A DNA stretch of 64,000 nucleotides from positions 372,001 through 436,000 of the forward strand of contig NZ_SMNA01000003.1 in the NCBI RefSeq assembly GCF_004353825.1, written 5' to 3'. The notes beneath the pieces were generated by a model. It did not search any database, was not told the origin of the DNA, and saw nothing but the letters and a program-made list of their open reading frames with translations. This document shows positions 1 through 64,000 of the stretch, in pieces. Made by a program: the position numbers and the translations under genes. Position 1 is the stretch's first letter. Each line of letters starts with the position of its first letter. This DNA is from Occultella glacieicola. Its GTDB lineage: Bacteria; Actinomycetota; Actinomycetes; Actinomycetales; Beutenbergiaceae.

Positions 1-29
1 CGGAGCCCGGGGTGCCACGCCCACCGGGC

Positions 30-920
30 TCAGCCGGCCAGGATCTGGGCCCCGTCACGATCGATCCGGGGGTGCAGCACCCGCCACCGGTCGGTCAGTT
101 CCGTCTCGATCTCCGGTCCCAGGTCGGCGAGCACGAGGACGCTCGGCCCCGCGCCGGAGATCACGGCCGGCATGCCCCGGTCGCGCAGGTTGTGCACGAG
201 CGCGACGCTCGCCATCATCGCGTCCGCCCGGTGGTCCTGGTGCAGCCGGTCCTCGGTCGCCGCCATGAGCAGGTCCGGCCGGGTCAGCAGCGCGAGCGTG
301 AGCAGCCCGGACCGGCCGGCGTTGAAGGCGGCGTCGGTGTGTGCCACGGTCCGCGGGAGCGCGGCCCGGGCGCGGCGGGTGGCCAGCCGCTCGCCCGGGA
401 TGAGCACGGTGGCCGTGATCGAGGGGTGCACCTCGATCCGGGCGGCCCGGGCCTCCGGCCCCATCCACGCGATCGTGGCCCCGCCGAGCAGGGCCGGCGC
501 GGCGTTGTCCGGATGCCCCTCGAACTCGGTGGCGAGTTCCAGGACCGCCTGGTCGGAGAGGGCGTCCGGATCGCCGATCAGCCCGCGTGCGGCGACCAGC
601 CCAGCCACCACGGCGCCGGCGCTGGAGCCCATGCCGCGTCCATGCGGGATCGCGTTCAGACACCGCAGGTGCAGGCCCGCCTGCGGTGCCCCGGCGTACT
701 CCAGACCGGCCCGCAGCGCCCTGACCACGAGGTGCTCCTCGCCGTCGGGCACCTCCCCGGACCCCTCCCCGGTGACCTCGACGGCGGTCGCGCCGGTGGT
801 GGCGCGAACGTGGACCACATCGTGGATCCGGTGGGCCAGACCGAAGGCGTCGAAGCCGGGACCGAGGTTGGCGCTGGTCGCGGGGACGCGCACCGAGACC
901 TGGTCGTACAGCAGGCGCAT
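30..920 (-). CDS. thrB: homoserine kinase
   Basis: VPATSANLGPGFD, GHMP motif PHGRGMGSSA, EGHPDN; follows thrC. Confidence 0.96.
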   Translation of the reverse strand: MRLLYDQVSVRVPATSANLGPGFDAFGLAHRIHDVVHVRATTGATAVEVTGEGSGEVPDGEEHLVVRALRAGLEYAGAPQAGLHLRCLNAIPHGRGMGSSAGAVVAGLVAARGLIGDPDALSDQAVLELATEFEGHPDNAAPALLGGATIAWMGPEARAARIEVHPSITATVLIPGERLATRRARAALPRTVAHTDAAFNAGRSGLLTLALLTRPDLLMAATEDRLHQDHRADAMMASVALVHNLRDRGMPAVISGAGPSVLVLADLGPEIETELTDRWRVLHPRIDRDGAQILAG

Positions 921-924
921 GGCG

Positions 925-1986
925 TCAGTTCAGCCCGAGGGCACGGGCGGCGTCGTCGACGTCCGCACCGATCACCTGCGGCTCGATGACGGTGTCACCG
1001 AGTGCGGTCGCGGTGTCCTTGAGGCCGTTCCCGGTCACGGTGCAGACCACCTGGGCCCCCTCGGGCACGTCCCCGGCCTCGGCCCGCTCGAGCAGGCCGG
1101 CCACGCTGGCCGCGGAGGCGGGTTCCACGAACACGCCGACCTCACGGGCGATCAGGGCCTGCGCGTCCAGGATCTGGGCGTCGGTGACGGCGTCGATGCG
1201 CCCGCCGGAGTCGTCCCGGGCGGCCACGGCCAGGTCCCAGGAGGCCGGGTTGCCGATCCGGATCGCGGTCGCGACGGTCTCGGGGTACTCGATGGGCTCA
1301 CCCTTGACGAACGGTGCGGATCCTTCGGCCTGCACGCCCCACATCCTGGGGGTGCGGGAGGCGAGGCCGTCCGCGGCGTACTCGCGGTAGCCCATCCAGT
1401 AGGCGGAGATGTTGCCCGCGTTCCCGACCGGCAGCACGTGGATCTGCGGGGCGTCGCCGAGCGCGTCGACGACCTCGAACGCGGCCGTCTTCTGCCCCTG
1501 CAGGCGGTAGGGGTTCACGGAGTTCACGAGCGCCACGGGGTAGCTCTCGGCGAGCGCCCGCACGATCCGCAGGCAGTCGTCGAAGTTCCCGTCCACGGCG
1601 AGCAGCGTGGCCCCGTGGACGATCGCCTGCGCGAGTTTGCCTGCGGCGATCTTGCCCTGCGGGAGGACCACGGCGCAGCCGAGGCCGGCGCGCACCGCGT
1701 ACGCGGCGGCGGAGGCGGAGGTGTTCCCGGTGGAGGCACACACGACGACCTCGGTGCCGGTGCCGGCGACCTTGCTCATCGCCATCGTCATGCCGCGGTC
1801 CTTGAACGACCCGGTGGGGTTCGCCCCCTCCACCTTGAGGTGCACCTGGGCACCGGTGGCCGCGGACAGCGACGGCGAGTGCACCAGCGGGGTGCCGCCC
1901 TCGCCGAGGCTGATGACGGGGTCCCCGTCCTCGATCGGCAGGCGGTCTGCGTACTCGGCGATCACGCCGCGCCACGGCTTGGCCAT
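925..1986 (-). CDS. thrC: threonine synthase
   Basis: [10 protein letters not shown] (PLP lysine), [10 protein letters not shown]; between hom and thrB. Confidence 0.96.
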
Positions 1987-3293
1987 CAGATTCCTTCCAC
2001 ACGCAGGACCGAGCTGATCCTGGGGACGACGTCGAGCGTATCCAACGCGGTGAGCGTCGCGGCGAGGGCGGACTCGCTGGCCTCGTGGGTGCCGATGACC
2101 AGTTCGGCTGGTCCGCCGGACTGGCCCTGCTGACGCACCGTCTCGAAGGAGACCCCGTGCTCGGCGACGGCGGTCGCCACCTCGGCGAGGACGCCCGGCC
2201 GGTCCGTGATCTCCATCCGGATCTGGTAGCGGGTGCGGATCTCGTCCGCGCCGAGCCGGGTGAGGTCGGCGTACCGCGACTCCGACGGTGACTTGCCGCC
2301 GCTGACCCGGTGCCGGGCGGCGGCGACGAGGTCGCCGAGGACGGCGCTCGAGGTGGCCGCGCCACCGGCGCCGGCGCCGTAGAACATCAGGGTGCCGGCG
2401 GCCTCCGCCTCGACGAGCACCGCGTTGAACGGACCCCGCACGTTGCCGAGGGGATGCTCGGCCGGGACCAGCGCCGGGTACACCCGCACCGCGACGCCGC
2501 CGCCCTGGCCGGCGCCGTCGCGCCGCTGCTCGGCGACGGCGAGGAGCTTGATGACGTGCCCGGTCTGTGCCGCGGAGGCGATGTCCGCCGGGGTGATCTG
2601 CGTGATCCCCTGGACGCTGACGTCCGCGAGCGCGATCCGGCTGTGGAAGGCGAGGGAGGCGAGGATGGCCGCCTTCGCGGCGGCGTCGAGGCCCTCGACG
2701 TCCGCGGTCGGGTCCGCCTCGGCGTAGCCGAGCTCCTGGGCCTGCGCGAGCGCCGCGCCGAAGTCCAGCTCGTTCGTGGTCATCTCGTCGAGGATGTAGT
2801 TCGTGGTCCCGTTGACGATGCCGAGGATCCGGTTGATCCGGTCCCCCGCGAGCGACTCCCGGACCCCGCGGACCACGGGCACGGCCCCGGCGACGGCCGC
2901 CTCGTAGAACAGGTCCACGTGCGCGGCGTCGGCCGCCTCGTACAGTTCCGGGCCGTGCTGGGCCAGGAGCGCCTTGTTCGCGGTGATGACGCTGACGCCG
3001 GCGCGCAGCGCGTCCAGGATCAGGGTGCGGGCCGGTTCGATGCCACCCATCACCTCCACGAGCAGGTCCGCCCCGGCGACCAGCCCGGCGGCGTCGTCGG
3101 TGAGCAGGTCCGTCGGCACGACCGGGTCGCGCGGGGTCGTCAGGGTGCGCACCGCGATCCCGGAGAGCTCCAGGTCGGCGCCGGTGCGCGCCGAGAACTC
3201 GGCCGTGTGCTCGAGGAGGCGGCGGACCACCTCGGTGCCGACCACGCCGCAGCCGAGCACGGCGACTCGCAGGGGTGCGGGGACGTCGTTCAT
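1986..3293 (-). CDS. hom: homoserine dehydrogenase with C-terminal ACT domain
   Basis: [34 protein letters not shown] at 3293 chosen for its AAGGAG RBS. Confidence 0.95.
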
Positions 3294-3409
3294 GATCTCC
3301 TTCGGCGTCGGCACGCGCGCGGGAAGGGTTCGCGCGGGGACTGCCACAGGATAGGGCTCCCGGGTCCGGTCCCGGGCGAGCGCGTCAGGGTGTGGACACC
3401 CGACGGGCC

Positions 3410-4753
3410 TCACCCCATGTCGAGGGCCAGGACGTCCTCGATCGTCTCCCGCCGCACGATCTCCCGGGCCTGCCCGTCCTCGACGGCGACGACGCCGGCG
3501 CGCGGCACCATGTTGTAGTTGCTCGCCATCGACCGCCCGTAGGCGCCGGTGGCGGGCACGGCGAGGAGGTCACCGGCGGCCAGGTCCGCGGGCAGCAGCA
3601 CGTCCCGGACCACGATGTCCCCGCTCTCGCAGTGTTTGCCGACCACCCGGGAACGCACCCGGGGGGCCGTGGAGGAACGGGAGGTCAGCTCGGCGTGGTA
3701 GTCCGCGTCGTAGAGGGCCGTACGGATGTTGTCGCTCATGCCGCCGTCGACCGACACGTACAGCCGGGTGCCGCCGTCGTCGAGGACCACGTCCTTGACG
3801 GTTCCGACGGTGTACAGGGTGATCATGGCGGGCCCGACGATCGCCCGGCCCGGTTCGAAGGACAGCCGCGGCAGGGGGGTCCCGAGCACCCGCGCCTCGG
3901 CGGTCAGGATCTCGGCCAGGTCCGTGGCCAGGGCCGCCACGTCGACGCCCCGCTCGGTGGGCAGGTAGGCGATGCCGAAGCCGCCACCGAGGTCCATCTC
4001 GGGCAGCAGCACGCCGGTGCGCCCGGCGAAGTCGGCCCGGAGCCGCAGCAGCGCCCGGGCCGCCTCCCCGAAACCGGCCGGGTCCAGGATCTGCGAGCCG
4101 ATGTGCGAGTGCAGGCCGAGCAGGTCGAGCCGGTCGTCGGCGTGGATCCGGTCAAGTGCCTGCGCGGCTGCCCCGCTGGCCAGGGAGAGCCCGAACTTCT
4201 GGTCCTCGTGCGCCGTCGCGATGAACTCGTGCCCGCCGGCGTGCACCCCGGTGGTGACCCGCACCATCACGGGTGCGCGGACCCCGAGCCGGGCCGCGAT
4301 CGAGCCGACCAGGTCGATCTCGGGCAGCGAGTCGACGACGATCCGTCCGACGCCGTGTTCGAGCGCCAGGGTGATCTCCCCGGCCGACTTGTTGTTCCCG
4401 TGCAGCCCGATGTCCGCGCCCGGCACGCCGGCCGCGATCGCGGTGGCCAGTTCGCCGTGCGCCGCCGTGTCGATACGCAGCCCCTCGGCGTGCACCCACC
4501 GGGCCACGGCGGTGCTCAGGAACGCCTTGCTGGCGTAGTAGACGTCCACGTCGACGCCGAGCGGGGCGAACGCCCCGGCGAGGGCGTCCCGGTAGCGGGC
4601 GGCCCGCCCGCGCAGGTCGGCCACGTCGAGCAGGAACGACGGCGTCCCGTACGTCGCCGCGAGTTCGGTCACCGACAATCCGGCGAGGTCGAGCACGCCG
4701 TCGGTCACGGACACGTTCGCGGGCCACAGCTGGGGGTCGGTCGGGTGGGTCAC
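3410..4753 (-). CDS. lysA: diaminopimelate decarboxylase
   Basis: YASKAF, HSHIGSQI, DLGGGFG, EPGRAIV, KHCESGD, GAYG. Confidence 0.96.
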   Translation of the reverse strand: MTHPTDPQLWPANVSVTDGVLDLAGLSVTELAATYGTPSFLLDVADLRGRAARYRDALAGAFAPLGVDVDVYYASKAFLSTAVARWVHAEGLRIDTAAHGELATAIAAGVPGADIGLHGNNKSAGEITLALEHGVGRIVVDSLPEIDLVGSIAARLGVRAPVMVRVTTGVHAGGHEFIATAHEDQKFGLSLASGAAAQALDRIHADDRLDLLGLHSHIGSQILDPAGFGEAARALLRLRADFAGRTGVLLPEMDLGGGFGIAYLPTERGVDVAALATDLAEILTAEARVLGTPLPRLSFEPGRAIVGPAMITLYTVGTVKDVVLDDGGTRLYVSVDGGMSDNIRTALYDADYHAELTSRSSTAPRVRSRVVGKHCESGDIVVRDVLLPADLAAGDLLAVPATGAYGRSMASNYNMVPRAGVVAVEDGQAREIVRRETIEDVLALDMG

Positions 4754-5658
4754 AGGTGCTCCGGGGCGTCGAGGCCGAGGACCGCCAGCCCGCCGGCGAG
4801 AACCGGAGTGGTGGCGTCGTTCAGGCAGAGTCGGGATCGGTGCGCCGAGGTTATCGCCCCGTCGCCCCGCGGGGTCACCCGGGTGACCTCGTACCAGGCC
4901 CGGTGCGCGGCCGCGGTGCGGGCCAGGTGCGCGAACACCGGGTCTGGCCGGCCGGTCTCGCGGGCCCGGGCGACGGCGGCCCGGGATCCGGCCAGGCAGA
5001 GGATGAGTTCGCGGGTGCCAGGCTCGTCGACGAGGGCGGCCAGGGCGCGACGGCGTGCGATCCCGGCGGGCCAGGGCCGTACCCGGTGGGCGTGGGCGAC
5101 CCGGGTGAGGTTGCGCGCGCGGGCGTGTGCCAGGCGGGCCGGCCCCGCCCGCGCGGCGTCTCCGGGGAGGAACCGGGCGAGCGCCTCGGGAGGGCCCGCG
5201 GTGCCGGGTGGGCGGTCGGCACCGGCCACGGGACCGGGTGGGCCATCGGCACCGGACCCGGGCGGGGTGTCGACCGTGGACCCGGGGCCGAGCAGGTCGT
5301 CGACGACGCCGGCGAGCGCCGCCGGGGTGACCGACAGCGCGACGTGACCGTCGCGTGCCCAGGCGTCAGCGACGCCGTCGGCCGCGCGGACCTGGGCCGC
5401 GAGCGCGACGGCAAGGTCCCCGGCGACGTCGGGCCGGCCGAGCCGCCGGGCCAGGAGCACGGGCGCGGCGCTCGTGTAGTCGGCGCCGGGCGTCCGCGCG
5501 GTGGGCCGCTGCGCCCGGAACAGCCATGGCTCCGGGGCGGATGGACCCGACGCCGCGCGGTCGGGACTCGACGGACCGGCCCACGGGGCGTCGTCGGGCT
5601 GCATCGTCAGCCGGCCGAAACCGGCCGCGAGGGCCGCGCCCACCTCCTCCTGCCACAC
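4750..5658 (-). CDS. ArgRS-related protein: N-terminal tRNA-binding-like and DALR anticodon-binding domains, no catalytic domain
   Basis: LAHAR and RLCLNDATTPVLAGGLAVLGLDAPEHL resemble the ArgRS C-terminus; GADYTSAAPVLLARRLG resembles the ArgRS N-domain; no HIGH/KMSK motif; occupies the argS position with a GTGA overlap into lysA; TACGCT -10 lies 6 nt before the GTG. Confidence 0.8.
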   Translation of the reverse strand: MWQEEVGAALAAGFGRLTMQPDDAPWAGPSSPDRAASGPSAPEPWLFRAQRPTARTPGADYTSAAPVLLARRLGRPDVAGDLAVALAAQVRAADGVADAWARDGHVALSVTPAALAGVVDDLLGPGSTVDTPPGSGADGPPGPVAGADRPPGTAGPPEALARFLPGDAARAGPARLAHARARNLTRVAHAHRVRPWPAGIARRRALAALVDEPGTRELILCLAGSRAAVARARETGRPDPVFAHLARTAAAHRAWYEVTRVTPRGDGAITSAHRSRLCLNDATTPVLAGGLAVLGLDAPEHL

Positions 5659-5710
5659 GCCGCGAGCGTATCGCCCGGGTCGCCGAACCCGACCGGAGGC
5701 GGCCGGCGGG

Positions 5711-6652
5711 TCAGAGCTCCAGGCCGAGGTAGAAGTCGAACGGCACGGCGTTCTCATCGGGCCCGGTGACGTGGAACACCACGGCCGTGTCGTACCACCA
5801 GATGATGTCCAGGGTCTCACCGTCCGAGAAGTCCCAGCGGGTACCGGAGGTCTCGCCGTTGTCCTGCTCCCAGACGTGGGTCTCGTAGATGGGCTCCCCC
5901 AGCGAGTCGGACACCTGCTGCGCGTACGCGGCGGCCTCCTCCTCGGTCTCGAACGCGACGGCACTCATCGTCACGTCACCCTCGTCCCCGACGAAGTTCG
6001 CCGAGTACGCCTCGGTCGAGTCGGCGGGCGCCGGGTCCAGCCCGTCGGCGACGGTCCATCCGGCGTCGTCGATCGCCCAGGTGCCCCCGAGGTCGCCGCC
6101 ACCGACGACGATCTCGACGTCGGCGGTCAGTTCGTCGTAGAGCTCGCCGCTCGGCTCGTCCGTGGGCTCGTCGGTCGGCTCGTCGGTCGGGTCGTCGGTC
6201 GTGCCCTGCGTGGACGTCCCGGTGGCGGTCGGTTCCTCGCCGCCGCCGCCGGAGAACAGTTGGATCGCGAAGAACACGATGGCGGCGAGCACCACGACTC
6301 CCCCGATGACGGCACCGATCACGACGCCGCGGTTACCACCGCCGGGACCGGTCGGTCCACCGGGCTGCGGCATCGACGCCTGGCCGTAGCCACCCTGTCC
6401 GTACCCACCCGGCTGCGGCATCGAGGTCTGCCCGTAGCCGCCCTGGTGCGGCGTCGACGCCTGCCCGTACCCGCCCTGGTGCGGCATCGAGGTCTGCCCG
6501 TAGCCCTGGCCGAACGGCTGGGTCGACTCCGGGCCGAACGCCTGGGTGGGCTGATCGGGCGATGGTTGCCCGAAGCCGTACTCCGGACCGTCGCTCGCGC
6601 CGGGCTCGCCCTGCGGGCGTCCGTACGGGTTCGCTGATGGGTCCTGGCTCAT
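5711..6652 (-). CDS. single-pass membrane protein with Gly/Gln/Pro repeats and an acidic C-terminal domain
   Basis: GGYGQxSxP repeats, hydrophobic span VVIGAVIGGVVVLAAIVFFAI, PTDE linker; GGAGG RBS before ATG 6652. Confidence 0.75.
   Translation of the reverse strand: MSQDPSANPYGRPQGEPGASDGPEYGFGQPSPDQPTQAFGPESTQPFGQGYGQTSMPHQGGYGQASTPHQGGYGQTSMPQPGGYGQGGYGQASMPQPGGPTGPGGGNRGVVIGAVIGGVVVLAAIVFFAIQLFSGGGGEEPTATGTSTQGTTDDPTDEPTDEPTDEPSGELYDELTADVEIVVGGGDLGGTWAIDDAGWTVADGLDPAPADSTEAYSANFVGDEGDVTMSAVAFETEEEAAAYAQQVSDSLGEPIYETHVWEQDNGETSGTRWDFSDGETLDIIWWYDTAVVFHVTGPDENAVPFDFYLGLEL
6151..6202. repeat. 12-bp coding tandem repeat (PTDE/PTDD, about 4 copies)
   Basis: TTDDPTDEPTDEPTDEPS in the translation. 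Confidence 0.7.
6362..6510. repeat. imperfect 33-bp coding tandem repeat (11-aa GGYGQ(T/A)S(M/T)P(H/Q)(Q/P), about 4 copies)
   Basis: recurring tgcggc(a/g)tcga..ctgcccgta units. Confidence 0.8.
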
Positions 6653-6945
6653 GGTTGGGCCTCCGCTGATTCTCCGACTCCGGCCGACGGCGGTGCTGAC
6701 CGCCGCGCCGGCTCCCCTGATCTGAGCCATCGTAAGCGCGCGTTGGACCCTGCGTGGCCGCGCCGATGGGAAGAACTGCACCACTCCGGTGGTCCCGGTG
6801 CCGCGGCACCGATGTGATCCTCGCCTCTGTCGCGCCGGGGCCCTCCCGCGTCACGCTGCCGGTCCATCGGGCGCCCCGGTCCCACGGCGGTCCCGGCGGG
6901 CGTGGCCGCCCGCCAAATCCTGGTAGGCTCACGCAGCGTTGAAAC

Positions 6946-7018
6946 GCCCCTGTAGCTCAGTGGATAGAGCGTCTGCCTCCGGAGCAGAAGGTCGCTGGTT
7001 CGAATCCAGTCGGGGGCA
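6946..7018 (+). tRNA. tRNA-Arg(CCG); CCA not encoded
   Basis: GCCCCTG/CGGGGGC acceptor stem, TAGCTCAGTGGATAGAGC D-arm, TCTGC-CTCCGGA-GCAGA anticodon arm, GGTTCGAATCC T-arm; TAGGCT -10 at 6924-6929. Confidence 0.97.
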
Positions 7019-7058
7019 CCGAAGCGGAGCGAGAGCCGGGTGTCGCTAGGCTGAGTCG

Positions 7059-7973
7059 GTGACCTCCCTCTCCCCCACCGGCCAGCAGTTCGAGATCCGC
7101 GCCGGCGACGCCGTCGCCGTCGTCACCGAGGTCGGGGCGAACCTGCGCCTGTTCCGCGTCGGTGAGCGTGACGTCGTGGTCCCCTACGGCGTGGACGAAC
7201 TCCCGCCCGCCTCGAACGGGGCCGTCCTGGTGCCCTGGCCGAACCGGATCCGGGACGGCCGGTACACGTGGGAGGGTCGAGAACTCCAGCTGCCGCTGAC
7301 CGAGCCGGAACGGGGCACCGCCCTGCACGGGCTCGTCTGCTGGCAGCGCTGGACGGTCATCTCCCACACCGCGGACGCCGTCGAACTGCGCCTCGACCCG
7401 CCCGCGACGCCCGGGTACCCGTTCCCGTTGAGCACCCGGATCCGGTACGCGCTCGACGGCGACGGCCTCACGGTCACGGCGACCACCGCGAACCTCGGCC
7501 CCGTGGCGGCCCCATACGGGATCGGCTTCCACCCGTGGCTCTCACCCGGGCCGGGCAGCCTCGACGATGCCGAGGTCCAGCTGGACGCGACCGCCTGGGT
7601 GCCCACCGACGACCGGCTGCTGCCCACGGGCGTCGCCGAGATCCCGGAGGATCTGGACTTCCGGGAGCCGCGCCGACTCGGCCGGACCGCGCTCGACGAC
7701 GCGTTCGTGGGTGCCCTCTACGACGACCGCGGCCTGTCCTGGCTGCGGCTGCGAGGGACGGACGGGCGCCTGGCGTCGGTGTGGATGGACGAGTCCCTGC
7801 GCACCTGGCAGATGTGCACCGGCGACCAGGTCGCAGCCCCGCAGGCACGACGTACCGGGCTCGCGGCCGAACCGATGACGTGTGTGGCGGACGCGTTCCG
7901 CAGCGGCGAACGGCTCATCCGGCTGGAGCCGGGCACCGATCACACGGTCCGCTGGGGCATGCGCCTCGACTGA
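7059..7973 (+). CDS. aldose 1-epimerase family protein
   Basis: LVPWPNRIRDG, ALHG, GFHPW, LDDAF, AAEPMT. Confidence 0.9.
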   Translation: MTSLSPTGQQFEIRAGDAVAVVTEVGANLRLFRVGERDVVVPYGVDELPPASNGAVLVPWPNRIRDGRYTWEGRELQLPLTEPERGTALHGLVCWQRWTVISHTADAVELRLDPPATPGYPFPLSTRIRYALDGDGLTVTATTANLGPVAAPYGIGFHPWLSPGPGSLDDAEVQLDATAWVPTDDRLLPTGVAEIPEDLDFREPRRLGRTALDDAFVGALYDDRGLSWLRLRGTDGRLASVWMDESLRTWQMCTGDQVAAPQARRTGLAAEPMTCVADAFRSGERLIRLEPGTDHTVRWGMRLD

Positions 7974-8038
7974 CGCGTGCCGGACCCGCTCGGGGCGGGG
8001 TCGCAGGTGCGCGGCTCAAGCCCGGCGTGCGGGCCGGA

Positions 8039-9448
8039 TCAGCCCTCGGAGCAGAGCGGGGTGTCGCTGGTGAGCGGGGCCGCGTCGTGGCTGGCCAACC
8101 ATGCCTGCGGGTCCACGGTGGTGAGGTCCTGGTCGAGGTGGATCTCCAGGTGCAGGTGCGGGCCGGTGGAGTTCCCGTAGGAACCGACCGCGCCGATCAC
8201 CTCACCCGCGGCGACCTGCTGGCCGACGTCCACGAACACGCCGTTGGGGTACATGTGCACGTACCAGGACCAGACCGGGTCGCCGTCGATCTCGTGCTGG
8301 ACGATCACCAGCATCCCGGACCGGCCGTCCTTGCCGCCGCCGGCGTAGATGACCTCACCGTCCGCGATGGAGTGGATCGGGGTCCCCGCCGCCGCGGCCA
8401 GGTCCGTCCCGGTGTGCTCGCCGTAGCCACCGTAGATGGGGTGGGAGCGGTAGCCGTACCGGGAGGTGAACGAGTAGGAGCCGGCCGTCAGCGGCATCAC
8501 CAGGTCCACCGGGACGATGGTTTCCTCGGCGGCCACGACGCCGTTGGCCTCGAACGCCGCAGCGCCACAGGTGAGTTCCTCGCGCGCGCCGGTGTCCCGG
8601 CTGGCCGCGGCGAGGGCTCGGGCCCGGGCCTGCGGGTCCGCGGCGAGCGCGGCACTGGCGTCGGCCGGGGCGTACGCGCCGCCGGCGAAGACGTCCAGCG
8701 CGCTGGTCGCAGTCAGGAGCGGTGCGACGGCCTCGTCGGAGGGCTTGTCCGGGAGTGCGGCACCGGTGAGCGGCACGACGGTGGTCGCGATGCCGAGCGC
8801 CGCCAGCACCGCGAGCCTCGGCACCCACCGGCGGGCCCGGGGCGACCGGCCGGCCGGCCCACGGCTGTCGGTCCGGTTCCTCGGCCCCCTGGGGCCGCTG
8901 GCGTCGGTATCCGTCACCACATCCGGTTCCTCGGGAGCCGGCTCGCCGGCCTCCGTGGCGCTGCTGACGGACTCCTCGCTGGCGAGGTCTGCCGTCTCGG
9001 CACGGTCGCTCACGTCGTCGGCAACCTCGACGTCGTCGACAGCGCCCTCGGCGGCGACCACCTCCATGTCGTAGTCGGCGACGACCTCGACGGCGGCGTC
9101 AGAGACTCCGGCGTCGGAGTTGTCGTCGGCAACGTCGGCGGCCTCGGAAGCCGCACCATCGGCCGCGTCGACAACCTCGGTCTCAGTGATCACCGCGGCC
9201 GGCGCCTCGACCGACTCCTCGCCGTCTCCGGCCCGGTCGGGCGTGGTCGGCGCCCCGGTCGAGTCGACGACGTCCTCGGCGAACGTGGGCCGGGCGAGCG
9301 CCACGGCGTACTCCGCGGCCCGGGCAGCGGCTTCGGCGGCACGCTCCCGTTCGCGGATCTGTCGGCGGGTGAGCGCTGCGCTCGGTGCCGTGGTCAGGTT
9401 CTCAGGGGTCGCGAGATCGTCAGCGGACTGATCACGCTGAGAACTCAC
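8039..9448 (-). CDS. M23 family metallopeptidase with long acidic N-terminal region and a membrane span
   Basis: HTGTD (HxxxD), YVHM, STGPHLHLE (HxH); GGAGG RBS before GTG 9448. Confidence 0.9.
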   Translation of the reverse strand: MSSQRDQSADDLATPENLTTAPSAALTRRQIRERERAAEAAARAAEYAVALARPTFAEDVVDSTGAPTTPDRAGDGEESVEAPAAVITETEVVDAADGAASEAADVADDNSDAGVSDAAVEVVADYDMEVVAAEGAVDDVEVADDVSDRAETADLASEESVSSATEAGEPAPEEPDVVTDTDASGPRGPRNRTDSRGPAGRSPRARRWVPRLAVLAALGIATTVVPLTGAALPDKPSDEAVAPLLTATSALDVFAGGAYAPADASAALAADPQARARALAAASRDTGAREELTCGAAAFEANGVVAAEETIVPVDLVMPLTAGSYSFTSRYGYRSHPIYGGYGEHTGTDLAAAAGTPIHSIADGEVIYAGGGKDGRSGMLVIVQHEIDGDPVWSWYVHMYPNGVFVDVGQQVAAGEVIGAVGSYGNSTGPHLHLEIHLDQDLTTVDPQAWLASHDAAPLTSDTPLCSEG

Positions 9449-9555
9449 ACGACCTCCGGGGGAAGGGTTCTTGGCACAACGGGAACGAGGGAAGGGCACG
9501 ACGAGGGCACACGCTGGGCTCGCGGTCGCGGGGCCACATGGCCCGGCCCGACCGG

Positions 9556-9571
9556 ATCACGAAACCATAAC
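9556..9571. promoter_or_regulatory. candidate MtrA/GlnR-type direct-repeat operator upstream of the M23 gene
   Basis: ATCAC-N6-ATAAC (GTTAT-N6-GTGAT on the minus strand), 11-bp periodicity. Confidence 0.4.
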
Positions 9572-9663
9572 GGATGTTCCTTGAATCGGTCCAGAACCTG
9601 TGAGCGAACCCACGCGCACGCGGCGCATCGTAGGCAGGAACGTCCGCCGGAACCAAACCGGGC

Positions 9664-10791
9664 TCATCGTTGCTGGGCCCGCTGCATCGAGTCGCGGACC
9701 TCACCGACCAGTTCCTCGAGGATGTCCTCCAGGAACACCACGCCGATCCGCCCGGAGTCGGCCGCGTTGGCGACCGCGGAGTCGGCCTCGGCGACGGCGC
9801 CGGGCGCGAGCACCTCACCGCCGCCGATGCCCGCGTCCGGTGCGGCGCTGACCGCGGCCAGGTGGGCACCGGTGCGCTGCATGGCGGCGAGGACGTCCTC
9901 GATCTCGTCCCCGGTGGCGGCCATGGCCATCGGCCGCACCCGCCAGTCCGGCACCGGCGCCGCCCGCAACTCGTCGGAGTCCGCGTACAGGACGTCCTTG
10001 ATATGCAGGTAGCCGATCACGGCATCGCCGTCGGTCACCGGGAACCTGGAGTACCCGGTCTTCGCGACCGCGTGCTCGACGTCGTCCGGCGTGCACCCCA
10101 GGGGCAGCGTGACCAGGGCATCGAGGCCGACCATCACTGTGCCTGCGGTGGCCTCGGAGAACTCGATGGCACCGGTGAGCAGGCCGAGGTCGTCGTCGAG
10201 GAGTCCCTCGGCCTGGGACCGCTCGACGATCGCGGCGACCTCCTCGGCGGTGAAGGTGGAGGTGACCTCGTCCTTGGGTTCGACGCCGCCGAGACGCAGG
10301 ATCGCGTTCGCCAACCAGTTCAGGAACCTGATCACCGGGGAGAGCACCCGGGAGATCCACACCAGCGGCGGGGCGAACCAGAGGACGGCTCGCTCCGGCG
10401 CGGAGACGGCCAGGTTCTTCGGGACCATCTCCCCGACGACCACGTGCAGGTAGACCACGATCGCCAGCGCGACCACGAAGCCGACGACGTGGCCGGCCTG
10501 CTCGGGCAGCCCGACGGCGATCAGGGGGCCCTCGACCAGCCGGGCGATCGCGGGCTCGGCGACCGCACCGATCCCCGTCGAGCAGATCGTGATCCCCAGT
10601 TGGGCGCAGGCGAGCATGAGCGAGACGTTCTCGATCGCCCACAGGGCGGTGCGAGCGGCCCGGGAGCCGGACTCGGCGAGCGGTTCGATCTGCGAGCGCC
10701 GGGCGGACATGATCGCGAACTCGGCGCCCACGAAGAACGCGTTCGCGGCAAGCAGCACGAGCGCCACGACCAGCGCGGTCCCGGAGCTCAT
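9664..10791 (-). CDS. hemolysin-family (CNNM/DUF21 + CBS) protein
   Basis: NAFFVGAEFA, AQLGIT, GEMVPKN, GYSRFPV, LEDILEELVGEV. Confidence 0.92.
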   Translation of the reverse strand: MSSGTALVVALVLLAANAFFVGAEFAIMSARRSQIEPLAESGSRAARTALWAIENVSLMLACAQLGITICSTGIGAVAEPAIARLVEGPLIAVGLPEQAGHVVGFVVALAIVVYLHVVVGEMVPKNLAVSAPERAVLWFAPPLVWISRVLSPVIRFLNWLANAILRLGGVEPKDEVTSTFTAEEVAAIVERSQAEGLLDDDLGLLTGAIEFSEATAGTVMVGLDALVTLPLGCTPDDVEHAVAKTGYSRFPVTDGDAVIGYLHIKDVLYADSDELRAAPVPDWRVRPMAMAATGDEIEDVLAAMQRTGAHLAAVSAAPDAGIGGGEVLAPGAVAEADSAVANAADSGRIGVVFLEDILEELVGEVRDSMQRAQQR

Positions 10792-12110
10792 CGCCCGTCC
10801 TCCGACTCCGCCGTGGCCTCGGCGGCCCGGACCTGGATCGAGTCCACCCTCCGGGAGTCCATGGTCCGCACTCGCAACGTCACGCCGGGCACCTCGACCT
10901 CGTCGCCGACGACCGGCAGCCGGCCGAGCGCCGTCATCACCAGGCCGCCGAGGGTCTCGTAGGGCGCCTCGTCCGGGACCACGAGCCCGGTCTGGTGGTA
11001 GAGCTCGTCGGGACGCAGGCTGCCCGGGACGATCCAGGTCCGCGCCGGACCGGGCCGTACCACGCGTCGGCCGCGGTCGTGCTCGTCGGCGACCTCGCCG
11101 ACCAGTTCCTCGACCACGTCCTCGAGGGTCACGACCCCGGACGTGCCGCCGTACTCGTCGACGACCACCGCCATCTGCAGCCCGTCACGCAACTCCACGA
11201 GCAGAGGTCCGAGCCGGATCGTCTCCGGCACCCGCGGCGCCTCGTCCATCAACGCACCGACGGGTACGTCCCCGCGTCGCTCGTGCGGGACCGCGACCAC
11301 CCGCCGCAACTGGACGATGCCGACCACCTCGTCCGGTGAGGCGTCGATGACCGGGAACCGGGAGTGCCCGGTCGAGCGGGCCAGGGCGAGCAGGTCGGTG
11401 GCACGGGCGTCCCGGTCCACCGCGTGCATCCGCATCCGGTCCGTCATCACATCGACGGCGGTGAGCCGACCCAGCCCGATCGACCGGGTCAGCAGGGTGG
11501 CCGTGGACATCTCGAGCGTGCCCGCCTTCGCCGAGTGCCGCACCAACGCGGCCAGCTCGGTGGCCGAGCGGCCGCCGCTGAGCTCCTCGCGCGGCTCCAC
11601 CCCGAAGGCGCGGAGCACCCGGTTCGCCGACCCGTTCAGGACCGAGATCATCGGCCGCAACGCGGTGGTGAAGCCGTGCTGGAACGGGATGACCAGTTTC
11701 GCCACCTTCATCGGGTCCGAGATCGCCCAGTTCTTCGGGACCAGCTCACCGAAGATCATCGAGAACGTGTTCACGACCACGAGACTGACGACGACGGCCA
11801 CGGCCGTGGCGATCGCCGTCGTCAGCCCGGTCCGCCCCAGCGGTACGGCGACCAGGTTCGCGACGGCCGCCTGCATCGTGTACCCGAGCAGCACGGTGGT
11901 CAAGGTGATCCCCACCTGTGCCCCGGAGAGTTCGGTCGACAGATGCCGCAGCGCCCTCACGAGCAGCGTGGCTCGCTTGTCACCTGCGGCGCTGCGCCGG
12001 TCGACCGTCGCCGGGTCGAGCGCCACCAGCGAGAACTCCGCGGCCACGAACAACGCGGTCCCGGCGGTCAGCACCACTCCGAGCAGGACCAGCAGCCAGT
12101 CGGTGATCAT
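10788..12110 (-). CDS. hemolysin-family (CNNM/DUF21 + CBS + CorC_HlyC) protein
   Basis: FVAAEFSLV, GELVPKN, GHSRFPV, VVDEYGGTSGVVTLEDVVEELVGE, YETLGG. Confidence 0.93.
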   Translation of the reverse strand: MITDWLLVLLGVVLTAGTALFVAAEFSLVALDPATVDRRSAAGDKRATLLVRALRHLSTELSGAQVGITLTTVLLGYTMQAAVANLVAVPLGRTGLTTAIATAVAVVVSLVVVNTFSMIFGELVPKNWAISDPMKVAKLVIPFQHGFTTALRPMISVLNGSANRVLRAFGVEPREELSGGRSATELAALVRHSAKAGTLEMSTATLLTRSIGLGRLTAVDVMTDRMRMHAVDRDARATDLLALARSTGHSRFPVIDASPDEVVGIVQLRRVVAVPHERRGDVPVGALMDEAPRVPETIRLGPLLVELRDGLQMAVVVDEYGGTSGVVTLEDVVEELVGEVADEHDRGRRVVRPGPARTWIVPGSLRPDELYHQTGLVVPDEAPYETLGGLVMTALGRLPVVGDEVEVPGVTLRVRTMDSRRVDSIQVRAAEATAESEDGR

Positions 12111-12243
12111 CGCGGATCATCGCCGGTCATCGCGGAGTACCGGAGGGCCTTCGACGGGTGGCGGCGGGATAGCCAGGCATAGTGGAGCCAGAGTAGCCCC
12201 CGACCTCCCGGATCCTGCGGCCCGGGTGTGCCAGAGTTTTCCC

Positions 12244-12969
12244 ATGTCGACCGCCCAGCCGCACACGTCAGTACTCATCGTCGAGGACGAACCGGAGATC
12301 GCCGCGCAGATCGCCCGGCGTCTGCAGGCGGAGGGCTGGAGCGCCCATATCGCCGACGACGGGCCGTCCGGGGTGGAGGCGGCAGCGACCCTGCGACCGG
12401 ACCTGATCGTGCTCGACGTGATGCTCCCCGGCATCGACGGCCTCGAGGTCTGCCGCCGGATCCAGGCCGAGCAGGCCACCAGCGGGCACCCAGCGGCGCC
12501 GGTGCTGATGCTGACCGCCCGCGACGACGAGACCGACATGTTGATCGGACTGGGCGTCGGCGCCGACGACTACATGACGAAGCCGTTCTCGATGCGCGAG
12601 CTGCTCGCCCGGCTGAAGGTGCTGCTGCGCCGGGTGGAGCGGTCCCGGCAGGCGCCCACGACCGGCTCCGGTGAGCCGCCGATGGTGCTCGGCGACCTCG
12701 TCATCGACCGGGCCGCGCGCCGGGTGAACCGCTCCGGGGGGGAGGCCCACCTGACCCCCACCGAGTTCGACCTGCTGGTCTGCCTGGCCCAGAGCCCGCG
12801 CACGGTGCTCTCCCGCGAGCGCCTGCTCGCCGAGGTCTGGGACTGGGCCGACGCCTCCGGCACCCGCACGGTCGACTCGCACGTGAAGGCCCTGCGGCGC
12901 AAGCTCGGTTCCGACCTGATCCGCACGGTCCACGGAGTCGGATACGCCCTCGAGCCGACGGCCGGCTGA
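12244..12969 (+). CDS. OmpR-family response regulator
   Basis: LIVEDE, LDVMLPG, LTAR, GADDYMTKPF, winged-helix TVDSHV...TVHGVGY; true start lies inside track ORF 11143..12969. Confidence 0.95.
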   Translation: MSTAQPHTSVLIVEDEPEIAAQIARRLQAEGWSAHIADDGPSGVEAAATLRPDLIVLDVMLPGIDGLEVCRRIQAEQATSGHPAAPVLMLTARDDETDMLIGLGVGADDYMTKPFSMRELLARLKVLLRRVERSRQAPTTGSGEPPMVLGDLVIDRAARRVNRSGGEAHLTPTEFDLLVCLAQSPRTVLSRERLLAEVWDWADASGTRTVDSHVKALRRKLGSDLIRTVHGVGYALEPTAG

Positions 12970-13019
12970 GGGCGGCCCCCTCGCCCCCGCTCCTGCGCCG
13001 CCGTGATGAAGCCGCACCG

Positions 13020-14138
13020 ATGACCACCCCACACGTCCGGCACGCCCGCTCCACGGAACTGAGCTGGTGGCGGCGACTCCTCGGACTGGCCGGCGACCTA
13101 CGCCCGCTCGACCCGATGCGCTCGATCAAGATGAAGTTGATCGTGATCATCGCGGCCACGGTCGCCATGTACACGCTGGTCACCTGGGCGGGTATCCGGT
13201 TCGGGTTCGGGGTGCTGAACACCTTCCCGTTCGCGCTCGGGGCCTCGCTGATCCTCACCCAGATCCTCGCCCGCGGCATGACCCGGCCGCTGCGGGAGAT
13301 GACCGCCGCGGCGCGCTCGATGGCACGCGGCGACTACACCACCCGAGTACATACCAACAGCCAGGACGAGGTCGGCGAGCTCGCCGCCGCGTTCAACTCG
13401 ATGGCCCAGGACCTGGACACCCTGGACGCCCAACGCCGGGAGATGGTGGCCAACGTCTCGCACGAGCTGCGGACGCCGGTCGCGGCGTTGCGGGCCCAGT
13501 TGGAGAACATGGCCGACGGCGTCGTGGAACCCGATCCGGACGCGCTCGAGGGGGCGCTCACGCAGATCGAGCGGCTCTCCCGGCTGATCACCTACCTGCT
13601 CGACCTGTCCCGGCTCGAGGCCGGGGCGGCCAGCCTGGCGCTGACCGACTTCGAGGTGCAGGAGTTCCTCGACGACGTCGCGACCCAGGCGCGGCACGCG
13701 GCCGCCGGGTCCGGCCGGGAGCTGCGCTGGGCGGTGTCCACCGTGCCACCGGACCTCCACCTGACCGCCGACGAGGAGCGGCTGCGGCAGGTCATCTCCA
13801 ACCTGCTCGGCAACGCCTCCCGGCACTCCCCCCACGGGGGCACGGTGTCCCTGCGGGGGCGTTACTCGGCCACGACCGACGAGGTCGTCATCGAGGTGCT
13901 GGACGAGGGTCAGGGCATCCCGGTCTCCGACCGCGAGAAGGTCTTCGAGCGATTCGAACGCGGCAACGCCCCTGCCCAGCGCGGCGGCCTGTCCACCGGC
14001 GGCACCGGGCTCGGCCTGGCGATCGCCCGCTGGGCGGTGAGCCTGCACGGTGGCACGATCGCGGTCGCGGACCCGCCGGGAGGGACCGGGGCCATGCTCC
14101 GGGTGACCCTGCCCGCGCGCGGCCCCGCCGAGGGGTAG
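13020..14138 (+). CDS. HAMP-domain sensor histidine kinase
   Basis: N-terminal TM hairpin, HAMP (DEVGELAAAFNSM), SHELRTP, NLLGNA, DEGQG, GTGLGL. Confidence 0.95.
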   Translation: MTTPHVRHARSTELSWWRRLLGLAGDLRPLDPMRSIKMKLIVIIAATVAMYTLVTWAGIRFGFGVLNTFPFALGASLILTQILARGMTRPLREMTAAARSMARGDYTTRVHTNSQDEVGELAAAFNSMAQDLDTLDAQRREMVANVSHELRTPVAALRAQLENMADGVVEPDPDALEGALTQIERLSRLITYLLDLSRLEAGAASLALTDFEVQEFLDDVATQARHAAAGSGRELRWAVSTVPPDLHLTADEERLRQVISNLLGNASRHSPHGGTVSLRGRYSATTDEVVIEVLDEGQGIPVSDREKVFERFERGNAPAQRGGLSTGGTGLGLAIARWAVSLHGGTIAVADPPGGTGAMLRVTLPARGPAEG

Positions 14139-14328
14139 TCCACAGCAACCGCTGCGGCACCGGTGACGAACCGTTGACCACCCTTTGAACGACCGTCGCG
14201 GGCGCGGGTCCGACGCGTCACATTTTGGCGCGGCGGGGCCGCCCCGTGGCGTTCCAGTGGTGTTCGTCACCTAGGCTTGTGGAGACGATTCCGCACCCGA
14301 TTACTCTTTGGAAGAGGGCGATCCCCGA

Positions 14329-17300
14329 GTGTCCCAGCAGGCACCACACGACCCTGTCTCGGTTCCCACGAACTTCGGCGGCAACGAATGGCTCATCGAC
14401 GAGCTGTATGCCCAGTACCGGGAGGACAAGTCGCAAGTCGACCCGACCTGGTGGGAGTTCTTCGAGAACTATCGCCCCGCGGACCTCGCGACCAACGGCA
14501 CCGGGGGTAGCAACGGCGCCCCCACGGCCAAGCCGGCCGGCGCGGCAGCTCCCGCCCCGGCGCCCGAGCCGAAGGCCAAGGCGAGCAGCCCGCCCGCCGC
14601 AGCGACGCCGTCGGCCCCGGTCGTCGGCAGTGCCGCACAGGCGGCTACGCCGGCCACGCCGGCCGACGAGGTCCGCGCGGACCTGCCCCCGGCCGCGCCG
14701 GAGGTCACCGCGGAGGCGCCGACCGCCCCCTACACGAAGTCCCTCACCGGCGGCGGACCCCGCAGTGCCGGCGGTGACGACGAGGTCGAGAAGCTCCGTG
14801 GCGCGTCCGCCCGGACCGTCACCAACATGGTCTCCAGCCTGGACGTGCCGACCGCGACCAGCGTCCGCTCGATCCCGGCGAAGCTGCTCGTCGACAACCG
14901 GATCGTGCTGAACAACCACCTCCAGCGCAGCCGGGGCGGCAAGGTCTCGTTCACGCACCTCATCGGGTTCGCCGTGGTCGAGGCGCTCGGTGACATGCCG
15001 GAGATGAACGCCGGATACCGCGACCTCGACGGCAAGCCCGGCATCGTGCGTCCCGCGCACGTCAACTTCGGCCTGGCCATCGACCTCGCCAAGCCGGACG
15101 GCACCCGGCAACTGCTGGTGCCCTCCATCAAGGAAGCCGAGACGATGGACTTCGCCCACTTCTGGGCGGCCTACGAGGACATGGTCAAGAAGGCCCGCGG
15201 CGGCAAACTCACCGTCGAGGACTTCGCGGGCACCACGATCTCGCTGACGAATCCCGGCACGATCGGCACCGTGCACTCGGTGCCCCGGCTGATGGCCGGG
15301 CAGGGCACGATCATCGGCGTCGGCGCGATGAACTACCCCGCCGAGTTCCAGGGCGCCTCCACCGAGACCCTCTCGAAGCTCGGGGTATCGAAGGTCCTGA
15401 CGCTCACCTCCACCTACGACCACCGGATCATCCAGGGTGCCCAGTCCGGTGACTTCCTGCGGATCGTGCACTCCAAGCTGATCGGCGAGGACGGTTTCTA
15501 CGACCGTGTCTTCGCGGCGCTGCGGGTGCCGTACGAGCCGGTCCGGTGGACCACGGACACCAGCGACGAGGACGAGTTCGGCAAGCCGGCGCGGATCGCC
15601 GAACTGATCCACGCCTACCGCTCCCGCGGGCACTTCATGGCGGACACCGACCCGCTGGCCTACCGGCAGCGCCGACACGCCGACCTGGACGTGCAGAACC
15701 ACGGTCTGACCCTCTGGGACCTGGACCGCACGTTCCCCACCGGAGGGTTCGGCGGCAAGCCGAAACTGCCCCTGCGCGACATCCTCGGCCTGCTGCGCAA
15801 CTCCTACTGCCGCACCATCGGTTCGGAGTACATGCACCTGCACGACGCCGCCCAGCGCAAGTGGCTGCAGCAGCGCCTGGAGTCCGGCTGGGCGAAGCCC
15901 GAGCCGATCGCGCAGCAGCAGATCCTGCGCAAGCTGAACGCCGCCGAGGCGTTCGAGACGTTCCTGCAGACCAAGTACGTCGGGCAGAAGCGGTTCAGCC
16001 TTGAGGGTGGCGAGTCGCTGATCCCGATGTTGGACAAGATCCTTGAGCGTGCCGCCGAGGAGGGTCTGGACGAGGTCGGCATCGGGATGCCGCACCGCGG
16101 CCGGCTGAACGTGCTCGCCAACATCGCCGGCAAGTCCTACGCGCAGATCTTCGCCGAGTTCGAGGGGAACCAGGACCCGCGCACCGTGCAGGGCAGCGGC
16201 GACGTGAAGTACCACCTCGGCACCGAGGGCACCTACACCTCGGTGAGCGGGGAGAGCACGAAGGTCTACCTCGCCGCGAACCCGTCCCACCTCGAGGCCG
16301 TGAACGGTGTGCTCGAGGGCGTCGTGCGGGCCAAGCAGGACCGGATCGACCTCGGCGGGGCCGGGTTCTCGGTGCTGCCGATCCTGATCCACGGGGACGC
16401 CGCGTTCGCCGGGCAGGGCGTGGTCATCGAGACCCTGAACATGTCCCAGCTGCGCGGGTACCGCACCGGCGGCACTGTGCACATCCTCATCAACAACCAG
16501 GTGGGCTTCACCACCGGTGCCTCCTCGTCCCGGTCCACGCTGTACGCGACCGACGTGGCGAAGGGCCTGCAGATCCCGGTGTTCCACGTGAACGGTGACG
16601 ACCCGGAGGCCGTCGCGCACGTGGCCGAGCTGGCGTTCGACTACCGCCAGGAGTTCCACAAGGACGTCATCATCGACATGGTGTGCTACCGCCGCCGCGG
16701 TCACAACGAGGGCGACGACCCGTCGATGACCCAGCCGGTGATGTACTCCCTGATCGAGAAGAAGCGCAGCGTCCGCAAGCTGTACACCGAGGCGCTCGTC
16801 GGTCGTGGTGACATGACCGAGGACGAGGCCGAGGAAGCACTCTCGCACTACAAGGGCGAACTCGAACGGGTCTTCACCGAGGCCCGCTCCACCGGCAGCT
16901 CCTCCACCGACGCCGGTCAGGTGGCCGGCCTGGAGCGGCCGGAATCCCAACTGGAGGACGCCGGCGTCATGGTCGGTTGGGAGACCGCCGTCCCCGCGCA
17001 GATGCTGCAGCGGATCGGTGACGCGCAGGTGCGCCCGCCCGAGGGGTTCACCGTGCACCCCAAGCTCCTCCAGATGCTGCAGAAGCGGCACCAGATGTCC
17101 ACCGACGGGGACATCGACTGGGCCTTCGGGGAACTGATCGCATTCGGCTCCCTGCTACTGGAGGGCACGCCGGTGCGGCTGTCCGGGCAGGACTCGCGCC
17201 GCGGCACGTTCGTGCAGCGGCACGCGGTACTGCACGACCGGGTCAACGGCGCCGAGTGGACCCCGCTGATGTACCTCGCCGCCGACCAGGGCAAGTTCTG

Positions 17301-18156
17301 GGTGTACGACTCCGCGCTGAGCGAGTACGCGGCCCTCGGGTTCGAGTACGGCTACTCGGTGGAGCGCCCGGACGCGCTGGTCCTGTGGGAGGCGCAGTTC
17401 GGCGACTTCGTCAACGGCGCCCAGACGATCATCGACGAGTTCATCTCCTCCGCCCAGCAGAAGTGGGACCAGTCCTCCTCCGTGGTGCTGCTGCTGCCGC
17501 ACGGCTACGAGGGTCAGGGACCGGACCACTCCTCGGCCCGCAAGGAGCGGTTCCTGCAGCTCGCGGCGGAGGACAACATGATCGTCGCGGAACCGTCCAC
17601 TCCGGCGAACCACTTCCACCTGCTGCGGCGTCAGGCGTACCAGCGCCCCCGCCGCCCGCTGATCGTGTTCACCCCGAAGCAGTTGCTGCGGCTGCGGGCG
17701 GCCACGTCCACGGTGGAGGACTTCACCTCCGGCACCTTCCAGACCGTCATCGGCGACTCCGCCGTGGACGCCTCGAAGGTCGACCGGGTGCTCATGTGCA
17801 GCGGCCGGGTCTACTACGACCTGCTCGCTGAGCGCACCAAGCGGGAGGACGACCGGACCGCGATCGTGCGCCTTGAGCAGCTCTACCCGCTCGACCACGA
17901 CGCCATCGCGGCCGAGCTCGGCCGCTACCCGGACGCCGAGTTCGTGTGGGTGCAGGACGAGCCGAAGAACCAGGGTGCGTGGAGCTACCTGGTCCTGAAC
18001 CTGGCGTACTCGCTGCCGAACGTGGCCGACCCGGAGCGGCTGAAGGGCCGGGTCCGGGTGGTGTCCCGCCCGAACATGGCCGCCCCGTCCGCCGGTACCG
18101 GCAAGAAGCACCAGGCGGAGCAGGCCACCCTGCTGAGCGAGGCTTTCCAACGGTGA
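14329..18156 (+). CDS. kgd: multifunctional 2-oxoglutarate decarboxylase/dehydrogenase (fused E2-like + E1)
   Basis: [55 protein letters not shown]. Confidence 0.97.
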
Positions 18157-18758
18157 GCGCCGCGTCCACCGACGCGGTTGGCACGCGCATCTGTGTGGTC
18201 GGCGACGAACTCGTCGCCGGGCTCGGCGATGCCCGCGGGATGGGCTGGGTCGGCCGGGTGGCGGCCCGGACCGCCTCGGAGTCCCCGTTGGCCTTCTTCC
18301 CGTTGGCGGTGCCCGGGGAGACCAGCACGTCCCTGTCCGGGCGCTGGGAGACCGAGTGCAACCGGCGCTTCGGCGGCGGCGAGAATCGTCTCGTGGTGGC
18401 TCCCGGGTCCGCCGACGTGCAGCACGGGGTGTCCCTGGCCCGGAGCCGGCTGAACCTCGCGAACGTCCTCGACGACGCCACCAACCGGCAGATCCCCACG
18501 TTCGTGGTCGGCCCGCCGCCGCGTGCCGACGTCTCCGAGTCCGCACTCGGTGACCTCTCCGGCGCGTTCGCGGACGTCTGCCAGCGCCGCCGGGTGACGT
18601 ACGTGGAGACCTTCGAACCGTTGCGCACCCATGAGCAGTGGCTGGCGGACATCTCCGCCGGCGACGGCACCCACCCCCAGCAGGCCGGCTACGGCCTGCT
18701 GGCCTGGCTGGTGCTCCACAACGGCTGGCACGAGTGGTTGGGCCTGCCCCAGGAGTGA
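18153..18758 (+). CDS. SGNH/GDSL-fold protein with GDEL in place of GDSL
   Basis: VVGDELVAG block I, VPGETS block II, DGTHP block V; GTGA overlap with the kgd stop. Confidence 0.82.
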
Positions 18759-18766
18759 GGACCCCT

Positions 18767-20599
18767 GTGACCGACTCGTTCACGATCTCCGGGCAGCAGT
18801 TCCTGCGCGACGGTGTGCCGCACCAGATCATCTCCGGCGCGGTGCACTACTTCCGGATCCCGCATCCGCTGTGGGAGGACCGCCTCCGGCGGCTGCTCGC
18901 CATGGGCGCGAACGCCGTCGAGACCTACGTGGCGTGGAACTTCCACGTCCCGCATGCGGGCACCGCTCCCGACTTCACGGCGGGCGCGGACCTCGGCGGG
19001 TTCATCGACCTCGCCGGTGCGCTCGGTCTCGACGTCATCGTGCGGCCCGGCCCGTACATCTGCGCCGAGTGGGACCTGGGCGGGTTCCCGTCGTGGCTCC
19101 TCGCCGACGACGCGGCCGCCGGTGCTCTGCGGACCTCGGACCCGGCCTACCTGGCCCACGTGGGCGCGTGGTTCGATGTGCTGATCCCGATCATCGCCGA
19201 GCGCCAGCTGACCCGGGGTGGCCCGGTGATCGCCGTGCAGGCGGAGAACGAGTACGGCAGTTACGGCAATGACGCCGACTACCTGCGCGCGATGGTGGAC
19301 GGGTTGCGTGCGCGCGGCATCGACGTGCCGCTGTTCACCTCGGACGGCCCGGAACCCCTCATGCTCGCCGGCGGCACCGTGCCGGGCCTGCTCGCGACGG
19401 CGAACTTCGGTTCGCGGCAGGCCGAGGCCTTCGCGGAGCTCGCCCGGGTGCGGCCGGACCAGCCCGGGATGTGCATGGAGTTCTGGAACGGCTGGTTCGA
19501 CCACTGGGGCACGCCGCACCACCGCCGTGACGCCGCGAGCGCCGCCGAGGAACTGGCCGGGATGCTCGCGGACGGCCGGTCCGTGAACTTCTACATGGCG
19601 CACGGCGGCACGAACTTCGGGGTCTGGGCCGGCGCGAACTGCCACGACCTCGAGGACGATGCGGCGGAACCGCAGTATCAGCCGACCATCACCTCCTACG
19701 ACTACGACGCCCCGATCGCCGAGGACGGCACGCTCACGGCGAAGTTCGACGCGTTCCGGGACGTGATCGCCGCGCACACCGGTCGCACCCCACCCGCCCC
19801 GCCACCGCCGGCGGCACGGCTGGCCCCGCGGGCGGTCGAGGTGACGGCCACCCTCGACCTCGCCGCCGTGCTCGACGGCGTCGCACCGATTCGTGGGGCG
19901 ATCCCCCGCTCGTTCGAACGGCTCGGCATCCACCACGGGGTGGTCCGGTACCTGACCACCGTGGATGCGACGACGACGCCGATCCCGCCCGCGGACCTGC
20001 ACCTGGACGGCCTGGCCGACCTCGCCAGCGTGGTCGTCAACGGTGCGCTGATCGGCCGCCTCGGCCGCACCCGGGCGGACGCCGCCTACGGCCCCGCGCG
20101 CGACGGCCTGCGGATCACGCTCGACCGGCCGGTGAACACGATCGAGATCACCGTCGCCTCACTCGGCCGGGTGAACTTCGGCCGGCACCTGCGCGACGAG
20201 AAGGGGCTGCGGGCGGTGCGGTACTCCCACCAGCACCTGTTCTCCTGGACGCATGCGGGCCTGGACCTGACGACCCTCCCGGAACTGGACTGGACCGCGG
20301 CGGCGACCGCCGCCGTCGGGCCGGTCGGCGGTCTGCACCGGGCCGTCGTGGAGCTCACCGAGCAGGACCGGGCCCGCGACGCCTACATTGCGCTGCCCGG
20401 CTGGCACCACGGCCACGTGTTCCTGAACGGCTTCAACCTGGGCCGGTACTGGAACCCGGCCGGGCCGCAGCGCACCCTGTACGCCCCGGCACCGCTGTGG
20501 CGGGCCGGGGCGAACGAGCTCGTGATCGCCGAGCTGACGCTGCCGGCGGATGCTCCGGGCGGGCCCATCGAGATCCGGGACACCCCGCAGCTGGGCTGA
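18767..20599 (+). CDS. GH35 beta-galactosidase family protein
   Basis: ISGAVHYFR, ETYVAWNFH, RPGPYICAEW, QAENEYG, CMEFWNGWF, YMAHGGTNFG, TSYDYDAP. Confidence 0.93.
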   Translation: MTDSFTISGQQFLRDGVPHQIISGAVHYFRIPHPLWEDRLRRLLAMGANAVETYVAWNFHVPHAGTAPDFTAGADLGGFIDLAGALGLDVIVRPGPYICAEWDLGGFPSWLLADDAAAGALRTSDPAYLAHVGAWFDVLIPIIAERQLTRGGPVIAVQAENEYGSYGNDADYLRAMVDGLRARGIDVPLFTSDGPEPLMLAGGTVPGLLATANFGSRQAEAFAELARVRPDQPGMCMEFWNGWFDHWGTPHHRRDAASAAEELAGMLADGRSVNFYMAHGGTNFGVWAGANCHDLEDDAAEPQYQPTITSYDYDAPIAEDGTLTAKFDAFRDVIAAHTGRTPPAPPPPAARLAPRAVEVTATLDLAAVLDGVAPIRGAIPRSFERLGIHHGVVRYLTTVDATTTPIPPADLHLDGLADLASVVVNGALIGRLGRTRADAAYGPARDGLRITLDRPVNTIEITVASLGRVNFGRHLRDEKGLRAVRYSHQHLFSWTHAGLDLTTLPELDWTAAATAAVGPVGGLHRAVVELTEQDRARDAYIALPGWHHGHVFLNGFNLGRYWNPAGPQRTLYAPAPLWRAGANELVIAELTLPADAPGGPIEIRDTPQLG

Positions 20600-20659
20600 G
20601 ACCGCCCGTGCGCCCACATGCGCGCGCCACTCGGACCCGCCGGATCGAGTGCCGGGCCG

Positions 20660-22144
20660 CTAGGACCTCGAGCTCCCATGGCTCGAGCCGACCACGTCCC
20701 CGGCCTTCCAGTCGGCCCAGCCGGGCTGATCGGCCATGAACGCCTCGACCTCCTCCTTGGACGCTGCGAGCATCGGGTCGTTCCTGAGGTAGTGCCGCGT
20801 CTCCCGGACGATCAGCCCGCTCAGGACGAGCAGCCCGATGAGGTTCGGCAGTGCCATCAGCCCGTTCATCACGTCGGAGAAGTTCCAGACGACCCCGAGC
20901 TCCACCGTGCAGCCGACGAACACCACGAGCGAGAAGATCACCCGGAACGGCATCACCCCACGACGCCCGAACAGTCGCTCCACGTTGCGCTCGCCGTAGT
21001 AGGACCAGCCCAGGATCGTGGAGAACGCGAACAACGCGAGTCCGACGGTGACGATCCAGTGGCCCCACTGCCCCGGCAGACCGTGGGTGAAGGCCTCGCC
21101 AGTCATGATCGCCGCCGAGATCTGCTCACCGGCGGCGTCCTGCTCGCTCCAGACCCCGGTGGTGATGATCACCAGGCCGGTGCAACTGACCACGATGATC
21201 GTGTCGATGAACGTCTGCGTCATCGACACCAGGCCCTGGCGCACCGGGTGGGTGGTCTTCGCCGCTGCCGCCGCGATCGCCGCCGAACCCATCCCGGACT
21301 CGTTCGAGAAGATGCCGCGGGCGACGCCGTACTGGACCGCGATGATGATGGCGGAGCCGGCGAACCCGCCCACCGCGGAGGTCCCGGTGAACGCGTCGGT
21401 GAAGATCGCCGCGAACGCGGCGGGCAGCGCCTGCACGTTCGCGGCCAGGATGAAGAGCGCGCCCAGCACGTAGAACACGATCATGATCGGCACCAGGGCG
21501 GCGGTCACGCGTCCGATGGACTTGATCCCCCCGACAAGCACGACGAACGTCAGCAAGGTGAGTGCGATCCCGGTCACCACGATCGGCACCCCGAAACTGT
21601 TCTCCAGGTTCGAGGCGACCGAGTTTCCCTGGGTCATGTTCCCGATCCCGAAGCAGGCGATCGTGGCGAACACTGCGAATGTCAGCGCCAGGACCTTGCC
21701 CACCGTGCCCCTGATCGCTCGTTCCAGGTAGTACTGCGGCCCGCCGGACTTCTCACCCGCGGAGTCGGTGGTCCGGAACCGGACCGCGAGGAACGCCTCG
21801 GAGTACTTCGAGGCCATGCCGAGCAGCCCGGTGACCCACATCCAGAACAGCGCGCCCGGTCCGCCGATCCCGATCGCGGTGGCGACCCCGACGATGTTGC
21901 CGGTGCCGACCGTGGCGGCCAACGCCGTCGTGAGGGCCTGGAACTGGGAGATGTCCCCTTCTTCGGCGCCGACGTCCTTGCGACGTAGGATCCCGAGCCG
22001 CAGGGCCGCCCCCAAGGTGCGGAACTGGATGCCGCCGAGCCTGATCGTCAGGTACAGCCCGGTGCCGAGCAGCAGCGGGATGAGCAGGTACGGCCCCCAC
22101 ACCACCGAACCGATCTGCCCGAGTATCTCCTCGAGTCGTGCCAT
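20660..22144 (-). CDS. alanine/glycine:cation symporter (AGCS family)
   Basis: ALAATVGTGNI, GGPGALFWMW, RGIFSNESGMGS; alternative ATG at 22150. Confidence 0.93.
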   Translation of the reverse strand: MARLEEILGQIGSVVWGPYLLIPLLLGTGLYLTIRLGGIQFRTLGAALRLGILRRKDVGAEEGDISQFQALTTALAATVGTGNIVGVATAIGIGGPGALFWMWVTGLLGMASKYSEAFLAVRFRTTDSAGEKSGGPQYYLERAIRGTVGKVLALTFAVFATIACFGIGNMTQGNSVASNLENSFGVPIVVTGIALTLLTFVVLVGGIKSIGRVTAALVPIMIVFYVLGALFILAANVQALPAAFAAIFTDAFTGTSAVGGFAGSAIIIAVQYGVARGIFSNESGMGSAAIAAAAAKTTHPVRQGLVSMTQTFIDTIIVVSCTGLVIITTGVWSEQDAAGEQISAAIMTGEAFTHGLPGQWGHWIVTVGLALFAFSTILGWSYYGERNVERLFGRRGVMPFRVIFSLVVFVGCTVELGVVWNFSDVMNGLMALPNLIGLLVLSGLIVRETRHYLRNDPMLAASKEEVEAFMADQPGWADWKAGDVVGSSHGSSRS

Positions 22145-22276
22145 CGCCATTCCCCCGTCGTTCGTCTGTGCCCGGGATGTGCCAACCCGCGCAGGTCATT
22201 GCCCGGAGAGCGTGCCATCCCGGTGTTTCGCCTAGGTGACCCGCGGGTCGGGTGGCGTGGCCCGCGGGCCCGATGC

Positions 22277-22423
22277 TCAGGTGGAGGGCGGGTACTCCTG
22301 CTGCCCGTCCTCGACCACATCGAACTCCTCGGGGTGCTTGCGCAGGTGCAGCAGCGCCACCACCAGGCCGCCCCAGACCAGGAGCAGTGCCACCACCAGC
22401 ATCACGATCGCCTGAGCGCTCAT
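22277..22423 (-). CDS. small membrane subunit of a methionine/alanine NSS importer (48 aa, absent from ORF track)
   Basis: MSAQAIVMLVVALLLVWGGLVVALLHLRKHPEE...; WGG motif; ATGA overlap with the NSS transporter stop; GGAGG RBS. Confidence 0.85.
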   Translation of the reverse strand: MSAQAIVMLVVALLLVWGGLVVALLHLRKHPEEFDVVEDGQQEYPPST

Positions 22424-23943
22424 CGCGACTCACCTCCCTCGACGAGCAACGAGTCGCCGTCGACCACCCCGCGTCGCCACGGGATGAAACTGATCAGCAC
22501 GGCAACCACGACCAGACCGATCGCGACCCCCCAGCCGTACACGCCGACGTATCCGGACGGCATCGCGCCGTAGCCCTCCTGGATCCTCGTGATCACCTCG
22601 CTGACGAACATGTAGCCGAGCACGAGCGGGGTGATGACCCCGAGGAGGACGAACCAGGTGCGACCAATCTTGAACGAGGACACCGAGTTGACGTGCTCGG
22701 CCAGTTCGGGGAACTTGCGCAACCCCCATCCGATCACGATCACACTCGCGAGTGCGGCACCGACGATCCCGAAGTTGTTCGCGAAGTTGTCCACCACGTC
22801 CAGCAGGTTCAGCCCGGTGGTGGTGGGGAACAGCGCGACCGAGACCACGGCCATCAGGCCACCGGCGATCAGCACGGACTTCGTCCGGCTCCAGCCGAGC
22901 TTGTCCTCCACGCCCGCGAGGACCACCTGCACGATCGACACCAGCGAGGTGATGCCGGCGAGAACCAGCGAGAGGAAGAACAACACCCCGAACAGGCTGC
23001 CACCGGGCATCGTGGAGATGATCGCCGGAAACGCGATGAACGCGAGCCCGATCCCGGACTCGGCCACGTCGGCGACCCCGACTCCGCTGGCCTGTGCCAT
23101 GAACCCGAGCGCGGCGAAGACCCCGATGCCGGCGAGGATCTCGAAGCCGGAGTTGGAGAACGCCACCACCAGGCCGGATCCGGTCAGGTTTGACCGGCGC
23201 TTGAGGTAGGAGGCGTAGGTGATCATGATCCCGAAGCCCACCGACAGCGAGAAGAAGATCTGCCCGTACGCAGCGATCCACACGCCTGGGTTCGCCAACG
23301 CATCCCAGTTCGGCGTGAACAGGGCGTCCAGACCGAGTGTCGCGCCAGGCTGGCGCAGCCCCTGGATCACCATGACCACGAAGATGACGACCAGCACCGG
23401 GATGAAGATGGCCGACAGCCGGGCGATGCCGCCCTGGACGCCGAGCCGGTGCACCACCAGGGTGAACAGCCAGATGATGATCAACGGGATCCCGACCGCC
23501 GGTACCCAGGAACCGCCGAGGGTGAACTCCCCGCTCTGCTGCAGGAAGTCGCCGCCGAAGAACCCGCCCGGGTCATCCCCCCAGGCCTGGTTGATCGAGA
23601 AGCCGGTATAGCGGACCGCCCAGGCGATCACGACCGCGTAGTAGACCGCGATCACGAAGCAGATCCCCACCTGCCACCAGCCGATGGACTCAGCCGCCCC
23701 GCCGAGCCGGCGGTAGGCCAGCGGGGACGACGCCCGGAACTTGTGACCGATCGCGTAGTCCAGGAACAGCAGTGGGATGCCCGCCGTGAGCAGCGCCACC
23801 AGGTACGGGATGATGAAGGCGCCGCCGCCGTTCTCGTAGGCGACGTATGGGAACCGCCAGATGTTTCCCAGCCCGACCGCGGACCCGACGGCCGCGAAGA
23901 TGAACGCGCGGCGCCCCTTGAACTGTTCTCGTTCCTCTGCCAC
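22420..23943 (-). CDS. sodium-dependent NSS/SNF-family amino-acid transporter (MetP-like)
   Basis: GSAVGLGNIWRFPY, GGGAFIIPY, GQIFFSLSVGFG, GLAFIAFP. Confidence 0.93.
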   Translation of the reverse strand: MAEEREQFKGRRAFIFAAVGSAVGLGNIWRFPYVAYENGGGAFIIPYLVALLTAGIPLLFLDYAIGHKFRASSPLAYRRLGGAAESIGWWQVGICFVIAVYYAVVIAWAVRYTGFSINQAWGDDPGGFFGGDFLQQSGEFTLGGSWVPAVGIPLIIIWLFTLVVHRLGVQGGIARLSAIFIPVLVVIFVVMVIQGLRQPGATLGLDALFTPNWDALANPGVWIAAYGQIFFSLSVGFGIMITYASYLKRRSNLTGSGLVVAFSNSGFEILAGIGVFAALGFMAQASGVGVADVAESGIGLAFIAFPAIISTMPGGSLFGVLFFLSLVLAGITSLVSIVQVVLAGVEDKLGWSRTKSVLIAGGLMAVVSVALFPTTTGLNLLDVVDNFANNFGIVGAALASVIVIGWGLRKFPELAEHVNSVSSFKIGRTWFVLLGVITPLVLGYMFVSEVITRIQEGYGAMPSGYVGVYGWGVAIGLVVVAVLISFIPWRRGVVDGDSLLVEGGESR

Positions 23944-23994
23944 GTCATGCTCCCTTGCACTCGATGGGACTACTGCCGGATCGTCGACCCGCCG

Positions 23995-24846
23995 TCAGCC
24001 CGCCGGATCGATCCGTCCCGCGTCGGCGTCCGGTGCGTCAGCCTGCTCGTGAACGACCGCGACGCTGCCCGTGACGGTACTCACCTTGACGAAGCTTGTC
24101 CCGGCGCCGCGCGGCTCGGACACCGATGTCGACGACGGTCCGCTTCCGCCGCGACGGTTCACCCCGTCAACGGTGACCGCCCCGCTCACGCTGTGCACGC
24201 TCAGGTCCAGGCCCACCTCGAGTGGCAGGGTCACGCTGATGTCCGCGGCGACTCCGGTCACCGAGACCACGGACGACGGCGTCGTCGGGGACACGGCCAC
24301 GTCGCCGGAGACCGTGGTCACGGACAGGCGGGGCACGGCCCCGCCGACGTACGTGGTGCCGGTCGCGGTGACGACGTTCGCCGGGCCGGTGTGCTCCCGC
24401 ACCACGATCGGTCCGGACGCGGTCCGCACCGTCACCGAGCCGGTGGTGCGTTCGGTGCGGACGGCCCCGGTGGCGGTCGTGACCGTGAGGTCCTCGACCA
24501 CGTCCGACACGGAGACGGCAGCGCCGACCGTGGCGGCTGTGACGGCGACCCCGGGGCCCGCCGCGACCCGGATCCGGGCCCGGTCGTCGGCGTTGAAGCT
24601 CGTGAGCCGCTTCAGCCATCCCTCCCAGCCGATCGAGGGGTAGCCGATGGTGAGCCGACCGCCGTCGGTGGCCACCTCGAGGGGTGCGCCGTCGACCTCG
24701 TCGATGTCGATGTGCAGCCCGGGCTCGTCGCGCCGGGTGACCTCCACCGAGCCCTTGATCAGCTGGACGCGCAGTTCGGGCACCGCGTCGACCGCGCCGA
24801 TCTCGACCTGGTCCGGTCCGGTGATGATCCGGCTTGTTGCTGCCAT
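23995..24846 (-). CDS. DUF4097-like beta-strand repeat protein
   Basis: recurring (T/S)xSGx(V/I)xV units; GAGGAG RBS before ATG 24846. Confidence 0.75.
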   Translation of the reverse strand: MAATSRIITGPDQVEIGAVDAVPELRVQLIKGSVEVTRRDEPGLHIDIDEVDGAPLEVATDGGRLTIGYPSIGWEGWLKRLTSFNADDRARIRVAAGPGVAVTAATVGAAVSVSDVVEDLTVTTATGAVRTERTTGSVTVRTASGPIVVREHTGPANVVTATGTTYVGGAVPRLSVTTVSGDVAVSPTTPSSVVSVTGVAADISVTLPLEVGLDLSVHSVSGAVTVDGVNRRGGSGPSSTSVSEPRGAGTSFVKVSTVTGSVAVVHEQADAPDADAGRIDPAG

Positions 24847-24925
24847 GTGCTGAACTCCTCGTGGTCGGTTCGTGCGTTCTCTGGCTGCCGTGGTGTGTGG
24901 TGGTCGTGCCGACGGGTCGGTCGTC

Positions 24926-25909
24926 TCAGCGGGTGAGGACGACCTTGCCGTACGCCGCGCCCGAGGCGAGCCGCTCGAACGCGGTGCGGACCGCCGTCGT
25001 GCCCTCGTCGTCGTCGGTGAACCGGTGGGTCGAGTCGATGACCGGGCGAAGCCCGCCCGCGACCATCGCATCGCGCACGGCCGCGAGCTCGGCGAGCGTG
25101 CCCATCGTCGTGCCGATCACCCGCAGGCTGCGGAAGAACACCCGGTTCAGATCCGCCGACGGCGCCGGGCCGCTGGTGGCGCCGGCAACGGCGATCACGC
25201 CGCCCGGCCGCAGCGAGCGCAGGGAGTGGGCCCAGGTGGCCTCCCCGACCGTCTCGAGGACGGCATCGACCGGGGCGATCCGGGTGCCGGAGGCGACGGC
25301 GTCATGGGCGCCGAGCGCACGGGCTCGCTCGAGCTTGGCCTCGTCGCGGGAGGTGACGGTGACGTGCGCGCCACCGAGGCGAGCGAGCAGGATCGCCGCG
25401 GTCGCGACACCGCCCCCGGCGCCCTGGACGAGCACCCGCTGGCCCGGGGCGACCCCAGCGGCGCCGTAGAGCATCCGGTAGGCGGTGAGGTACGCCGTCG
25501 GCAGGCACGCGGCCTCCGCGAAGCTCCAGCCGGCGGGTTTGTCGATGACGTTGCGGGCCGGGACGTGCACTTGCTCCGCGAGCGTGCCCGGGTGCAGTTC
25601 GGACAGCAGCGTCCGCTTCGGGTCGAGGGTCTCCTCCCCGGTCCAGCCGGGCGAGGCGATCACCGAGTGGACGATGACCTCCCGTCCGTCCACGGTGGCG
25701 CCAGCGGCGTCCGTGCCCAGGATCATCGGGAGCCGGTCCGCGGGCAGGCCCACCCCGCGCAGGCTCCATAGGTCGTGGTGGTTCAGGGACGCGGCACGGA
25801 CCTGGACCCGGACCCAGCCGTCGGGCGTCTCGGGCTCGGGGAGGTCCCCGACCTCGAGCCCGCTCAGCGGGTCGTCGGGGTCCTGGCGGGCGGCGTAGGC
25901 GCAGCGCAT
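24926..25909 (-). CDS. MDR-family (zinc-binding/quinone) oxidoreductase
   Basis: ASLNHHDLW, ILGTDAAG, LVQGAGGGVA, YGKVVL. Confidence 0.88.
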   Translation of the reverse strand: MRCAYAARQDPDDPLSGLEVGDLPEPETPDGWVRVQVRAASLNHHDLWSLRGVGLPADRLPMILGTDAAGATVDGREVIVHSVIASPGWTGEETLDPKRTLLSELHPGTLAEQVHVPARNVIDKPAGWSFAEAACLPTAYLTAYRMLYGAAGVAPGQRVLVQGAGGGVATAAILLARLGGAHVTVTSRDEAKLERARALGAHDAVASGTRIAPVDAVLETVGEATWAHSLRSLRPGGVIAVAGATSGPAPSADLNRVFFRSLRVIGTTMGTLAELAAVRDAMVAGGLRPVIDSTHRFTDDDEGTTAVRTAFERLASGAAYGKVVLTR

Positions 25910-25955
25910 CGGTTCACCCTAGGACACACGTGCCGCACGCCACCATCGGGACGTC

Positions 25956-26693
25956 TCAGGCCTCGAACCAGCCGCGCGGCCGGTTGGCCACCTCGGGCGG
26001 GTCGACCGCGGGGCCCGGGGCCGCCCAGCCGACCGCATTCGCCAGCACCCGGCGCACGTGCGGGTGGTGGTAGACCGGGTACTCCTGGTCCCCGGGGCTG
26101 AAGTAGAAGACCCGGCCGTTGCCGCGGCGGAACGTGCACCCGCTGCGGAACACCTCGCCGCCGGTGAAGGAGCTGATGAAGACGAGTTCCTCGGGGGCCG
26201 GGATGTCGAAGTACTCCGAGTACATCTCCTGCTCGGGGATGTCGATCGGGTTCGGCACCCCGGCCGTGATCGGGTGCCCCGGGGCGACGGTCCAGACCAG
26301 CTCCCGGTCGGCGTCGTTGCGCCAGCCGAGCGAGCAGGTCGAGCCCATCAGACTGATGAAGATCTTCGAGAAGTGGGCCGAGTGCAGCACCAGCAGCCCC
26401 ATGCCGGCGAGCACCCGCTCGCGCACCCGCGCCACGACGTCGTCGCTGACCGCCTCGTGCGCCGCGTGCCCCCACCAGGTGAGCACGTCCGTCTGCGCGA
26501 GCACGTCCGCGGTGAGTCCGTGCTCGGGCTGGTCGAGCGTGGCGGTGCGGACCCGGACGCCGTCGCCGAGGTGCTCACGGATCCCCTCGGCGATCGTGGT
26601 GTGCATGCCGTCGGGGTAGATCGCTCGCACGGAGTCGTCGCGGTGCTCGTGGACGTTCTCGCCCCACACGGTGACACGTATCGGCTGGGTCAT
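25956..26693 (-). CDS. thuA: ThuA (trehalose utilization) family protein
   Basis: [38 protein letters not shown]. Confidence 0.85.
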
Positions 26694-26791
26694 CGGATCT
26701 CCAGGTTCTCAGGTGGTCGGTCGGGTCGGACAGAGCCGGCTCGGGCCACTCGCGGGCGGCCCGTCGAGGTCGGTCGGTCGGTTCGTCGAGG

Positions 26792-27886
26792 TCAGTCGGA
26801 CTCGACGGCCACCTCGCGCCCCTCCAGGGCGGAGCGGTAGCAGGCGTCGATGATGCGGGCACGGGTGAGGGCGTCCCGACCGACGTGGGCGGACCAGTCG
26901 CCGCCGCGGACCGCGTCGACGAACTCCCGCACGACGGCGAGGTGTCCCTCCCCCTTGGTGACGGCGGGTCGCACCTCGGCGGGTACGCCCGCCACGTCGG
27001 TGTAGATCCGCAGCGTGTCGGTGTGGGTGTAGTTCTCGACGTCGACGAGGGCGCCGCCCTCGCTGCCGAACAGCTCCACGCCGAAGTTGTCCCCGGGCCG
27101 GCGGTAGCTGGCCCAGCTGGTCTCCAGCAGCAGGGTGCCGCCCCCGTCCAGCCGCAGGAACGCCGTCGCCAGGTCCTCCACGCCGTACGCGTCGGCGACC
27201 TGCGTCTTGCCGACGTCCACCCGGCCACCGAGTCCGCGCGGGCCGAGCTCGGCGAATGTGGACGCGGAGACGCTGAGCACCCGCGGCTCGCCGAGCAGGA
27301 ACAGGGCCATGTCCAGCATGTGCACGCCGAGGTCGATCAGCGGTCCGCCACCGGCCATGTCGGCGTCGGTGAACCAGCTGCCCATCCCGGGGATCCCGTT
27401 GCGGCGGCGCCAGTGGGCCTTCGCGTAGTAGATCCGACCGAGCGCGCCCGCGTCGATCTGGTGCTTGAGCACGTCCACGTCGCCGCGGCGCCGGTGGTTG
27501 AATGCGATGTGCAGGACGCGGCCGGCGGCCACCGCGGCCTCCACCATCCGCTTGCCTTCCTCGGCGGTGCGGGCGAGGGGCTTCTCGCAGAGCACGTGGG
27601 CACCCGAGGCGAGGGCGGCCACGGTGACCGGCTCGTGCAGGTAGGTCGGGGTGCCCACGCTCACGATGTCGAGGTCGTCCCGGGCGACGAGGTCCTCCCA
27701 CCGCTCGTACCGGTGCTCGACCCCGTGACTGTCCGCGAGTTCGTGCAGGCGCTCGGTCTCGAGCCCGGCGAGCGCGACCACCTCCACGCCGGGGATCTGC
27801 TGGTACGCGGCCAGGTGCGTCGAGCCGGCGAAGCCGAGTCCGACCACCCCCACCCGCAGTGGTGACGGTTCCTGAGACAGTGACAT
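26792..27886 (-). CDS. Gfo/Idh/MocA family oxidoreductase
   Basis: GLGFAG, HVLCEKP, GGGPLIDLGVHMLD; GAAGG RBS before ATG 27886. Confidence 0.92.
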   Translation of the reverse strand: MSLSQEPSPLRVGVVGLGFAGSTHLAAYQQIPGVEVVALAGLETERLHELADSHGVEHRYERWEDLVARDDLDIVSVGTPTYLHEPVTVAALASGAHVLCEKPLARTAEEGKRMVEAAVAAGRVLHIAFNHRRRGDVDVLKHQIDAGALGRIYYAKAHWRRRNGIPGMGSWFTDADMAGGGPLIDLGVHMLDMALFLLGEPRVLSVSASTFAELGPRGLGGRVDVGKTQVADAYGVEDLATAFLRLDGGGTLLLETSWASYRRPGDNFGVELFGSEGGALVDVENYTHTDTLRIYTDVAGVPAEVRPAVTKGEGHLAVVREFVDAVRGGDWSAHVGRDALTRARIIDACYRSALEGREVAVESD

Positions 27887-28105
27887 GTCGCCTTCGTGAG
27901 ATCGGGATCTGGAGCACGGGCCGGGCGCCACCATAGCCGCCCCGGCCGGATGGGGCGACCACCCGCCCTCGGCACGTCGAGCAGCGGGCGAGCTGACGCC
28001 GTCGGGCCCGAGGTACGTCAGCCGCACCGGTGCGCATGTGGGACCATGGACGGCGGACATTGGCATTCGCCGCAGTCGGTCACAGTCGGTATCGAGGAGA
28101 CAGTC

Positions 28106-28180
28106 ATGAGCAAGCGCGGTCGCAAGCGCAAGGCCCGTCGGGGCAGCGCCGCCAACCACGGCAAGCGTCCCAACGCCTGA
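28106..28180 (+). CDS. 50S ribosomal protein bL37 (24 aa, actinobacterial)
   Basis: MSKRGRKRKARRGSAANHGKRPNA with GAGGAG RBS; convergent with rsrA. Confidence 0.93.
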   Translation: MSKRGRKRKARRGSAANHGKRPNA

Positions 28181-28195
28181 GCGTCGGGTAGCCCG

Positions 28196-28235
28196 AGCGC
28201 CGAGCGACACCTGAGGGTGTCCTCGGCGCTTTCTG
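28196..28235 (+). terminator. intrinsic terminator-like hairpin after bL37
   Basis: AGCGCCGAG..GACACC/GGTGTC..CTCGGCGCT followed by TTCT. Confidence 0.65.
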
Positions 28236-28338
28236 CGTCATGGCCCGTCGCGGCCAGTCAGTCGCGTCGGCCTCGAGACCGACCCTGGCAACCGGCGGGT
28301 TCGAGGCGTCGCCGACGACCTCGGCCCCCCGCGGCGGG

Positions 28339-28617
28339 TCAGTCCGTGGTGGTGATCGTGGTGGTACGCAGCAGGGAGAGCTGCGTCATCACCCGCATCC
28401 GGAGCGCGTCCGGCGCCACCTCGGCGCACGAGCGCTTGAGCACCACGCGCAGCTCGGTCTCGGCGCTGACCGCCTGCAGGCAGGTCACGCACTCCTCGAT
28501 GTGGGCCCGCAGCCGGACCAGATCCAGGTCCGGCAACTCGGAATCCACGTACTCGTACAGGTGCTCCAGTGCCTCTTCGCACCGGCACTCACCCGTGTTC
28601 GGGCGGTCCTCGCTCAT
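28339..28617 (-). CDS. rsrA: zinc-binding anti-sigma factor RsrA/RshA
   Basis: [21 protein letters not shown] (HxxxCxxC), KRSC..AP.ALR; ATGA overlap with the sigma gene. Confidence 0.92.
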
Positions 28618-29219
28618 ACCTTCTCCACCTTCATTCCCAGCGACCGCGCGTGGTCGGCGAGCAACTTGCGCAGTTGGGCGCGGCCGCGGTGCAGCCGTGA
28701 CATGACGGTCCCGATCGGCGTGTCCATGATCTCGGCGATCTCCTTGTACGCGAAGCCCTCCACGTCGGCCAGGTACACGGCCAGACGGAAGTCCTCCGGC
28801 AACTCGGCGAGCGCGTCCTTGATCTCGGAGTCGCCGAGGGAGTCCAGCGCCTCGGCCTCGGCCGAGCGCAGCCCGGTCGAGGTGTGCGAGGCCGCCCGGG
28901 CGATCTGCCAGTCCTCGACGGAGTCGGCGTCCGACTGCAGGGGTTCGCGCTGCTTCTTGCGGTAGGTGTTGATGAACGTGTTCGTCAGGATCCGGTACAG
29001 CCAGGCCTTCAGATTCGTGCCCGGCCGGTACTGGTGGAACGCGGCGTACGCCTTCGCGAACGTCTCCTGGACCAGATCCTCGGCGTCCGCCGGGTTGCGG
29101 GTCATCCGCAGGGCCGCGCCGTAGAGCTGGTCGAGGTAGGGCATCGCCTCGTCCTCGAACCGTCGGTCCCGGGCGGCGTCGTCCTCGTGCTCGGGCGCCC
29201 GGTCGGTGTTCTCTGTCAT
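28614..29219 (-). CDS. sigR: thiol-stress ECF sigma factor SigR/SigH
   Basis: [54 protein letters not shown]; possible longer isoform from GTG 29360. Confidence 0.93.
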
Positions 29220-29368
29220 CGGGGTCGAGCCTAGTCGCCCCACGGGCCGTCGCAGCCCGGCCCGACGGGCCACCGCGGGACCACTCGGGGACGGCCGCGT
29301 CGACACGGCCGTCCGAGGACACGGGGCAGTGGCTCGGTGCTCGGTCAACTCGGCATTCACACGCTCCT

Positions 29369-29395
29369 CAACCACGCCGGGCCGTCCGTCATTCC
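29369..29395 (-). promoter_or_regulatory. SigR/SigH-dependent autoregulatory promoter
   Basis: GGAAT-N18-GTTG on the minus strand upstream of the sigma gene. Confidence 0.85.
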
Positions 29396-29445
29396 AGTAG
29401 GTCCCTCCACTAGCACTCGCGGGGCATCTGCGGTAGTCATGGACC

Positions 29446-30000
29446 ATGAATCCTCTGCGCCTGCTCGCCCGTCCGCTCCTTGCCTCCGTGTTCATCGTGG
29501 ACGGCCTGGACTCCATCCGGAACGCGGACAAGCACGCCGAGAAGCTTGCGCCCTATGACAAGCCGATCCAGGCCCTCGGGGAGAAGGTCCCGCAGCTCCC
29601 CACCGACGCCAGGACGCTGTCCAGGATCACCGGTGCGGTGACCGTCGGGGCCGGGGTGCTGCTGGCCACGGGGAAGGCGCCCCGGCTGGCGTCGGCCGTG
29701 CTCGCGGCGGTCACGGTACCGGTCACGGTGGTGCGCTACCCGTTCTGGAGTGCCAAGGGTGAGCAGCGCCGGGCCGACACGAGCAACTTCCTGCGCAACC
29801 TCGCCCTGGTCGGTGGGCTGCTGATCGCGGCCGAGGACCGGGTCGGCAAGCCGTCGCTGGGCTGGCAGTGGCGCAACTGGCGCGAGCACCGCAGCGACCT
29901 CGCGGACGTGAAGGCGGACCTCACCAGGGCGAATGTGAAGGCCATGAAGTCCGGCGTGAAGGCGACGACGGCGGACCTGCGCGCCAAGATCGCGTCCTGA
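29446..30000 (+). CDS. DoxX family membrane protein
   Basis: [38 protein letters not shown]. Confidence 0.85.
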
Positions 30001-30022
30001 CTCCCCCGGTAGGCTGGGCCGC

Positions 30023-31345
30023 GTGCCGTCCCTCACCGCCACCTGGCCCGCCCCGCTCGCCTCGCGACCGCTCGATGCCACGGTGGTGGTGCCGGGCTCG
30101 AAGTCACTGACCAACCGGGCCCTCCCGCTCGCGGCGCTCGCGAGCGAGCCGACGCGGATCACCGGAGCTCTGGTGTCCCGGGACGCCGACCTGATGATCG
30201 GTGCCCTGCGCGCGCTCGGCGTCGGCATCGAGGCGTCCGACGGCGGAACGACCCTGGTCGTGGTGCCTGGCCCGCTGCGCGGGCCGGCCGAGGTCGACTG
30301 CGGCCTGGCCGGAACCGTGATGCGGTTCATCCCGCCGCTCGCCGCACTCGCCGACGGGCCGGTGCGCCTCGACGGCGATGCCGGGGCCCGGCTCCGTCCG
30401 ATGGGCCCGGTGCTGCGCGGGCTGGCCGGCCTCGGGGTCTCGGTCACCGGCGAGGATCCCGCGACCGGCGCCCCGGCCGACGAGCCCTTGTACCTGCCGC
30501 TGACGGTGCACGGGACCGGCCGGGTCCTCGGCGGGGAGGTCGAGATCGACGCGTCGTCCTCCTCCCAGTTCGTCTCCGCGCTGCTGCTGGCCGCGCCCCG
30601 GTTCGAGGCGGGTCTCACGCTGCACCACGTGGGCGAGGTGCTCCCCAGTCAGCCGCACATCGACATGACGATCGCGGCCCTGCGCGAACGTGGGGTCACG
30701 GTCGACGACGCGGCGCCCGGCAAGTGGCGCGTGGAACCGGGGCCGATCTCCGGCGGTGACGTCACGATCGAGCCGGACCTGTCCAACGCGGGCCCGTTCC
30801 TGGCCGCCGCGCTGGCCGTGGGCGGCAGCGTACGGGTGCCGAACTGGCCCGCCTCGACCACCCAGCCCGGTGCTCTCCTGCCCGGCCTGCTTGAGCGGCT
30901 CGGGGCGACGACCACGCTCGTCGACGGGGTGCTCACGGTGACCGGCACCGGCTCGGTGCGACCGGTCGACGTGGACCTGAGCGCCGCAGGCGAGCTCGCT
31001 CCGACGATCGCTGCCCTGACCGCCCTGGCCGACGGCGAGTCCCGGCTTCGCGGGATCGCGCACCTGCGCGGGCACGAGACCGACCGGCTGGCCGCCCTGG
31101 TCACCGAGATCCGGCGGCTCGGCGGGTCCGCCGAGGAGACCGCGGACGGACTGATCATCCACGGTGGTGGTCTGCACGGCGCCGAGGTGGAGACCTACCA
31201 CGACCACCGGATGGCGACGTTCGCCGCCGTGGTGGGGGCCGCCGTCGACGGCGTGCGGATCGTGGACGTGGCCACCACGGCGAAGACGCTGCCGGACTTC
31301 ACCACCATGTGGCTGGACATGCTCGGGCCGACGGGCGGGGCGTAG
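30023..31345 (+). CDS. aroA: EPSP synthase
   Basis: PGSKSLTNR, DCGLAGTVMRF, SSQFVSALL, HETDRL, DHRMA. Confidence 0.97.
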   Translation: MPSLTATWPAPLASRPLDATVVVPGSKSLTNRALPLAALASEPTRITGALVSRDADLMIGALRALGVGIEASDGGTTLVVVPGPLRGPAEVDCGLAGTVMRFIPPLAALADGPVRLDGDAGARLRPMGPVLRGLAGLGVSVTGEDPATGAPADEPLYLPLTVHGTGRVLGGEVEIDASSSSQFVSALLLAAPRFEAGLTLHHVGEVLPSQPHIDMTIAALRERGVTVDDAAPGKWRVEPGPISGGDVTIEPDLSNAGPFLAAALAVGGSVRVPNWPASTTQPGALLPGLLERLGATTTLVDGVLTVTGTGSVRPVDVDLSAAGELAPTIAALTALADGESRLRGIAHLRGHETDRLAALVTEIRRLGGSAEETADGLIIHGGGLHGAEVETYHDHRMATFAAVVGAAVDGVRIVDVATTAKTLPDFTTMWLDMLGPTGGA

Positions 31346-31352
31346 TCCGGAC

Positions 31353-32366
31353 ATGGCCGCGCGCAGGGACTGGAGCGAGTCCGACGTCCGGGTGCGCCCG
31401 AACCCGAAGGGGAACCGGCCGCGCACGAAGCAGCGGCCGGAGCACTCGGACGCCGAGCAGGCGCTCGTCCTGGCCGTGGACCGTGGCCGCTACCAGCTGC
31501 TCACCGACGACGCCCTGCGCGTGGTCGCGATGAAGGCACGCGAGCTCGGTCGGGCGTCGATCGTGGTGGGCGACCGGGTGGACGTGGTCGGCGACACCTC
31601 CGGCGCGAAGGACACCCTGGCCCGGGTGGTGCGCGTGCACGAACGGCGCACGCTGCTGCGCCGCTCCGCGGACGACTCCGACGTCATCGAGCGGGTCATC
31701 GTCGCGAACGCCGACCAACTCGTCATCGTCACCGCCCTGGCGGACCCGGAGCCGCGGCCCCGGATGGTGGACCGCTGCCTGGTGGCCGCGTTCGACGCCG
31801 GCATGGACGCCCTGCTCTGCCTGACGAAGGCCGACCTCGCCGACCCCGGGCCGTTCACGGAGCTGTACCGGACCCTGGACGTCCCCGCGGTCGCGACCTA
31901 CCGTCAGGACGGGCGGATCCACGGCCTCGAGGAGCTTCGCGAGCAGCTGACCGGGCGGATCTCGGTGCTGGTCGGCCACTCCGGCGTCGGGAAGTCGACC
32001 CTGGTGAACGCGCTGGTCCCGGACGCCGACCGGGCCACCGGGGTGGTCAACACGACCACCGGCCGGGGTCGGCACACCTCCTCCTCGGCGGTCGCCCTGG
32101 AACTGCCCGGCGGCGGGTGGATCATCGACACCCCCGGCGTGCGCTCGTTCGGCCTGGGGCACGTGGACCCGGCCACGTTCGTGGACGCCTTCGCCGACCT
32201 CGCCGCCGTGGCGCAGGACTGCCCGCGCGGCTGCACGCACGCCGCCGACGCCCCGGACTGCGCGCTGGATGAGTGGGTGGCCTCCGGTGCCGCAGGCCCG
32301 GCCGGCGAAGCCCGCCTCGAGTCGTTCCGCCGGCTCCTCGCGAGCCGCTCCGGCGACCCCGACTGA
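31353..32366 (+). CDS. rsgA: ribosome small subunit-dependent GTPase A
   Basis: circularly permuted TKAD...GHSGVGKST...GRHT...DTPG, CPRGCTH...C. Confidence 0.95.
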   Translation: MAARRDWSESDVRVRPNPKGNRPRTKQRPEHSDAEQALVLAVDRGRYQLLTDDALRVVAMKARELGRASIVVGDRVDVVGDTSGAKDTLARVVRVHERRTLLRRSADDSDVIERVIVANADQLVIVTALADPEPRPRMVDRCLVAAFDAGMDALLCLTKADLADPGPFTELYRTLDVPAVATYRQDGRIHGLEELREQLTGRISVLVGHSGVGKSTLVNALVPDADRATGVVNTTTGRGRHTSSSAVALELPGGGWIIDTPGVRSFGLGHVDPATFVDAFADLAAVAQDCPRGCTHAADAPDCALDEWVASGAAGPAGEARLESFRRLLASRSGDPD

Positions 32367-32384
32367 CCGCGCCCCGCCCCAGCC

Positions 32385-32460
32385 CGCTGAGATCGCACCT
32401 GACGCTGTGAGTTCGCACCGGCACCGGGTGCGAACTCACAGCGTCAGGTGCGAGGTCAGC
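32385..32460. repeat. left palindrome cluster: four 12-mers (>> <<), 27-bp perfect stem, 7-nt loop
   Basis: 32393-32419 is the exact reverse complement of 32427-32453; core TGAG(A/T)TCGCACC recurs at 20-bp pitch. Confidence 0.95.
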
Positions 32461-32524
32461 GGCGTGGACGGCGGCTGTCCACAGGGTCAAGGCACGTCGG
32501 CGCCGGGTCGGCCAGAGTGCGGGG

Positions 32525-33556
32525 ATGTCCGATGACGTCCCGGTCCCGCCCAACCTCCCCCGCACCTTCCTCACCGGTGAGCTGACCGCGAGCGTACGCG
32601 CCCGGCTGCTCGCCGAGGGCCGGCTCACGCAGGTCCGGACCGGTGCGTTCGCGATCGTGGACCCGAACGCACCACGATGGCGACGCAACCGCGCCAACGG
32701 CCTCGGTCGCTGCGTGGCTGCCGCGCGGGTCCTCTCCCGCGACCACGTGTTCGGTCACACGTCCGCCGCACTCCTGCACGGCTGCGCGTACTGGCGGATC
32801 GACGAGAAGGTCCACCTGTTCCAGGATGGCAACCCCAGTCCGCGACACACGAAGGACCTGTTCCGGCACGTCGGCGTGATCCCCGAGCCCGAACGGACGG
32901 TGGTCAACGGCCTGCCCGTCACCACCCTCGAACGGACCATCCTCGACTGTGCCCGGATCCTGCACCCGCGGGACGCGCTCATCGTCGTCGACAGTGCGCT
33001 CCGGATCCTCGTCCGGCCTGACCGGGAGGATCGACCGGGCACCGACCGCCGCACCGCGCAGGTCCGGGACGGGCTGCTCGAGCGCCTCGAGCAGCCCGAC
33101 ATGCGCCGAGGACGGCGGCAGGCCCGCGCGTTGATCGCACTCGCCGATCCCTATGCCGAGTCCGCCGGGGAGTCCGCGGTCCGCTGGCTCGCGCTCGCCC
33201 GCGGCCTGCCGGTCCCGGTCTGCCAGTGCCCGGTCCCGGCCGAGGACAAGACGTACTACACCGACATGGCGTGGTACCTCAACGTGACCCGATCGGACGG
33301 GTCGGAACGGCTCGTCACGATCCACACCGAGTTCGACGGACTCCTCAAGTACCTCGGCGCGGGCCCCGACGCCGCCCGCGTGGTCAGCGAGGAGAAGGTG
33401 CGCGAGGACCGGATCCGCGCGACCGGAGCCGAGGTCGTCCGGGTGATCTGGGACGATCTGTCCCGGCCGGGTCGCGTGTTCGACCGGATCACGCAGTTCC
33501 TGCCCGTCGGTTCCGTGCATGCGCTGCGCGCCCGCGCCGAACTGTTCCGCCCGTGA
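32525..33556 (+). CDS. AbiEi-like N-terminal/central region plus C-terminal DUF559/Vsr-like PD-(D/E)xK nuclease domain
   Basis: GRLTQVRTGAF, GHTSAALLHG, GLPVTTLERTILDCAR, AESAGES, YTDMAW...EFDG..KY...EKVREDRIR..G..VVRVIWDDL. Confidence 0.78.
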   Translation: MSDDVPVPPNLPRTFLTGELTASVRARLLAEGRLTQVRTGAFAIVDPNAPRWRRNRANGLGRCVAAARVLSRDHVFGHTSAALLHGCAYWRIDEKVHLFQDGNPSPRHTKDLFRHVGVIPEPERTVVNGLPVTTLERTILDCARILHPRDALIVVDSALRILVRPDREDRPGTDRRTAQVRDGLLERLEQPDMRRGRRQARALIALADPYAESAGESAVRWLALARGLPVPVCQCPVPAEDKTYYTDMAWYLNVTRSDGSERLVTIHTEFDGLLKYLGAGPDAARVVSEEKVREDRIRATGAEVVRVIWDDLSRPGRVFDRITQFLPVGSVHALRARAELFRP

Positions 33557-33627
33557 CCCCGCACTCCACACACTGAGATCGCACCACCCGACGGTGCGAT
33601 CTCAATGCCGCACGTGCGATCTCAGCG
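33554..33627. repeat. right palindrome cluster: four related 12-mers (>> <<), 7-nt loop
   Basis: TGACCCCGCACT (33554), TGAGATCGCACC (33574), GGTGCGATCTCA (33593), cGTGCGATCTCA (33613). Confidence 0.88.
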
Positions 33628-33632
33628 ACATC

Positions 33633-33702
33633 TGGGGGTGGACGGGGCGGGGGGGGTGGGGTCAGGCGCGGTGGGGGTGGGTTCAGGCGCGGTGGGTGAG
33701 GG
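33633..33702 (+). repeat. G-rich tract containing a 21-bp-period duplication of the sdhB 3' end
   Basis: TCAGGCGCGGTGGG at 33662-33675 and 33683-33696; several G3-G8 runs. Confidence 0.7.
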
Positions 33703-34425
33703 CGCCGAGGACGTCGCGGTTCAGGCGGGAGATCAGGTCGATCTGGATGCCCTTCGGGCAGGCGGCCGTGCACTCGCCGATCTGGGTGCAGCCGCCGAAA
33801 CCCTCGAGGTCGGCCTGGGCGACCATATCCAGCGCCCGCGAGTGCCGCTCCGGCTGACCCTGCGGGAGCAGCCCGAGGTGGGTCACCTTGGCGGCCACGA
33901 ACAGGGACGCCGATCCGTTCGGGCAGGCCGCCACGCAGGCGCCGCAGCCGATGCAGGTGGCGGCGTCGAACGCGGCGTCCGCGTCGGCCTTCGGCACCGG
34001 CACGGCGTGCGCGTCCGGCGCGGTGCCGGTCGGTGCCGTGATGAAGCCACCGGCCTGGATGATCCGGTCGAAGGCGCCGCGGTCGACGATCAGGTCCTTG
34101 ATCACCGTGAACGGCTCGGCCCGCCACGGCTCGACGTCGATCACGTCGCCGTCGGAGAACGAGCGCATGTGCAGCTGACAGGTGGTGACGCGTTCCTTCG
34201 GGCCGTGGGCCAGGCCGTTGATGACCAGGCCGCACATCCCGCAGATGCCTTCGCGGCAGTCGCTGTCGAAGGCGATCGGGTCCTCGCCCGCGATCGTGAG
34301 GTTCTCGTTGAGGACGTCCAGCATCTCCAGGAACGACATGTCCGGGGACACGTCGGTGACCTGGTAGGTCTGCATCCCCCCGGCGTCGTCGCTGTTGCGC
34401 TGACGCCACACCCGCAACGTGATGT

Positions 34426-34429
<4 letters not shown>
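33683..34429 (-). CDS. sdhB: succinate dehydrogenase/fumarate reductase Fe-S subunit
   Basis: [39 protein letters not shown] overlap with sdhA. Confidence 0.95.
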
Positions 34430-36382
<1,953 letters not shown>

Positions 36383-36390
<8 letters not shown>

Positions 36391-37108
36391 CCAATCCGAG
36401 GAGAACTGCGTAGGGCGGGATCAGGAAGCCCACCACGATCACGGCCGCGACCACGACCGCGACGATGTTGAGGTTCTTGCGGCGCTTCGGGCTGGTGTTC
36501 GCACCGAGGGTGGCCATCGCGGCCCAGATCCCGTGCCGCAGGTGGAACGCGAGGGCGATCAGCGCGATCGTGTAGCTGAGCACCACCCACCAGATGCTGA
36601 AGCCGTTCACGACCCGTTCGTAGGGGCTGTCCGAGGCCCCGCCCGGGGCGATCGTGTTCGTGGTCAGGTGGAGCAGGTGGTAGATCACGAACAGCGCGAT
36701 GGTGACCCCGCCCCAGCGGAGCGTGAACGAGGCGTAGCTGCGCTGCGCGCCCCGCGGTGCCTTCGAGCTGGCGTAGCGGGCCCCACCCTTGCCCCCGGTC
36801 GCCCTCCGGGCCCGGCGCCACAGGATGATCGCCGATACGGCGTGCACCACGATGGCCGCGAGCAGGACGACCCGGATGATCCAGAGCGCTCCCCCGTACG
36901 GCAGGATCGGTTCGCCGAGCTCACGCAGGTGGTGGGAGTAGCTGTCGAAAGCGTCCTGGCCCTCGAAGACCTTCAGGTTCCCGTACATGTGCGCGAGCAG
37001 GAACAGGATCAGGACGAGGCCGCTGATCGCCATCGCGACCTTCAGCAGTGGTGTGGACCTCCACACCGATCCGGCCCTGGGGGATGAACTCACCGTACGC
37101 GTTGCCAC
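36383..37108 (-). CDS. sdhC: succinate dehydrogenase cytochrome b subunit (single anchor subunit)
   Basis: [16 protein letters not shown], five TM spans with His ligands, FHLRHG; TAAGTT -10 7 nt before GTG 37108. Confidence 0.93.
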
Positions 37109-37181
37109 GGCGTCTAACTTAGCCCTTCCCGAGGGTGCGCGTGACACGGGCCGGCCGGGAGGTGACGGACTGTCGCGATTC

Positions 37182-38021
37182 TCACGCGGAGGGCGGCCCG
37201 AGGTCCACCACCCGCTCGATGAGGCTCACGTGCCACCGGCCGAGGTTGCTCGTGAACAGGTCGGCGCCGCGGAACGCCACATTCGTCGGGTGACACAGCA
37301 GGTGCGCGGTCCGGTCGGCCGCCACGGTCGTCACCGATCCGGCGGCCGGGTCCACCCGGAGCACCTGCGACGGTTCGTAGCACCCCACGTACACGGCGCC
37401 GTCCGGTCCCACCGCGACGCCGTCGGGCAGCACCCCGGGCAGGTGCGCCACCCGTTCGGCCCGTCCAGGGCCGCCGTCGGCGTCGATCGCGATCCGGGTG
37501 ATCGCGGACGCGAACGTCTCCGCCACGTACAGGTCCCGGCCCGACGGCGTCAGCGCGAGTCCGTTCGCGAAGTCCAGGTCGTGGGGGTACCACAGGCCGC
37601 CGGTGCCGTCCGGTGCGAACCGGTACACGCCGGGGGCCGGCTCGCCCTGCGCACCGGAGTCGGAGACGTAGACCGTGCCGTCGGCGGCCACGGCGATCGC
37701 GTTCGGGGTCACGAACGGCCGGTCCCCGCCGGTGCTGAACACCTCGACCACCCGCGTGGCCACGTGCAGTCGGTGCACGGCACGCGCCTTCAGGTCGCAC
37801 GCGTAGAGGACGTCGCCGCCCGGGGTGAGGCTCACCCCGAGGATGAAGCCGCCGGTGGTCGCGACCACCTCGAGCGTGGCTCCGTCGGGGTCGATCCGGT
37901 AGAGCTGGCCCGCCTCACCGCCGCACCAGATGCTGCCGTCGGGATGCACCGCGATCCCTTCGGGGTGATCCAGCTGCGGGTCGGTCAGGGTCCCGTCGTG
38001 GAACACACGTACCGTCGCCAT
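37182..38021 (-). CDS. SMP-30/gluconolactonase family protein
   Basis: HPEG, TPN, FANGL, LPDG, PTNVAF. Confidence 0.88.
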   Translation of the reverse strand: MATVRVFHDGTLTDPQLDHPEGIAVHPDGSIWCGGEAGQLYRIDPDGATLEVVATTGGFILGVSLTPGGDVLYACDLKARAVHRLHVATRVVEVFSTGGDRPFVTPNAIAVAADGTVYVSDSGAQGEPAPGVYRFAPDGTGGLWYPHDLDFANGLALTPSGRDLYVAETFASAITRIAIDADGGPGRAERVAHLPGVLPDGVAVGPDGAVYVGCYEPSQVLRVDPAAGSVTTVAADRTAHLLCHPTNVAFRGADLFTSNLGRWHVSLIERVVDLGPPSA

Positions 38022-38053
38022 CGCGTCCTACCTCCTTGTGGGTCGGCGTCGGG

Positions 38054-39136
38054 TCATCCCGCCTCGACCAGGCTCGCCGCGATCGTCGCGGTCCGGCGCT
38101 CGCCGCCGGTCAGGTGCAGCAGGTCGGCGCCGGCGGCCCCGGCCACGCCGTGGCCCGGGATCGTGCTGGCGGGTTCGATCGCGCAGACGTACGCCTGCCG
38201 CCACCACGGGTGCCCGGGGCTGGCGTGCATCTCCTGCCAGAACCACGCGTGCGGCCACACGGCCGCGTCCCAGGACAGCCGCACGCCAAGTCCGAGGCGA
38301 GGATTCGAGATCTCGTACCAGGCGCCGTCGGGCCCGAGATCGGTGAGGTAGCCGAACGTGGCGACCCGCTCACCCGGGCCGGGGACCACGGACAGGTCCC
38401 GCGTCGAGGAGTCCGCGGCGACCACCCGTGGCCAGGCGCCGCGGGCGCCGGAGCCGAGGTGCGTTCCCGGTGTGAGCTCGTCGGCGACGAACGTGCCGGC
38501 GCCGGTGCTGATCCGCGCCCCGGCGCCCAGGAGCGGCGCCCCGAACGCCGGGTGGTGTGACCACATCACCCCGATCGCGTCCGGCCCGGTGTTCTCCAGC
38601 GTCTCGGTGATCGCGACGGCGGCCCCGGTGAGCCGGATGGTCCGGTCCAGGCGCAGCGGGGCCGCGGTCAGCCGGGTCTGCGCCCGCAACCACGCGGTGT
38701 CGCCGTCGGTCCCGGTGCCGGTGACCTGCCACGGGATGCGGGAGGCCTCGCCGTGGAAACCCCAGGTGCCTCCACCGGGCGCGGGGGACGCGGCGCCCCC
38801 GTTCGGGCAGAGCACCTGCCAGCCGCCGGGGTAGCGCTCCAGCCATTGGGGCTCGTCGACGGCGTTCCAGGCCCCGGTCGCGCGCGGCGGGATACCCCAG
38901 GGCGCCCGGAACAGCACGTCCACGCCGGTCCGGGCATCGACGAACGAGACGAGATCGCAGCCCTTCTCGGGCAGCACCGTGAGCTCGGCCGCGGCGGTCC
39001 GCAGGACGACGCCGTGCCAGCCCTGGTCGAGGACGACCCGCGCCACCCCGGTCTCGCTCGCGGCGCCCCCGGCGACGACATCACCTCCACTGTCGGCACT
39101 GTCCGCACCATCGGCACCCGTCGGACGCTCGCCCAT
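38054..39136 (-). CDS. galactose-mutarotase-like (aldose epimerase superfamily) protein
   Basis: YPGGWQVLCPNGG, FHGEAS, MWSHHPAFG, CAIEP; AAGGAG RBS before ATG 39136. Confidence 0.75.
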   Translation of the reverse strand: MGERPTGADGADSADSGGDVVAGGAASETGVARVVLDQGWHGVVLRTAAAELTVLPEKGCDLVSFVDARTGVDVLFRAPWGIPPRATGAWNAVDEPQWLERYPGGWQVLCPNGGAASPAPGGGTWGFHGEASRIPWQVTGTGTDGDTAWLRAQTRLTAAPLRLDRTIRLTGAAVAITETLENTGPDAIGVMWSHHPAFGAPLLGAGARISTGAGTFVADELTPGTHLGSGARGAWPRVVAADSSTRDLSVVPGPGERVATFGYLTDLGPDGAWYEISNPRLGLGVRLSWDAAVWPHAWFWQEMHASPGHPWWRQAYVCAIEPASTIPGHGVAGAAGADLLHLTGGERRTATIAASLVEAG

Positions 39137-39141
39137 CGCGC

Positions 39142-41220
39142 TCAGCTCCTTCGCAGCCGGTCGCCGACGACGTCGTAGCTCACGCCACCGACCCGCAGGC
39201 CGCGCAGCGCCGCCTGCGGATCGAGCTGCTCCACGCAGCCGTCCACCGACACCGTGCCGTCCCAGGCCACGTGGACCCCGAAGATCCCGGAGATCACCAG
39301 TTCCACCCAGGAGCCGGCCGAGGAGCAGGACCAGTCGATCAGGTACGGGAACTGCGGCGGCGTCTTGCGCGCACCCCCGTTGACCGGCTCGGCGGCCTCC
39401 TCGACGAAGTGCGCCTGCCCGGGCGGCCCCTGGTTCGCCGACCGGGCCAGGCCCGGCAGCCACTCCAGGACCACCTCGGGGTGGCCCAGCGCGATCGCGG
39501 ACCGAGCCGCGTCCGGCGGCCAGGCCGGGTAGGCGCCGTTCCACTGATGGTCGGCGCGCAGCGAGTAGCCGGCGTCCGCGTCGAACGGCGAGAGCGCCCG
39601 CATCCAGGACGGGGTGCGCAGCTCGTCGGTGAAGAACCGCACCATCTCGTCACGGACCCGCTCCGGCAGGTCCGCGGCGATGGTGGTGCCGACCGTCGCG
39701 AAGTCGTAGCAGTGCCGGGTCGGGACGAGCGAGCCGTCGGGCTGGCGGGCATGGAAGTACCCGGAGCCGGGCAGGTACAGGTCCTTGACCTTCCCCACGA
39801 GGTCCTCGGCCTCGGCGCGCAGCACCGCCGCCTCCTGCGCGTCCCCCTCGAGCTCAGCGAGGTCGGCCGCCGTCCGCAGGCACCACACGTTCGCGGCGTT
39901 CAGGCTGGCGACCTCGTGCACGTAGGAACTGACGCACTCGAGCAGGTTGTCGATCTCGCCGTAGTCGGCGAGGCCGCTCGCGGAGCGGATCCGGTGCCAG
40001 GCCCGGGCCCACATCCGGACGTCGTCGGCGAGTCGCTGCGTGACGCCGTCGGCCGCGGTCAGGGCCTCGTCGAGGAAGGCACGGTCCCCGGTGAACGCGA
40101 CGTAGTCGCGCACGAGCCGGGTCATGGCGTAGTGGTTGACGGAGTACCAGTAGCCGACCGGGCCGCCGGTGAGCCACTCGGTGCCGAAGTGCTTGTCGAT
40201 GTCCAGGCCCACCCAGTGCGCGATCTGGCGGCGCATCACGCCCGGGTCGAGCAGCGCGTGCACCTGGGAGGACAGCGAGTAGTCCCAGATGAACGTGGTC
40301 GTCTGCCAGTACCGCGGCATCAGGGTGTCGTAGGTGCGTCCGAGCACGGAGGCCGGGTTGTCCCGCTTGAACCACAGCACTCCGACGGCGCCCCACCAGT
40401 ACAGCCGCCGCAGTGCGTCGTCGCTCGTCTCGAGCAGCGGCAGGGAGCCGCCGAACTCGTCGTCGTCCGGGTCGAACATGGCCGCGATCTGCCGGTCCCA
40501 CTCGGCCTCGCTGGCCCGCGCCGCGTCGGGCAGTCCGGCCGCCAGGCGGTCCGCGACCTGCGCTGCCTCCCCCGGGTCCGCCGCCACGGCGTGCACGTAG
40601 CCGAAGGCGACGGTGGCGCCCGCGGGCACCTGCGCCACCACCTCGACGAGGTGCGCCGGACCGTCCACGGTCCGGACGCCGTCGGGCAGGACGAGTTCCT
40701 GCACCGCGGTGGCGCTGCCGTCGGTCGCGACGACCCGGGTGCCGGTCCGGGTGAGGGTGTTCGCGGCCTGCGGCGGCTCGGCGGAGCGCCACGGCCCGGC
40801 CTGCTTCGTCACCGTGGACGCGAGCCACACGCCGAGCCGCAGTTCCCGGGCGGCGCCGGTGGTCTCGGTCACCTCGATCTCGACGACGACGCCCGGTTCA
40901 CCGGGCGGGCACACGGTGACGGTGCTGATCTCCCAGTCGTCGATGGTGGTGGTGCGCTCCACCCGGTCCGGGCGCCAGCGCACGTTCACGGGCCGGCCGT
41001 AGGACCGGGCCAGGCGGCCCCCGAGGTAGAGCTGGCCGGAGATCGAGTCACCCTGCGAGACGGGCGGGACGTTCAGGCTCCGGACGGCGACGACGTCGTG
41101 GTCGACCTGGGCGGTGGCCCAGTGGTTGGTCAGCCCGGGCGGGTTGACCATGTCGTCGAAGGCGTCGACGACGACGTCGCCGGCGAGGTCCGCGCAGTTC
41201 GGGACGAGATGGTGGGTCAC
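39142..41220 (-). CDS. putative six-hairpin (alpha/alpha)6 glycoside hydrolase, family unassigned
   Basis: 692 aa, aromatic-rich; FIWD motif, NLLEC, ASLNAANVW, DHQWNGAYPAW; lies in a sugar ABC operon. Confidence 0.6.
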   Translation of the reverse strand: MTHHLVPNCADLAGDVVVDAFDDMVNPPGLTNHWATAQVDHDVVAVRSLNVPPVSQGDSISGQLYLGGRLARSYGRPVNVRWRPDRVERTTTIDDWEISTVTVCPPGEPGVVVEIEVTETTGAARELRLGVWLASTVTKQAGPWRSAEPPQAANTLTRTGTRVVATDGSATAVQELVLPDGVRTVDGPAHLVEVVAQVPAGATVAFGYVHAVAADPGEAAQVADRLAAGLPDAARASEAEWDRQIAAMFDPDDDEFGGSLPLLETSDDALRRLYWWGAVGVLWFKRDNPASVLGRTYDTLMPRYWQTTTFIWDYSLSSQVHALLDPGVMRRQIAHWVGLDIDKHFGTEWLTGGPVGYWYSVNHYAMTRLVRDYVAFTGDRAFLDEALTAADGVTQRLADDVRMWARAWHRIRSASGLADYGEIDNLLECVSSYVHEVASLNAANVWCLRTAADLAELEGDAQEAAVLRAEAEDLVGKVKDLYLPGSGYFHARQPDGSLVPTRHCYDFATVGTTIAADLPERVRDEMVRFFTDELRTPSWMRALSPFDADAGYSLRADHQWNGAYPAWPPDAARSAIALGHPEVVLEWLPGLARSANQGPPGQAHFVEEAAEPVNGGARKTPPQFPYLIDWSCSSAGSWVELVISGIFGVHVAWDGTVSVDGCVEQLDPQAALRGLRVGGVSYDVVGDRLRRS

Positions 41221-42257
41221 GGCTGTCCTTGGGTCGGGAGTTTCGCGGGCAGGGTTTCCGGGCCGGCGGCCGCCCGGCGGAGGCGGTCGGCGAGCCAGCC
41301 GGCCAGGTGCGCGTCGTCGTGGGCGCCGCCGGCCTCGTGGCCGCCGTACGGCCAGGTGCGGACCTCGGGTGCGACCGCCTCGATGGCATTGATCGCACCG
41401 AAGATGCCCGACGGCGGGCAGATCGCGTCCGCCAGGCCGACCGAGATCCACGTGGGGCAGGTCAGCCGCGGGGTGAGGAAGGAGACGTCGACATGATCAA
41501 GCACCGCCAGCACCTCCTCAACGCGGGTTCGGTGCACGGCCAGGTAGCGGGCGAGGTCGCCGTACGGCTCGGCGTCGGTGACCTCGACGGCCCGGGCGAT
41601 CCCGCACAGGAACGGCGCGCGGGCTCCGACGGCTGCCACCGCCGGGTTCAGGGCCGCGGCGGCTAGGGCCAGCCCGCCGCCCTGACTGTGCCCGACCGTG
41701 GCGATCCGGCTCGGGTCCGCGCCGGGCAGGTGGGCGACCGCGTCGACGGCGAGCGCGGCGTCGGTGAGCAGCCGGCGGTAGTAGAGGTGGTCGGGGTGGT
41801 CGACGCCCTTGGTGAGCAGGCCGACGGATCCCGCGGCGGAGCCATGCGGGTCCGGGGTGTCCCCGGTGTTCCAGATGCCGCCCTGGCCGCGGCTGTCCAC
41901 CACCAGCTGGGCGAACCCGTGGCTGGCCCAGATCAGGCGCTCGTGGGGCAGGCCGCGTCCGCCGCCGTAGCCGAGGAACTCGACCACCACGGGACGGCCA
42001 CCGTCCGTGCCAGGGTCCGCGACGCCGTCGGGCACCAGCCACCAGGCCCGGACGGGCTCGCCGGCGAAACCGGGGAAGCTCACGTCGTCGCAGGTGACCG
42101 TGCGCAGCCCGGCATCGACCCGCTCGGTGCGCACCGGACCGGCCGCGGCCCGGGACTCCTCGAGCGTCCGGTCCCAGTACTCGGCCAGACCCGGTGGTGC
42201 CGGCCGCGGGTTCCGGTAGGTCCGCAGCTGCTCCAGGGGCAGGTCGAACTGCACCAT
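41217..42257 (-). CDS. acetylxylan esterase / cephalosporin-C deacetylase (CE7)
   Basis: FDLPLEQL, RGQ, GHSQGG nucleophile, D..CPPS, GHE. Confidence 0.92.
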   Translation of the reverse strand: MVQFDLPLEQLRTYRNPRPAPPGLAEYWDRTLEESRAAAGPVRTERVDAGLRTVTCDDVSFPGFAGEPVRAWWLVPDGVADPGTDGGRPVVVEFLGYGGGRGLPHERLIWASHGFAQLVVDSRGQGGIWNTGDTPDPHGSAAGSVGLLTKGVDHPDHLYYRRLLTDAALAVDAVAHLPGADPSRIATVGHSQGGGLALAAAALNPAVAAVGARAPFLCGIARAVEVTDAEPYGDLARYLAVHRTRVEEVLAVLDHVDVSFLTPRLTCPTWISVGLADAICPPSGIFGAINAIEAVAPEVRTWPYGGHEAGGAHDDAHLAGWLADRLRRAAAGPETLPAKLPTQGQP

Positions 42258-42291
42258 CAGCGCCTCCCCTCGCCGCCGACCGTGGCGGTGG

Positions 42292-43566
42292 TCAGGAGGG
42301 CCATCGGGCGTACTCCGCGGCCAGGGCGTCCGGGACGCCCTCGACGGTGTGGTCGGCGTAGGAGGTGTTCGGCAGCAGCGGGTACCAGTCCGGCCGGCCG
42401 GGATCCCGGTCGTAGGGGTAGCCACCGAGCTCGCGGTAGAGCTCGGCGTACTCGGCGACCTTGTCCCGGTCCAGGGTGACCCCGAGGCCGGGCGCCGTGG
42501 GCACCGCCATCTTCCCGTCGACGTAGGGCCGCAGGCCTCCGGTGACGATGTCGTCGGTGAGGTGGTGGTAGTGCGCGTCCGCGGCGAACACCAGGTTCGG
42601 TACCACCGCGCCCAGGTGCAGCATGGTCGCGAGCTGGATCCCGAGCTCACCGGAGGAGTGCACAGCCACCCCGAGGGAGAACGCCTCGCAGATCCCGGCG
42701 GCCCGGATGCACGGCCGGATCCCGCCCCAGAACGTGGTGTCCAGCAGGATCACGTCCACGGCGGGGTCGAGCACGTTCGCGGCGAGCTGCTCGAAGTTCA
42801 CCACGACCGTGTTCGTGGCGAGCGGGACGTGGGTGTTCTCCCGGACCCGGCGCATCCCGGTGAGGGAGTAGACGGGGTCCTCGAGGTAGTCGTTGGGCAG
42901 GTCCTCGATCGCCTTCGCGAACCGGATCGAGGCCTCCACGCTGAGCGCGCCGTTCGGGTCGTAGCGGAACCGGTCCTCGGGCAGCGCCTGCGCCAGAGCA
43001 CGGTAGCCGGCCAGCTCGTAGTCGGTGTCGAACACCCCGGCCTTGAGCTTGTGCACCCGGAAGCCGTGCTTGGCCTTGAGCGCCTTCGCCTCGTCGACGA
43101 GCTGGTCGATCGTCCGGACCTCGCCGCTCCCGTCGCGCCCCGGGTACCGGTAGAACAGGTAGGACGCGAACTCGACCTCGTCGCGGACCTTCCCGCCGAG
43201 CAGGTCGTGGACCGGGAGGCCGACGTGCTGGCCGAGGAGGTCCAGGCACGCGAACTCGACGGCGGCCAGGAGCTGGGTGCGGTTGTTGTACAGGCTCGCG
43301 GTCGGGTTCGCGATCATGAACCGGAGCGTCTCGACGGCGGCCGGGTCGTGCCCGAGCAGATACGGCTTCAGCGCGAGGATCGCCTGCTCCGCGCCCTGCC
43401 CGCCGCCGCCCATCTCACCGAGGCCGATCAGGCCGTTGCTCGTCTCGATCTCCACGATCGTCCGTACGAACCGGCCCCAGTGGGCCCCGTTCGAGTGCCG
43501 CAGCGGCGCCTCGAGCGGCACCGTGACGGTGGTCGCGCGGATGTCGGCGATCCTCAGGTCGCTCAC
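42292..43566 (-). CDS. enolase-superfamily acid-sugar dehydratase, glucarate-dehydratase subgroup
   Basis: KLKAGV, DPNG, YLEDP, PLATN, VHS, ADAHY. Confidence 0.85.
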
Positions 43567-44384
43567 TGGTCCTCCTCGGGAAGCACGACGGCGTTGCCCG
43601 CCGTGAGGCCGCCGTCCACCTTGATGTCGGCACCGGTCACGAACGAGGACCGCTCGCTCAGCAGGTAGGCCACGACGTCCGCGACCTCCCCGGGCCGGGC
43701 GACCCGGCCCAGCGGGTGCGAGCGGCCCCACTCGGCGACGATCGCGTCCACCTCGTCGGGGCCGTGCGCGTGCAGTCCGGCGGCCCAGCGCAGCATCGGG
43801 GTGTCCACCGACCCCGGGCAGACCGCGTTGACCCGGATGTTCTGCGCCGCGTGGTCCACGGCCATCGCCCGGGTCAGTGACAGCAGGGCGCCCTTGGTCG
43901 CCGCGTAGGCCGCCACGCCCTGCTGGGCGATGTAGGCCTGCACCGAGGAGACCAGCACGATGCCACCACCGCCGTGGTCCCGGATCTGCGGCACGGCCAG
44001 GTGCGCGGCGAGGAACGCGCCGCGCACATTGACCGCCATGACCCGGTCGTAGGTCTCCATCGGGGTGGCGTCCACGGTGCCGTAGGTCTGGATGCCGGCG
44101 GCACAGACGAGCGCGCTCACGCCACCGTCCGCGGCGATGGTCCCGAACGCCGTCGTCATGGCGGCCTCGTCGGTGACGTCCACCTCGACCCCGACGATCT
44201 CTCCCGGGGCGCGCGGCTGCTCGAGCCGCGCGAGGGCGTCGGCATCGGTGTCGAGGGCGTACACCCGCGCACCGTCACCGGCCAGCCGGGCCACGACCGC
44301 GCCCCCGATCCCGGCCGCTCCCCCGGTGACCGCGACCACGAGGGCCGACCCTGCGCCGTCGGGCACCGCGATCGGTTCGCTCAT
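43563..44384 (-). CDS. classical SDR oxidoreductase
   Basis: [29 protein letters not shown]. Confidence 0.93.
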
Positions 44385-44400
44385 GTCAACCTCCGCCTTC

Positions 44401-45210
44401 TCAGAACTGGCCCAGGGACAGACCCCGGGAGAACGCGCGCTGGGTGGCCAGGAACAGGATCACGGTCGGCAACGAGACGAGCAGCCCGCCGGCCAGCACC
44501 GTGGACATGGCCGATCCGCCGTAGGTGCTCTGCAACGCCGACAGCGCGGTGATGACCGGGCGGATCTCCGAGGACTGGGTCAGGGTCAGGCCCAGGAGCA
44601 GGTCGTTCCAGATGAACGTGGCCTGCAGGATGAAGATCGCGACCAGGGCGCTGGTGGACATCGGCAGGTAGATCCGCCAGAAGATCCGCCAGGTGGACGC
44701 CCCGTCCATGACCGCCGCCTCGAACACCTGGTGCGCGATCCCGGTGAAGAAGTTGCGCATCACGAATGCCGAGAACGGGGTCGCGATCACCGTGTACACC
44801 AGGATCATGCCGACCCGCGTGTTGAACAGGCCGGTCTCGGCGTACCCGACGAACAGCGGCATCAGGATCATCTGCAGCGGGAAGATCGTGCTCGCGAAGA
44901 TGACCACGAACCAGAAGAACCCGTTCCGCAGCCGCAGGGCCACGATGGCGAACCCGGCGGCGGCACCGATGAGCACGGCGATGATCGGCGAGACGACGGC
45001 GTAGATGGCCGTCGAGACGATGCCCTGGGACAGCCGGCCGCGGTCCCAGGCGTCGGCCATGTTCGTCAGCAGGGCGCCGATGTTGCCGGGCTCCCAGAGC
45101 CCGTAGTCGCCGAACTCCGCCGGCAGTTTCGAGGCGTTCGCGAGCAGCAGGTAGACCGGCACCAGCCAGAGCAGGCCGAGGATGGCGAGAACGATCTTGC
45201 GTGCGATCAT
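44401..45210 (-). CDS. carbohydrate ABC transporter permease (MalG-like)
   Basis: EAAVMDGAS loop, WND, six TM spans. Confidence 0.93.
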   Translation of the reverse strand: MIARKIVLAILGLLWLVPVYLLLANASKLPAEFGDYGLWEPGNIGALLTNMADAWDRGRLSQGIVSTAIYAVVSPIIAVLIGAAAGFAIVALRLRNGFFWFVVIFASTIFPLQMILMPLFVGYAETGLFNTRVGMILVYTVIATPFSAFVMRNFFTGIAHQVFEAAVMDGASTWRIFWRIYLPMSTSALVAIFILQATFIWNDLLLGLTLTQSSEIRPVITALSALQSTYGGSAMSTVLAGGLLVSLPTVILFLATQRAFSRGLSLGQF

Positions 45211-45220
45211 GGCCGCCCCC

Positions 45221-46141
45221 TCAGATCGACCTGGAGTGGGCGAGCTGCCGACGCAGGTAGAGGATGGAGGCGAGCACCGTGACCACGGTCAGGAACAGGG
45301 CCACCGCCGCGCCAAGACCGTAGGCGTTGTTGACGAACGTCTCCTTGTACATGGTCAGGGCGAGTGTCTCCGAGACGCGGCCGGGGCCGCCCTTGGTCAT
45401 GCCCCAGATGATGTCGAACGTCTTCAGGCTGCCGACGATCGAGAGCCCCACGACCACCGTGGTGAGCGGGGCGAGCATCGGCCAGGTCATGGTCCGGAAC
45501 AGCGTGAAGCCGCTGGCACCGTCCACCCGGGCGGCCTCCAGGGGTTCCTTCGGGATGGACTGCAGGCCGATACCGAACAGCAGTGCGTTCACGCCGGCGC
45601 CCTGCCAGGTGGACGCCCCGATCATGACGAACGTGTTCAGCGGCGCATCGAGCAGCCAGCGCAACTCCGAGCCCGGCAGGTTGAAGAACTCGAGCGCCTG
45701 ACTGAGCGCACCGTTGGTCTGCAGCACGAAGGACCAGATCACCCCGACCGCGACCCCCGAGAGTGCGTACGGGATCAGGAACGGGAGCCGGAACAGGGTC
45801 GCATTCGGCAGCCCGTGGCTGAGCACGGCGATCAACAGGCCCAGACCGACCGGCAGTGCGATCGTGCCGACCACCCAGTAGAGGGTGTTCAGGACCGAGT
45901 TCAGGAACGCCGGGTCCGCGAACATGTCCCGGTAGTTCTCGATGCCGATGAACTCCGGGTCACCGAGGCCGTTGTACTCGGTGAAGCTGATGTAGGTGGT
46001 CCACAGGAACGGCAGGTAGAGCACCACGGCCACGAGCAGGACGCCGGGTGCCACGAAGCCGATGCTGGAGAGCCAGAACTGGTTCTTGGGTCGGCGCTGC
46101 TGCGGGACCAGGTCGGCTTGCCGCGCGGTGGGCAGGGACAT
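45221..46141 (-). CDS. carbohydrate ABC transporter permease (MalF-like)
   Basis: FIGIENY, EAARVDGAS, TKGGPG; AAGGAGG RBS before ATG 46141. Confidence 0.93.
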   Translation of the reverse strand: MSLPTARQADLVPQQRRPKNQFWLSSIGFVAPGVLLVAVVLYLPFLWTTYISFTEYNGLGDPEFIGIENYRDMFADPAFLNSVLNTLYWVVGTIALPVGLGLLIAVLSHGLPNATLFRLPFLIPYALSGVAVGVIWSFVLQTNGALSQALEFFNLPGSELRWLLDAPLNTFVMIGASTWQGAGVNALLFGIGLQSIPKEPLEAARVDGASGFTLFRTMTWPMLAPLTTVVVGLSIVGSLKTFDIIWGMTKGGPGRVSETLALTMYKETFVNNAYGLGAAVALFLTVVTVLASILYLRRQLAHSRSI

Positions 46142-46178
46142 GCGAGCGCACCCTCCTTCTCTCGGGCGTCGATGGATC

Positions 46179-46223
46179 GCTGGTGGGGTCCGCGGCCGGG
46201 CTGGGGCGGCGGACCCCACCAGC
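46179..46223. terminator. intercistronic 15-bp hairpin after the binding-protein gene (partial terminator or mRNA stabiliser)
   Basis: GCTGGTGGGGTCCGC / GCGGACCCCACCAGC. Confidence 0.7.
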
Positions 46224-46226
46224 AGG

Positions 46227-47504
46227 TCAGTTCTCGGCCCAGTACGCGTCCGCCTCGGCCTGGATGGCCTCGAGGACCGCCATCGGGTCGCCGTTGTTCG
46301 TCACGAAGGCGCCGAACTGCTCGGAGGCCACGGTGTAGATCGGGGTCGGGGTCGCCTCCAGGTAGCGGCGCAGCTGGAGGAAGCCGTCACCGTTGACCTG
46401 CTCGGTGACCGTCGCCAGGGCGGTGTCGGTCACCGTGGCACCGGGGTTGAAGGAGACGTCACCGCGGGACTCGCTCCACGCGGACTGGGCGTCGACGCCC
46501 ATCCACCAGGCGCTGTAGTCCAGGGCCGCCGCCTCGTTGGCGCTGCCGGCACCCACGCACAGCGGGCCGGTCTCGACGACCACCGAGGTGTCGTCCAGGT
46601 CAGCGCTGACGTTCGGCAGGGTGAAGATCCCGTAGTCGGTGTCCGAGACCATGCCGAGGTCGGTCAGCTGCCCGGTGAAGAAGGTGCCGAAGTACGCCAT
46701 CGCGACCTCACCGGTCTGGAGCAGCGTCTGCGGGTCGGTCGTGACCCCCGGGTCGATGAAGAAGCCGTCGGACTGCATGTCGTGCCAGATGTTCATGGCC
46801 TCGACCACCACCGGGTCGGTGTAGCTGACGCTGCCGTCCGAGAGCCCGTTGTAGGCGTCGGGGTCGAGGCCGGCGAGGATCGCCTGGAACCAGACGAACT
46901 CGAAGATGATGTTCATCTGGTGCAGCGGCACCTGGCCGTTGTCGACGAGGGTCTGGCCGGCGGCCATGAACTCCTCCCAGGTGGTCGGCACCTCGATGCC
47001 GTTCTCCGCGAAGACCGCCTTGTTGTAGTACATGACCCAGTACACGACGTTCAGGGGCACGCAGTACTGCTCGCCCTCGAACGTGTAGTTCTCCGCCAGT
47101 TCCTCGGTGACGTCACCGTTCGCGATCGCGGCGTCCCAGATCTCGGTGGTCGGCGCGACGAGGCCCTCCTCGACGAGCTGGGCGAGTGAGTCACCGGTGT
47201 GCCAGGTGAACAGGTCCGGCTTGTCATCGGTCCGGAACGACTGCTTGATGAACGCGTCGTAGGCCGTGGGGTCGGAGTAGCCGGTGAAGTCCAGGGTCGC
47301 GGTGGTGCCCTCGGACGCGGCGTTCATGTCGTCGAAGGAGGGTTCCCACGCGGCCTTGTCGGTGTAGAAGCTCAGCACGGCTTCGGTGGGATCGCCGCCC
47401 TCGCCCCCATCGCCGTTGTCACCGTCTCCGCCTCCGGAGCACGCGGCCAGGGTCAACGCGGCCGCGGTGAGCACGGCGGCCGCCAGGGTCGTCTTCTTCC
47501 TCAT
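46227..47504 (-). CDS. sugar ABC transporter substrate-binding lipoprotein
   Basis: lipobox LAAC, PDLF, YYNKAVF..GIEVPTTWEE. Confidence 0.92.
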   Translation of the reverse strand: MRKKTTLAAAVLTAAALTLAACSGGGDGDNGDGGEGGDPTEAVLSFYTDKAAWEPSFDDMNAASEGTTATLDFTGYSDPTAYDAFIKQSFRTDDKPDLFTWHTGDSLAQLVEEGLVAPTTEIWDAAIANGDVTEELAENYTFEGEQYCVPLNVVYWVMYYNKAVFAENGIEVPTTWEEFMAAGQTLVDNGQVPLHQMNIIFEFVWFQAILAGLDPDAYNGLSDGSVSYTDPVVVEAMNIWHDMQSDGFFIDPGVTTDPQTLLQTGEVAMAYFGTFFTGQLTDLGMVSDTDYGIFTLPNVSADLDDTSVVVETGPLCVGAGSANEAAALDYSAWWMGVDAQSAWSESRGDVSFNPGATVTDTALATVTEQVNGDGFLQLRRYLEATPTPIYTVASEQFGAFVTNNGDPMAVLEAIQAEADAYWAEN

Positions 47505-47557
47505 GGATACACCTCTTTGTGGGGTTTGATGGTGCTCGGGTTGTGGTGGTTCGTGCG

Positions 47558-48268
47558 TCAGCCGATCCGGGCCCGGATCACCTCGACGACGTGGTCGAGG
47601 TGCGTGAAGGCGACGTCCCGGGCCCGCTCGGGATCGCCGTCCCGGACCGCGGCGCCGATCCGGGCGTGTTCCGCGTAGTCCTCGACGGCGTCGCCGTGCA
47701 GCCGGAGGATCTCCTTCTGCTCCTCGCCGTGGACCAGCACGATCGAGTCGAGGACCTCGGCGAGGACGCTGTTGCCGCCCGCGGCGGCGACGGCGCGGTG
47801 GAAGTCGAGGTTCGAGAGCCAGAGCGTCTCGTCGCGTTCGGCGACCAGCCGGCGCGACCGCTCCAGCGCCTGCTCCATCCAGCTCATGGCGAGCGGCTCC
47901 TGCACCTGCGCGGCGAGCATCGCCAGCTGCGGCTCGATCTGTCGGCGCGCCTCCAGGAGCTCGACGAGCTGATCGGAGTCCGGCCGCGGCGAGAGCGGGT
48001 TGGCCAGCACCCGCCGGCCGGCGTTGGCACCGACATAGACCCCGGACCCGTGCCGGAACTCGAGAACACCGAGCCCTTCGAGCCGGCGCATGGCCTCCCG
48101 CATGGTCGGCACGGCGACCTCGAACCGGGCGGCGAGGACCTTCATGGAGTCCAGCGGGTCCCCCGGCTGCAGACCACGGTCGTTCACCAGCCGCACGACG
48201 GCGCGCGCCAGATCACTGGAGAGGTTCGCCCTCTTCGCGACGTCCGGCTGCGGTGCCATGCAAGTCAT
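47558..48268 (-). CDS. GntR/FadR-family regulator
   Basis: LQPGDPL..LAARFEV..REA..L...GSGVYV, FCD domain (FHRAV, EH). Confidence 0.92.
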   Translation of the reverse strand: MTCMAPQPDVAKRANLSSDLARAVVRLVNDRGLQPGDPLDSMKVLAARFEVAVPTMREAMRRLEGLGVLEFRHGSGVYVGANAGRRVLANPLSPRPDSDQLVELLEARRQIEPQLAMLAAQVQEPLAMSWMEQALERSRRLVAERDETLWLSNLDFHRAVAAAGGNSVLAEVLDSIVLVHGEEQKEILRLHGDAVEDYAEHARIGAAVRDGDPERARDVAFTHLDHVVEVIRARIG

Positions 48269-48285
48269 CTAATCACTAGAGAACC

Positions 48286-48296
48286 TGCTCCGACCA
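48286..48296. promoter_or_regulatory. candidate FadR-subfamily operator
   Basis: TGGTCGGAGCA (minus strand), one mismatch to TGGTCnGACCA, just upstream of the regulator. Confidence 0.45.
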
Positions 48297-48337
48297 GCGG
48301 ATGACGCCGTCCGATATGAAACTGTGACCCGGCGAGG

Positions 48338-49567
48338 TCAGCCGCAGCGGCCGAGCCCGCGGCCGCAGTCGGGGCGCAGGCCGAGGTCGATCTCCACGAA
48401 CCGCGGCCGGTAGATCGTGACGTCCTCGTACAGGTCGCTGGAGTCGAAGCTGTTCACGTTGTAGGTCACCACGATCCGGTCGCCACGGGTGCGCAGCTCC
48501 GGATGCTCGTGCGCGTTGTAGGCGAAGATGTTCGGGTCGCCGTAGGAGCCGGCCGCACCGACCTCGGGCATCTGGTAGACGGTGCCGAGCGGCGTGAACG
48601 GGCCGGTCGGGGAGCACGAGACGTAGGCCTCGATCTTCGATGAGAAGATCTCGTGGGTGTCCTGGGTGATCAGCAGGTAGCCGTCGCGCAGCGGGGTGAC
48701 GCTGTACTCGTTCGCCACCCCGTCCATGACTCGGGCCGTGTCCGTCTCGGTCGCCGACCAGCCGGTACCGTCCCAGTACTCCCACGGCGCGCCGTCCAGG
48801 TCCCGGCCGACCACCCGGGCGACGTGCAGGTACTTGGACGCGCCCAGGTCCTCGACGCCGTAGATGTAGGTGTGGCGGCCGTCCCGCTGGAGCCAGCTGG
48901 CCCACTGCACCCCGGCCGCCGAGGGCAGGTCGACGAAGTCGAGCCGCTCGAACGTGTCCGAGTCGAACGTGGCCAGGTGGTTGGACTCCCAGCCGAAGTC
49001 GAAGGCGCCCCCGCCGCCGTACCAGAACCTCAGGGCGACCAGCTGAAGGTTCCCGTCACCGTCCGTGGCGCCGTCCCCGACCCAGTACCAGCCGCCGCCC
49101 TCCGGTGGCGGCGGGATCAATGACTCCGGCGCCTCCGGGGTACCGCCGGAGGCCGTGCTCAGAGCACCCCGGTCCTCGATCACGAACGAGTTGTTCAGGA
49201 AGGGCGTGCTCTCGGGCCGGGATCCGTCGGGGTTGACCGGACCGAGGAAGGTGTCGGAGAAGATCCAGGCCGTCCGCCGGCCGTCCAGCGGCACCGAGTA
49301 TGTCGAGTCGCCGCCCGTCCAGCCCTCGCCCGAATCCCCGTAGGTGGTGAAGGCGTCCGTGAGCCCTTCGTGCACCTGCGCGGACGGGTCGATGGCGACG
49401 CGGTCGAGGGAGCAGCCGGCGTCGCCGCCTCCCCCCGGTCCGCCGTCGGCCTGAGCGGGCAGCGCACCGAGCAGCAGGGCGCTCAGGCCCAGCCCGACGG
49501 CCGCCGTGGCGGCGGGTCCGCGACGACCGGTCCGGGCGCGCACGGCTGACGAGGTGGGGGGACGCAT
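48338..49567 (-). CDS. secreted DUF4185/DUF5005-like beta-propeller protein (possible glycanase)
   Basis: signal peptide ending AQA; WTGGDSTYSV, WIFSDTF, YIYG, YNAHEHP, YRPRF. Confidence 0.7.
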   Translation of the reverse strand: MRPPTSSAVRARTGRRGPAATAAVGLGLSALLLGALPAQADGGPGGGGDAGCSLDRVAIDPSAQVHEGLTDAFTTYGDSGEGWTGGDSTYSVPLDGRRTAWIFSDTFLGPVNPDGSRPESTPFLNNSFVIEDRGALSTASGGTPEAPESLIPPPPEGGGWYWVGDGATDGDGNLQLVALRFWYGGGGAFDFGWESNHLATFDSDTFERLDFVDLPSAAGVQWASWLQRDGRHTYIYGVEDLGASKYLHVARVVGRDLDGAPWEYWDGTGWSATETDTARVMDGVANEYSVTPLRDGYLLITQDTHEIFSSKIEAYVSCSPTGPFTPLGTVYQMPEVGAAGSYGDPNIFAYNAHEHPELRTRGDRIVVTYNVNSFDSSDLYEDVTIYRPRFVEIDLGLRPDCGRGLGRCG

Positions 49568-49600
49568 GATCGTGGCTCCTTCGCCTTGACCGACCGGTCC

Positions 49601-49621
49601 GCGTTCCGCATACGCGAACGC
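49601..49621. promoter_or_regulatory. candidate IclR-type operator
   Basis: GCGTTC-N9-GAACGC palindrome between the IclR gene and the secreted-protein gene. Confidence 0.6.
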
Positions 49622-49676
49622 AGCTTCCAGGTTTCGGGACGAGCATTCCAGGATGGCCGGTCGCCGGTCAAGGGTG

Positions 49677-50438
49677 CTACAGCGTCGGGGGCAGCGTGAG
49701 CGAGCTGGGCAACTCGGCCTCGACCACCTGGCGCAGCCGCCGGCCGAGCTCGGGGGCCTGGTCCTCGAGTCGTTCGAGCGGCATCGTCACGCTCACGGCA
49801 GCCACCGGTCGGCGCGCACGCAGGAGCGCCACCGCCACACACCCGATCCCCGGCTCGGACTCGCCCCGCTCCACGGCGTAGCCGTCGAGCCGCGCGTTGA
49901 CCACCGCCTCCCACGAGCGTTGCACCTCCTCCGGCGTGAACCGGGCCGGTGGCGCGAGCCGGCCGAGGAGCCGGCGGTCGACCTCCCCGGCGGCGAGCAG
50001 GGACCGGCCGAGCGCGGTCGTGATCGCCGCGATCCTGCGCCCCACGGCGCTCCAGACACGGATCGCGTGCGCCGGCTCGGCCTTGTCGACGTACACGATG
50101 TCGGTCCCGTCGAGCACCCCGAGCTGGCACAGCTCGTCGAAGGCGTCCCGGATGCTCTCGAGCATCGGGTGCAGTAGGGCGGGCAGGTTGTCCCCCTCGA
50201 TGAACGTGGCGCCGAGATCCACCGCGGCGGTGCCGAGCCGATACCACCCGCTGACCGGGTCCTGTGCCACGAAGTGCCGGTGCCGCAGCGCGGCGAGGGT
50301 CCGGTGCAGCGTCGACTTCGACACCGACACCGCGTCGGCCAGGTCGGCCAGGCTCCGGCCGCGCGGACCCGCGGCGGAGAGCTCGGTCAGCACGAGCAGG
50401 GCCTTGTCGACACTGCCGATCGGGGACTGCTCGGTCAT
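49677..50438 (-). CDS. IclR-family regulator
   Basis: SVDKALLVL, KSTLHR.L, YRLG, TALGRSLL, GYAV..GE..PGIGCVAV. Confidence 0.93.
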   Translation of the reverse strand: MTEQSPIGSVDKALLVLTELSAAGPRGRSLADLADAVSVSKSTLHRTLAALRHRHFVAQDPVSGWYRLGTAAVDLGATFIEGDNLPALLHPMLESIRDAFDELCQLGVLDGTDIVYVDKAEPAHAIRVWSAVGRRIAAITTALGRSLLAAGEVDRRLLGRLAPPARFTPEEVQRSWEAVVNARLDGYAVERGESEPGIGCVAVALLRARRPVAAVSVTMPLERLEDQAPELGRRLRQVVEAELPSSLTLPPTL

Positions 50439-50460
50439 CGTTCCCCTGGGCCCGGTGACG

Positions 50461-50850
50461 TCACTGCGCGGCCGGTGCGCCGTCGTCGTCCTCGGCCGAG
50501 CCGGCGAGCAGGACGTCGACCAGGTCCCGGACGGTGCTCTCGAACTCTCCGAAGCCCGGGACCGCCGCGGCGTCCTCGGCCCACAGGAGGACCTCCCGGG
50601 AGTCCACGCTCACCACGATCGGGACTTCGTCGTCCCCGATGTTCCTGGTCGAACCGGTGAGTTCGCGGAGACCGGCCCGATCGACGGCGTCGCCGAGACG
50701 TCGACCCTGCTCGCTCGTCAACGTTCCGGATCCGCTTCGCCGGTCGAGGTCTCCCCGCCCGGACGAGGTCGCCTCGGCCGTTCCGTCCGCGTCCACGGCG
50801 AGCCTCAGATAGCCGGACATCTCGTGTCCACGCTGATAGCGCAGGATCAT
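50461..50850 (-). CDS. small acidic hypothetical protein; candidate inhibitor/immunity partner
   Basis: 129 aa, starts 13 nt after the protease stop with a GAGGGA RBS. Confidence 0.6.
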   Translation of the reverse strand: MILRYQRGHEMSGYLRLAVDADGTAEATSSGRGDLDRRSGSGTLTSEQGRRLGDAVDRAGLRELTGSTRNIGDDEVPIVVSVDSREVLLWAEDAAAVPGFGEFESTVRDLVDVLLAGSAEDDDGAPAAQ

Positions 50851-50863
50851 CTCGGTTCCCTCA

Positions 50864-51727
50864 TCACATCGGTCTCAGCGAACAGGTATACCCCGCGAAC
50901 GCCTTCGCGACCTCCGTGACGATGTGCTGGAAGTGGCGCGCCTTGAACTTCGCCTGCGGGATTCCCTGGGAATAGTAGTTCGCCATGATGCTGTGGTCAT
51001 TCGTGAGGACCCGTCCCGGCACCGCCGGGTTGGCGTACTCGTCGCTGGCACCGAGCACGGCGTGGCCGAACTCGTGGGCGTAGGTGATGTCCACCTCCGC
51101 CGTGCCGTCGGCCCGGAACTCGTGGACGTGGCCACCGGCCGTGGCCATGGCGCTTCCGGCGCCCGGCGTCCCGCCGTGTGCGTCGATCGTGTAGCCGGTC
51201 GCGTAGTTGTAGAGGATGAACGTGATGGGGAGTTCGATGGGAGCGGATCCGGCGGCCGGTGAGTTGGGTGTGCACACCACCTTGAACTTGTTGTCGAGGT
51301 AGGAGTAGGCGGCCGTCTTGACGCGTCTGATGAACGCCTCGTAGGCGGCGTCCGATGCCCAGGTCCCCTGCCTCACCCAGTTGATGCCGAGCGAGATCTC
51401 GATCGTGTGCGCCGTCTTGTTGAGCAGCAGATCCTGGGTGTACTGGTTGCCGGTGTCCGTCGTCTCACTGATCGGGGTGCGGGTCGTCTGCCGGCTGACC
51501 ATCGGGGCCGCTCCGGGCGCGCGCACGCCCGCGAGGGCGCGCTGGACCGCGCGGTTGCCGGCAGTGCGCTGGAGCATGCGGAGGTCCGCCGACGTCATCG
51601 GGGCGGTTCCCGTACGGACCCGGTCCGCCTCGCGCTCGGCCGGCCCGATCCGGCGCTCGTGGCCCCGGTGGGGCTCTCGAGCGACCTGGCTCTCAGGTTC
51701 TCGTCCCAGCGACCCTGGACGGCTCAC
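50864..51727 (-). CDS. putative zinc metalloprotease with N-terminal [10 protein letters not shown] motif
   Basis: [15 protein letters not shown] plus downstream SIM Met-turn; no signal peptide; start inferred from CACCAT -10 6 nt before GTG 51727. Confidence 0.72.
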
Positions 51728-51869
51728 CCCACCATGGTGGCGCTCAGGCCTCCGACGGTCTGGTCCGATCGGGCAGCCTGACGTGCAGTCTTGCCCTGCC
51801 CGACGCCCGATGCCCGACGCCCGGGGCGCCTGTCCCGGTGCTCGACGGCCAACCGATATGTTGCCTGAT

Positions 51870-52688
51870 ATGAGCAGCGACAGTGCAGCCCAAGCCGCCC
51901 GGCGGCCCCGGTACGACGACGACCTCCGCCTCGCGCATGTGATCGCGGACCAGGTCGACGCCCAGACGACGGCCCGGTTCAAGGCGCAGGATCTGCACGT
52001 GGAGGCGAAGCCGGACACCACCCCGGTCACCGACGCCGACCGCAGTGCGGAGGAGATCGTCCGGGCCCAGCTCTCCCGGACCCGCCCGCGTGACTCGGTC
52101 CTCGGCGAGGAGTTCGGGATCACCGGTCACGGTGCCCGCCAGTGGGTGATCGACCCGATCGACGGCACCAAGAACTTCGTCCGTGGGGTCCCGGTGTGGG
52201 CCACCCTGATCGCCCTGGTGGACGAGGGCCGGCCGGTGCTCGGGGTGGTCAGCGCCCCGGCCCTGAACCGGCGATGGTGGGCGGCGAACGGTTCGGGCGC
52301 CTGGACCGGGCGCTCCCTGTCGGCGGCGAGCAGGATCTCGGTGTCAGCGGTGAGCGACCTGGAGGACGCCTCGCTGTCCTACTCCAGCCTGGGGGGCTGG
52401 GAGGACGCCGACCTGCTCGACGAGTTCCTCTCCCTGGAGTCCACGGTCTGGCGCAGCCGCGCCTACGGCGACTTCTGGTCCTACATGCTGGTCGCCGAGG
52501 GCGCGGTGGACATCGCCTGCGAACCCGACCTCGAGGTCTACGACATGGCCGCGCTGGTCCCGATCGTGACCGAGGCCGGCGGCCGGTTCACCTCGCTCGA
52601 CGGCGTGGACGGCCCGTTCGGTGGCAATGCCGTCGCCACCAACGGACACCTGCACGACACCACGCTGGCCCACCTGCACCGCCACTGA
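51870..52688 (+). CDS. hisN: histidinol-phosphatase (inositol monophosphatase family)
   Basis: [47 protein letters not shown]. Confidence 0.93.
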
Positions 52689-52715
52689 CGGCCGACGGCC
52701 CACACCGTTGGCCCG

Positions 52716-53141
52716 TCAACCGGGAGCGGTCCAGGGGTTCACGAGCGGGAGACCGACACCGTCGAAGTCCCGGGTGTTGCGCGTGGCCAGGGTCGCCCCC
52801 GCCTCCAGGGCGATCCCCGCGATGATGGCGTCGGCCATCCCGATCGGCCGCCCGAGCCCGCGCCGCACCGAAAGCACTGTCGCGTACCGGAACGAAGCCG
52901 CCACGTCGAACGGCAGCACCCGGCCGACGAAGTCCAGATCCACCAGGTCGGCAACCGAGGCCGCCAACTCCGAGCGTCGCCGGCCGGTGGGCATCCGTTC
53001 CACACCGTCGAGGAGTTCGGCGACCGTGACCACGGTCAGGTACGCCTCGCCCGGCTCCAGATCGTCCAGCCACCGGAGCACCTCGGGGTCCGGGGCCGGA
53101 CGGGTCATCTCCGAGATGACGTTGGTGTCGAGGACGATCAC
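52716..53141 (-). CDS. vapC: PIN-domain toxin (VapC/FitB)
   Basis: IVLDTNVISE, VAEL, ADAIIA, LATRNTRDF. Confidence 0.94.
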   Translation of the reverse strand: MIVLDTNVISEMTRPAPDPEVLRWLDDLEPGEAYLTVVTVAELLDGVERMPTGRRRSELAASVADLVDLDFVGRVLPFDVAASFRYATVLSVRRGLGRPIGMADAIIAGIALEAGATLATRNTRDFDGVGLPLVNPWTAPG

Positions 53142-53380
53142 GCGTCGAGGTCGACCTCTCGCGGGAGGTCGACCGCGCGCTCCGTCGGCAACTCACCTGT
53201 TCCGGCGAACCTCGCACGAATTCGTGAACCAAGCCCGCCGGCACCTGCCTCATCGGTACCGACAGCGTCGGCCAGGATGCGTCGCGCCTCGCTCTCCATC
53301 GAGCGGCCGCTCGCACTCGCACGCCTCTTCAGTGCGTCGACCACCTCATCATCCAGATTTCGGATCGTCACCGTCGCCAT
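53138..53380 (-). CDS. FitA-like ribbon-helix-helix antitoxin
   Basis: MATVTIRNLDDEV...LKRRA..GRSMESEAR.IL; GTGA overlap with vapC. Confidence 0.93.
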   Translation of the reverse strand: MATVTIRNLDDEVVDALKRRASASGRSMESEARRILADAVGTDEAGAGGLGSRIRARFAGTGELPTERAVDLPREVDLDA

Positions 53381-53397
53381 CTGCGATCACCTCCGAG

Positions 53398-53417
53398 TGC
53401 CTGCATAATGCTAGCAG
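53398..53417. promoter_or_regulatory. toxin-antitoxin promoter/operator
   Basis: palindrome TGCTAGCA overlapping a TAGCAT -10, with adjacent TGCA half-sites. Confidence 0.55.
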
Positions 53418-53466
53418 TCCGGTGACGTCGTTGAACGGTTCGTGCGGTCTGGGCTGTCTGGGCCGT

Positions 53467-56400
53467 TCACGCGCCCGTGACCGTCACCACGACCTCGTCG
53501 CTGACCCCGTTCACCGTGAGCACCACGGTCGCAGTGCCGGGTGCGACGGCGGTGACCTCACCGGTCGCCGGGTTCAGGTGGAGCACCTGCGCGGCCGGCT
53601 CGATCGCGCCCTCGGTTCCGTCGGAGATCGTCACGCTCTCGCCGGACCAGTCCGCGCTCATCGGCCACGCGACCGGGACCTCCCGCCCGTCATCCTGGGT
53701 CACGGTGCCGGTCACCTGGGCCACCTGCCCCACGGTCAGCTCGGTGGGCAGGTCGAGGGCGAGCGCGTCGACCCGGGGGCGCACCTCGGCGCGCAGCCAG
53801 GCGAGCCGGTCCGCCACCGGGGTCGGGTCCGCCCCGACCACACCGGCGTCGGGGTCGATGCCGAGCAGGGTCCAACCGGTGAAGCCACCGTCGGCCGGCG
53901 TCGAGGCCGGGGACTTGCCGGAGTTGCCGTTGATGACGTTGGACACGCCGTCGAAGCTGCGCGCGTGGAACGCGCCCACGTGGGCGTTGACCACCGCGAC
54001 CGACCGCCCGCTGGTGGCCCGGAAGTCCGCCAGCAGCGCGTCCACGGCGGCGGCCTCGTGCCGGTCGGAGATCTGTGAGGCGTCCCCGGGCAGCGGATCC
54101 TCGGTGGGGTGGTGGAAGAACACCACCACACCGGTGACGGCCGGGTCGGCGGCGGCCTCGTCCAGGGCCTCCTCGAGCATGCGGATCTGGTCGAGCCCAC
54201 CGGCGCGCAGCGACCCGGCGGAGGTGTCCAGGGTGATGATCCGGGTGGCGCCGAGATCCGTGACCTGCTGGGCCGGGCCGAACGCCGCCTCGAACTCGGC
54301 GATCGAGCCACCCATGATCTCGTGGTTGCCGGGCACGTAGAGCCACGGCACGGCGTCGCCGACCTCCTCGGTCAGCACCCGTTGGGCCAGGGCGAAGTCG
54401 ATCGGAGCGCCCTCGTCGACCAGGTCACCGTTGATGATGAGCAGGTCCGGGTCCGCGGCCACGATCTCGGCGAGCGTGCGCCGGGCGGCGGCCACGATGT
54501 CCGAGTCGGGGTTCCGGCCGACGAACTGAGCGTCGGACATCACCGCGATCTGCTGCGCATAGCCCGTCACGTCACCGTCGGTGACGATCACCGGGTCGTG
54601 CACCGGGGTGGCCTCGGGCTGGTCCACGTCGGGGGCGACGACGGCGTTGATGTCGGTGAAACTGATGTCGCCGTGGTAGCTCGCGGCGGACCGGGTCTCC
54701 ATGATGCGCACCCGTTCGAGGGTGAGCGGGTACGGGGCGCCGGTCGGCACGGTGAAGGTGACGTCCCGCCAGCCGTCCCAGGTGATCAGCGGGCCGTCGA
54801 GCTGACGGACCACGCCGTCGCCGTCGCGCACCTGGAGCCGAGGCCACGCGCCGGTGCCGTCGCCGTCGATGCTCATCGTGATCGCCTGCGGCTGCCCGTC
54901 GATCACGATCGGGGCGGGGGCCACCGCATAGGAGCCGCGGGTCGCCGTCGAGGTCGTGAAGTCGTGCTGCAGCCGCAGCGCGGGCTGGCCGTCCGGCCCG
55001 GTGGCCGTGGTCAGCGTGCCGGAGGCCCGGGCCTGCTCGAACCGCCAGGAGGCGCCGTCGGTCAGGTCGGTGATCGGCGCCGTCGTCAGCCCCACGGTGA
55101 CGGGCACCTGCACGATCTCGCCGGCGACCTCGAAGGTCACGAGCGCGGAGCCGGATCCGGTCGTGGCCCTCACGGTGTAGACGGCCGGGCCGGTGGGCTC
55201 CACGGTGAAGCCCTCGGTGACGCTCGCGGTGACGTCCGCGGTCTCGATCGGTGCGGAGAAGCCGTCGCCGTCATGGGCGTCGAGGGACACGGTCGCGGTC
55301 GCTCCCGCGCCGTCCAGGGCGATCTGCGAGCGCGACGTGGTGATGTGGTCGAGCGGCCCCAGCACGGTGAGCTCGGCGGTGCCGGTCAGCCGGGCGGCCC
55401 GGTAGCTGACCGTGACCGGGCCCGGGGTCACGCCGGTGAGCACGGCACCGGTGCGCTGCCGCTCGGTGACCACGGCGTTCGCGTCCCGCCCGCTCGGTGC
55501 CCCTCCGGGTGAACTGACGGTGATCAGGCCCCGGGTCGGCACCCCGGCGAGCTGGTCGGAGAGGCCGACGCCCTCGACCGTTCGGGTCAGGCCGGGGACG
55601 ATGTTGTGGGCGTCGGGATCGTCCAGGAGCGGGCGCACGGACACGTCGGTGAGTTGCTCGGCGTCGGCCGAGGAGAAGAACGCGAGGGAGTTCGCGACCA
55701 CTCGCGCCGAGCCGTCCGAGGGAGTGTTCACGAGTTCGACCTCGGTGCCGCCGGCGGGCCGGGCGACCATCGTGGTGGAGCCGCCGCCGTCGATGTTCAC
55801 CGCGTTGTACGCGCCGAGGTCGATCATGAGCTCGGCCATCTCGATCCGGGTGAGCCCGCGGGCGGTGGCGCTGCGGCCGTCCACGGTGGCGACGAGGAGT
55901 TCGCTTCCGTCCTCGGTGAGGCCGAGCACGGTGCGGGCCGCGACGGCCTCGTCCGGGAAGTCGGCGAGTTCGCCGTCCAGCACGAGCGGCACGTTGCCGC
56001 CGATGCCGAGGTCCACGTCGGAGCTCGGGCTGATGCTGATCTCGACGGCCTGACCGACCTCGAGGGTCCGAAGCATGGCCGCCCCGGTGCCGCGCCCGAG
56101 CAGTACCTGGGCACCGGCCGGCACGCCCGCAGTGCCGGTCCCGTCCGCGACCGCGGTCACCACATCGTCCCGCACGACGGCGGTCGCGACGTCGGTCTCG
56201 CCGGGCACGCCGGCCGGCCGGTCCAGCGAGGCGTCGCCCCAGCGCTCGTTGTAGGCACCGATGCCGTTCGCGGGCAGGGTTGCCCGGTTCAGGCCGGCGA
56301 GCTCGTGCGTGGCGCCGCCCGCCGCCAGCGTCCCGGCGGCGGACAGGTACTCGATCGCCGCGACGCCGTCGGCCATCGTGAACGCCGGGTACGGCTGGGA

Positions 56401-56847
56401 GTAGCCGTTGATGACCTCACCGCCGCTGATGGTGGTGAAGATCGGGGCGTTCGTGTAGTTCATGTCGAAGTGGTTGCCGTTCACGGCGGCGACCGCGCCG
56501 GTGCCGGCCACCTGGTCCAGCACCGTCGCGGGCGCGGTGGTGGTGCCGGAGTCGAGCACCTGCATGCTCAGCGTCGGCTCGGTGAGGTCCGCCACGAGGA
56601 TGTTGCCGGTGGTCCAGCCCTGGTCCTCCAGGCGCTGGAAGCTGGTCAGGTCCAGTCCGGGTGCGATCGGCCGGGTCGAGACCTCATGCAGCACGGACCC
56701 GTCGGCGTCGAGATCGAGACCGCCCGAGTCACCCGGGCGGACCAGGGCTGTCGGGGCGGGTTCGGCCGTGGCGGGCGCGACCAGCCCGGTGAGCAGGAGT
56801 CCGGCGCCGGCGAGCGCGGCGATGAGTCGTCGAGTGGACAGGGGCAC
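53467..56847 (-). CDS. secreted phosphodiester-glycosidase (NAGPA/DUF2233) + calcineurin-like metallophosphoesterase multidomain protein
   Basis: signal peptide; AAVNG, ART.LG, VDGR, NIDGGGSTTM; MSD, GDLVD, PGNHE, FHHP. Confidence 0.85.
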   Translation of the reverse strand: MPLSTRRLIAALAGAGLLLTGLVAPATAEPAPTALVRPGDSGGLDLDADGSVLHEVSTRPIAPGLDLTSFQRLEDQGWTTGNILVADLTEPTLSMQVLDSGTTTAPATVLDQVAGTGAVAAVNGNHFDMNYTNAPIFTTISGGEVINGYSQPYPAFTMADGVAAIEYLSAAGTLAAGGATHELAGLNRATLPANGIGAYNERWGDASLDRPAGVPGETDVATAVVRDDVVTAVADGTGTAGVPAGAQVLLGRGTGAAMLRTLEVGQAVEISISPSSDVDLGIGGNVPLVLDGELADFPDEAVAARTVLGLTEDGSELLVATVDGRSATARGLTRIEMAELMIDLGAYNAVNIDGGGSTTMVARPAGGTEVELVNTPSDGSARVVANSLAFFSSADAEQLTDVSVRPLLDDPDAHNIVPGLTRTVEGVGLSDQLAGVPTRGLITVSSPGGAPSGRDANAVVTERQRTGAVLTGVTPGPVTVSYRAARLTGTAELTVLGPLDHITTSRSQIALDGAGATATVSLDAHDGDGFSAPIETADVTASVTEGFTVEPTGPAVYTVRATTGSGSALVTFEVAGEIVQVPVTVGLTTAPITDLTDGASWRFEQARASGTLTTATGPDGQPALRLQHDFTTSTATRGSYAVAPAPIVIDGQPQAITMSIDGDGTGAWPRLQVRDGDGVVRQLDGPLITWDGWRDVTFTVPTGAPYPLTLERVRIMETRSAASYHGDISFTDINAVVAPDVDQPEATPVHDPVIVTDGDVTGYAQQIAVMSDAQFVGRNPDSDIVAAARRTLAEIVAADPDLLIINGDLVDEGAPIDFALAQRVLTEEVGDAVPWLYVPGNHEIMGGSIAEFEAAFGPAQQVTDLGATRIITLDTSAGSLRAGGLDQIRMLEEALDEAAADPAVTGVVVFFHHPTEDPLPGDASQISDRHEAAAVDALLADFRATSGRSVAVVNAHVGAFHARSFDGVSNVINGNSGKSPASTPADGGFTGWTLLGIDPDAGVVGADPTPVADRLAWLRAEVRPRVDALALDLPTELTVGQVAQVTGTVTQDDGREVPVAWPMSADWSGESVTISDGTEGAIEPAAQVLHLNPATGEVTAVAPGTATVVLTVNGVSDEVVVTVTGA

Positions 56848-56897
56848 GGTTCTCCTTCGATGGCGCGATCCGTGGCGGGGGCCGGGGTCCGGCCCAC

Positions 56898-56957
56898 GTG
56901 AACACTGGGCTGCACGTTACTGCCCCCCGGCGGCCCGGCGGTGAACGGCGGGTGTGC
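56898..56957 (-). promoter_or_regulatory. candidate PhoP (PHO box) promoter
   Basis: GCACACCCGCC-GTTCACCGCCG 11-nt units; GTTCACC ends 20 nt before TAACGT; second GTTCAC downstream. Confidence 0.4.
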
Positions 56958-57037
56958 AGCGCGCGGCACCGCGGTGACGCCTCGCCCGCTCATCGGCGTC
57001 CGCCCGGCCGGGACCTCCCGCTGCCCACCGACCCGGC

Positions 57038-57502
57038 TCACCCCCGCAACTGCTCGCGCAACTGCTCGCGCTCGGTCACGTCGTACCAGAGCAGGTCGGC
57101 GTCGCCGGTGGCCGCGAGCGCCGCCTCGTCACCCGCCACGGCCCGCCCGACCAGGTCCCGGATCTGCTTGTCGTCGGGCCCGTCCACGTGGAAGCTCACC
57201 ACCGCCCGCCACGGCACGTCGTCAACGTCCACGCCGGACGGCGGTGCCTCCTGCTCGGGTGCCCGCACCTGGGCGTCAGGTACGTCGGCGGCGATCACCA
57301 CCCGCAGCGGCACGGCCCCGGCGGCGCCGATCCGGTCGATGCTCTCGTCGGCGGCGATCAGCATCGCCGCGAACTCCCCGGTCTCGGCGTCGTCGTCGCC
57401 GATGGCGGCCAGCAGCGCCGGGGTGAGCGCATGCGCCCGGCGTGCGCCCACGCCGTCGGGCTCGTCGAGGTCGACCGCCGTGGCGGGAAGATAGATCCGC
57501 AT
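57038..57502 (-). CDS. conserved actinobacterial hypothetical protein (DUF6912-like)
   Basis: MRIYLPAT, AHALTPAL, RVVIAADV, SFHVD, LLWYDVTE. Confidence 0.8.
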   Translation of the reverse strand: MRIYLPATAVDLDEPDGVGARRAHALTPALLAAIGDDDAETGEFAAMLIAADESIDRIGAAGAVPLRVVIAADVPDAQVRAPEQEAPPSGVDVDDVPWRAVVSFHVDGPDDKQIRDLVGRAVAGDEAALAATGDADLLWYDVTEREQLREQLRG

Positions 57503-57586
57503 GGCGTCAGTGTGTCAAAGCCGCGGCCCGGGCGCCGGGACCCTGGGGACGAGCAGCGCCGTGCCGTGCCCGCACTGCGTGCCGGA

Positions 57587-58936
57587 TCACTGCCCGCGCA
57601 GCGTCCGGGCGACCCCGACCCGGTCCGCACGCAGCCCCCGGCCGCGCTCCCAGCGGCTCCCGGGCGCACCGCCCCGCACGCCGGCCCGAGCCTGCAGCGC
57701 CCGCGATACGTCGCGGACACTCTCCCTCGTCGCGGACCGTGGGGCCGCCTCGGCCCAGGAGGTGCCGGCGAGCAGGGCCCGGTCGCACATCGGCCGGTCG
57801 TCGGGCACGAGCACCGGATCGCTCACTCCGGCGAACCTGGCCAGCGCCTCCCGCACCGACGCCGCCGCACGAGGACCTGCGGCCGATGCCCGGACCCGGT
57901 TCACGAGCACGGTACGTGCCAGGGCGGCCGGGGCGACGTCGTCCACGTCGAGCAGGGCCTGCACGAGCCGCTCCACCCCGATCGGCTCGGCGGCGCCCAC
58001 CACGACGAGTTCGTCGGCGGCCGCGAAGGCGGATGCGGCAACGGCGTTGCGGCCGGGACCGAGGTCGAACCCGGATTCGTCCTCGGGCACGAGCACCGGC
58101 GCGTCCACGACCACCCACCGGCTGAGGTGGCGGGCCTGCTCCCAGAGCACGTCCAGGCTGGGACCGCTCACCTCCCGCCACCGGCCGGGCCTGGCCAGGC
58201 CGGGCAGCACCCGCAGGTCCTGGGCCACCCGGGGGCTCAGCCGGGCCAGGGTCGCGGCGTCGAGGGTGCCGTGATCGGCGGCCCGCACCGCCGCGGCGAG
58301 GCCGGCGAACTCGTCCAGCACGCCGAGTACCTGGGCCACGGAGGCACCCCAGATGTCCGCGTCCACGAGCATCGTCGACTCCCCTGCCGCGGCGAGCTCG
58401 GCGGCGAGGTTCACCGCGATCGTGGTGCGGCCCGGCGATCCGGCCGGGCCCCACACGACGACCAGCCGCCCGGGCCGGTCGGCGTCGGCGCCGACGCCCT
58501 CGATGGGGACGTCCGGCTGCCGCTCGGGTGCGCCGTCCGGGTCGGACCATCCGGTGCCGATCATGGCGTCGAACCGTTCGGCGGTGCGCTCGGTATCGTC
58601 ATCGGCGCCCGCGGCGAGCGCGGTGACCGCCTCGAGGAGATCACCGCCGCGGGCGACGGCGACCGCGCCGAGCCCGGTGTGCCGGTCCACCGCGCCGGAG
58701 TCGCAGAGCACGAGCGTGCGGGTGCCCGCGCTACGCAGCCGGCTCACAAGTGGGCGGTCGATCTCGAAGTCGGCGTCCACGACCGCGACCGAGCCGAGGC
58801 CCGCCAGGGCCGCGGCCAGGAGTTCCGCGGTGTCCGCGCACCGCCTGACCACGGACAGCCCCGGTGTGGCCGCGATCGAGGCGACCAAGGTCTCCTCGAC
58901 CTCCCCCCGCAGACAGAGCAGGACGCCGCTGGTCAC
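57587..58936 (-). CDS. MinD/CpaE-like P-loop ATPase with receiver-like N-terminus
   Basis: VWGPAGSPGRTTIAVNLA, LVDAD, VVVD, LVNRVR; GTGA overlap with the SAF gene. Confidence 0.82.
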   Translation of the reverse strand: MTSGVLLCLRGEVEETLVASIAATPGLSVVRRCADTAELLAAALAGLGSVAVVDADFEIDRPLVSRLRSAGTRTLVLCDSGAVDRHTGLGAVAVARGGDLLEAVTALAAGADDDTERTAERFDAMIGTGWSDPDGAPERQPDVPIEGVGADADRPGRLVVVWGPAGSPGRTTIAVNLAAELAAAGESTMLVDADIWGASVAQVLGVLDEFAGLAAAVRAADHGTLDAATLARLSPRVAQDLRVLPGLARPGRWREVSGPSLDVLWEQARHLSRWVVVDAPVLVPEDESGFDLGPGRNAVAASAFAAADELVVVGAAEPIGVERLVQALLDVDDVAPAALARTVLVNRVRASAAGPRAAASVREALARFAGVSDPVLVPDDRPMCDRALLAGTSWAEAAPRSATRESVRDVSRALQARAGVRGGAPGSRWERGRGLRADRVGVARTLRGQ

Positions 58937-59586
58937 GAGTCGGCCTGGCCCGGTAGCGGGACCACGGTGATCACCGCGTCCGCGCTGATGGCGTCCAGCA
59001 CCTCGGGTAGATCGTCCACCTCGATGAGGACCTGGACCTGGACCTGGTCGGCGCCCGCGAACAGCGAGGCGTCCTCGTGGACGTCCCAGACCTCCACGGC
59101 CCCGACGAGCAGTTGCGTCGGCCCCACGGGGGCGACCCCCTCGCCGTCGGGATCCGGCAGCGCCACCCACAGGTCCACGCGCGAGCCCTTCTCCAGGTAG
59201 GCCTCCAGCGCCGCACTCATCGGCAGCGAGATCGGCCGGACCTCGACCTGCGACTCGGTGCCGACCGCAGTACCCGGCACGAGCTCACCCGGCCCGACGG
59301 CGCGGGTCGCCACCGCGTCCTCGGGTACACCCTGGTCCGGGGTGAGGTAGAGGTCGACGTCCGGGACGTGCACCTGCACGATCTCGAGGTCCGCGGCCTC
59401 GATCGGGTCGCCGGGGCTGAGCGGCTCGTGCGTGCGGTAGACCTCGACCGTGTCGGAGGCGTTCGTCACCGCCCACGATCCGAGCGCGACCGAGGCCGCC
59501 ACCAGCAGGATCCCGATCCCCAGCCGTGGGTCCCGCCAGCTCGGTCGGCGCAGCCGCGCGGCCGCTGGTGCACTCGGTTCGGGCAT
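58933..59586 (-). CDS. membrane-anchored SAF-domain (CpaB/FlgA-like) protein
   Basis: RLRRPSWRDPRL.IGILLVAASVALG, L.PG..I...DL, RAVGPGELVP, GSRVDLWV. Confidence 0.8.
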   Translation of the reverse strand: MPEPSAPAAARLRRPSWRDPRLGIGILLVAASVALGSWAVTNASDTVEVYRTHEPLSPGDPIEAADLEIVQVHVPDVDLYLTPDQGVPEDAVATRAVGPGELVPGTAVGTESQVEVRPISLPMSAALEAYLEKGSRVDLWVALPDPDGEGVAPVGPTQLLVGAVEVWDVHEDASLFAGADQVQVQVLIEVDDLPEVLDAISADAVITVVPLPGQADS

Positions 59587-59660
59587 CGTCGCTCCCCCAG
59601 ACCCCCTCGCGCCTCGAGGAGTGCCCCTATGGTGCCAAGAGTTGGTCGCGAGCGGGAGAG

Positions 59661-59669
59661 TTATACACA
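59661..59669 (+). promoter_or_regulatory. DnaA-box consensus match
   Basis: TTATACACA fits TT(A/T)TNCACA; lies in the divergent SAF/HTH intergenic region. Confidence 0.45.
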
Positions 59670-59718
59670 GATTGCTCATGTTCCGCCGCGGCGACCGGTT
59701 CGCTGTCAAACTAGGCCA

Positions 59719-59970
59719 ATGGAACCGCGATTCCTCTCCCTCGCCGACGTGACGGAGGTCCTGAAGATCACGATGTCGCAGGCGCGCGCCCTCGTGCGCA
59801 GCGGCGAGCTGAAGGCGATCCAGATCGGCGGCAAGGGCACCTGGCGGATCGAGAACAGCGAGCTCGAGGCCTACATCGCGAGGATGTACCGGCGCGCCCA
59901 GGAGCGGATCACCCACGGCGAGGGCGTGCTGGACGATCTCGACGACGCTGCGGCGCGGACCGACGACTGA
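59719..59970 (+). CDS. small excisionase-family/MerR-like HTH DNA-binding protein
   Basis: RFLSLADV.EVL....ALVRSGEL.AIQIGG.G.WRI; CAAACT -10 6 nt before the ATG. Confidence 0.85.
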   Translation: MEPRFLSLADVTEVLKITMSQARALVRSGELKAIQIGGKGTWRIENSELEAYIARMYRRAQERITHGEGVLDDLDDAAARTDD

Positions 59971-60124
59971 CTCGCCGGGCTACGACGGCCGGACTCCTTC
60001 CCGCCCCGCCCCCGCCGAGAGTGCTGTCCTGGCAACCACTTCCGCACTCTCGCGGGATGGGTGGCCGGCGTAGCGGCGACCGCCGCGCTGTGAACGGGCG
60101 GGCGCACCGGCGTAGGTTCGGACG

Positions 60125-61696
60125 ATGAGACTGCGCGACCTCCTCGACGCCGAGGACCTGGACCTGCGGCTGCTGGTCGGGGACGAGAGCGCACTCGCAG
60201 CGCCGGTCAACGCGGTCTACACCACGGACCTCATCGATCCCGGCCGCTACCTCAGCGGTGGCGAACTGGTGATCTCCGGCCTGATGTGGCGCCAGGACCC
60301 GGCCGACTCGGAGACCTTCGTCGCCACCATCCGGGCGGCCGGGGCGGTCGCGCTCGCGGCCGGCACGGCCCACTTCGGTCCGGTGCCGGCCGACGTGGCC
60401 GAGGCGTGCGCACGCCACGGGCTGGTGCTGTTCGAGGTGCCGCCGCCGGTGTCCTTCGCGAGCCTGACCGAGTACGTGGTGGGCCGGGTGGGCACCGAGC
60501 GGGGCGACCGGCTGGCCGCGCGCCTGGACCGTCAGCGCCGGCTACTGCTCGCGCTCGCGCACGGGCAGACGGTGTCCGACCTGCTGGCGCAGGTGCGCGC
60601 CGAGACCGGTCTCGCGTGCCGGGTGCTGACCCCGACCGGTCGCCAACTCGCCGGGCCGGACGAGACATTGCCCGACGAGGCCCTCGAGCGGATCACGCTC
60701 GCCTACCTGCGCGACCCGCGCCTACCGGCAGTGGTGCCCGCCGTGAGCCGACCCGCGCGGCCGGGCGACGCCGTCGGCCCGTGGTCGATCTTCGCGAGCG
60801 CGGGCGCCCTCGCCGACCGGCTCACCACCAGCCTGGTGCTGGTGGAGGGCGCCTGGCCGACCTGGCCCGAGGACCACCTGGACACGATCACCCAGCTGTG
60901 TGCCGCCGTCGGGCTCGACGAGGCCCGTCGGGCCCCGGTGCGGCAGGTCGCGCGCACGCTCGCGGACGGTGTCTTCTCGCTCGTGGCCCAGGGCCACGGC
61001 ACCGGCGCCGAGGCCCACGCGCTTCTGGAGCAGTGCGGCGTGGACCCCACCGAACCGTTCGTGGCGCTGGTGGCGGGCCCCGCCGCCGGGGCACCTCCCG
61101 GCGCCACCGGGGCGATCCTCGACGACGTCGTCGCGCACCTCGGGCGGGGCGCCGTCGGTTCGGTGGGGCCCGACGGCGTCGCACCGGCCCTCGTGCCGGC
61201 GGCGGACGTGGACGCGGTCGAGCGCGTCCGCGCCGCGGCCGCCCGGCTGTCACCGGGCCTGGGCGCGCGCCGCTTCTGCGTCGGGGTCAGCGCGCGCACC
61301 ACGGACGCGGCGGTCGCCGGGGCCCTGGACGAGGCCCGCCATGCCCTCGCTCTCGCCCGGCTGCGCCCGAACCCGGTGGAGGTGGTCACCGCCGCCGAGG
61401 TGACCAGCCACATCGGCCTGCTGGCCGCGGTCCCGGACGAGGTTCGCCGGGCGTTCTCGGCCCGGGTGCTCGGCGCGCTGGCCGCGCACCGGGACGCCCA
61501 CCGGGACCCGTCGCTGGAGGAGACGCTCGTGGCGTTCCTCGAGCACGACGGGTCCTGGACCCGGACCGCCGGTGCCCTGCACCTGCACGTGAACACGGTG
61601 CGGTACCGGATCGCGCGGGTGGAGGAACTCACCGGCCGTGATCTGTCCAGGTTCGCCGACCGGGTGGATGTGTTCCTCGCGCTGCGGCTGCGCTGA
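60125..61696 (+). CDS. PucR-family transcriptional regulator
   Basis: TTDLIDP.RYL.GGELVI N-domain; LHLHVNTVRYRI C-terminal HTH. Confidence 0.92.
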   Translation: MRLRDLLDAEDLDLRLLVGDESALAAPVNAVYTTDLIDPGRYLSGGELVISGLMWRQDPADSETFVATIRAAGAVALAAGTAHFGPVPADVAEACARHGLVLFEVPPPVSFASLTEYVVGRVGTERGDRLAARLDRQRRLLLALAHGQTVSDLLAQVRAETGLACRVLTPTGRQLAGPDETLPDEALERITLAYLRDPRLPAVVPAVSRPARPGDAVGPWSIFASAGALADRLTTSLVLVEGAWPTWPEDHLDTITQLCAAVGLDEARRAPVRQVARTLADGVFSLVAQGHGTGAEAHALLEQCGVDPTEPFVALVAGPAAGAPPGATGAILDDVVAHLGRGAVGSVGPDGVAPALVPAADVDAVERVRAAAARLSPGLGARRFCVGVSARTTDAAVAGALDEARHALALARLRPNPVEVVTAAEVTSHIGLLAAVPDEVRRAFSARVLGALAAHRDAHRDPSLEETLVAFLEHDGSWTRTAGALHLHVNTVRYRIARVEELTGRDLSRFADRVDVFLALRLR

Positions 61697-61718
61697 CCTC
61701 TCGGGGTCCCGGTCCGGC

Positions 61719-62231
61719 TCAGTACGCCTCGCGGTCCGGTCGGGCGAGCCAGTCGTCGAACGGGGCCACCGCGCCGGGCACCTCGAGCGGGAGGACCGGG
61801 GTCGCCCACTCCGAGCGCGGCCGGGCGAACAGCTCGTAGAACGCGAGGTCGTCGAACCCGCCGCGGGCGGCGTCGTGCCGGTCCGCGGCGTAGACCACCC
61901 GGTCCACGCGGGCCCACAGGGCCGCCGCCAGGCACAACGGACACGGCTCGCAGGAGGTGTACAGCACCGTCCCGGTGAGGCGGAAGTCGCCCAGGGCATG
62001 CGCGGCCGCGCGGATCGCACAGACCTCAGCGTGCGCCGTCGGGTCGTTGTCCCGGGTGACCCGGTTGACGCCCTTCCCGAGTACCTCCTCGCCCCGGACG
62101 ATCAGCGCCCCGAACGGGCCTCCGCCGTCGGCCACGTTCTTGCGGGCGAGGGCGACGGCTTCGGCCAGCCAGTGCTCCTGCCGGGGATCATCGGTCACGC
62201 TCGGTGCCTCCGCGAGGTAGAAGTTGCCCAT
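61719..62231 (-). CDS. cytidine-deaminase-fold purine deaminase (guanine deaminase-like)
   Basis: GGPFGA, DPTAHAE, SCEPCPLC, GFDD; purine locus. Confidence 0.88.
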   Translation of the reverse strand: MGNFYLAEAPSVTDDPRQEHWLAEAVALARKNVADGGGPFGALIVRGEEVLGKGVNRVTRDNDPTAHAEVCAIRAAAHALGDFRLTGTVLYTSCEPCPLCLAAALWARVDRVVYAADRHDAARGGFDDLAFYELFARPRSEWATPVLPLEVPGAVAPFDDWLARPDREAY

Positions 62232-62234
62232 GGT

Positions 62235-64000
62235 TCAGCTCCCTGCCCGGTCCAGGCTACGCGTCCGCGCAGCGCTGATCGGGTTCGCATCGGCGACGAG
62301 CGATTCGAACCGGTGGTTGGCGATCTTGGCGATCTCGATGATCGCCGCGGCGTGTTCCTGGGCGTCGGAGTTCGAGAGGCGTTCCCAGCCGGATGCGAGG
62401 ACTCGTTCCCGGGCGCCGAGATCACGCACGCACGCGATCAGCGGGACCCCGAAGCGGTCCCGGTAGGCGGTCGTGAGCCGGGTGAACTCGTCCTGGGAGT
62501 CCTCGTCGAGCCGGGTCAGGCCCACCTCGGACTGCTCCGCGGCCGAGCTCTGGCCGGCGTCCTCGCCGAGTCCACCGAGGTCCGGGTAGGCCTGCATGAG
62601 CTCGCGCTGCTCCTCGGGCCGGCCGGCGAACAGGGCCTCCTGCAGCGCCATCCGTAGGGACTGGGTGTCGCGGAACGGGCGCCGGTCGTACGCGCGCTGC
62701 GCCACCCAGTCCGCGCCCTGGACGAGCGGGGCGAACGTGGCGACGAAATCGGCGCGGCCCATGTCGTTGACCTGTCCGAGGCGGATCGAGTCGACCCCGG
62801 GCCGGCCGGCGACGGCCGGACCACGGCCCCGGCCGAGGTGGTGGAACACCAGGTTCAACCCGATCGCGGTGATGCTGCCGAGGGTGATGCCGCTGCCGAA
62901 GATGATCTCCGCCCAGGGCGGCACCGCCTGCGCGAGCGTGGGCTGGGCCGTGACCAGCATGGCCAGCCCGATGCTGGTCCCGACGATGACGATGTTGCGG
63001 TGGTCGTTGAAGTCCACCCTGGTGAGGGTCTGGATGCCCACCACCGCGACGGTCGCGAACATGGCCAGCGCGGCCCCGCCGAGCACCGGGTGCGGGATTC
63101 CGGCCACCACGGCACCCGCCTTCGGCAGCAGCCCGAGCCCGATCATGATCAGCCCGGCGGCCGCGACCACGTACCGGCTCTTCACCCGGGTCAACCGGAC
63201 CAGGCCGACGTTCTCGGCGAAGCACGTGTAGGGAAAGGAGTTCAGCACCCCACCGAGGGTCGTGGCCAGGCCGTCCGCGCGCAGGGCCCGGGCGATGTCA
63301 CCCTTCGCGATCCGCTTGTCCACGATCTCCCCGGTGGCGAACACGTCGCCGGTGGTCTCCACGGCCGTGATCAGCATGACGACGATCATCGAGATGATCG
63401 CGGCGGCACTGAACTGCGGCCACCCGAAGTAGAACGGGGTGGTCACCCCGACCCAGGCGGACTCGGCGACCCCGCCGAAGTGGGCGTCCCCGAACGCCCA
63501 GGCCACCAGGGTGCCGGCCACGAGTCCCACGAGCACGGCCACGGTCGCCATGAAGCCCTTGAAGATCCGCTGGATCGCCACGATCAGGGCGAGGGTGCCG
63601 AGCGCGTAGGCGAGGTTGCGCGGATCGGTGGGGTCACCGCCGGCGCCGCCGACCGCGTCCTGGGCCGCGACCGGCAGCAGCGCGATGCCGATGATCAGGA
63701 TCACGGTGCCGGTCACGACCGGCGGGAAGAACCGGATCAGGCGTGCGAAGAACGGAGCGATGAGGAACGTGAACAGCCCGGCCACGATGACGGCACCGTA
63801 GATCACCAGGAGGCCGTCGGTGCCGCCCCCCGCGGCGAGGCCGATCGCGATCATCGGGCTCACCGCCGTGAACGTCACCCCCTGGAGCAGCGGTAGCCGG
63901 ACGCCGATCTTCCAGAACCCGATCGACTGGATGATCGAGGCGATCCCGCAGGTGAACAGGTCCGCGTTGATGAGGTGGATCAGTTCACGCTCGTTCAGGC
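62235..64000 (-). CDS. NCS2 uric acid/xanthine permease fused to a C-terminal OHCU-decarboxylase-like domain (5' end outside the window)
   Basis: NADLFTCG, FPPVVTG, ETTGD, ENVGLVRLT signature; tail YPDLG, S.AEQ..GL, YRDRFG.P, EIAKIA..R; frame open to the window edge. Confidence 0.9.
   Translation of the reverse strand, partial: LNERELIHLINADLFTCGIASIIQSIGFWKIGVRLPLLQGVTFTAVSPMIAIGLAAGGGTDGLLVIYGAVIVAGLFTFLIAPFFARLIRFFPPVVTGTVILIIGIALLPVAAQDAVGGAGGDPTDPRNLAYALGTLALIVAIQRIFKGFMATVAVLVGLVAGTLVAWAFGDAHFGGVAESAWVGVTTPFYFGWPQFSAAAIISMIVVMLITAVETTGDVFATGEIVDKRIAKGDIARALRADGLATTLGGVLNSFPYTCFAENVGLVRLTRVKSRYVVAAAGLIMIGLGLLPKAGAVVAGIPHPVLGGAALAMFATVAVVGIQTLTRVDFNDHRNIVIVGTSIGLAMLVTAQPTLAQAVPPWAEIIFGSGITLGSITAIGLNLVFHHLGRGRGPAVAGRPGVDSIRLGQVNDMGRADFVATFAPLVQGADWVAQRAYDRRPFRDTQSLRMALQEALFAGRPEEQRELMQAYPDLGGLGEDAGQSSAAEQSEVGLTRLDEDSQDEFTRLTTAYRDRFGVPLIACVRDLGARERVLASGWERLSNSDAQEHAAAIIEIAKIANHRFESLVADANPISAARTRSLDRAGS

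Follow-up and report, generated by a model that had tools for sequence, protein, structure and literature searches.

The locus between rsgA and sdhB raises the question of why a putative nuclease gene is bracketed by two clusters of one 12-mer repeat, and whether gene and repeat form a cognate pair. The window analysed was the whole stretch of 64,000 nt from the 5.3-Mb genome studied here (G000), in which the neighbourhood of the gene reads aroA, rsgA, the nuclease gene, sdhB and sdhA. Each cluster spans about 76 nt and carries its 12-mers in the order >> << (Table 1). The initial annotation had described a pitch of 20/19/20 around a 7-nt centre in both clusters, and the coordinates agree with it. 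The 14-bp inverted repeat that it placed at the outer ends of the elements (32385-32398 and 33614-33627) is indeed perfect, and the stop codon of the gene (TGA, 33554-33556) was recovered inside the first right copy. Four 12-mers had also been counted on each side; this holds for all the left copies and for the right copies at 33574, 33593 and 33613, but the right copy at 33554 is weak, matching at 8 of 12 positions by eye and falling outside the matches at up to two mismatches.

Table 1. Positions of the features of the nuclease locus within the window; the mismatches of each 12-mer copy are given in brackets.
Feature	Position	Strand	Remarks
Left palindromic element	32385..32464	.	Four 12-mers (>> <<) at 32388 (0), 32408 (1), 32427 (1) and 32447 (2)
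DnaA-box-like site CTGTCCACA	32475..32483	+	One mismatch from TTGTCCACA; 11 nt past the left element, 42 nt ahead of the ATG
Gene of the 343-aa protein	32525..33556	+	AbiEi-like, residues ~12-208; Vsr/I-Bth0305I/DUF559-like PD-(D/E)xK nuclease domain, residues ~209-331
Right palindromic element	33548..33627	.	Copies at 33554 (degenerate), 33574 (0), 33593 (0) and 33613 (1)

The folding of both clusters was calculated as single-stranded DNA and gave -47.3 kcal/mol (z = -11.3) for the left and -19.8 kcal/mol (z = -4.1) for the right cluster. The left element, which starts 19 nt after the stop codon of rsgA, forms a hairpin with a 36-bp stem and a 7-nt loop, its arms of 41 nt being 90% complementary; the outer spacers of the right element showed no complementarity. 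Taken over the whole locus, the two elements make up an inverted repeat with 80-nt arms (32385-32464 and 33548-33627) and 74% complementarity. The spacers had been described as different and free. They are unlike between the left and right clusters, but within the left cluster and most of the solo copies elsewhere in the genome they are complementary from arm to arm; since the spacers of the solo copies pair, they are not free. A scan of 32300-33750 revealed no consensus of a sigma-70-type promoter or of a T-tract terminator. The 12-mer count alone was not significant, as nine matches at up to two mismatches were obtained in the window against 7.9 +/- 3.0 expected; seven of these nine fall in the two clusters. 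The profile search of the 5.3-Mb genome with the element returned the left copy at E = 1.3e-17 and the right copy at E = 6.9e-12, and the model R1 of this repeat family (family 1) scored them at 91.7 and 65.8 bits respectively. At E < 1e-3 the genome holds 35 family-1 loci, namely the two flanks and 33 solo sites, so the clusters elsewhere in the genome for which a search had been proposed are present. Rfam gave only sub-threshold miRNA-hairpin look-alikes, hence the element belongs to no known RNA family.

The domains, fold and conserved residues of the 343-aa protein were analysed. Direct family searches with the protein itself were empty (no Pfam family at E <= 1, and nothing in the NCBIfam and PDB sequence searches), and the family assignment is therefore drawn from PADLOC, the homologues and the fold. 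The PADLOC AbiEi models matched residues 30-150 with E = 1e-11, and among 30 homologues Pfam matches were obtained to AbiEi_4 (12/30), MTES_1575 (8/30) and DUF559 (4/30). The structure was predicted with a pLDDT of 91.9 and its best Foldseek match was AbiEi 6y8q (E = 1.5e-4), with a superposition Z of 7.4; the AbiEi-like part comprises a winged helix and the AbiEi C-terminal domain. The nuclease domain superposes on 3r3p (I-Bth0305I) with Z 7.8, on 3hrl (DUF559 protein NGO0050) with Z 7.4 and on 1cw0 (Vsr) with Z 7.4, the rmsd being 2.6-3.2 A across 91-102 residues; all these Z values (7.4-7.8) are middling and, lying below 8, may mean a common fold and nothing more. The alignment of 30 sequences, which reaches down to 28% identity, revealed the invariant residues E216, R220, D247, E269, G272, Y276 and R293 and the nearly invariant residues D271, K275, E290 and K291, of which D247, E269, D271 and K275 are, by their conservation, candidate acidic/lysine catalytic residues. 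The predicted fold and the conserved residues fit an active nuclease. The result is in accordance with the initial annotation, which had preferred a PD-(D/E)xK to an HUH protein. The homologue family is large, with 26,033 clusters at 50% identity (E <= 1e-10).

The PADLOC and Foldseek matches to AbiEi would also be expected of an AbiE-type module serving phage defence or acting as a toxin-antitoxin pair. The AbiEii toxin was found neither adjoining the gene nor anywhere in G000 (PF08843; the same search was positive in 3 of 14 control genomes), a nuclease fold makes up the C-terminal half of the same chain, and the association with repeats is foreign to AbiE. Such a module is very improbable, and the earlier suggestion of a defence cassette has the AbiEi-like domain as the one point in its favour. 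The Y1 transposase family (Y1_Tnp, PF01797), and with it RAYT, was likewise absent from G000, where the same search was positive in 6 of 14 control genomes; the absence of AbiEii and of a transposase, first seen at the locus, thus extends for AbiEii and Y1_Tnp to the whole genome.

The cognate pairing of gene and repeat was analysed at related genes. A paralogue with 47% identity to the nuclease protein lies at C21:239718-240737 and is flanked on both sides by a repeat of the CGAGTCAGTCG type (family 2), which differs in sequence and has the same architecture; about 13 solo loci of family 2 occur besides these flanks. The similarity of the upstream to the downstream flank was scored for 21 homologue loci drawn from many genera, a score of 16 being the 99th percentile of 400 random G000 genes. 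The score was above 16 in 18 of the 21 loci and at least 25 in 13, compared with one random gene at 25 or above and two at 18 or above. When set against the flanks of the other loci, the cognate flank ranked first in 15/21. At one locus (L015) terminal inverted repeats of about 55 bp were found. No flank similarity above background was obtained within 300 nt for three of the 21 loci (L004, L020 and L028), and BLAST with the repeat of the G011 homologue gave its own two flanks only, with no solo copies. The one high-scoring random gene (C17:326869), which encodes a hydrolase, lies between stretches of coding sequence in direct repeat and has no relation to the system. A cognate flanking repeat, for which a test at each homologue had been proposed, is therefore present at the paralogue and at most homologues when judged against the random genes. 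Ordinary intergenic repeats could have come to lie by chance on either side of an unrelated gene, as the genome holds 33 other copies of the element and the spaces at gene ends are repeat hot spots. Both flanks are nevertheless occupied at the gene itself, at the paralogue by another family and in those 18 of 21 homologue loci, as against about 1% or fewer of the random genes, and chance is strongly disfavoured.

The distribution of family 1 over the genome was compared with its gene settings. By a GC3-based ORF heuristic, none of the 35 loci lies inside a putative gene; 15 are in convergent, 13 in co-directional and three in divergent settings (four could not be assigned), and the elements lie mostly at gene 3' ends. 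Among 24 pairs, 13 had changed on both sides. Pairing between the arms was found in 89.6% of cells compared with 81.5 +/- 1.0 after shuffling, none of 500 shuffles reaching 89.6%, and fell to 28-38% once the arms were slid. The palindromic symmetry of family 1 is maintained through compensatory change. Seven of the 11 longest near-perfect palindromes of the genome belong to family 1 and one to family 2.

These elements can also be read from the side of regulation, with the protein acting mainly through DNA binding, as a regulator or in a structural role, its flanks an operator and a terminator, and the scattered copies either a regulon or hairpin terminators and mRNA stabilisers kept by the host. 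AbiEi autoregulates via inverted repeats, and the AbiEi-like N-terminal domain of the protein would suit such a role, as would the very stable folds at gene 3' ends and the conservation of many copies across species. The spacers of divergent genes, where promoters are, hold however only 3 of the 31 assignable elements, and T-tract terminators were not found in 32300-33750. The nuclease-motif residues are invariant throughout the alignment, and the repeat changes with each paralogue, which a terminator role for the host would not require. We consider it unlikely that the role is chiefly regulatory or structural.

The model R1 hits, with both strands counted, were 70 in G000, 50 in G001, 39 in G002, 22 in G003, 34 in G010, 52 in G011, 82 in G017 and 55 in G022, and 27 of 41 genomes gave no hit. 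All eight genomes with at least 10 family-1 loci carry a homologue at E <= 1e-45, a co-occurrence whose counts overstate independence because the related genomes are kin. The congener G003 is without an orthologue and still has about 11 family-1 loci. Solo copies differ between congeners, being gained and lost from species to species; several are orthologous between species with a divergence of about 13% (C21:334176 and C11:489453 as judged by position, and C21:85478 as judged by length only), so movement, if any, is rare. Neither a target-site duplication nor a clean insertion boundary was seen at two empty solo sites compared between congeners. Intergenic spaces next to gene ends act as hot spots: the repeat family found there differs from species to species.

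The occupancy and evolutionary rate of the site were compared among relatives. G001 and G002 carry the nuclease gene between rsgA and sdhB as well, so that three of the four congeners, counting G000, have it at this site. The empty rsgA-sdhB site sought in relatives by the initial annotation did not appear: none was truly empty, and the gene-less congener G003 has acnA and gap there. The protein identity among congeners is 66% for the nuclease compared with 92% for rsgA, 90% for aroA and 96-98% for sdhB. The nuclease gene showed a dN of 0.26 against 0.013-0.065 for its neighbours and a dS of 0.68 against 0.21-0.38, with dN/dS = 0.38. Compared with the genes around it, the nuclease gene changes far faster, at a chromosomal site that is fixed. 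In four genomes of the genus g6 the gene keeps the same site; in this genus the cassette is inverted at the site, the flanks matching at 85-89% in reverse complement and the gene at 71% in the same orientation.

This inversion, together with the perfect 14-bp outer repeat, the long terminal inverted repeats of L015 and the missing gene in G003, would be in keeping with a mobile or homing unit. The flanking clusters would then be the terminal inverted repeats of an element resembling a transposon or a homing endonuclease, and the solo clusters would represent its footprints or miniature derivatives. The best structural match of the nuclease domain (3r3p, Z 7.8) is a homing endonuclease, and the dS of the gene, 1.8-3.2 times that of its neighbours, could mean allelic replacement. 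Against a mobile cassette, each repeat family has one intact gene for its 33 or about 13 solo copies, each flank is a full palindrome and not a half-site, the gene keeps its site in three of four congeners and in the four g6 genomes, and a target duplication was not seen. It appears improbable that the cassette as a whole is the moving unit.

The region upstream of the gene was analysed for regulatory motifs. The TTGTCCACA motif is the high-affinity actinobacterial DnaA box according to the box table of PMC4285127, and the site ahead of the nuclease gene is read from its sequence as a candidate DnaA box. A forward box at up to one mismatch was obtained in 14 of the 21 homologue loci and in 11 of 1000 random genes. 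Boxes of the TTGTCCACA type are also clustered in the dnaA-dnaN spacer of G000, and the motif is found upstream of dnaB, rpsF, yraN, a CpaE-like gene, whiB, a DUF222 HNH gene and others; it is accordingly read as a DnaA box and not as a promoter for competence. Most members of the nuclease family thus have a forward box of this type upstream, a predicted site for DnaA as a transcription factor. The box gives a testable link from the repeat dynamics to replication.

Gene and repeat are associated at the locus, at the paralogue and in most homologues; that the nuclease mobilises the repeats is our inference. The explanation that we hold to be somewhat probable is that gene and flanking clusters are cognate to each other. 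The nuclease is predicted to recognise a 12-mer code of its own and to cut at the elements; it would thereby spread the 76-nt palindromes among gene ends or maintain them there, in the manner proposed for RAYT transposases and REP/REPIN repeats but with an unrelated enzyme. The 12-mers would be read by the AbiEi-like winged-helix domain, the four sites about two helical turns apart presenting one face of the duplex, and the Vsr-like domain would cut at the element or close to it. Every copy may be kept palindromic by way of a hairpin or cruciform, and expression may be timed to replication by DnaA. The distinct repeat-plus-nuclease system that had been raised as a possibility gained support from the solo clusters, the cognate repeats and the non-HUH protein, and a search of the openly accessible literature returned no description of a nuclease gene framed by cognate palindromes. 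The system is likely to be an undescribed REP/RAYT-like pairing of repeat and enzyme in which the enzyme is a nuclease unrelated to RAYT.

Few non-coding features are as common in bacterial genomes as repeats of the REP type. To our knowledge, RAYT transposases are the only enzyme class tied to them so far, and these were studied mainly in Proteobacteria. A wider and more tentative proposal is that this actinobacterial family, which is very large, forms a second class of enzymes, independent of HUH, that create and maintain palindromic repeats throughout the genome; a winged-helix reader and a Vsr-like nuclease would use a private 12-mer code set out as four phased sites, with the 76-nt elements kept palindromic via a hairpin or cruciform and timed to replication by the DnaA box. 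If the nuclease truly drives the repeats, this would explain where many of the intergenic palindromes of actinobacteria come from, and a function could be given to a family of 'DUF559/AbiEi-like hypothetical proteins' that numbers tens of thousands. It would also provide a natural set of protein-DNA recognition pairs in which the 12-mer code changes with the protein.

The system was compared with known ones. It differs from classical IS and MITE elements in that the ends of the elements showed no target-site duplication and no Y1_Tnp, the transposase family searched, was found in G000. AbiEi is connected with inverted repeats near its own gene. The AbiEi antitoxin of type IV AbiE (PDB 6y8q; Rv2827c, 1zel) shares the N-terminal fold and sequence family, but here the AbiEii partner is absent, a C-terminal nuclease domain is fused, and the repeats flank the gene on either side and recur across the genome. 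The C-terminal domain (209-331) shares the fold of Vsr (1cw0), NGO0050 (3hrl) and I-Bth0305I (3r3p) at a middling Z, and differs from them in being fused to an AbiEi-like reader and in being neither intron- nor intein-borne. The closest likeness is to the REPtron or REPIN-RAYT systems, in which, according to Nunvar 2010 (PMC2817692) and Bertels & Rainey 2011 (PMC3116915), a gene likewise lies between two inverted palindromic repeats, and doublets of these repeats that form hairpins are scattered outside genes. The repeat is cognate to its particular gene, its abundance tracks the presence of that gene, and the evolution of the gene is much faster than that of the genes around it. The genomic syntax of REP/RAYT thus recurs here, with palindromes of the gene's own, private repeats for each paralogue, a rapidly evolving gene whose site is fixed, and repeats where genes end. 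The host is an actinobacterium and the copy numbers are in the tens, not hundreds. The enzyme has an AbiEi-like winged helix and a Vsr-like PD-(D/E)xK nuclease in place of an HUH/Y1 transposase; its fold differs from that of RAYT, and its chemistry would differ as well. Each unit carries four phased 12-mers over about 76 nt, which suggests binding to the duplex and not recognition of a single-stranded hairpin.

The partnership between this gene (32525..33556, plus strand), which encodes an AbiEi-like and Vsr/DUF559-like protein, and the repeats that flank it is held with high confidence. The locus belongs to an actinobacterial assembly of 5.34 Mb and 71% G+C, with aroA and rsgA upstream of the gene and sdhB and sdhA downstream. 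On each side stands a cluster of a 12-mer related to TGAGATCGCACC in the layout >> <<. The start positions of the 12-mers given in the initial annotation were confirmed on re-inspection, as was the perfect 14-bp inverted repeat at the outer cluster ends. Of the eight copies, seven depart from the 12-mer at two positions or fewer; the first right copy (33554) contains the TGA stop codon of the gene as described, but matches the 12-mer at only 8/12 positions. The left cluster is a single long hairpin with 41-nt arms (complementarity 90%) and a 7-nt loop, and folded as single-stranded DNA it gave -47.3 kcal/mol (z = -11.3). The right cluster is more decayed and gave -19.8 kcal/mol (z = -4.1). The matches to the 12-mer across the window (9, with 7.9 +/- 3.0 expected) do not exceed chance in total, and the evidence lies in their clustering and not in their count in the window.

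A profile built from 14 copies of this repeat (family 1) was searched against the studied genome, G000. The search revealed 37 loci, and the 12-mer clusters sought elsewhere in the genome were found in the 35 loci with E < 1e-3, which include the two flanks of the gene (E = 1.3e-17 left, 6.9e-12 right). The covariance model recovers the same 35 loci (70 hits, both strands counted). The family-1 consensus is CGC-TGAGATCGCACC-N8-TGAGATCGCAC-N7-GGTGCGATCTCA-N8-GGTGCGATCTCA-GCG. None of the 35 loci falls within a putative gene according to a GC3-based ORF heuristic; 15 lie between convergent, 13 between co-directional and 3 between divergent genes (4 undetermined), therefore the elements are mainly located at gene 3' ends, where some overlap stop codons. 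The arms covary and so do the spacers, with changes on both sides in 13 of 24 pairs. Pairing was observed in 89.6% of cells compared to 81.5 +/- 1.0 in shuffles (0/500 reach 89.6%), and it fell to 28-38% when the partner was slid. Among the 11 longest near-perfect palindromes of the genome (at least 25/28 arm positions), seven are family-1 copies and one is a flank of the paralogue. The Rfam search gave no RNA family corresponding to the element, and no T-tract terminators were found. Family-1 repeats fragment the assemblies of G000 and its congener G002; contigs C39 and C30 of the latter end where the orthologue of the C21:334176 element lies.

The single intact paralogue of G000 is flanked by another 12-mer (CGAGTCAGTCG type), again arranged >> <<, and this family 2 counts about 15 loci genome-wide, including the two at the paralogue. 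A profile search added three decayed members of the nuclease family; two have an internal TGA, two retain their own flank repeats, and a DnaA box at up to one mismatch is absent from all three. The suggestion that each homologue has a cognate flanking repeat was borne out at most of 21 loci (the paralogue, and 20 best hits in 19 other genomes), where palindromic clusters match across one gene and differ between genes. Local alignment of the 300-nt upstream with the 350-nt downstream flank scored at least 25 in 13/21 loci and above 16 in 18/21. For 400 random G000 genes the mean was 11.4 and the 99th percentile 16, with one gene at 25 or more and two at 18 or more; the one high-scoring random gene is unrelated, with coding sequence in direct repeats. 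The cognate flank ranked first against the other loci in 15/21, the exceptions being close relatives with a common repeat or the weak loci L004, L005 and L020. Within the genus, a third type of the gene (38-40% identity) likewise carries private repeats at its flanks. The repeat of the homologue in genome G011 had BLAST matches only at its own two flanks and no dispersed copies. The five-copy CGACATCGCACC array upstream of the G001 orthologue is BIME-like.

The 343-aa protein gave no matches to Pfam, NCBIfam or PDB sequences, while PADLOC AbiEi models match residues 30-150 (E = 1e-11). Domain matches among 30 aligned homologues were AbiEi_4 (12), REase MTES_1575 (8), DUF559 (4) and AbiEi_1 (3), and among named proteins the closest, at 67% identity, are hypothetical ones from Occultella aeris and O. 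kanbiaonis. In the confident AlphaFold model (pLDDT 91.9, pTM 0.90), the AbiEi antitoxin 6y8q superposes on residues 12-208 (Foldseek E = 1.5e-4; Z 7.4). For residues 209-331, superposition gave Z 7.8 with the catalytic domain of I-Bth0305I, a homing endonuclease, and Z 7.4 with both Vsr and the DUF559 protein NGO0050. Such middling Z values of the predicted model are consistent with the sequence family and no proof of function. Residues E216, R220, D247, E269, G272, Y276 and R293 are invariant in 30 sequences down to 28% identity, and D271, K275, E290 and K291 nearly so, a pattern that suggests a live PD-(D/E)xK site. The nuclease family is very large, with 42,140 clusters (50% identity) at E <= 0.001 and 26,033 at E <= 1e-10 by profile search.

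A DnaA-box-like sequence, CTGTCCACA, precedes the gene, and a TCCACA-type box was found upstream in 20/21 homologue loci. A box with at most one mismatch to TTGTCCACA, which PMC4285127 gives as the high-affinity DnaA box for both M. tuberculosis and S. coelicolor, occurs in 14/21 of these loci, always forward, and in 11/1000 random G000 genes. The G000 dnaA-dnaN spacer has a cluster of the same boxes. Genes behind the TGTCCACA boxes may form a DnaA regulon for the handling of DNA.

The covariance model R1 of the family-1 element, with counts taken among at most 102 candidates scored per genome, gave 10 or more loci in eight genomes (G000-G003, G010, G011, G017, G022) and none in 27/41. A homologue at E <= 1e-45 is present in each of the eight; the genomes being kin, the pattern shows co-occurrence and does not amount to an independent test. 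The gene occupies the rsgA-sdhB site in the congeners G001 and G002 too, with family-1 elements on both sides. The congener G003 has no orthologue and keeps about 11 family-1 loci; its rsgA-sdhB interval lacks the gene, as sought in an empty site, but is filled by acnA and gap, and no palindromic cluster was found there. Between G000 and G001 the protein identity is 66% (dN 0.26, dS 0.68, dN/dS 0.38), the values being 92% for rsgA (0.046, 0.38, 0.12), 90% for aroA (0.065, 0.35, 0.18) and 96-98% for sdhB (0.013, 0.21, 0.06). The first ~28 codons of the sdhB ORF (278 aa, minus strand) are probably untranslated, given an in-frame stop in this stretch of the G001 orthologue. In genus g6 the whole cassette at one chromosomal site is inverted in G035 (L015) relative to G031 (L018); the flanks are 85-89% identical in reverse complement and the gene, in the same orientation, is far more diverged (71%).

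Solo family-1 copies turn over between congeners, and spacers at gene ends are hot spots where several repeat families occur. Other solo copies are old and common to more than one congener. No target-site duplication was seen at the solo-copy sites compared between congeners.

Coordinates of the features (bare numbers, window, which is C17:372001-436000; C, contigs of G000 unless another genome or locus is named)
Feature	Position	Observation
Left element	32385-32464
Right element	33548-33627
CTGTCCACA	32475-32483	between left element and start codon
G-rich tandem duplication, 21 nt	33644-33685	between right element and sdhB; repeats last bases of sdhB with stop codon (minus strand)
Start of sdhB ORF	34436-34519	probably untranslated
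Intact paralogue	C21:239718-240737	47% identity
Decayed member	C17:315927-316838
Decayed member	C17:304620-305291
Decayed member	C19:344115-344810
Solo copy	C19:186219	present G000; absent G002, G003; remnant G001
Solo copy	C19:172246	present G000, G002; other repeat G001; absent G003, two genes 5 nt apart
Solo copy	C19:439317	present G000; other family in G001 (L060) and G003 (L058), tandem and inverted, CTGACGCGAA...GCGGGTC type
Solo copy	C21:334176	G001 by position; G003 region aligns unbroken; G002 contigs end at element
Solo copy	C11:489453	G001 and G003, next to same gene
Solo copy	C21:85478	common to congeners by length only
Family-1 elements at contig ends	C9:86-160, C6:129462-129537
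Left arm of element upstream of G001 orthologue	L003:1300-1440	five tandem 20-nt CGACATCGCACC units
rsgA-sdhB interval of G003 (L027)	G003:C32:78600-83200	aconitase (956 aa) and GAPDH (336 aa) genes
DnaA-box-like TGTCCACA sites	C10:19184, C11:163306, C11:193435, C4:119060, C16:561441, C21:30327/30356, C20:167380	before yraN (UPF0102), rpsF, dnaB, ParA/CpaE-like ATPase gene, whiB, DUF222 HNH gene (two boxes), DUF932 gene, others

In the proposed mechanism the winged-helix domain would read the 12-mers, whose four sites at ~20-bp pitch would lie on one duplex face with room for up to four protomers, and the Vsr-like domain would cleave at or near the element. The outcome would be 76-nt elements copied or maintained at gene ends. 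A hairpin, cruciform or fold-back intermediate in the life of the element is favoured over protein binding alone, because the copy-specific spacers are also complementary. The gene would stay fixed between two elements, recombination between which could flip it, and DnaA would tie its expression to replication. The proposal that the nuclease mobilises the repeats is judged about evenly balanced.

A published description of the gene-repeat arrangement was not found in the literature searched, with subscription journals outside coverage. A search for Y1 transposase (RAYT/IS200) genes, positive in 6/14 control genomes, found none in G000, and the claim that AbiEii toxin is missing holds for the whole genome, by a search positive in 3/14 controls. 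The system is therefore neither a strict REPtron (repeat plus Y1 transposase gene), ruled out by the first absence, nor an AbiE toxin-antitoxin pair, ruled out by the second. Unlike REP/RAYT, the protein is not of the defining enzyme class, the Y1 transposase. The RAYT features described by Nunvar et al. (PMC2817692) include inverted REP flanks, co-evolution with REPs, fast gene evolution and correlation with cognate repeat abundance, and these four are shared by this gene and its repeats.
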